Of a DNA stretch of 32,000 bases, positions 1-32,000 are shown piece after piece. The stretch comes from Mycobacterium leprae TN (GTDB taxonomy: Bacteria > Actinomycetota > Actinomycetes > Mycobacteriales > Mycobacteriaceae). The position numbers were made by a program, and so were the translations under genes. The stretch spans positions 3,090,001 through 3,122,000 of the forward strand of contig NC_002677.1 in assembly GCF_000195855.1 (NCBI RefSeq), read 5' to 3'. Each line of letters starts with the position of its first letter. The stretch's first letter is position 1. Below the pieces are notes generated by a model. It ran no database searches and was not told the DNA's origin. It saw nothing but the letters and a program-made list of their open reading frames with translations.

Positions 1-480
1 AACGACGTGGCTGTTGGCTGAGGTGGTGGAAATAATTTACCGGCCGCCGACATGGATAAGCGGTTACTTGGAACAACTCGACGGCTACCTCGGAGGTGTT
101 TGCTAGCCCCTGGTTCCATACCGAGGACCTCGTTTGAATGGACGAAAATGGCTACGTCTGGTAGGTGGATAGCAAGCAAGAAGGACACGAGCATCACCGG
201 TGGTGATAACATCTACTGCTTTGAGGCAGAGAACATCCTCGCCGGCCATCCCGACATCGTCGAGGTCTCCACCAGCGGGTGAGCTCACGAAAAGTGGAGC
301 GAGGTGCCGACCGCGGCTGTAAAGAATGAGCATTTGCGGCTAGCAAGGACTAACTTAACTTGAGTTCCTGCCTGATCGGCTCGCGCGCTACAAACACCCC
401 GCAGCGCTTGAGATCGTTACCAATCCGCTTCGCAACCCAGCCGGGAAGGTGCCCAAAAAATTAAACCGCCATTGCATTTT
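1..480 (+). pseudogene. fadD5: fadD5-like fatty-acyl-CoA ligase, disrupted C-terminal remnant
   Basis: Frame 1 (52-279) reads ..ITGGDNIYCFEAENILAGHPDIVEVSTSG, the AMP-binding C-terminal region. An in-frame TGA at 280-282 is followed by HEKWSEVPTAAV. The homology then continues in frame 2 (359-475) as LEFLPDRLARYKHPAALEIVTNPLRNPAGKVPKKL (the ..YK.P......LPR...GK..K..L tail), so there is a stop plus a frameshift. The position upstream of yrbE1A matches Rv0166. Confidence 0.6.
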
Positions 481-765
481 GACGTTTAGTGAGGGTTACG
501 AAAGAAATTCGGTGCCAAGATCAAGATATTTAGATAACCAAAGAAGATTGTTGACAGAGTCGAAAAGTTGTCCTCTGAGCGTTGACAAAAGATCAATTCG
601 GCAGATGCGATGCACATGCGGTAGACCATCGGGTACATTCCTCTGGTCTCCGTTACCACTTGTTGGGTAGGGAGCCGATGGTTACTTCAGTACGGCCGAA
701 ACAAGGAGGTGGCGTTGTGACACGATCTGCCGAGGCATATATGGTTCCGGCGTGAGGGGTCAGCG

Positions 766-1569
766 GTGACGACGGAGACGCGCTCGAGCCTGGTCGAGTA
801 CGCCCACACCAAACTCCAGACGCCACTGGTTCTTGTTGGCGGGTTCTTCCGAATGCTCGTCCTGACCGGAAAGGCGTTGTTCCGGCGGCCATTCCAATGG
901 CGCGAGTTCATATTACAGTGCTGGTTCATCATGCGGGTTGCATTTCTGCCGACCGTCATGGTGTCGATTCCGCTGACCGTGCTGCTGATCTTCACCCTCA
1001 ACGTTCTGCTGGCTCAGTTCAGCGCTGCAGACTTATCTGGCGCGGGCGCGGCGATCGGGGCCGTCACCCAGCTCGGCCCGTTGACCACGGTGCTGGTGGT
1101 GGCCGGCGCCGGATCGACGTCCATCTGTGCGGACCTGGGTGCGCGCACTATCCGCGAGGAGATCGACGCGATGGAGGTTCTCGGCATCGACCCCATACAT
1201 AGACTGGTAGTGCCCCGGGTCCTTGCCGCGACGCTGGTAGCCACGCTGCTCAACGGCTTGGTCATCACCGTAGGCCTAGTGGGCGGCTACCTCTTCGGAG
1301 TTTACCTGCAGAATGTGTCGGGCGGTGCCTATCTTGCTACTCTCACCACTATTACCGGTCTTCCCGAAGTGGTGATCGCGACTGTCAAAGCCGCGACGTT
1401 CGGACTCATCGCTGGCTTGGTCGGCTGTTATCGCGGGCTGATCGTACGCGGTGGTTCCAACGGACTGGGCGCCGCCGTCAACGAAACCGTGGTGCTTTGC
1501 GTGGTCGCGTTGTACGCGGTCAATGTGGTGCTGACCACCATCGGCGTGCGCTTCGGAACTGGACACTGA
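766..1569 (+). CDS. yrbE1A: Mce1 system permease YrbE1A (MlaE family)
   Basis: 267-aa ORF with a GTG start at 766 preceded by GAGGGG (755-760). Polytopic membrane protein with the YrbE/MlaE block ..GARTIREEIDAMEVLGIDP... First gene of a yrbE-yrbE-mce x6 array. Confidence 0.95.
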   Translation: MTTETRSSLVEYAHTKLQTPLVLVGGFFRMLVLTGKALFRRPFQWREFILQCWFIMRVAFLPTVMVSIPLTVLLIFTLNVLLAQFSAADLSGAGAAIGAVTQLGPLTTVLVVAGAGSTSICADLGARTIREEIDAMEVLGIDPIHRLVVPRVLAATLVATLLNGLVITVGLVGGYLFGVYLQNVSGGAYLATLTTITGLPEVVIATVKAATFGLIAGLVGCYRGLIVRGGSNGLGAAVNETVVLCVVALYAVNVVLTTIGVRFGTGH

Positions 1570-1572
1570 AAC

Positions 1573-2442
1573 ATGTCGACCGCTGCCGTGTTGCGCGCCC
1601 GTTTTCCGCGGGCTGCCGCCAATCTGAATCGTTATGGCGGAGCCGCGGCCCGCGGAATTGACGACATCGGCCAAATGAGCTGGTTTGGCCTGATCGCCCT
1701 CGGAAACATCCCTAATGCCCTGAGCCGCTATCGCAAGGAAACGCTGCGCCTGATAGCCCAGATCGGGATGGGTACTGGTGCAATGGCTGTCGTTGGTGGC
1801 ACCGCCGCGATCGTCGGGTTCGTCACGCTCTCCGGTAGCTCTCTGGTCGCTATCCAGGGTTTCGCGTCGCTGGGGGCCATCGGTGTCGAGGCGTTTACCG
1901 GCTTCTTCGCTGCACTGATCAACGTGCGCATCGCTGCCCCCGTGATCACAGGTATCGTCATGGCGGCCACCGTCGGCGCCGGCGCCACCGCCGAACTAGG
2001 GGCGATGCGTATCAGCGAAGAGATTGATGCCCTGGAAGTGATGAGCATCAAGTCGATCTCGTTTCTGGTGACTACTCGGATTTTGGCCGGGCTGGTCGTG
2101 ATCGTTCCACTTTACGCGGTGGCGATGATCATGGCGTTTCTGTCTCCACATATCATCACGACGGTGCTCTACGGGCAGTCGAATGGCACGTATGAGCACT
2201 ACTTCCGAACATTCCTGCGCCCCGATGACGTTTTCTGGTCGTTCTTGGAGGCCGTGATCATCACGGCGGTTGTGATGATCACGCATTGCTACTACGGGTA
2301 TACCGCCAACGGCGGACCTGTCGGCGTCGGTGAGGCCGTCGGGCGGTCGATGCGTTTCTCTTTGGTGTCAGTGCAGGTTGTAGTTTTATCCGCCACGTTG
2401 GCGCTCTACGGCGTAGATCCCAACTTCGCTTTGACGGTATAG
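1573..2442 (+). CDS. yrbE1B: Mce1 system permease YrbE1B (MlaE family)
   Basis: 289-aa ORF with ATG 3 nt after the yrbE1A stop. Second MlaE-type permease (..GAMRISEEIDALEVMSIKS..), multi-pass hydrophobic. Confidence 0.95.
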   Translation: MSTAAVLRARFPRAAANLNRYGGAAARGIDDIGQMSWFGLIALGNIPNALSRYRKETLRLIAQIGMGTGAMAVVGGTAAIVGFVTLSGSSLVAIQGFASLGAIGVEAFTGFFAALINVRIAAPVITGIVMAATVGAGATAELGAMRISEEIDALEVMSIKSISFLVTTRILAGLVVIVPLYAVAMIMAFLSPHIITTVLYGQSNGTYEHYFRTFLRPDDVFWSFLEAVIITAVVMITHCYYGYTANGGPVGVGEAVGRSMRFSLVSVQVVVLSATLALYGVDPNFALTV

Positions 2443-2445
2443 CCG

Positions 2446-3771
2446 ATGACATCATCAACAAAGATCAACGCGTCACGAAAGCCGCCGTACAAGTTGGCCG
2501 GGGTTGGCTTGTTGGTCGTGGCTGTAGTGATTTTCGGCTTGGTCTACGGGCAGTTTCGGGGAAATTTCACCCCTAAGTCCAAGTTGACGATGCTGGCCGA
2601 TCGGGCTGGGTTGGTGATGGATCGGGGCTCGAAGATAACCTACAACGGGGTTAAAATTGGCCGGGTCGCCGACATCTCGGAGACTGTGCGGAACGGCAGG
2701 CCGGTCGCCGAATTCACTTTGGATGTGTATCCGCGGTACCTGTCTCTAATTCCGGCCAATGTGAACGCCGACATCAAGGCGACCACGGTCTTCGGCGGTA
2801 AGTATGTGTCCTTGACGACGCCGGAACATCCGTCGCAGAAAAGGCTCACCCCGCAGACCGTGATCGACGCCAGGTCGGTGACCACGGAGATCAACACATT
2901 GTTCCAGACCATAACCTTGATCGCGGAGAAAGTGGATCCGATCAAGCTAAACCTGACGCTGAGCGCGGCCGCACAATCACTGGCTGGGCTTGGCGAGAGG
3001 TTCGGACAATCAATCGTCAATGGAAATTCGGTTCTTGACGACGTCAACTCGCAGCTGCCGCAGGCTCGTCACGACATCCAACAGCTGGCGTCCCTGGGGG
3101 ACACTTATGCTAACTCCGCTTCGGATTTTTTTGATTTCCTTAATAATTCGATCGTCACGTCGCGCACGATCAACCAGCAGCAGAAGGACTTGGACCAAGT
3201 GTTATTGGCCGCGGTCGGGTTCGGCAACACCGGCGCGGATATCTTCTCCCGCAGTGGGCCGTATCTGGCGCGGGGTGCCGCCGACCTAGTGCCCACGGCC
3301 CAGTTGTTGGATACCTACAGCCCGGCGATTTTCTGCACCCTGCGCAATTATCATGACATCGAACCCAAGGTCACATCGTTTCTCGGCGGCAACGGCTACT
3401 CTATCAATGATCATGTCGAGCTGCTGTCGGGGTTGGGATTCCTGCTGAACCCGACATCAGCGATATCCATCATCGGGGCAGGAGTCCTCTCACAAGGACT
3501 CCTAGCTCCACTCGGGCTAGCCGGAGTGGTCAACGGGGCAGCCAATCCCTACATCTATCCGGAAAATCTGCCGCGGGTCAACGCTCGGGGTGGGCCGGGG
3601 GGGGCGCCGGGTTGTTGGCAGCACATCACCCGTGATCTCTGGCCCACGCCCGAGTTAGTCATGGACACCGGCAACAGCATTGCGCCATACAACCACTTGG
3701 ATAGCGGTTCGCCATACGCCATCGAGTACGTCTGGGGCCGTCAAGTAGGGGATAACACAATCAACCCATGA
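2446..3771 (+). CDS. mce1A: Mce1A substrate-binding/MCE-domain protein
   Basis: 441 aa. N-terminal TM helix (LAGVGLLVVAVVIFGLVY) then an MCE/MlaD domain (..KITYNGVKIGRV.., NADIKATTVFGGKYVSL). First of six consecutive mce genes after two yrbE genes. Confidence 0.95.
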   Translation: MTSSTKINASRKPPYKLAGVGLLVVAVVIFGLVYGQFRGNFTPKSKLTMLADRAGLVMDRGSKITYNGVKIGRVADISETVRNGRPVAEFTLDVYPRYLSLIPANVNADIKATTVFGGKYVSLTTPEHPSQKRLTPQTVIDARSVTTEINTLFQTITLIAEKVDPIKLNLTLSAAAQSLAGLGERFGQSIVNGNSVLDDVNSQLPQARHDIQQLASLGDTYANSASDFFDFLNNSIVTSRTINQQQKDLDQVLLAAVGFGNTGADIFSRSGPYLARGAADLVPTAQLLDTYSPAIFCTLRNYHDIEPKVTSFLGGNGYSINDHVELLSGLGFLLNPTSAISIIGAGVLSQGLLAPLGLAGVVNGAANPYIYPENLPRVNARGGPGGAPGCWQHITRDLWPTPELVMDTGNSIAPYNHLDSGSPYAIEYVWGRQVGDNTINP

Positions 3772-4808
3772 AACTCACCGGTACTGTCGTCCGCCTCAGC
3801 ATCTTTTCGTTGGTGCTGTTGCTGTTTACTGTGATGATCATAGTGGTGTTTGGTCAGATGCGTTTCGGCCGGACCAATGGGTATACGGCGGAGTTCACCA
3901 ACATCAGCGGTCTGCGGACGGGCCAGTTTGTCCGTGCCTCGGGAGTGGAGGTGGGCAAGGTCAACTCTGTTGCACTGATCAATGGCGGCACGAGGGTCCG
4001 GGTGAAATTCAACGTCGACCGCTCAGTGCCACTGTATCAGTCGACGACAGCACAGATCCGCTACCTCGACTTGATTGGCAATCGTTATCTGGAGCTCAAG
4101 CACGGCGAGGGACAAGGATCGGAAAAGATAATGCCGGCGGGTGGACTCATCCCGCTGTCAAGGACGTCGCCGGCGCTTGATCTCGACGCGTTGATTGGTG
4201 GTTTCAAACCGCTGTTTCGGGCGCTGGACCCCGACAAGATCAACACCATCGCCTCGGCCATCGTCGCCGCGTTCCAGGGTCAGGGCGGAACTATAAACGA
4301 CATCCTCGACCAAACCGCTCAGCTGACCACTGCTATTGGCGAGCGTGACCAAGCGATCGGTGAGGTGGTTAAGAATTTGAACGTCGTGTTGGACACGACC
4401 GTTCGGCATCGCAAAGAATTCGACCAGACCGTCAACAACCTCGAGATATTGATCACCGGGCTCAAGGATCACGGTGATCAATTGGCGGGAAGCTTTGCGC
4501 ACATTAGCAACGCCGCGGGGACAGTGGCCAATCTTCTGGCTGAGGACCACGCACTGTTACACAAATCGATCAACTATCTGGATGGGATTCAGCAGCCGCT
4601 GATCGATCAGAGGCTGCAGCTGGAAGACTACCTTCATAAGTTGCCGACCGTGTTGAACCAGATCGGGCGCACGATCGGTTCCTACGGGGATTTCGTGAAC
4701 TTCTACTCCTGTGACATCACGCTCAAGATCAACGGGTTGCAGCCTGGTGGACCCGTCCGCACGGTCCGGCTTTTCCAGCAGCCGACGGGTCGGTGCACGC
4801 CGCAATGA
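3768..4808 (+). CDS. mce1B: Mce1B MCE-domain protein
   Basis: 346 aa. ATGA start/stop overlap with mce1A (3768-3771). N-terminal TM helix plus MCE domain (..VRASGVEVGKV.., IRYLDLIGNRYLEL). Confidence 0.95.
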   Translation: MKLTGTVVRLSIFSLVLLLFTVMIIVVFGQMRFGRTNGYTAEFTNISGLRTGQFVRASGVEVGKVNSVALINGGTRVRVKFNVDRSVPLYQSTTAQIRYLDLIGNRYLELKHGEGQGSEKIMPAGGLIPLSRTSPALDLDALIGGFKPLFRALDPDKINTIASAIVAAFQGQGGTINDILDQTAQLTTAIGERDQAIGEVVKNLNVVLDTTVRHRKEFDQTVNNLEILITGLKDHGDQLAGSFAHISNAAGTVANLLAEDHALLHKSINYLDGIQQPLIDQRLQLEDYLHKLPTVLNQIGRTIGSYGDFVNFYSCDITLKINGLQPGGPVRTVRLFQQPTGRCTPQ

Positions 4809-6364
4809 GAACGCTGGAACTCCCCAATCGACTTCGCAGTGGGCTCATCGGAGTCCTGGTGGTCCTTCTCATCATCGGTGTGGGCCAAAGCTTCACCAGT
4901 GTCCCGATCTTGTTCGCCCGACCCAGCTACTACGGGCAGTTCACCGACACCGGTGGACTCAACAAGGGCGACAAGGTGCGCATTGCCGGCATGGATGTTG
5001 GCAAGGTGGAGGCGCTGAAGATCGACGGTGACCACGTCGTGATCAAGTTCTCCATCGGCACTAACCGCATCGGCACTGCGAGTCGGCTGGGGATCCGCAC
5101 CGACACCGTACTCGGCAAGAAGGTCCTCGAGGTCGAGACGCGCGGCACCCAGCTGTTACGGCCCGGGGACAGTTTGCCGTTGGGCCAAAGCACGACTCCC
5201 TACCAGAGCTATGATGCGTTCTTCGACGCCACCAAGGTCGCTTCGGGCTGGAACATTGACACCATCAAGCAGTCGCTGAAGGTGGTGTCGGAAACCATTG
5301 ATCAAACATACCCGCATCTAAGCGCTGCACTCGATGGTGTGGCCAAGTTCTCCGACACCATCGGCGCACGCGACAAGGAGATCAAACACCTGATTGCGCA
5401 GGCCAACCAAGTGGCTAGTGTCCTCGGTGACCGTGGCGCACAAGTGGACCGATTGTTGGTCAACACCAAGACTTTGATCGCGGCGTTCAACGAACGCGGA
5501 CGTGCCGTCGATGCATTGCTGGGTAACGTCGCTGCGTTTGCTGCCCAGGTGCAAAGATTGATCAACGACAACCCGAACCTCAATCACGTGCTGGAACAGT
5601 TGCACCAGCTGAGTGGCATCTTGGTTCAGCACAAAGACGACCTGGCTAATACTCTCATTCAGGTCGCCGCATTCTTACCATCGTTGAATGAGGCCATCGG
5701 GTCGGGACCCTTCTTCAAGGTGGTCTTGCACAACTTGGCGCCGTATCAGATTTTGCAGCCGTGGGTCGACGCCGCGTTTAAGAAGCGCGGTATCGACCCA
5801 GAGAACTTCTGGCGCAGCGCCGGGTTGCCGGAATTCCGGTTTCCCGACCCCAACGGCACCCGCTTCCCGAATGGCGCACCGCCGCCTGCGCCACCGGTGC
5901 TAGAGGGCACCCCGGAAAATCCGGGACCGGCTGTTCCACCGGGATCGCCATGCTCCTACACTCCGGCGCATCCGGGCGGCAATAACACCATCGGGGATGA
6001 AATGGGTCTGCCCCGGCCGTGGAATCCGCTCCCATGCGCTGGTGCGACAGCAGGACCGTACGGTGGACCCGCCTTCCCGGCGCCGATAGACGTCCAAACG
6101 TCGCCACCGAACCCCGATGGGCTGCCACTGCTGCCAGGCATCGCGATTGCTGGGCGGCCGGGTGATCCAGCTCCGAACGTCCCAGGTACTCCGGTGCCCC
6201 TACCGCCGAACGCGCCGCCAGGTGCGCGCACCGAGCAGCTGGCACCTGCCGCCCCGGCGCAGGATTCATCGGCACCGCATGAGCCCAGGGAACAGCTGTC
6301 AGCACCGTTGATTAACCCGGGAGGCACAGGAGGTAGCGGCGGCGCAGGAGGTAGTCGGAATTGA
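4805..6364 (+). CDS. mce1C: Mce1C MCE-domain protein with Pro-rich C-terminus
   Basis: The ORF is open from 4793. ATG 4805 forms an ATGA overlap with the mce1B stop (4806-4808) and gives an MRTLELPNR.. N-terminus like Mce1C. TM helix plus MCE domain (..VRIAGMDVGKV..). The C-terminal third is Pro-rich and ends in GGTGGSGGAGGS. Confidence 0.93.
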   Translation: MRTLELPNRLRSGLIGVLVVLLIIGVGQSFTSVPILFARPSYYGQFTDTGGLNKGDKVRIAGMDVGKVEALKIDGDHVVIKFSIGTNRIGTASRLGIRTDTVLGKKVLEVETRGTQLLRPGDSLPLGQSTTPYQSYDAFFDATKVASGWNIDTIKQSLKVVSETIDQTYPHLSAALDGVAKFSDTIGARDKEIKHLIAQANQVASVLGDRGAQVDRLLVNTKTLIAAFNERGRAVDALLGNVAAFAAQVQRLINDNPNLNHVLEQLHQLSGILVQHKDDLANTLIQVAAFLPSLNEAIGSGPFFKVVLHNLAPYQILQPWVDAAFKKRGIDPENFWRSAGLPEFRFPDPNGTRFPNGAPPPAPPVLEGTPENPGPAVPPGSPCSYTPAHPGGNNTIGDEMGLPRPWNPLPCAGATAGPYGGPAFPAPIDVQTSPPNPDGLPLLPGIAIAGRPGDPAPNVPGTPVPLPPNAPPGARTEQLAPAAPAQDSSAPHEPREQLSAPLINPGGTGGSGGAGGSRN

Positions 6365-7956
6365 GTACCATCTTTGATGTCCGCAAGCTGAAGCTATTGA
6401 GGCTGTCACGAGCCCCGGTGATTGTAGGGTCATTGGTGGTGGTACTAGCCCTCGTCGTCGGATTCGTCGGTTGGAGGCTTTACCAGAAGCTGACGAACAA
6501 CACTGTTGTTGTTTACTTCCCTGCCGCGACCGCGCTCTATACCGGAGACAAGGTCCAGATCATGGGTTTGCGCGTTGGTTCGATCGACTCGATCGTGCCG
6601 GCCGGCGACAAGATGAAGGTGACTTTTCATTACCAGAACAAGTACAAGGTTCCCGCCAATGCGTCCGCGGTGATCCTCAACCCCACCTTGGTAGCGTCCC
6701 GCTCGATCCAGTTGGAGCCGCCTTATAAGGGTGGCCCTGCGTTGGGAGATAACGCGGTGATCCCGCTCGAGCGCACCCAGGTTCCGGTGGAGTGGGACGA
6801 ACTGCGGGATAGCATCACCAAAATCATCTCCAAACTCGGCCCGACTAAAGAGCAGCCGAAAGGTCCTTTCGGTGACGTTATCGAATCGTTCGCCGATGGG
6901 CTGGCCGGTAAAGGCAAGCAGATTAACGCCACGCTGGACAGCCTCTCGCGAGCGTTGACCGCATTGAACGAAGGTCGTGGCGACTTTTTCGCGGTGCTAC
7001 GCAGCTTGGCGCTGTTCGTCAACGCACTGCACACCGACGATCAGCAGTTTGTTGCCTTGAACCAAAACCTGGCCGACTTCACCACTCGACTTGCGCATTC
7101 CGACACCGATTTGTCCAGTGCGTTACAGCAATTCAACAGTATGTTGTCCACGGTGCAGTCGTTCCTCGTTAAGAACCGCGAGGTACTGGCCGCCGATGTC
7201 AATAACCTGGCCACAGTGAACAACACGGTAGTTCAGCCAGAGCCGCTGAACGGGGTGGAAACCTTTCTGCACGTCGCCCCGACGGCCGCGGCGAATATGA
7301 ACCAGCTTTATCACCCGGCTCACGGTTCCGTTGTTGGTGTTCCGACGATCACCAACTTCGCGAACCCGATGCAGTTCATTTGCAGCGCAATTCAGGCTGG
7401 CAGCCGATTAGGCTATCAGGAGTCCGCCGAACTTTGCGCGCAATATCTTTCCCCGGTCCTGGATGCGATCAAGTTCAACTATTTCCCGTTTGGTTTAAAC
7501 CTGTTCAGTACGGCGGAGGTGCTTCCCAAGGAGGTCGCCTACTCTGAGGCGCGGCTGCAGCCGCCGAGTGGGTACAAGGACACGACCGTCCCGGGGATCT
7601 GGGTGCCGGACACGCCGTTGTCACACCGCAACACCCAACCCGGCTGGATTGTCGCCCCGGGAATGCAAGGGCAGCAGGTCGGGCCGATTACGGCGGCCCT
7701 GATGACTCCCGACTCGCTAGCTGAGCTCATGGGTGGCCCGGATATCGAGCCTATTCAATCCAACCTGCAGACGCCACCGGGACCGCCGACCGCGTACGAC
7801 GAGCACCCGGTTCCACCACCCATCGGCTTGCAGGCGTCGGTGCCTATACCGTCGCCAAGACCTGATGTGGTGCCTGGTCCGGTTGCTCCGACACCGTCGC
7901 CCGCGGCCAACGTCGGCGACCCACCGCTGCCCGCTGAGTTAGGAGCAGGCCAGTGA
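6361..7956 (+). CDS. mce1D: Mce1D MCE-domain protein with Pro-rich C-terminus
   Basis: 531 aa. The only usable start is TTG 6361, because an in-frame TAG sits at 6352-6354. It forms a TTGA overlap with the mce1C stop, with AGGAGG at 6346-6351. TM helix plus MCE domain (..KVQIMGLRVGSI..). Confidence 0.93.
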   Translation: MSTIFDVRKLKLLRLSRAPVIVGSLVVVLALVVGFVGWRLYQKLTNNTVVVYFPAATALYTGDKVQIMGLRVGSIDSIVPAGDKMKVTFHYQNKYKVPANASAVILNPTLVASRSIQLEPPYKGGPALGDNAVIPLERTQVPVEWDELRDSITKIISKLGPTKEQPKGPFGDVIESFADGLAGKGKQINATLDSLSRALTALNEGRGDFFAVLRSLALFVNALHTDDQQFVALNQNLADFTTRLAHSDTDLSSALQQFNSMLSTVQSFLVKNREVLAADVNNLATVNNTVVQPEPLNGVETFLHVAPTAAANMNQLYHPAHGSVVGVPTITNFANPMQFICSAIQAGSRLGYQESAELCAQYLSPVLDAIKFNYFPFGLNLFSTAEVLPKEVAYSEARLQPPSGYKDTTVPGIWVPDTPLSHRNTQPGWIVAPGMQGQQVGPITAALMTPDSLAELMGGPDIEPIQSNLQTPPGPPTAYDEHPVPPPIGLQASVPIPSPRPDVVPGPVAPTPSPAANVGDPPLPAELGAGQ

Positions 7957-9131
7957 GGCGTGCAATGAGTGTGGTACACACTAGCCGGGTGCGTCACCAG
8001 ACCTGGCGGGGGCTGGTGATGTTGGTGGCCGCGCTGTTGCTGAGCTCCTGTGGTTGGCGTGGAATTTCTAACGTCTCGATTCCGGGTGGTCCGGGCAGCG
8101 GCAAGGGAGCTTACACCATCTATGTGCAGGTGCCGGACACGCTGGCGATTAACGGCAACAGCAAGGTGATGGTTGCCGACGTCACAGTTGGCTCGATACG
8201 CGCCATCAACTTGAAGAACTGGGTGGCCACCCTGACTCTGGGTTTAAACAAGGACGTCCAGCTACCGAAGAACACCACCGCCAAGATCGGACAGACCAGT
8301 TTGTTGGGCTCTCAGCATGTGGAGTTGGCCGCGCCGGCAAACCCGTCACTGGAATTACTCAAGAATGGTGACACCATCCCGCTGAAAAATTCGTCGGTGT
8401 TCCCCACCACCGAGCAAACATTAGCCAGTCTCTCCTTGATCTTGCGCGGAGGTGGTATTCCGAACCTGGAAACGCTAACAAACGAGGTTTTCAATATATT
8501 CCACGGGCGAGCCGACCAGATCCATGCCTTCTTAACAAAGCTAGATACCTTTGCTAGTCAGCTCAACCAGCAACGCGATGACATCACCCACGCTATCGAC
8601 TCGACCAACCGACTGCTGACCTATGTGGGTGGCCGCTCGGATGTCCTCGATCAAATACTGACCGACATCCCGCCGTTGATCAAGCATTTCGCCGACACCA
8701 AAAACTTGCTCATAAACGCTGTTGGTTCGGTTGGACAGCTCAGCCAGGCCGTCGATCAGTACTTGTCGGAGGCACGTGGTCCTCTGCACACCGACTTGCA
8801 AGCGTTGGCATGTCCACTGCGAGAACTCGGCCGTGGCGCGCCGTATTTCATCGGCGCGATGAAGTTGATCCTGACCCAGCCGTACGACGTCGACACGGTT
8901 CCGAAGATAATGAGGGGCGACTACCAAAATGTGTCGCTGACATTAGACGTCACTTACAGCGCCATGGACAATGCGGTTCTTACCGGTACCGGATTGTCTG
9001 GGGCTCTCCGTGCCCTCGAGCAATCCTTTGGTCGCGATCCTGAAACGATGATCCCCGACGTTCGCTACACGACGAACCCCAATGACGCACCCGGCGGACC
9101 GTTGGTGGAAAGGGCCGATAGGCGATGCTGA
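7953..9131 (+). CDS. lprK: Mce1E lipoprotein LprK
   Basis: 392 aa. GTGA overlap with mce1D (alternative ATG at 7965). Signal peptide with lipobox LLLSS-C (Cys33 from the GTG start), then an MCE domain (..VMVADVTVGSI..). This is the lipoprotein member at position 5 of the mce array. Confidence 0.92.
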   Translation: MRRAMSVVHTSRVRHQTWRGLVMLVAALLLSSCGWRGISNVSIPGGPGSGKGAYTIYVQVPDTLAINGNSKVMVADVTVGSIRAINLKNWVATLTLGLNKDVQLPKNTTAKIGQTSLLGSQHVELAAPANPSLELLKNGDTIPLKNSSVFPTTEQTLASLSLILRGGGIPNLETLTNEVFNIFHGRADQIHAFLTKLDTFASQLNQQRDDITHAIDSTNRLLTYVGGRSDVLDQILTDIPPLIKHFADTKNLLINAVGSVGQLSQAVDQYLSEARGPLHTDLQALACPLRELGRGAPYFIGAMKLILTQPYDVDTVPKIMRGDYQNVSLTLDVTYSAMDNAVLTGTGLSGALRALEQSFGRDPETMIPDVRYTTNPNDAPGGPLVERADRRC

Positions 9132-10675
9132 CTCCCCTCATCAGACGGCAACTGGTCCTGTTCGCCATCCTGACCGTCATTTCGTTGACTGTCCTGGGCG
9201 TGTATTACTTGCAGATTCCAAGTTTGGTGGGTATCGGTCGGTATTCGCTGAAGGCGGAGTTGTCCGCAACAGGCGGGCTGTATCCGACGGCCAACGTGAC
9301 CTACCGCGGCATAGCTATCGGCAAAGTCACCGATGTCGAGCCGACCGCAACGGGTGCCGAAGCGACAATGAGTATCGACAGTCGCTATAAGATCCCGATT
9401 GATTCGGCAGCGAATGTGCACTCGGTTTCGGCGGTTGGTGAACAGTACCTGGACCTGGTGTCGAGCGGGAACCCCGGCAAGTACTTGGCACCCGGACAAA
9501 CCATCACCAAGAGCAAAATACCCATTGAGATCGGGCCGGCACTGGACTCCGTTAACCGAGGGCTTGCCGCGTTGCCGAAGGAAAAGATCGGCTCGCTACT
9601 CGACGAGACAGCGCAAGCAGTCGGTGGGTTGGGTCCGGCTCTGCAACGGTTAGTTAGTTCCACTCAGGCGATTGTTGACGCTTTTAAGACCAACATCACC
9701 GACGTCAACGACATCATCCAAAACTCTGGGCCGATCCTGGATAGCCAAGTCAAATCCGACAATGCGATTGAGCGTTGGGTGCACAACCTGAATGTCCTGG
9801 CAGCGCAGTCCGCACGACAAGATCAGCATTTGAAAAGTATTCTGTCCCAAGCGGCGCCGACCGCCGATGAGGTCAACACGGTATTTAGTGACGTACGAGA
9901 TTCACTTCCACAGACGCTGGCGAACTTCGAAATCCTGATCGACATGCTCAAGCGCTACCACCATGGTGTGGAGCAAATGCTGGTGTTTCTGCCGCAGGGG
10001 GCTTCAATTGCGCAGACGGCGTCAGCGACGTTCCCGAATATGGCCGCGCTTGATCTGGCGTTGTCGATCAACCAGCCGCCGCCTTGTCTAACTGGCTTCA
10101 TTCCAGCAGCGGAGTGGCGCTCGCCGGCGGACACCAGCCTGCAGCCGTTGCCGGTCGGTACGTACTGCAAGATCCCGATGGACACGCCGGCTAACAGCGT
10201 GCGCGGATCGCGAAACATTCCGTGCGTCGATGTCCCCGGCAAGCGGGCTGCCTCGCCACGGGAATGCCGCGACTCTAAACCGTATGTTCCGCTAGGGACC
10301 AATCCCTGGTTCGGCGACCCGAACCAGCTCCTAACCTGTCCGGCGCCCGGCGCCCGCTGCGATCAGCCGGTCAAGCCAGGCTTGGTGATTCCGGCGCCGA
10401 CGGTTGACAACGGCCTGAACCCGGCGCCCGCTGACCGGCTGCCGGGGACACCACCGCCGGTTAGCGACCCTTTGTCGCAGCCACGATCCGGTAGCGTACA
10501 GTGCAACGGACAGCAACCCAACACGTGTGTCTACACTCCGAGTGGGCCTCCTTCGGCTGTGTACAGTCCCCAAAGCGGTGAACTGGTAGGGCCCGACGGA
10601 GTGGCATATGCTGTCGAAAACTCGACTAAAACAGGAGATGACGGATGGAAGGAGATGCTGGCACCAGCTGGCTGA
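9125..10675 (+). CDS. mce1F: Mce1F MCE-domain protein
   Basis: 516 aa. ATG overlaps the lprK stop by 7 nt. TM helix plus MCE domain (..VTYRGIAIGKV..). Cys/Pro-rich C-terminal region. Confidence 0.95.
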   Translation: MLTPLIRRQLVLFAILTVISLTVLGVYYLQIPSLVGIGRYSLKAELSATGGLYPTANVTYRGIAIGKVTDVEPTATGAEATMSIDSRYKIPIDSAANVHSVSAVGEQYLDLVSSGNPGKYLAPGQTITKSKIPIEIGPALDSVNRGLAALPKEKIGSLLDETAQAVGGLGPALQRLVSSTQAIVDAFKTNITDVNDIIQNSGPILDSQVKSDNAIERWVHNLNVLAAQSARQDQHLKSILSQAAPTADEVNTVFSDVRDSLPQTLANFEILIDMLKRYHHGVEQMLVFLPQGASIAQTASATFPNMAALDLALSINQPPPCLTGFIPAAEWRSPADTSLQPLPVGTYCKIPMDTPANSVRGSRNIPCVDVPGKRAASPRECRDSKPYVPLGTNPWFGDPNQLLTCPAPGARCDQPVKPGLVIPAPTVDNGLNPAPADRLPGTPPPVSDPLSQPRSGSVQCNGQQPNTCVYTPSGPPSAVYSPQSGELVGPDGVAYAVENSTKTGDDGWKEMLAPAG

Positions 10676-10807
10676 ACCTCCACCGATGTTGATGCTTCGT
10701 CGTTTGCAAATACTTTCCCGGAGATCCGGGCAGAAAATTCGACAGGACTCCCAGCTCGGGGCCGGCCAAGCCGGCCCGAGCTGACCCTCGAAGAGGGCAT
10801 CGAAGAG

Positions 10808-11356
10808 TTGCCAGAATCGCAAGTGGCAGCCGACGATTCCGGTGTCACGCTCAACCGGTCGCGTCTGGGTCGCGGGTGGCTTACTGGTATCGCTGTAGCG
10901 CTTCTCCTGGCCGGCTGCGGCATAGGGACCGGCGGCTACTGCATGCTACGTTACCACCAGGACAGCCAAGCGATGGCACGCAACGACAACGCTGCGCTGA
11001 AAACGGCGCTGGATTGTGTTGCGGCAACGCAGGCTCCGGACACCAATACGATGGCGGCGAGTGAACAGAAAATCATCGACTGCGGTACTGATGCTTTCCA
11101 CGCCCAAGCTTTGCTGTACACAAACATGCTCGTTCAAGCGTATCAGGCTGCGAACGTACACGTTCAGGTGTCCGATATGAGAGCAGCGGTTGAGCGCCAC
11201 AACAACGACGGTTCCATCGATGTGCTCGTGGCACTTCGCGTCAAGTTGTCTAACGATCGTGCGCACAACCAAGAAACCGGTTATCGCCTGCGGGTGAAAA
11301 TGGCTCTCGCTGAGGGCCAGTACAAGATTTCCAAGCTAGACCAGGTGACCAAGTGA
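10808..11356 (+). CDS. mam1A: Mce-associated membrane protein (Rv0175-like)
   Basis: 182 aa from TTG 10808. Single TM helix (WLTGIAVALLLAGCGIGTGGYCML) plus a ~130-aa C-terminal domain, the same architecture as the next three genes. It sits immediately after mce1F as in the Rv0175-Rv0178 block. The start is uncertain (see finding). Confidence 0.75.
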   Translation: MPESQVAADDSGVTLNRSRLGRGWLTGIAVALLLAGCGIGTGGYCMLRYHQDSQAMARNDNAALKTALDCVAATQAPDTNTMAASEQKIIDCGTDAFHAQALLYTNMLVQAYQAANVHVQVSDMRAAVERHNNDGSIDVLVALRVKLSNDRAHNQETGYRLRVKMALAEGQYKISKLDQVTK

Positions 11357-12330
11357 CAGTGGTGGTCGCGAAGAGTCAGACCGCCGCGGTCATCCCGGAG
11401 CCATTGTCGAATCGCCTGGCGCCATGGCATCTTCGGTTGGTTGCATTAGCTGTTGATGTTCTGCCGGGTCTCGTTGCGGTGTCAACGATGACGTTGGTCG
11501 TTTTCACTGTCCCACTGCGCAGCGCGTGGTGGTGGTTGTGTATGGCAGTTGGCGGCATCGTTATCCTGTCGATGTTGGTCAACCGGTTGCTATTGCCGAC
11601 AATCATCGGTTGGAGCTTGGGACGTGCCCTGTGTGGCATCTCGGTGATAATGCGCGACGGGGTAGCCATCGGGCCGTGGCGGCTGTTGCTGCGGGATCTG
11701 ACTCACCTGCTCGACACGGCCGCGGTGTTCGCGGGCTGGCTCTGGCCACTGTGGGATTCACGCCGTCGCACCTTTGCTGATATACTGTTGCGGACCGAAG
11801 TGCGTTGTGTCCAAGCGGTCGAGCGACAGCGCACCATACGGTGGTGGGCCTCAGTGGCACTGCTGACCGCGGCAGGTGTGTCCTTGGGTGGTGCATCAGT
11901 GAGCTGGGCGGTGGTGTACTCACACGATCGGGCGATCGACCAAACTCGCTCCGAAATTGCGATTCAGGGGCCGAAGATGGTCGCGCAGATGCTGACCTAC
12001 AATCCAAAGTCACTACGCGACGATTTCACACACGCCCAATCCCTGGCTAGTGACAAATATCGGCGCCAGCTGGCCGCGCAACAGGACGTAGTGAAGAAGG
12101 GGCACCCAGTCATCAACGAGTATTGGCCGACAGCTGGTGCGATACAGTCGGCCACGCGGGACCGTGCGACGATGCTGTTGTTTATGCAAGGCCGGCGCGG
12201 CGCGGCGCCCGGCGAACGCTACATCAGTGCAACCGTTCGGGTGAGTTTCGCTAAAGGCGAGCATAACCATTGGCTCGTTGACGACCTCACCGTGTTGACC
12301 AAACCGAAAACGACCGGTAATGGAAGATGA
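11353..12330 (+). CDS. mam1B: Mce-associated membrane protein with RDD-like N-terminal membrane domain (Rv0176-like)
   Basis: 325 aa. GTGA overlap with the upstream gene. The N-terminal half has several TM helices with an R..D..D-type pattern (HLRLVALAVDVLPG.., ..LLRDLTHLLD). The C-terminal domain resembles the neighbouring Mam proteins. Confidence 0.85.
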   Translation: MTVVVAKSQTAAVIPEPLSNRLAPWHLRLVALAVDVLPGLVAVSTMTLVVFTVPLRSAWWWLCMAVGGIVILSMLVNRLLLPTIIGWSLGRALCGISVIMRDGVAIGPWRLLLRDLTHLLDTAAVFAGWLWPLWDSRRRTFADILLRTEVRCVQAVERQRTIRWWASVALLTAAGVSLGGASVSWAVVYSHDRAIDQTRSEIAIQGPKMVAQMLTYNPKSLRDDFTHAQSLASDKYRRQLAAQQDVVKKGHPVINEYWPTAGAIQSATRDRATMLLFMQGRRGAAPGERYISATVRVSFAKGEHNHWLVDDLTVLTKPKTTGNGR

Positions 12331-12881
12331 GTCCCCGCCGCAAGTTTCAAGCCGGCGAGGGATTACTGCTTGTCTCGCACACGGTGGCGTCGCAGCGACG
12401 ATGGGGGTTACCGCTTGCTGCTACGTTTGCCGCGTTGGTCATGGTAGCGGCAATCACGGCATCCACCTTGATGTCGATCTCCCATGCATCCCGTGAACTT
12501 GCTGTGGCAAAAGACCAGCAGGTGCTCAGCTACGTGAAATGGTTCATGACGCAGTTCACGACCCTTGATCCGTATCACGCTAATGACTATGTAGCGCGGA
12601 TATTGGCGCAAGCGACCGGTGACTTCGCTAAGCAGTACAACGAGAAGGTGAACGAGATCCTCCTCCAGGTCGCTCAAGCTGAACCTGCCACTGGCACCGT
12701 GCTCGACGCCGGTGTGGAAAGGTGGAACGACGATGGCAGCGCCAATGTGTTGGTGGCCACTGAAGTCACCTCCAAGTATCCGGATGAAAAACAGGTGTTA
12801 GAGAACACAAATCGTTGGACAGCAACCGCGACTCGGGAAGGCAATCAGTGGAAGATCAGCAACCTGTTGCAGGTGATCTGA
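12327..12881 (+). CDS. mam1C: Mce-associated membrane protein (Rv0177-like)
   Basis: 184 aa. ATGA overlap with mam1B. One TM helix (LPLAATFAALVMVAAITASTLM) plus a Mam-type C-terminal domain ending ..GNQWKISNLLQVI (compare ..GQYKISKLDQVTK in mam1A). Confidence 0.85.
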   Translation: MSPRRKFQAGEGLLLVSHTVASQRRWGLPLAATFAALVMVAAITASTLMSISHASRELAVAKDQQVLSYVKWFMTQFTTLDPYHANDYVARILAQATGDFAKQYNEKVNEILLQVAQAEPATGTVLDAGVERWNDDGSANVLVATEVTSKYPDEKQVLENTNRWTATATREGNQWKISNLLQVI

Positions 12882-13525
12882 CCTCCGGAGCTGGAATCTC
12901 CTCCAAGGAGATCGCTTGTCCGGCAGTAGAACAGGCAGACGGTTACATTGAGAACAAAGAGGAGACACTTGTGGCAGCCGCTGAAGGCGGTGGTTCCTGG
13001 AGGAATCGACGAGCCGGTCAGAGGACGGCTATCGCCGTCGTGGTTGCCGCGGTGCTATTCGTTGGTTCCGCAGCGTTTGCGGGCGCGGCCGTGCAGCCCT
13101 ACCTGGCTGATCGCGCTACCGTCGCAGTCAAGCTCGAAGTGGCGCGGACAGCGGCTAACGCGATCACGGTTCTGTGGACTTATACCCCGGAGAACATGGA
13201 CACTCTAGCTGACCGTGCGGCGACCTACCTCAGCGGCGATTTTGGGGCCCAGTACCGCAAATTCGTCGATGCTATCGTCGGCCCCAACAAACAGGCCAAG
13301 ATAACCAACAGCACTGAAGTCACTGGCGTGGCAGTCGAATCGCTGGATGCTTCGAATGCCATCGCTATTGTGTATACCAACACCACATCCACCAGCCCGC
13401 TGACCAAAAACATTCCGGCACTTAAATATCTGTCCTACCGGTTGTTTATGAAACGTAGTGCTGTCCGCTGGTTGGTGACCAGAATGACGACCATCACTTC
13501 ACTGGATTTGACGCCGCAGCTATAG
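12815..13525 (+). CDS. mam1D: Mce-associated membrane protein (Rv0178-like)
   Basis: The ORF is open from TTG 12815, which would overlap mam1C by 67 nt. An alternative GTG at 12971 is preceded by GAGGAG (12957-12962) and would give 184 aa. TM helix (IAVVVAAVLFVGSAAFAGAAV) plus a Mam-type domain. The stop coordinate is firm and the start is uncertain. Confidence 0.8.
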   Translation: MDSNRDSGRQSVEDQQPVAGDLTSGAGISSKEIACPAVEQADGYIENKEETLVAAAEGGGSWRNRRAGQRTAIAVVVAAVLFVGSAAFAGAAVQPYLADRATVAVKLEVARTAANAITVLWTYTPENMDTLADRAATYLSGDFGAQYRKFVDAIVGPNKQAKITNSTEVTGVAVESLDASNAIAIVYTNTTSTSPLTKNIPALKYLSYRLFMKRSAVRWLVTRMTTITSLDLTPQL

Positions 13526-13559
13526 CAGTCACGCTGCCCGGAAAAGCAGTACAGCTGAA

Positions 13560-14650
13560 GATGGCTGTGGCTATTTGACGACTAGTCGAATACGTTACAG
13601 CTAGGAAGCGCTCGCTCGTGCGAGTCGCATAGCAGCATCTATTGGGTGGAGCATGATCACTTTGGTGAACTGACGCCGGCCCACATACCCCAGCCTCTGA
13701 TCATAGCACAACGGCTTATGAGCTATTGCCGTCGAGCAAGACTGCAGTATCTGCCGCCAAGGTCAGGAAACAGGTCCTGCATATTGTCTAGCGGGTAGTT
13801 GCCGCTCTCGAATATGTACTATTTCGTCTTTTTGCTTTGCGTAGGCAAGAGCCGTTCGCACCACATTGGAGCCAACCGGCATTATCAGGAGACAACAGTC
13901 CGACCCCGGCGCATGGCGACGAACTTTTCGTTCTTATTGAATTAGGTGCTTGGAGCACTGGGGTGGTGACATCATAGTCGTTCTTGACGCTGGGCCCCAC
14001 CGCATACGGCGCACCACACTATGGCAGGATCATTATTGTCAGCGCGTTCCAGCTCTCACTCCAAACCGACCGGGCTGTGAGTCGTTGTGTCCACGAAGGG
14101 GGCACCTAACGGTGAACTCTGCTAGCTAGTCTGTATGCCGTGGAACAGCACCTCTGCGGGTGTACGTAGAAAAAAATTGGCGGTAATCGAGAATGTCGGT
14201 TGCCTCATTCGCCTACCACGCCTGCAGGAGTCGCTCGTTAGTGCGGCTCCAAGGGTTGGTTTCGCAGCGCCTCTGGCTACCTTGTTGTGTATCTACCAGT
14301 CGGTGAGATGAAAGCCCGCTACACCGAATTCTTGATGATAATCAAGTGGACCACCATTGTTCATCTCGTGCCAGCCACCACCGGCGTTGAGCATCGGTGT
14401 GGGGTAACCGGAGCCGGAAACTGTAAACCTAGAGGTACGAGCTTTGTGTTGTTGATGGCGTTGGAGCTCATCTCGTGCTCGTCTGCAGTCTGCATGATAA
14501 GTTATCCTAGAGTGTTGGTCAGGGCCACGAAAGCAAGTATGTGCGGATGCCGCATCATCGACTTGTCATGCGTCAGTTGGAGTGAGCACGATAATTTTTT
14601 CGGCCCTGATGCGAATACGACATACACAACATCAGGCACACAAGTCGCAC
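13560..14650 (-). pseudogene. Decayed region in the position of lprO (Rv0179c); identity not verified
   Basis: There is no long ORF on either strand. A minus-strand fragment reads FTVSGSGYPTPMLNAGGGWHEMNNGGPLDYHQEFGVAGFHLTDW then stops (ends at 14293). Assignment to lprO rests on synteny only (downstream of the Rv0180c-like gene). Confidence 0.3.
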
Positions 14651-14659
14651 TGTATAGTT

Positions 14660-16057
14660 TTAAATAACAGGCAGATGACACTTCGGCTGCGTTGGAATTA
14701 CGTTTGGTCGCTTGCCACTTTTGTTTGGTCTTAAGCGCGCTTGGTGTTGCGCTTGGTGCCATTCGGCGATCGCCATCCCGACTGCCCCTGGAATCCGGTG
14801 GCAGCCCCCACGGTCGTAGATGCGCGTAACGACACCACCCAACAACAGCCCAATGGCCATGCCTAGAGCCGTCATGAACAATGCTTGCGACATACCGGAA
14901 TCCGCATGACCCTTGAGATACAGCAGCGACCGAACGCCAAGAAACAACTGGTGCAGCGGCTCGAATTCAGACAGCCAGCGAAAGAACGGCGGTACCGCCT
15001 CCAGCGGAACCGTGGCGCCTGCCGACGGTAATCCGAGAATCATGAAGATAAACATGCTGACCAGCAGACCCATCGAGCCCAGCCCCGCGATCAGCGAGCT
15101 GGACGTGATACCCACCGCGCTGATTGCAAATACCCCGTAGAGCCACAATTGCCAGCCGAGCGGAATGGGCATGCCAAGTCCGTGGGCGATGGCCAAGTAG
15201 ACCGCCGATGTGATCAGGGCCAGCACCACCATCAGACCCCATTTTACTACCAGTGTGTGGAAGCGAGAGATATTGATCTGCTCGGCGTAGTGATACACCG
15301 GTCCAACCTCGGTCGGTATGTAGCCAAGCATTGAGTCTACCAGCGTGCTGACCACAATGCTGCCGGTAAAACCTGTTAGCAGCAGCAAAAGGGCGTAGTA
15401 GAAAGCCGATAGGCCGTTGCCAGTGCCATTTGGCAACGGGTTGTAAATGGCTAATTTGATATCGATTGGACTGGTCAGACCTAGTGCCGCCGCTCCGGTC
15501 AGGTGTGCCCCGCCGGTTTGAGCTGCTACCTCAGCTGTAAGTCGTTGGCCCGCTTTGCTATTCACCATAGTAATCGCCTGGGTAAGAGTCTGTCCGGCGA
15601 TACTAGATCCCAGCGCGCCTGCACGTGGGTTGGTTGAGACCATGATTACCGGCCTATCTGCATGGGTGGGCAGAACCGCGCTGGTCCCGAAATCCCGCAG
15701 CTGAGATGAAAAGCTCGGCGGTATGACCGCCGAGCCATACACCCCAGCGCTGTCCAGCAGCTGCTGTGCTTCTCGACAGGAAACCACGCGGACGTCGAAC
15801 TTGTTCTTATCCAATCCGGCTAGCAGGCCCTCGACAATCTGTGCACCCGCTGGCCCGGCATCCTCATTCACCACAGCGAGGGGGAAATGCTGCAGGTTGG
15901 TTGTCGGATTCAAGATTCCGCCCAGATACAGCGCAGCCAGTGCCGACATGAGCGACAACGTGATGACGATCGGTGACGCCCAGAACCGCACAGTCCGTAT
16001 CGCTTTTGCATCACGGGTAGGTGCGAACGGGGCGTGTCGTGGCTGCGGTTGAGACAT
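14660..16057 (-). CDS. Conserved polytopic membrane protein (Rv0180c-like; YhgE/Pip- or DUF3533-type architecture)
   Basis: The ORF is open to 16108, but ATG 16057 has AGGAG (complement of 16063-16067) 5 nt upstream, giving 465 aa. N-terminal TM helix, large soluble domain, then about 5-6 C-terminal TM helices. Position matches Rv0180c. Confidence 0.85.
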   Translation of the reverse strand: MSQPQPRHAPFAPTRDAKAIRTVRFWASPIVITLSLMSALAALYLGGILNPTTNLQHFPLAVVNEDAGPAGAQIVEGLLAGLDKNKFDVRVVSCREAQQLLDSAGVYGSAVIPPSFSSQLRDFGTSAVLPTHADRPVIMVSTNPRAGALGSSIAGQTLTQAITMVNSKAGQRLTAEVAAQTGGAHLTGAAALGLTSPIDIKLAIYNPLPNGTGNGLSAFYYALLLLLTGFTGSIVVSTLVDSMLGYIPTEVGPVYHYAEQINISRFHTLVVKWGLMVVLALITSAVYLAIAHGLGMPIPLGWQLWLYGVFAISAVGITSSSLIAGLGSMGLLVSMFIFMILGLPSAGATVPLEAVPPFFRWLSEFEPLHQLFLGVRSLLYLKGHADSGMSQALFMTALGMAIGLLLGGVVTRIYDRGGCHRIPGAVGMAIAEWHQAQHQARLRPNKSGKRPNVIPTQPKCHLPVI

Positions 16058-16099
16058 GCGGGCTCCTGTCTGTAGTGCCCTAACTCTATGTTGCCGGCA

Positions 16100-16126
16100 T
16101 TGCCACACCTAAAGATGGTGTGGCAA
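16100..16126. promoter_or_regulatory. Perfect 10-bp inverted repeat TTGCCACACC-N7-GGTGTGGCAA upstream of the Rv0180c-like gene
   Basis: Read directly from the sequence. It lies 43-70 nt upstream of ATG 16057 and could be an operator or a 5'UTR/terminator hairpin. Function unknown. Confidence 0.25.
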
Positions 16127-16172
16127 GCTTTTGTCGCCTAACTGTGCATGGCCTCTCCGAGATCACCACCTA

Positions 16173-17300
16173 TCACGACGCGTTACCCGTCGCTCGTCGG
16201 CGCCGGTAAACCGGTCTGCGTCGCCCTTCTCTAGGTCGCCAAAACCTTCCGGGGTGATTCGGCCGTGCTGGAGGTATTTGAGCTGCGGGTAGGGGCCTCC
16301 GACCGGCGCACCGCGTCGCCAGGCAATAGTTGACCGCTGTGCAGCGCCGCGTTGCGACTGTTCGGGGAAATGGCGGCATCAAGCCCGGGTATACCCCGAA
16401 GCATGCGCTCTTCAGGTTGCAGCTCAACAATTCCTCGTCAATTTCGTGCTGCTGGTAGTTGGGTGAGTGGACGGTCTCATCGAGGGTGACTTATATCTGC
16501 GCAAAAAAACTGACTTCGTTGCAGAATCGTTCTTCTTCGAATACAGAAGTCCAAGGGTCGCCTGCCTTACCGGTGGAATCCTAGTTGCGTTAATTCACCT
16601 TGCAATACTCAGATGGTGATCTCCATGCTGCGGTGTGAGTGCGTATTCAGACCAGTACCCTATACCACTAGGCCGTCGTTGTTCACCAACAAGAGCCCAT
16701 GGTGGGTATTGTCCGGATTGTAGTGGCGGCCAAACGAGGACGAACTCCCGGAATTGAATCAAGGTGTCGTGGTGACGGTGGATCGCGCCCAGCAGCAACC
16801 AGCAGTACATAAAATTTCATGTCGCAGAATCTGTTTAGAACCCATAGGTGACCGAATGCAATGCAACACACAGAGTTACCTGGAGCTGGCCAGCTCGAAT
16901 TTCACAAACAAGATGTCGTCAAGAAACGTCACTACATTACCGCCACCGTGTTTAGAGCACGTGCAAACTTTACGGGGTGGAGTACCTCACTTGCCCACAT
17001 ATACATTGCTGTGGCCGGCTGACTGTTAATGGACGACAGTAGCGGTCATATATCATCAGGGTATTCAGCGAGGCATTGCTGGTGAATCAATGCGCCGCTT
17101 CTTGTGACCCTTCATACCAACCGGCGGTCGACGGATACGGAAGCTACGGACGAGACGGTTACGGAGCACTGGGAAGCGTGGTCGCCATACATTTCGGCAA
17201 CGGCCGTTGCTGACGGCCTACCCGGGGAGCTCAGTCAGGTGTTGGTGGAGCTGCGATACAGCCAGGTAGGTATCGACGATTTGCCTTCGAAAGGGGCGTA
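16173..17300 (-). pseudogene. Decayed remnants in the position of Rv0181c (pirin-like) and sigG (Rv0182c)
   Basis: Only short broken ORFs are present. Minus-strand fragments include ..HSPNYQQHEIDE.. (pirin PRYQ-like) and a terminal ..PYPQLKYLQHGRITPEGFGDLEKGDADRF... A weak sigma region-4-like stretch lies near 16900. The assignments partly conflict and rest mainly on synteny. Confidence 0.3.
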
Positions 17301-17512
17301 GCCTTTCCAGGCCTGTGGAAATGTCTGCTGTACCAAGTTCTCTGTATCGTGCAAAGACCAGGGCGCCTGCCGACAGCTGCGTTTCAAGCAGTTGGCTTCG
17401 TTAGGGCTCCACTACGGGTGGCGAAATTTCTTTAGTTGACGGTTGGCGCGTTCGGCATCAGAATTATCGGCGAAAAAACTCACCAACCCGCAAATTTACG
17501 CATGCTGTCTGA

Positions 17513-18385
<873 letters not shown>

Positions 18386-18445
18386 CCGACGTAGTGGCAG
18401 TCACGTACGCAGAAATTGTCATACCACTCCACGTAGTTTGATGTT

Positions 18446-19195
18446 ATGACCGACAACAAAATGCTGGCCCGCATTGCCGCGTTGCTGCGTCAGGCTGAAG
18501 GCACTGACAATGCTCATGAAGCTGACGCGTTTATGGCCACCGCGCAACGGTTGGCGACCGCGGCATCTATCGACTTGGCGGTGGCGCGGTCGCATGTGGC
18601 CAACCGTTCGACTGCACAGGCCCCTACTCAGCGCACTATCACCATCGGTACAGCAGGCACCCGCGGGCTGCGGACGTATGTACAGCTCTTTGTGCTGATC
18701 GCGGCAGCAAACGACGTCCGCTGTGATGTGGCGTCGAATTCGACGTTCCTTTACGCTTACGGGTTCGCCGAGGACATCGACGCCACGCACGCCCTGTATG
18801 CCAGCCTGGTTGTCCAGATGGTGCGGGAGTCGGACGCCTATCTCGCATCGGGCGCGTATCGACCCACGCCGACAATCACCGCTAGACTCAACTTTCAGCT
18901 GGGGTTCGGAATGCGTGTAGGTCAGCGTCTGACCGAGGCTCGCGATCATATCCGGAGTGCTGTGACCGAAGCCTGGGATCGTCCGACTGCAACAGCTATA
19001 GCGTTGCGAGACAAGGAGATTGAGCTGATCGACTACTACCGCAGCGCGTCTAAGGCGCGCGGAACCTGGCAAGCCGCCAGAGCTTCGGCAGGCTATTCGT
19101 CGGCGGCGCGGAACGCGGGCGATCAGGCCGGCCGACGAGCCTGGATAGACAACAGCACTGAGCTGCCCGGAGCGCGGGCCGCGCTGGGTCGATGA
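18446..19195 (+). CDS. DUF2786-type conserved protein (Rv0184-like)
   Basis: 249 aa. The N-terminal helical motif KMLARIAALLRQAEGTDNAHEADAFMATAQRLA is typical of DUF2786. The stop overlaps the next gene's start (ATGA at 19192-19195). Confidence 0.85.
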   Translation: MTDNKMLARIAALLRQAEGTDNAHEADAFMATAQRLATAASIDLAVARSHVANRSTAQAPTQRTITIGTAGTRGLRTYVQLFVLIAAANDVRCDVASNSTFLYAYGFAEDIDATHALYASLVVQMVRESDAYLASGAYRPTPTITARLNFQLGFGMRVGQRLTEARDHIRSAVTEAWDRPTATAIALRDKEIELIDYYRSASKARGTWQAARASAGYSSAARNAGDQAGRRAWIDNSTELPGARAALGR

Positions 19196-19698
19196 ATTTG
19201 TTGGATTCGGTGCGAGACGCTCAACGTTCCAAAGTTTATGCAGCTGAAGAATTCATCCGAACGTTGTTCGACCGTGCCGTCGAACATGGATCACCTGCGG
19301 TGGAATTCTTCGGTGCTCAGTTGAGCTTGCCACCGGAAGCACGGTTCGGTTCGGTTGCGGCAGTCCAACGTTACGTTGACGACGTGCTTGCTTTACAGGC
19401 GGTACGGCAGCGCTGGCCGAGAATGTTGCCTCTCACGGTGCGGGCGCGGCGAGCGGCCACCGCAGCGCACTACGAAAACCTTGACGGTGCAGGTGTTATC
19501 GCGGTTCCTGGTAACAACGCTGACTGGGCAATGCGCGAGCTGGTGGTTCTTCACGAAGTAGCGCACCACCTATGTAAGGATCCTCCGCCACATGGTCCGG
19601 AATTTGTCGCCACGATATGCGCACTGACCGAGCTGGTTATGGGACCAGAACTTGGGTACGTGTTTCGCGTCGTATATGCTAAAGAGGGTGTGCGTTAG
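19192..19698 (+). CDS. HExxH metallohydrolase, SprT-like motif (Rv0185-like)
   Basis: 168 aa, translationally coupled to the upstream gene. Motif LVVLHEVAHHLCKDPPPHGPEF, i.e. HExxH followed by a downstream HG..F. Confidence 0.85.
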   Translation: MNLLDSVRDAQRSKVYAAEEFIRTLFDRAVEHGSPAVEFFGAQLSLPPEARFGSVAAVQRYVDDVLALQAVRQRWPRMLPLTVRARRAATAAHYENLDGAGVIAVPGNNADWAMRELVVLHEVAHHLCKDPPPHGPEFVATICALTELVMGPELGYVFRVVYAKEGVR

Positions 19699-19781
19699 GC
19701 GAATTCGATAGCGACCATGCGGTAGCGCGCGAGGTCGAAACCCAGCTGGCTGCCACACCGGGATTCTCACTGCTGATTAGG

Positions 19782-21000
19782 GTGGATGGGGGCCGGGGAA
19801 CCACGATCGCGACGATGTTGTTGATGACGAGCATTCTGCTGACCGCTGGCTACGTGACTGTGATCTCTAAACTCGGCGTTCCGACGTTGATGATGAATGA
19901 TACCGGGCTGGACGTTACCAATCCTGACTACTGCCGCGGTGAGATCGCTACCGCGCTAGCGGCCGGGCTGCCACTGTTTTGATCCTACCTTGGTCCGCGC
20001 CTCGGGTGACGTACGTGCTGGAAGGCATGCAGTCATAGGTTCAACGTACAACTCGCGGCCGTGATCAACATCGTGCGCGACCCGAGCAACCCTCCGAAAT
20101 TTCGAATACCTTTCCTAATAAAAGCTTTGAGTGCTGCCATTGCCGCGGAGTCGATCAACGGCATACAGCATCAGTGGGGCTATCTCGACTATCAACCACT
20201 ACTCGTTGAACTGCAACGAGACCAACCGACTTAGCTGTATGCGGTTATCGACACCGACGTTCACCGCGGATACGGTCTGGCGAGTCCTTAAATTAGAGAT
20301 TGCCGTTGAGCGATAACAAGTAGTAGAGTGCCGACGGCGTACAACAAGGTCAACGGCGACTACGCTTCCAGCAACCTGATTTTACTCAATGACGTGTTGA
20401 AAAGCGGCAGGGTATATCGCAGTTGGGTTATCTCCGATTGGGGAGCAATACCGAACTGGGAGTCCGCACTTAATGGGTTCGACCAAGAATGCGCTGCCCA
20501 GCTCGACGCCGTGTTTTAGCACTCGGGCATTCACTCACCAGGTGCGAAACGCCTATGCCGACGGCAGGCTGTCCAAAAAACGGGTTGTCGGACATGGCAC
20601 GATAGATTCGTGGTCGATGTTCGCTGTTGGGATATTGAATGCCACAGCTATGCTAATATAGCGAATCTGGTAGCGCATCACAAGATTGCCTTGTAGATCG
20701 CATGCCAGGGATTATTGTGCTGCTGAAGAACGACGGGGGCGCTGGCCGTTGAGTCTCTCGTGTCGTCGCGATCATAAGCCGGCTTTACACAGTTCAGTAT
20801 GGTCCGCTGGCTGCAGTTCCGTGCCGTTGTCCCCCGCCGGGGGACAACGGCACGGAATTCCGATCGGTGGGCGAGGGCTGACGGTCTTCCTACGCAATCT
20901 CTAACTCCTGGCATCGAGTCCGTTCACTCGATAACAAAGCAATTCCCCCTACGGGCAAACACATCTCTAGATTGGCGAAACCCGGCATGTAACCATCAAG
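19782..21000 (+). pseudogene. bglS: bglS (GH3 beta-glucosidase) pseudogene with frameshifts, stops and an internal deletion
   Basis: GH3 blocks are scattered over several frames. They include KLGVPTLMMNDTGLDV and NVQLAAVINIVRDPS (about 19840-20090), AYNKVNGDYASSN..LLNDVLK..VISDWGA (20328-20450), IIVLLKNDGG (20711-20740) and a C-terminal-like ..LTPGIESVHSI.. (about 20890-21000). About 1.2 kb remains of a gene that I recall as about 2.1 kb in M. tuberculosis. Confidence 0.8.
20817..20857. repeat. 41-bp perfect palindrome (20-bp arms around one central base)
   Basis: TTCCGTGCCGTTGTCCCCCG C CGGGGGACAACGGCACGGAA, verified base by base with symmetry centre at 20837. Both strands therefore translate to the same AVVPRRGTTARN peptide in the ORF track. 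Confidence 0.95.
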
Positions 21001-21023
21001 GCGGATCCGCACCTAGTGTCCCG

Positions 21024-21170
21024 CTACTTTACAGGCATCATTGCGACACCGCACGTGCAACGGTAGGGGGCACCCGACTTGGAGCAGTTACACTCAACCT
21101 CGATACGAACTCGACAGCCACAACCTTCGTGGCCACAGGTCAGCCAGGTCCCTGTCTCATAGCTTGTCAT
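21024..21170 (-). CDS. mymT: MymT-like copper metallothionein (48 aa)
   Basis: ATG 21170 to TAG 21024 encodes [48 protein letters not shown] (7 Cys). It matches the core of M. tuberculosis MymT as recalled, with all Cys conserved. AGGA lies 4-5 nt upstream. The slot between bglS and the Rv0187-like gene is syntenic. The 80-aa ORF in the track (to 21266) is probably an artefact because its ATG lies inside the -10 hexamer. Confidence 0.8.
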
Positions 21171-21264
21171 TTGTCCTGGCCTTAATCTGTGTTGGAGGGC
21201 TCGGTGAAGTCCCAAGTGATTGACCCCATTTGGGTTGTTCGGCAGGGCTATTACCCTTATTACC

Positions 21265-21285
21265 ATTATATACCCTCAATGGGTA
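21265..21285 (-). promoter_or_regulatory. CsoR/RicR-type operator TACCC-N5-GGGTA fused to a TATAAT -10 element (mymT promoter)
   Basis: The minus strand reads TACCCATTGAGGGTA (21285-21271) immediately followed by TATAAT (21270-21265). TTTACC sits 18 nt upstream as a weak -35. An additional GGGTA half-site on the minus strand (21256-21252) lies just downstream of the -10. Confidence 0.65.
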
Positions 21286-21399
21286 GCCGGTAAACAACAA
21301 ATCTAAGGATAGATGTAACAGCGCAGACTGGCCGGGCGACCAGTTTATTTTCCAAGAAGTCCCTGCTCGGTTAGCGTGTTCAATGGGAGGCTAGCGGTT

Positions 21400-21940
21400 C
21401 GACCTCCCAGGACGTCGACAGGACTCAATGGCATCAGTGTGGTTGGTCACGATATCCGGTGATGTTGGTGACGTTACAAGCCACCATCGCGGTCAGGCTG
21501 CTCCCCTATGGTCATCTCCATCGCGTCAAGGCACGTTTTCGTAATTGCTGTTCGCTATCATGGGCGATGTCGCATTCTCAATATCGGTAACATCGGGTAG
21601 AGTCAGCAACATTTATCTGGCGCGTGGCTAAGGCCCGAATTACGGGTAGTGCCGCTGGCATACAAGCCAAAGAACGCTTAGGTCGCACAGGTTCAACCTG
21701 CGTCCGGCGGTGCTGACCAGGTGAAGGTAGCGCTTGGCGCGTTACCGATAAGCTAGTAGCGTCGTTCGCGCAGCATTTCGGCTTTCCGAAAACCGTGAGA
21801 TCCAATTGCGGGGGGCTTCGTGAAGCCTTCGCCACCGGCGAGCACAACATCGCCTCGACCTAACGGTCAATAAGTAATTATACGGTCACAGGCAGGTTGA
21901 TAATCACGCGGATGGTGAGAACGCTAGATCTGGAGTAGAT
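21400..21940 (+). pseudogene. Class I SAM-dependent O-methyltransferase pseudogene (Rv0187-like)
   Basis: The + strand reads ..ILNIGNIG*SQQHLSGAWLRPELRVVPLAYKPKNA*VAQVQPASGGADQVKVALG... This parallels the OMT block VLEIGT.gGYS..WLA..L...G.v.tlE.....a.vA..n...aG.ad.v.v..G and carries stops. Later fragments are ..KPSPP.. and ..GRLIITRMVR.. (compare ADKP.., GG.I..DNV). Confidence 0.5.
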
Positions 21941-22045
21941 TTAGGCATACACCCATGACCGTTGGGGTGAATACCAAGCTGACGAGTATCTTGAGTGAAC
22001 CTTCACGCGAACGCATCACAGTTGAGTGCATCGATCATGTCGGCC

Positions 22046-22960
22046 CTACGACGAGACCGGCCAGTCTATCGCAAGCTCACCTCCGGTTCCCATATGCCGT
22101 TCTATCGCGCCACCTTCGATAGCCTCGTCATGGTAATGGGCCAGCACTACTGCACGGGAGCGACCGTGGTTACGCCGTGACAGCGATCGACCAATCGACT
22201 CCAGCGACGACGCACGGCCTTGCGGGCTGTCCATCCAATCCGCCAGCTCAGCAGCGGCGGCTTTCTTGCGTGAGGTTAAAAATGATGACACTACCAACGG
22301 AATCAAGGGGGCCGTAACTTGTTTTACTGCAAGCGCTTCCAGTGCAGCTTGCTTGAGCTGCAACGCCTCGTCGGTCATACCCGGCAGCTCGGGCTCAGAC
22401 TCTCCAAAGTCGGCGACGTCGGTAATGATCTCGCCGCATTCGTCAAACCGCAGTACACGGCCTTCCAGCATGGCTGTCTCGGTTGTGGCCGCCGCTGGCA
22501 CAGGAGACTCTGGTTGCCGCTCAGGTTCGATGACATCCCTCGGCAACACCTCACGCACCACCAGGTGCGCGTTGGCACCGCCAAAACCGAAGCTCGACAC
22601 CCCGGCGAGCGCGTAACCGCCGTAGCGCGGCCAGTCGGTCGCCGTGTCGATAACCTTCAGGCGCATCGCATCGAAGTCGCTTGTTGTGTAGCCGCTACCC
22701 CTAACGACGCGAAACCCAGTTAGAGAACCTGATCAGAGCGTATGTGCTCTGGAATAAATGGATGGTAGCGGAAACGGCGACGTGGCCGCGAACCGCAAAG
22801 GGCATCTGCCGATGCTTAACAGAACGGGGTGCGCGCGAAAAGACCGGGAGCTCTGGGAAACCCGCCGGCTCTGGCGACTGGGGCACCAGCAATGCCATCG
22901 CGAGTACACCACCCGCCAGACCAGACCCCTCGATCTACTCGGGTAGTCGGACGTTCGTCC
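22046..22960 (-). pseudogene. Type I polyketide synthase fragment (C-terminal part of a KS domain plus KS-AT linker), truncated at both ends
   Basis: The minus-strand ORF 22046-22666 contains ..DWPRYGGYALAGVSSFGFGGANAHLVVREVLP.. (KS C-terminal signature). It is followed by linker sequence ..APLIPLVVSSFLTSRKKAAAAELADWM..SLESIGRSLSRRNHGRSRAVVLAHYHDEAIEG... Upstream (22700-22950) KS-like ..GSGLAGGVLAMALLV.. lies in another frame. No KS active-site region, AT, ACP or start is present. Confidence 0.65.
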
Positions 22961-23023
22961 AACCAGGTAGCAATTCGCCTGGCGTGAAAGGCTGGCGCCG
23001 GATGCGGTCAGTATTGGCGAAGG

Positions 23024-24718
23024 CTAACCGCAGACCGCGCCGACCGTCGCCGAACTGACGAGCTTGACGTACTTGGCAAGCACACCGGTGGTGTAGCGTG
23101 GCGCAGGAGGAATGAAATCCTTTTTCCGAGAGGAAAATTCGACTGGATCGACCAGCACATCGAGGGAGCAGCCGACAACGTCTAGCAGGACCCGGTCGCC
23201 GTCACGCAGGAATGCGATTGGTCCCGCTTCGACAGCTTCCGGCGCGATGTGTCCTACGCAAAAGCCGGTCGTTCCGCCAGAGAACCTGCCGTCAGTAAGT
23301 AGCAGAACATCTTTGCCTAGCCCGGCACCTTTGATGGCACCGGTGATGGCTAGCATTTCGCGCATCCCCGGGCCGCCTTTCGGGCCTTCATAGCGGATAA
23401 CCACAACATCGCCTTTGGCGATGGTGCCGTCCTTGAGTGCGTCCAACGCGGCCCGTTCTCCGTCGAAAACCCTTGCAGTTCCTTCGAACACATCGGAGTC
23501 GAGTCCAGCCGTCTTAACCACCGCGCCATCAGGTGCCAACGATCCACGCAGGATCGTAATGCCTCCCGTCGGATGAATTGGATTATGCAACGTGCGGATC
23601 ACCTGGCCATCCGGGTCTGGCGGGGCAATGGAGGCTAGGTTCTCGGCCATCGTCTGACCGGTCACCGTCAGGCAATCACCGTGCAGTAGACCTGCGTCCA
23701 GAAGTGCTTTCATTACCACCGGCACACCACCGATGTGGTCGACGTCGAACATCACGTGCCGGCCGAACGGCTTAACGTCGGCTATATGCGGCACCTTAAA
23801 TCCGATCCGACTGAAGTCCTCGAGCGACAAGGTGACGTCGGCCTCATGGGCAATGGCCAGTAGATGCAGGATCGCGTTGGTCGAGCCACCGAACGCCATC
23901 ACCACCGCGATCGCGTTCTCAAACGCTTCCTTGGTAAGGATGTCGCGAGCGGTTATACCGCGACGCAGCAGTTCGATGACGGCCTGCCCGCTACGCCGCG
24001 CGAAGCCATCACGGCGACGGTCTGTTGCCGGCGGCGCAGCGCTGCCCGGCAAGGACATACCCAGCGCCTCTGCTGCGCTGGCCATAGTGTTGGCAGTGTA
24101 CATGCCACCGCATGCCCCCTCGCCGGGGCAGATCGCCCGCTCGATGGCGTCGACATCAGCGCGGGGCATTAATCCGCGAGAACACGCGCCGACCGCTTCG
24201 AATGCGTCGATGAGCGTGACTTCGTGTTCGGTGCCGTCGGAGAGCTTGGTTCGTCCGGGCAAGATCGAGCCGGCGTAGAGAAATACCGACGCGAGGTCGA
24301 GACGTGCGGCGGCCATCAGCATTCCGGGTAGTGATTTATCGCAGCCAGCCAAAAGCACTGAGCCGTCGAGGCGCTCGGCCTGCATTACGGTTTCGACGCT
24401 GTCCGCTATAACCTCGCGCGACACCAGCGAGAAGTGCATCCCCTGGTGCCCCATCGAGATGCCGTCGGAAACCGAAATTGTTCCGAACTCAAGCGGATAA
24501 CCGCCGGCCGAGAATACCCCCTCCTTGACCGCCTTGGCCAGGCGGTCCAGCGAGAGATTGCAAGGTGTGATCTCGTTCCATGATGACGCAACTCCGATCT
24601 GCGCCTTGGCGAAGTCGTCATCGTTCATGCCGACTGCGCGCAACATGCCACGAGCAGCGGCCTTCTCCAGGCCATCGGTAACGTCGCGGCTGCGGGGTTT
24701 GATGTCAGGGGGCATCAT
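23024..24718 (-). CDS. ilvD: Dihydroxy-acid dehydratase
   Basis: 564 aa. IlvD/Edd family blocks are present throughout (..[12 protein letters not shown].., ..[15 protein letters not shown].., ..[16 protein letters not shown].., ..[11 protein letters not shown]..). Highly similar to M. tuberculosis IlvD as recalled. Confidence 0.97.
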
Positions 24719-24760
24719 CTAAGTATGCGCGGCGTAAGTGTGCCCAAAATCGGCGGGTAA

Positions 24761-24775
24761 TACCCAGTTGGGGTA
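24761..24775. promoter_or_regulatory. CsoR/RicR-type operator TACCC-N5-GGGTA in the ilvD/ricR divergent intergenic region
   Basis: TACCCAGTTGGGGTA at 24761-24775, preceded by another GGGTA (24755-24759). It is followed 5 nt later by TATGCT (24781-24786), a TAnnnT -10 candidate. Confidence 0.6.
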
Positions 24776-24889
24776 TGAGGTATGCTAGATCATCGGCGAT
24801 CGCGCCGAAGTTGGCAACCAAGGTCGATCGTAAGCCAGATGTTGAGCGCGGTATTAGGTTGGCTTGGCGAGGGACTGAATGAGGATACG

Positions 24890-25189
24890 GTGCGGGAAGA
24901 TGACAATCGCTACGGATATTCGCAGCAGAAGGGCAACTACGCTAAAAGACTGCGACGTATCGAGGGACAAGTGCGGGGCATCGCGCGTATGATTGATGAG
25001 GACAAGTATTGTATCGATATCCTCACCCAGATCAGCGCTGTCAGTAATGCATTGCGGTCGGTGGCGCTTAATCTACTCGACGAACACCTGGAATACTGCG
25101 TCAGCCGTGCCGTCGCCGAGGGAGGCAGTGAGGCCGAGGACAAATTTGCCGAAGCCTCGGCCGCTATCGCACGCCTTGTTCGTTCCTGA
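24890..25189 (+). CDS. ricR: CsoR-family copper-responsive repressor (RicR/Rv0190-like)
   Basis: CsoR fold signature ..YAKRLRRIEGQVRGIARMIDEDKYCIDILTQISAV..LLDEHLEYCV.. with the C-H-C ligand set. The preferred start is GTG 24890 (GAGGA 4 nt upstream, 99 aa, a length like Rv0190). Alternatives are ATG 24839 and the track's ATG 24782, which overlaps the putative -10. Confidence 0.85.
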   Translation: MREDDNRYGYSQQKGNYAKRLRRIEGQVRGIARMIDEDKYCIDILTQISAVSNALRSVALNLLDEHLEYCVSRAVAEGGSEAEDKFAEASAAIARLVRS

Positions 25190-25689
25190 TCTGTGCTTAC
25201 AGTGGGGGACGGCGTGACCCTGCGCGGCACTAGTTACCCACAAAATCGACAAACCTAGCTGAAACTACAGCCCACCTGGATGGCTACCGCTACCACCGTC
25301 GGCGTACGACCTTGGAAGCCCCGGATTGCTACGCAATTTGCATTACTGTCCGCAGCGGCTTTTCCTTATATATCACCGCAGAACTTTTGCCTGTAGAGAC
25401 GATATCGATGGTCGCATGGAATCTCAGCTTAAGCTTGTTACTAGTTGCCCCAGTATCCTGGTATGCGCTGTTAGCGGCTCTGACGACCATTCCCGTTAGT
25501 GCGTCGGCCCATCGAGGCATTATCTACCGCAAGCGCCGGTTGATAACGGTGATCATGCTCACGCCGGTAGGCGTCACCGGCCATCGCTCCGCGGGGACAC
25601 TCACCGGCGCAGACGACCCCGACGGTGCGTCAGGGCTGTAGGTGACGGCGGATCGAGTGGGGCTCATGGCAGGTAGATTATTATATTAG

Positions 25690-26700
25690 AGCGCAGCGTG
25701 GCGCTGATGCTGTTGGTCTCGGCGGCCCTGCCCTTGACCTCCGCCGGTAGCTGTTGGACGTCCCGGCGATCACGTCACACGACGACTGAACTTTGCAGTG
25801 ACGTGAATTAGTCGTCCATTAGCTTTCCCGGGGTCACGAAATTAGGTAACTGGTCTGCGCACTATGCCACACTGGCAGGCGTATTTGACTAGAAGGGATG
25901 CATGTCGTCTCATCAGACGAGAGAAGCCGTGGGAAAACCTGCTTATCTCCTCAATTGGTATCGGTGCTTACGTTAGTGTTCAGCACCGGCATTGCCTTGG
26001 TGAATTTGGGACTCATACTATCGGCGACCCAAGTGTGGCCCCTATAGCCGCTAACGCCCTACCGTTGCCGGGCTGGTTGGCACCATCGACGCCGAACCCG
26101 TTGGTCCTGCCGGTGGCCACTTGGTCCAGTGGCCGGAACAGGATCCGTCACCGTTTATCGAAGGCGCTATTCTGGCCACCGGCATTCAATCCAATCAATG
26201 ATGCGATGGCCGATGTGGCCAAGCCGCTCATCATCGACTTCTCGGGGCCAGTCGATTACGCTGGAATGGCCGAAAGAGCCATCCACATTTCGTCGCCTCC
26301 ACCTGTGTTGGGCAGGTAGTACTATAGAAATGAGCCTGATTCGGTTTCGTTGACACCAGATCAACTTCTGGCCCGCCAACCACCGCGGTGAGCACCGCTG
26401 CGAAGGTACCGCGTCGCAACGATGCTGGCAAAGGTTCGCGCTACGGGGTTATATGCAGTATGCTGTCTCTAAACAACACATAAGTACCTTCTGGAGAAGG
26501 CAATGCCGTAGGTGGTTACGAATTCCCCGGCGTATGGAAATTTCGGTTAACTCGTCGTGGGGCTACAAGGTGACGGTCACCGGCGCCGTCCATATCGACA
26601 ACAGCGGTAATTTCGTGCACCGTGGTCGTTCAACGATCAGGGCGTGCTCAATGTCAGCCATAGCTGCATCAACTTCAGCCTCAGCAACGCTGAGGTGATT
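25690..26700 (+). pseudogene. L,D-transpeptidase (YkuD domain; Rv0192/LdtMt4-like) pseudogene
   Basis: A signal-peptide-like RSVALMLLVSAALPLTSAGS lies at about 25690-25750. ..KPLIIDFSGPVDYAGMAERAIHISSPPPVLGR is followed by a stop at 26317-26319. ..WGYKVTVTGAVHIDNSGNFVH.. is in frame 2, then the catalytic block QGVLNVSHSCINFS (26656-26667 = SHSC) is in frame 1. The gene is therefore frameshifted with stops. Confidence 0.6.
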
Positions 26701-26879
26701 CCTACGACAACTTTAGTAGCGGCTATCCCGTTGTAGGGAAGAGTTCTATCTAGAGTTACACACAGAACTACGGCGCGCAGATGGGTATATGTGACGGTCA
26801 CGCGGTCCAGTACACAAAATCCACTCTTTGTAAACACCCGAATTCTGTCCAAATCTATACACCAAAAACTATCGATGTC

Positions 26880-27060
26880 GTCTTCGTTTTTTCGGAAAAT
26901 TTTGGAGGATTTTCCGCCACGCTTGAGGAGTTCTCTTACCAGACAATAGGAGCACCAATGTGCAATTAAAAGTGTTGATAATTGGTCACGGGGGCAGTGA
27001 AAAACTGACATTTATAGCCATTGGTGTGGACTGCTATACTTGCAATAAGGAGTTTCGATT
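26880..27060 (+). pseudogene. LuxR-type HTH regulator remnant (Rv0195-like?)
   Basis: The AT-enriched stretch reads ..FSATLEEFSYQTIGAP.. then ..GAVKN*HL*P.., resembling the LuxR C-terminal HTH (LT.RE.EVL.L.A.G... ..TVKNHL..I) with stops. The match is weak and supported by synteny. Confidence 0.3.
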
Positions 27061-27329
27061 AGACTACTACCAGAACAATCGTGCTCGCCTGATCTCGCCG
27101 AGGGATCGGTGTTCGTGGGATAAGAATCCGTAAACGTAGCAGAGTTTATTCGGGGTCTCCTGGTGTCGGGCGAGATTGTCAAAGACCAGGCCTGCGCGAT
27201 GATTGTCACCGGCCCTGACGTCACTGACAACGCAATGATGGCGGACTTTCATCTTTTGTGGGTACGCCCCAGCTCTGTCGTTTGGTTTCTGGCCGCCCTG
27301 GCTACTATCCTGGTATAGAAAAGCTTTTG

Positions 27330-28720
27330 TGACGAAGTATTTTTTATGTTGAGCACGTACATGATGCCATCGACGTCCGCGGTAATCTGCAAACTGTCTC
27401 AGTCGCTGACTACGCGCCGCACTGCTGTAAGGACAAAGAGCTGTTACGGATCACCGTGCGTCGCATGTGCACCGCATCCAACGTTGCGGTGTTCGAAGAT
27501 ATCATGATTCATCAAGTGTAGAACAGCATGCTGTGCTCGTATCTGAACAAGTTTATATGGATACTCACCGGAAATTTCGCGAAAAAGGGAAGCCAACACC
27601 TGCATTCGTCCTTCGTTCCGCTGTTCAGCACGGACTTTGGCTGTACGCTAGTCACCGGATCCCCATCATTGTGGGGATAACATCCTGCCGCTGCCGTCTC
27701 CGAGGAGATCCTTACTGCTCGAACGGGCCGATTCTGGGCCATAATCGTCGAAAGCAGCAGTACTGCCCATTCGCTGGCCAATTCGGCCTCCTGCCGCGAG
27801 GCGTTCCAGGACCTGGAACTGATGGTGGCTGTCGACGTTGCGCTGACCGAAATTGCCCCTATGTGCTCCCCACGCTCTCGCAATTCGAGAAGCTACAAGC
27901 CACGTTCTTCAATTGCAAGTTTCCGCACAGCGGCTTTCCACTGCGTAGTTCGCTGTTGGAAAATTTGCTAGAAACACTGTTCGCACCAACAGATTGGGAT
28001 CAGCAGGTGTGGATCACTTGGCGGCATCGACGACGTGGCCCTGCGGCCGCTACGAGATGCCGCCAAGCAGGACCGTCGCCTATATCGAGGCGTTCTTGGG
28101 GTAGTGGGTCAGTCCCTGACTGACTGGATTGGTGTCATCTCGATGCCGTTCGGTGTGCCGGCTACGCCGACGACAATGCGCTGTTACACGCGATCCTGGC
28201 CAGCCCGTCCAGAGTAACATCCACCATCCATAACATACCAGGCTGACTTCACTTTTGTTAGCCACGCTGACCATAAGATCTTCTTGGAAATCTCTGAAAT
28301 GCTGGACTAGTTACAGGAGCTAACTAAAACACCGTCTCAGCTGACAACTTCGGCGTTTCCTGCAAGTGCCTATCGATGGGCAAGTGGCGCGCCTACACGG
28401 CCACCGCACATGTCTCCGATTCGTCTTGGGGCAAACGGGATGCTGACGGTGAGGTGCGTGCCAGCATCGAAGATGCGCACGCTATCGGACTCGCCGGCGG
28501 GTGAGGACACGCCCGGATCACAACTGCAGCAGGAAGCATCGACGCGACCGTCGAAATCACCGAGACAATAAATTCCCGAACGGAATAAGCACGGAATAAT
28601 CGTTGCCCAACGGATTTGGGCTCGACTACACCGTCGCCAATGACCACAGTCGCACCCCGGGCGTCGCCCCGAACATACTGACGTCCACCAAATCGCTAGA
28701 CTTCTACACGCTAGTATGCC
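27330..28720 (+). pseudogene. Molybdopterin-dependent oxidoreductase pseudogene (Rv0197-like)
   Basis: One frame reads ..EEILTARTGRFWAIIVESSSTAHSLANSASCREAFQDLELMVAVDVALTEIA. The homology then shifts frame to YVLPTLSQFEKLQATFFN.. (family block ..TETA..ADYVLP...q.EK.e.tfFn). A C-terminal molybdopterin-binding-domain remnant at 28380-28700 (..IEDAHAIGLAGG*..GSIDATVEITETI..) carries stops. The gene is shorter than an intact one. Confidence 0.6.
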
Positions 28721-28764
28721 CTGGCACAAGTATGTTCCCGGGCTGATTGAGGGGCTGGGAGCAG

Positions 28765-30768
28765 TCAGTTCCAGATCCTGACCCTGAGCTGAGGTTCCAG
28801 GAACAGTGCGTCGTCTTCATCTACGTCAAAGGCGTCGTAAAAGGCGTCAACATTACGGATAACGCCATTGCACCGGAACTCTGGCGGTGAATGCGGATCC
28901 ACGGCTAACCGTCGTATTGTCTCAGCGTCTCGAGATTTGGACCGCCACATCTGTGCCCAGCCGAAAAACACGCGCTGTACGCCGGTGAGACCGTCGATAA
29001 CAGGAGCTGATTGGCCGTTCAGCGACAGCTGGTAGGCTAGTAGTGCGATGGACAGCCCGCCCAGATCGCCGATGTTCTCACCGACGGTGAAAGCGCCATT
29101 TACGTGGTGGTCGTCGAGCCCCCGAGGGGTGTACACATTATATTGCTCGATGAGCGCCTTGGTGCGAGTGTTGAACTCGGTGCGATCGTCGTCAGTCCAC
29201 CAGTCGATCAGATTGCCGTCGCCGTCGTATTTGGCTCCCTGGTCGTCGAAGCCGTGCCCGATCTCGTGTCCGATCACTGCCCCGATCCCACCGTAGTTGA
29301 CGGCGTCGTCGGCCTCGACGTCGAAGAACGGCGGCTGAAGAATAGCTGCGGGGAAAACGATTTCATTCATTCCTGGGTTGTAGTACGCGTTGACCGTCTG
29401 CGGCGTCATAAACCATTCGTCACGGTCCACCGGACCGCCGAGCTTGGCCAGCTCGCGATCGTGGTTGACTGCGTACCCTCGTTGGCAGTTGCCGTAGAGG
29501 TCGTCCCGGTCGATTACCAGCTGAGAGTAGTCCCGCCACTTCTTCGGGTAGCCAACCTTGGCGGTGAACTTGGTTAGTTTGGCCAGCGCGCGCTCTCGAG
29601 TCTGTGGCGTCATCCAGGCCAATTCGCTGATACTGATTCGGTACGCTTGTTGCAGATTGTCCGCCAGGGCATCGACGCGGGCTTTGGCGTGCAGCGGGAA
29701 ATGTCTTTGCACGTAAAGCTTTCCGACGGCATCGCCCATTAGGTTCTCTACCAGCGAAACCCCTCGTTTCCAGCGGTTACGGATTTGCTCGGCGCCGGTC
29801 AGCAGGCGTCCATAGAAATCGAAGTCCGCGGCAACCAAGTCGTCGGTCAGCCAGGGGGCGCGGGCGCGGATCAATCGCCAACGTGCCCAGCACTTCCAGT
29901 CTTCGAGGTTAATAGTTTCCCACAGTGCAGCAAACGCGGTGAGATAATCAGGTTGGCGCACAACTAATTCAGTGACTGATTCTGGCGTATTGCCCAACGC
30001 GGTCACCCAGGCGGACCAGTCGAAGCCCACACCGTCGCTTTGTAGTTCGGCGAACGTGCGCAGGTTGTAGGACAAGTCGGCGTCGCGGCGCTTAACCACG
30101 TCCCAGTGCGCGTCGGCAAGTTTGGTCTCCAACGCCACGATGCGAGCAGCGGTTTTGGCGTGGCATCGGGGATCTTGGTAGCGTTCGCCCCGATACACCA
30201 GAGTGAACATTCGTGCGATGTGTTCAGGGTAGGCTGCCAGCACCTCGGCGTGCTGATCATCGTGGAAATAGGACTCGTCGGGCAACCCGATGCCTGATTG
30301 GCTGAAGTGCAGCAGGTAACGGGTCGAATCTTTGGAATCGGTATCCACATAGACTTCGACGCCGCCGCCCATCCCGGTGCGTTGCAACGCGCCAAGGACG
30401 GCGGCCAAATCGGAGGTATCGGTGGCGTTATCGATCAAGGCCAACTCCTCCAGCAGGGGTTGGGTCCCTCTGCGTTCAACGGTTTGCTCGTCGAGGAAGC
30501 TGGCGTACAAGTCACCGATGCGCTGTGCGTCGGCCTCCGCGGTCTCCCCTGCGGCGGCTGTCCCGCTGGCTTCTGTGATCAAGTCGCGCACCTGCTCTTC
30601 GGTTTGGTCGAACAGGTGGCGGAAGGCTCCGTCGGTCGACCGGTCGGCGGGTATCTCGTATTCGTATAGCCAGCGGCCGTTTACATGACCGAACAGGTCG
30701 TCTTGGGGTCGGGTATTGGCGTCGACATAGCTGAGGTCGATGCCCGAACGGATGGCCTCTATATTCAC
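28765..30768 (-). CDS. zmp1: Zinc metalloprotease Zmp1 (M13/neprilysin family)
   Basis: M13 peptidase with VIGHEIGHGFDD (HExxH) and a downstream ENIGDLGG block. Near-colinear with M. tuberculosis Zmp1 (Rv0198c) as recalled. The ORF is open to TTG 30792. GTG 30768 (VNIEAIRSGIDL..) fits the homologue N-terminus better (667 aa). Confidence 0.93.
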   Translation of the reverse strand: MNIEAIRSGIDLSYVDANTRPQDDLFGHVNGRWLYEYEIPADRSTDGAFRHLFDQTEEQVRDLITEASGTAAAGETAEADAQRIGDLYASFLDEQTVERRGTQPLLEELALIDNATDTSDLAAVLGALQRTGMGGGVEVYVDTDSKDSTRYLLHFSQSGIGLPDESYFHDDQHAEVLAAYPEHIARMFTLVYRGERYQDPRCHAKTAARIVALETKLADAHWDVVKRRDADLSYNLRTFAELQSDGVGFDWSAWVTALGNTPESVTELVVRQPDYLTAFAALWETINLEDWKCWARWRLIRARAPWLTDDLVAADFDFYGRLLTGAEQIRNRWKRGVSLVENLMGDAVGKLYVQRHFPLHAKARVDALADNLQQAYRISISELAWMTPQTRERALAKLTKFTAKVGYPKKWRDYSQLVIDRDDLYGNCQRGYAVNHDRELAKLGGPVDRDEWFMTPQTVNAYYNPGMNEIVFPAAILQPPFFDVEADDAVNYGGIGAVIGHEIGHGFDDQGAKYDGDGNLIDWWTDDDRTEFNTRTKALIEQYNVYTPRGLDDHHVNGAFTVGENIGDLGGLSIALLAYQLSLNGQSAPVIDGLTGVQRVFFGWAQMWRSKSRDAETIRRLAVDPHSPPEFRCNGVIRNVDAFYDAFDVDEDDALFLEPQLRVRIWN

Positions 30769-30863
30769 GACGCCATCCTTGCATTTTTTCAACTACAGCT
30801 CGAGACGGCCCGAGACCGTGCCTACTCGTGAACTGGCCTAAGACGCCGGGTACCCTAGCGGCC

Positions 30864-31502
30864 ATGCCTGACGAGGAGCAGACAGAGCTACCGGTCCACA
30901 AAGAGTTTGCCGGGATTGCCGACTACTCCGATCCTGGTCTCTCAGACGGTTCCGTCTTCTCGCAGTACGGTATCGCATCAACCGTTCTTGCGGTGCTGTC
31001 GGCGGCCGCAGTTGTGTTCGGCGTCGTCATTTGGCGCGCACACCATGATAACTCGGCTGAACGTGCTTACCTGACTCATGTGATGCAGACCGCGTTCGAC
31101 TGGACGGGTGTGCTGATAAATATGAACACCAGCAATGTCGATGCCAGTTTGCAGCGGCTGCATGCCGGAACGGTCGGAGAACTTAACACTGATTTCGACG
31201 CCGCCGTTCAGCCTTACCGGAAGGTGGTTGAGAAGCTGCAGACACAAAGCAGGGGCCAGATCGAAGCGGTAGCGATCGAGTCAGTGCACCACGACCTGGA
31301 TACGCAGCCCGGTGTAGCGCATCCCGTGGTGACCACCAAACTGCTACCTCCGGCGGCCCGTACCGACTCGGTGATGCTGGTAGCGACATCGGTCAGCGAG
31401 AACGTAGGAGGCAAGCCAACGACGGTGCACTGGAGCTTGCGGCTCGATGTCTCCGATGTCGATGGCAAGCTGATGATCTCTCACCTTGAGTCAATCCGAT
31501 GA
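30864..31502 (+). CDS. omamA: Orphaned Mce-associated membrane protein OmamA (Rv0199-like)
   Basis: The ORF is open from GTG 30828. ATG 30864 gives MPDEEQ.., matching the Rv0199 N-terminus as recalled. One TM helix (IASTVLAVLSAAAVVFGVVIW) plus a Mam-type C-terminal domain ending ..VDGKLMISHLESIR. Divergent from zmp1. Confidence 0.85.
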   Translation: MPDEEQTELPVHKEFAGIADYSDPGLSDGSVFSQYGIASTVLAVLSAAAVVFGVVIWRAHHDNSAERAYLTHVMQTAFDWTGVLINMNTSNVDASLQRLHAGTVGELNTDFDAAVQPYRKVVEKLQTQSRGQIEAVAIESVHHDLDTQPGVAHPVVTTKLLPPAARTDSVMLVATSVSENVGGKPTTVHWSLRLDVSDVDGKLMISHLESIR

Positions 31503-32000
31503 GAAACCGGTGGCGGCTACTGGCATTCGACGTCGTGGCACCGCTAGTCGCGATCGCTGCGCTGGTGATGATAGGGGTGGTACTGGACTGGCCAAGGTGG
31601 TGGGTGTCGGCGTGCTCGGTGCTGGTGTTGCTGATTGTAGAAGGTGTCGGGGTCAATTTCTGGCTGCTGCGCCGTGATTCGGTTACCATTGGCACTGATG
31701 ATGACGCGCCCGGATTGCGTCTAGCAGTCGTCTCAGTGTGTACTGCTGCCCTGTGCGCGGCGGTGCTCATCGGATATATGCACTGGACTTCCCCGGACCG
31801 CGACTTTAGTCTGGATTCCAGAGAAGTAGTGCAGATCGCCACGGGGATGGCGGAGGCCATGGCGTCGTTTACCCCGAGTGCTCCGACCAGTTCCATTGAT
31901 AGAGCAGCAGCAATGATTATGCCTGACCAGGCGGGCGTGTTCAAGGAGCAATACCGAAAGTCCAGCGCCGATCTGGCCCGGCGCAACGTTACTGCTCAAG
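31499..32000 (+). CDS. omamB: Mce-associated membrane protein OmamB (Rv0200-like), 5' partial (runs off the window)
   Basis: ATG 31499 forms an ATGA overlap with the omamA stop. My own translation gives MRNRWRLLAFDVVAPLVAIAALVMIGVVLDWPRWWVSACSVLVLLIVEGVGVNFWLLRRDS..SADLARRNVTAQ with no stop through 32000. It is absent from the ORF track because it is open-ended. Two TM helices, then a soluble domain. Confidence 0.8.
   Translation, partial: MRNRWRLLAFDVVAPLVAIAALVMIGVVLDWPRWWVSACSVLVLLIVEGVGVNFWLLRRDSVTIGTDDDAPGLRLAVVSVCTAALCAAVLIGYMHWTSPDRDFSLDSREVVQIATGMAEAMASFTPSAPTSSIDRAAAMIMPDQAGVFKEQYRKSSADLARRNVTAQ

Follow-up and report, generated by a model that had tools for sequence, protein, structure and literature searches.

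A 48-codon gene lying between two pseudogenes of Mycobacterium leprae TN is very probably the orthologue of mymT (M. tuberculosis Rv0186A), and we place the same high confidence in its explanation as a copper buffer that would be governed by the repressor RicR. MymT is a 48-residue cytoplasmic metallothionein, whose seven cysteines serve to buffer excess Cu(I). The stretch of DNA analysed (hereafter the window; 32,000 nucleotides of contig NC_002677.1, positions 3,090,001 to 3,122,000 of the forward strand) also carries an open ricR frame 3.6 kb from mymT, and a RicR-type operator 5′ of each of these genes; as far as can be read from the sequence, M. leprae carries both halves of the RicR-MymT circuit.

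The mymT gene and its decayed neighbourhood

The gene and its immediate surroundings comprise the following elements:

19764..21023, plus strand: remnant of the bglS (Rv0186) pseudogene, convergent with mymT (tblastn)
21024..21170, minus strand: mymT coding sequence, 48 codons and TAG, with 7 Cys and His14 (translation, NCBIfam match, exact database match)
21174..21177, minus strand: Shine-Dalgarno-like AGGA, 3 nt 5′ of the mymT ATG (direct reading)
21436..21741, plus strand: remnant of an Rv0187-type O-methyltransferase pseudogene, divergent from mymT (tblastn)

An earlier note on this DNA, made from the letters alone, had described an intact minus-strand ORF of 48 codons, preceded by AGGA and encoding a MymT-type metallothionein in the slot between bglS and an Rv0187-like gene, stranded between these pseudogenes. 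Each of these statements held. The translation from ATG 21170 to TAG 21024 agrees with the peptide given there over all 48 residues, as does the spacing of its cysteines (C12-x4-C17-x-C19-x7-C27-x-C29-x8-C38-x-C40). The peptide matches NF052418, the curated NCBIfam equivalog model for the copper-binding metallothionein MymT, with 88.9 bits (cut-off, 80 bits), its residues 1-47 covering positions 1-47 of the 47 in the profile. Neither a Pfam family for the 48-aa peptide nor a relative of it in the PDB was found. BLASTP against M. tuberculosis MymT (MYMT_MYCTU, whose sequence the earlier note had given exactly) gave a gapless alignment with 33/48 identical residues (69%, E = 1e-24), in which all seven cysteines and His14 are aligned. 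The length is that of the family (about 48-53 aa), the seven conserved cysteines are in place and the C-G-H histidine is present. The closest relatives are those of M. haemophilum and M. lepromatosis, with 85% and 81% protein identity, respectively.

Across 79 homologues of 48 residues, drawn from GTDB species representatives, the seven cysteines, His14 and a 15-residue core are invariant or nearly so. M. leprae MymT differs from the M. tuberculosis protein in carrying Asn instead of the CHC histidine at position 28 (His in 76/79 homologues), Val instead of Asp at the near-invariant position 42, and a Trp at position 9 that is unique among the 79; moreover, M. tuberculosis MymT is annotated as a 53-aa form starting at an upstream ATG that M. 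leprae does not have. H28N is common to M. leprae and M. lepromatosis, whose loci also share G31K and the insertion of a pks13 fragment. Codon 28 (21087-21089) represents a lineage-specific loss of a potential metal ligand in both leprosy bacilli. Relatives of MymT are encoded on 248 genome stretches, among them those of many environmental Mycobacterium MAGs and of species without a known pathogenic role, a broader distribution than the “only in pathogenic mycobacteria” of the literature (PMC3944814).

The gene is a known, previously annotated one. Exact twins of the 48-aa protein are deposited as AWV48818.1 (GenBank), WP_081439386.1 (RefSeq) and UniRef100_A0AAD0P9R4, under the public name “metallothionein [Mycobacterium leprae]”, and at least 75 contigs carry it as a 48-aa or 80-aa ORF call. 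Since that exact protein already bears the name metallothionein in GenBank and RefSeq, mymT was not overlooked, and the question left in the earlier note, whether the annotation includes it, is answered for the current M. leprae records. M. leprae MymT stands alone in its 90%-identity cluster, so that no amino-acid variants of it are on record.

Gene order in the M. tuberculosis complex is Rv0191, ricR, ilvD, Rv0188, Rv0187, mymT, bglS, Rv0185, Rv0184, Rv0183, sigG, and that of the window is the same (Rv0183-Rv0184-Rv0185-bglS-mymT-Rv0187...ilvD-ricR). Rv0183, Rv0184, Rv0185, ilvD and ricR are intact in the window, with 75-90% protein identity to their M. tuberculosis-complex counterparts. M. 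tuberculosis mymT occupies the same slot; in M. leprae both neighbours are pseudogenes. By tblastn, the bglS remnant shows about 40% identity, 7-11 in-frame stops and changes of frame, its C-terminal third being mostly lost, and the O-methyltransferase remnant 31-45% identity and 2-4 stops; the queries for the latter were PF01596 proteins from other mycobacteria together with Rv0187 of the M. tuberculosis complex, a family for which PF01596 was confirmed. The M. haemophilum locus follows the M. tuberculosis-complex order, without a called Rv0187, and its bglS and Rv0188 are intact, unlike those of M. leprae.

Rv0188 was not detected in the 32-kb window, where a marginal hit (E = 0.01) falls inside the Rv0184 gene; it appears to have been replaced by a fragment of pks13. 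In the place taken by Rv0188 in M. haemophilum and in the M. tuberculosis complex, a 206-aa ORF (22046-22666, minus strand) is a duplicated pks13 segment, residues 1-185 of which are 100% identical to residues 536-720 of the resident M. leprae Pks13 (ML0101-type, 1784 aa). M. lepromatosis has the fragment in the corresponding position (88.6% nucleotide identity, 2 gap columns). That the M. leprae segment is identical to the resident copy suggests gene conversion with pks13, which would also account for its gene-like dN/dS of 0.27. Remnants of an Rv0191-type MFS transporter (25307-25683) and of sigG (16965-17492) flank the block from Rv0183-Rv0185 to ilvD-ricR.

Promoter, RicR-type operators and the state of ricR

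The regulatory elements of mymT, and ricR with its operator, are located as follows:

21171..21258, minus strand: presumed 5′ untranslated leader of about 88 nt (start site placed from the position of the -10)
21265..21270, minus strand: -10 hexamer TATAAT, directly adjoining the operator (promoter scan)
21271..21285, minus strand: RicR-type operator TACCCATTGAGGGTA (TACCC-ATTGA-GGGTA), within the promoter spacer (exact pattern match)
21289..21294, minus strand: -35-like hexamer TTTACC, with an 18-nt spacer to the -10 (promoter scan)
24761..24775, plus strand: second RicR-type operator TACCCAGTTGGGGTA, between ilvD and ricR, 5′ of ricR; putative autoregulation site
24890..25189, plus strand: ricR (ML2609), CsoR-family repressor; probable GTG start at 24890, frame open up to ATG 24782

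The mymT promoter has the layout TTTACC-N3-TACCCATTGAGGGTA-TATAAT, and 94 nt separate its -10 from the start codon. It scores 10/12 in the promoter scan and is the sole sigma-70-like hit in 1 kb, 0.5 being expected by chance. An operator placed within the spacer between -35 and -10 is the classic arrangement for repression by occlusion. Allowing at most one mismatch, TACCC-N5-GGGTA occurs twice in the window (0.61 sites expected), upstream of mymT and of ricR. The half-sites TACCC and GGGTA of the mymT box are those of the published RicR site, the source of the motif used here: RicR recognises a palindrome present in all promoters under its control, and binds less well when the GG of the GGGTA half-site upstream of ricR is replaced by TT (PMC3944814). 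The ricR box is printed in that paper one G short; in M. tuberculosis-complex DNA it reads TACCCCGCTGGGGTA, with an N5 spacer. An operator abutting TATAAT had been noticed before and left unnamed; its existence and position stand, and the mymT operator is identified here as a RicR box, that is, as a predicted site.

This architecture is a family trait. Among 82 distinct mycobacterial mymT upstream sequences (that of the window and those of 81 related loci; the M. haemophilum and M. tuberculosis loci, absent among the best 80 loci of the genome scan, were retrieved by exact-protein look-up), exactly one TACCC-N5-GGGTA box is present in 77. The box is directly followed by a TAnnnT hexamer, most commonly TATAGT, in 74 of these 77 sequences, and preceded at three bases by TTTACN in 54; a purine-rich, Shine-Dalgarno-like motif occupies positions -14..-4 in 75. 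The resulting consensus is ccnTTTaCcnnATACCCnTngGGGGTATAtAGTG. In the M. tuberculosis complex the layout is the same (TTTACC-aga-TACCCGTATAGGGTA-TATATT), although its -10 is TATATT and that of M. leprae is a perfect TATAAT. Box and -10 are identical at 20/21 positions between M. leprae and M. lepromatosis, without gaps. Pattern search, promoter scan and comparison with related loci agree with the earlier statement that operator, -10 and Shine-Dalgarno sequence are all intact.

The presumed leader is less conserved (75.6% identical to that of M. lepromatosis), and its folding is unremarkable (z = +1.17). RNAalifold returned no consensus structure for 81 distinct mymT leaders, because these differ in length and type, and no Rfam match was found in the whole 32-kb window. 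The distance from box to ATG is long (99-100 nt) in M. leprae, M. lepromatosis and M. haemophilum. As side observations, several species have a hairpin or palindrome 30-50 nt 5′ of the ATG, with apparently compensatory changes (at L085:4975-4995, in the leaders of the related loci L061, L070 and L054, and at about 21196-21214 of the window). Its arms are GGGATTCC-tcg-GGGATCCC in the M. tuberculosis complex, GGGACTTC-acg-GAAGTCCC in L061 and GGACTC/GAGTCC in L070; the counterparts in M. leprae and M. lepromatosis have decayed. Many short-leader species have instead a GC palindrome, GGTGCGGTCGACCCGCACC, right 3′ of the -10, and these structures could act on mymT as a second regulatory element. 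Directly 3′ of the M. leprae -10 (21243-21264, minus strand) lies the AT-rich near-tandem repeat GGTAATAAGGGTAATAG, within which the presumed transcription start falls; the same stretch is GC-rich and unrelated to this repeat in M. lepromatosis and M. haemophilum. At the other end of the gene, the window lacks the strong GC-rich hairpin by which mymT and bglS, convergent genes, are separated in other mycobacteria. A 10-nt palindrome is left there, GCGGATCCGC in M. leprae (about 20990-21010, minus strand) and GTGGATCCAC in M. lepromatosis (locus L004, about 6163-6175), and the two differences between them are complementary, so that the palindrome is kept.

The product of ricR covers the whole NCBIfam RicR model with 179.9 bits (cut-off, 175 bits), matches PF02583, keeps the Cys and His-x3-Cys copper ligands, and is 82.6% identical to RicR of the M. 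tuberculosis complex. A box is found at most 250 nt 5′ of ricR in 72 of the 74 loci with a RicR hit. In M. tuberculosis the RicR regulon comprises ricR, lpqS, mymT, socAB and Rv2963 (Festa et al., 2011; Shi et al., 2014, PMC3944814). The comparison covers the two members within the window, ricR and mymT: as in M. leprae, the autoregulatory ricR box and the mymT box have TACCC/GGGTA half-sites with a 5-nt spacer.

An alternative concerns regulation itself. Given that an M. leprae-specific 1-nt deletion has brought the ancestral ricR ATG (24900) out of frame, production of the repressor would rely on an alternative start codon, unlike in M. tuberculosis, and MymT might be made in M. leprae regardless of copper, RicR being absent, the operator a fossil and the TATAAT promoter constitutive. 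M. lepromatosis probably offers a precedent. Its ricR is a pseudogene with four lesions, which take the same form in both of the complete genomes compared (NZ_CP083405.1 and CP155806.1; alignments of L004:1889-2252 and L083:888-1251 with 24719-25200 of the window): a 1-nt deletion that leads to a frameshift and an early stop, a 9-nt duplication, the replacement of Cys by Arg at the copper ligand of H-x3-C, and another frameshift close to the 3′ end. Despite this, mymT and its RicR box are intact in M. lepromatosis, and conservation of the box alone is therefore no proof of an active repressor. We nevertheless regard the loss of regulation in M. leprae as improbable, given that its ricR frame is open through an in-frame GTG at 24890, 10 nt 5′ of the ancestral ATG and preceded by GAGGA, and that the core of the protein spans the full RicR model above cut-off. 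Database records place the start at three different codons further 5′ (giving 135 aa, ML2609, CAC32141.1; 116 aa, WP_172591936.1; and 104 aa), the 116-aa RefSeq form being recorded on 211 contigs. Furthermore, codon changes on the M. leprae ricR branch (outgroup, M. haemophilum) number 1 non-synonymous and 5 synonymous, against 8 and 5 in the M. lepromatosis lineage, which indicates that ricR is under constraint in M. leprae. The two leprosy bacilli would then probably differ in their copper regulation, repressible in M. leprae and constitutive in M. lepromatosis. No mention of the ricR loss in M. lepromatosis, or of this contrast, was found in the literature searched, though it may figure in supplements of genome comparisons; it is the sole element of the present analysis that might be new.

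Selection on mymT and extent of its product

The mymT coding sequences of M. leprae and M. lepromatosis share 87.1% nucleotide identity without gap columns, against 80.1% and 113 gap columns for the bglS remnant, 73.1% and 53 gap columns for the methyltransferase remnant, and 89-92.5% and 0-12 gap columns for intact neighbouring genes. The corresponding dN/dS is 0.22 (Nei-Gojobori), neighbouring intact genes ranging from 0.12 to 0.49; of the 19 differences, 10 are synonymous, against an expected share of 23% (P = 0.004). At the indel density of the pseudogenes on either side (48 frameshifting events over 2,606 nt), 2.7 frameshifting indels would be expected in 147 nt and none is seen (P of none = 0.07). 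When neutral substitution was simulated at the rates of the flanks, only 0.1-1.5% of runs left both ORFs open with all seven Cys and His14 in place. Taken jointly, dN/dS, absent indels and simulation make chance survival improbable, and neutral persistence of the ORF, all cysteines and His14 in both species is judged unlikely, of the order of a thousandth or less.

The picture is different for each branch. With M. haemophilum as outgroup, that of M. lepromatosis has about 5 non-synonymous and 9 synonymous changes, and that of M. leprae about 4 (D34A, D42V, V45M and probably A6T) and 1. This 4:1 ratio is the neutral expectation, and its difference from the 40:77 of the neighbouring genes is borderline (P = 0.056); the substitution rate along the M. 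leprae branch, 3.4% in mymT and 7.9% in the adjacent pseudogene, gives a marginal difference (P = 0.06). The purifying selection proposed in the earlier note, which had pointed to a comparison with M. lepromatosis as the way to examine it, is thus upheld for the species pair (dN/dS 0.22, no frameshifts or other indels), and argued for weakly in the M. leprae branch. Selection on the M. leprae/M. lepromatosis pair and on the metal-binding residues is well supported by these comparisons, constraint on the other residues in M. leprae itself being no more than possible with so few sites.

On the M. leprae branch, mymT could accordingly be read as a drifting relic, no longer useful and spared as a small mutational target of 147 nt. 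The unambiguous changes on that branch are all non-synonymous and fall at conserved positions, the branch rate departs from that of the flank with P = 0.06 only, and the literature searched yielded no M. leprae data on transcription, protein or copper binding. Against such a relic stand the pairwise dN/dS and its P value, the zero indels where 2.7 frameshifts were expected, and the seven cysteines and His14 kept in both species, rare in the simulations. The conserved box and -10 count against it as well, as does the constraint on the cognate repressor in M. leprae, which would be pointless without targets. We therefore consider drift even less probable than the loss of regulation discussed above, and M. 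leprae mymT is a real and probably functional gene.

The remaining alternative, that the true product is the 80-aa ORF which automatic gene callers start at ATG 21266, is very remote: the ORF exists (21266..21024) and is recorded on 75 contigs, but its ATG sits within the -10 hexamer (TATAATG), hence 5′ of the point where transcription is predicted to begin, all 79 homologues of 48 residues share Met1 of the 48-aa form, the region upstream of this Met is non-coding and variable in length (41-100 nt) in the homologues, the leader has indels relative to M. lepromatosis (4 gap columns), and the RefSeq record has chosen the 48-aa form. On these grounds the 80-aa product was rejected.

The proposed circuit and its meaning

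In the explanation that we favour, a sigma-A-type promoter (TTTACC-18 nt-TATAAT) would drive mymT. While copper is low, RicR, a repressor of the CsoR family supplied by a gene 3.6 kb away behind its own copy of the box, would sit on the spacer operator TACCC-N5-GGGTA and block RNA polymerase. Binding of Cu(I) to RicR would make the repressor leave the DNA, so that both ricR and mymT could be transcribed, and the resulting MymT would buffer the surplus Cu(I) via its seven cysteines. In M. tuberculosis, RicR occupies the box at low copper and is freed by Cu(I), and MymT sequesters Cu(I) and raises copper tolerance (PMC3944814, and papers cited there). For M. leprae, copper binding, RicR binding, copper induction and transcription are proposed by homology only.

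M. leprae mymT is an ordinary member of a known family within a known regulatory scheme, and that it has been kept in a decayed genome is mildly informative. The value of the present analysis lies in context, namely the comparative evidence on selection, the conserved layout of promoter and operator, and the loss of the repressor in M. lepromatosis. We give about even chances to the broader view in which M. leprae has kept a complete, selected RicR-MymT switch as a minimal pair amid pseudogenes, while M. lepromatosis would have lost the repressor, its MymT being constitutive and its operator orphaned. Should this be the case, copper intoxication would be a live selective pressure in the leprosy niche, and M. 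lepromatosis a natural ricR knock-out.

Roughly half of the genes of M. leprae have been lost, and those that are still intact therefore point to the pressures that continue to act on the bacillus in macrophages and Schwann cells. That mymT is intact between dead genes, and still has its RicR switch, argues that host copper is among these remaining pressures, in agreement with what is seen in M. tuberculosis.
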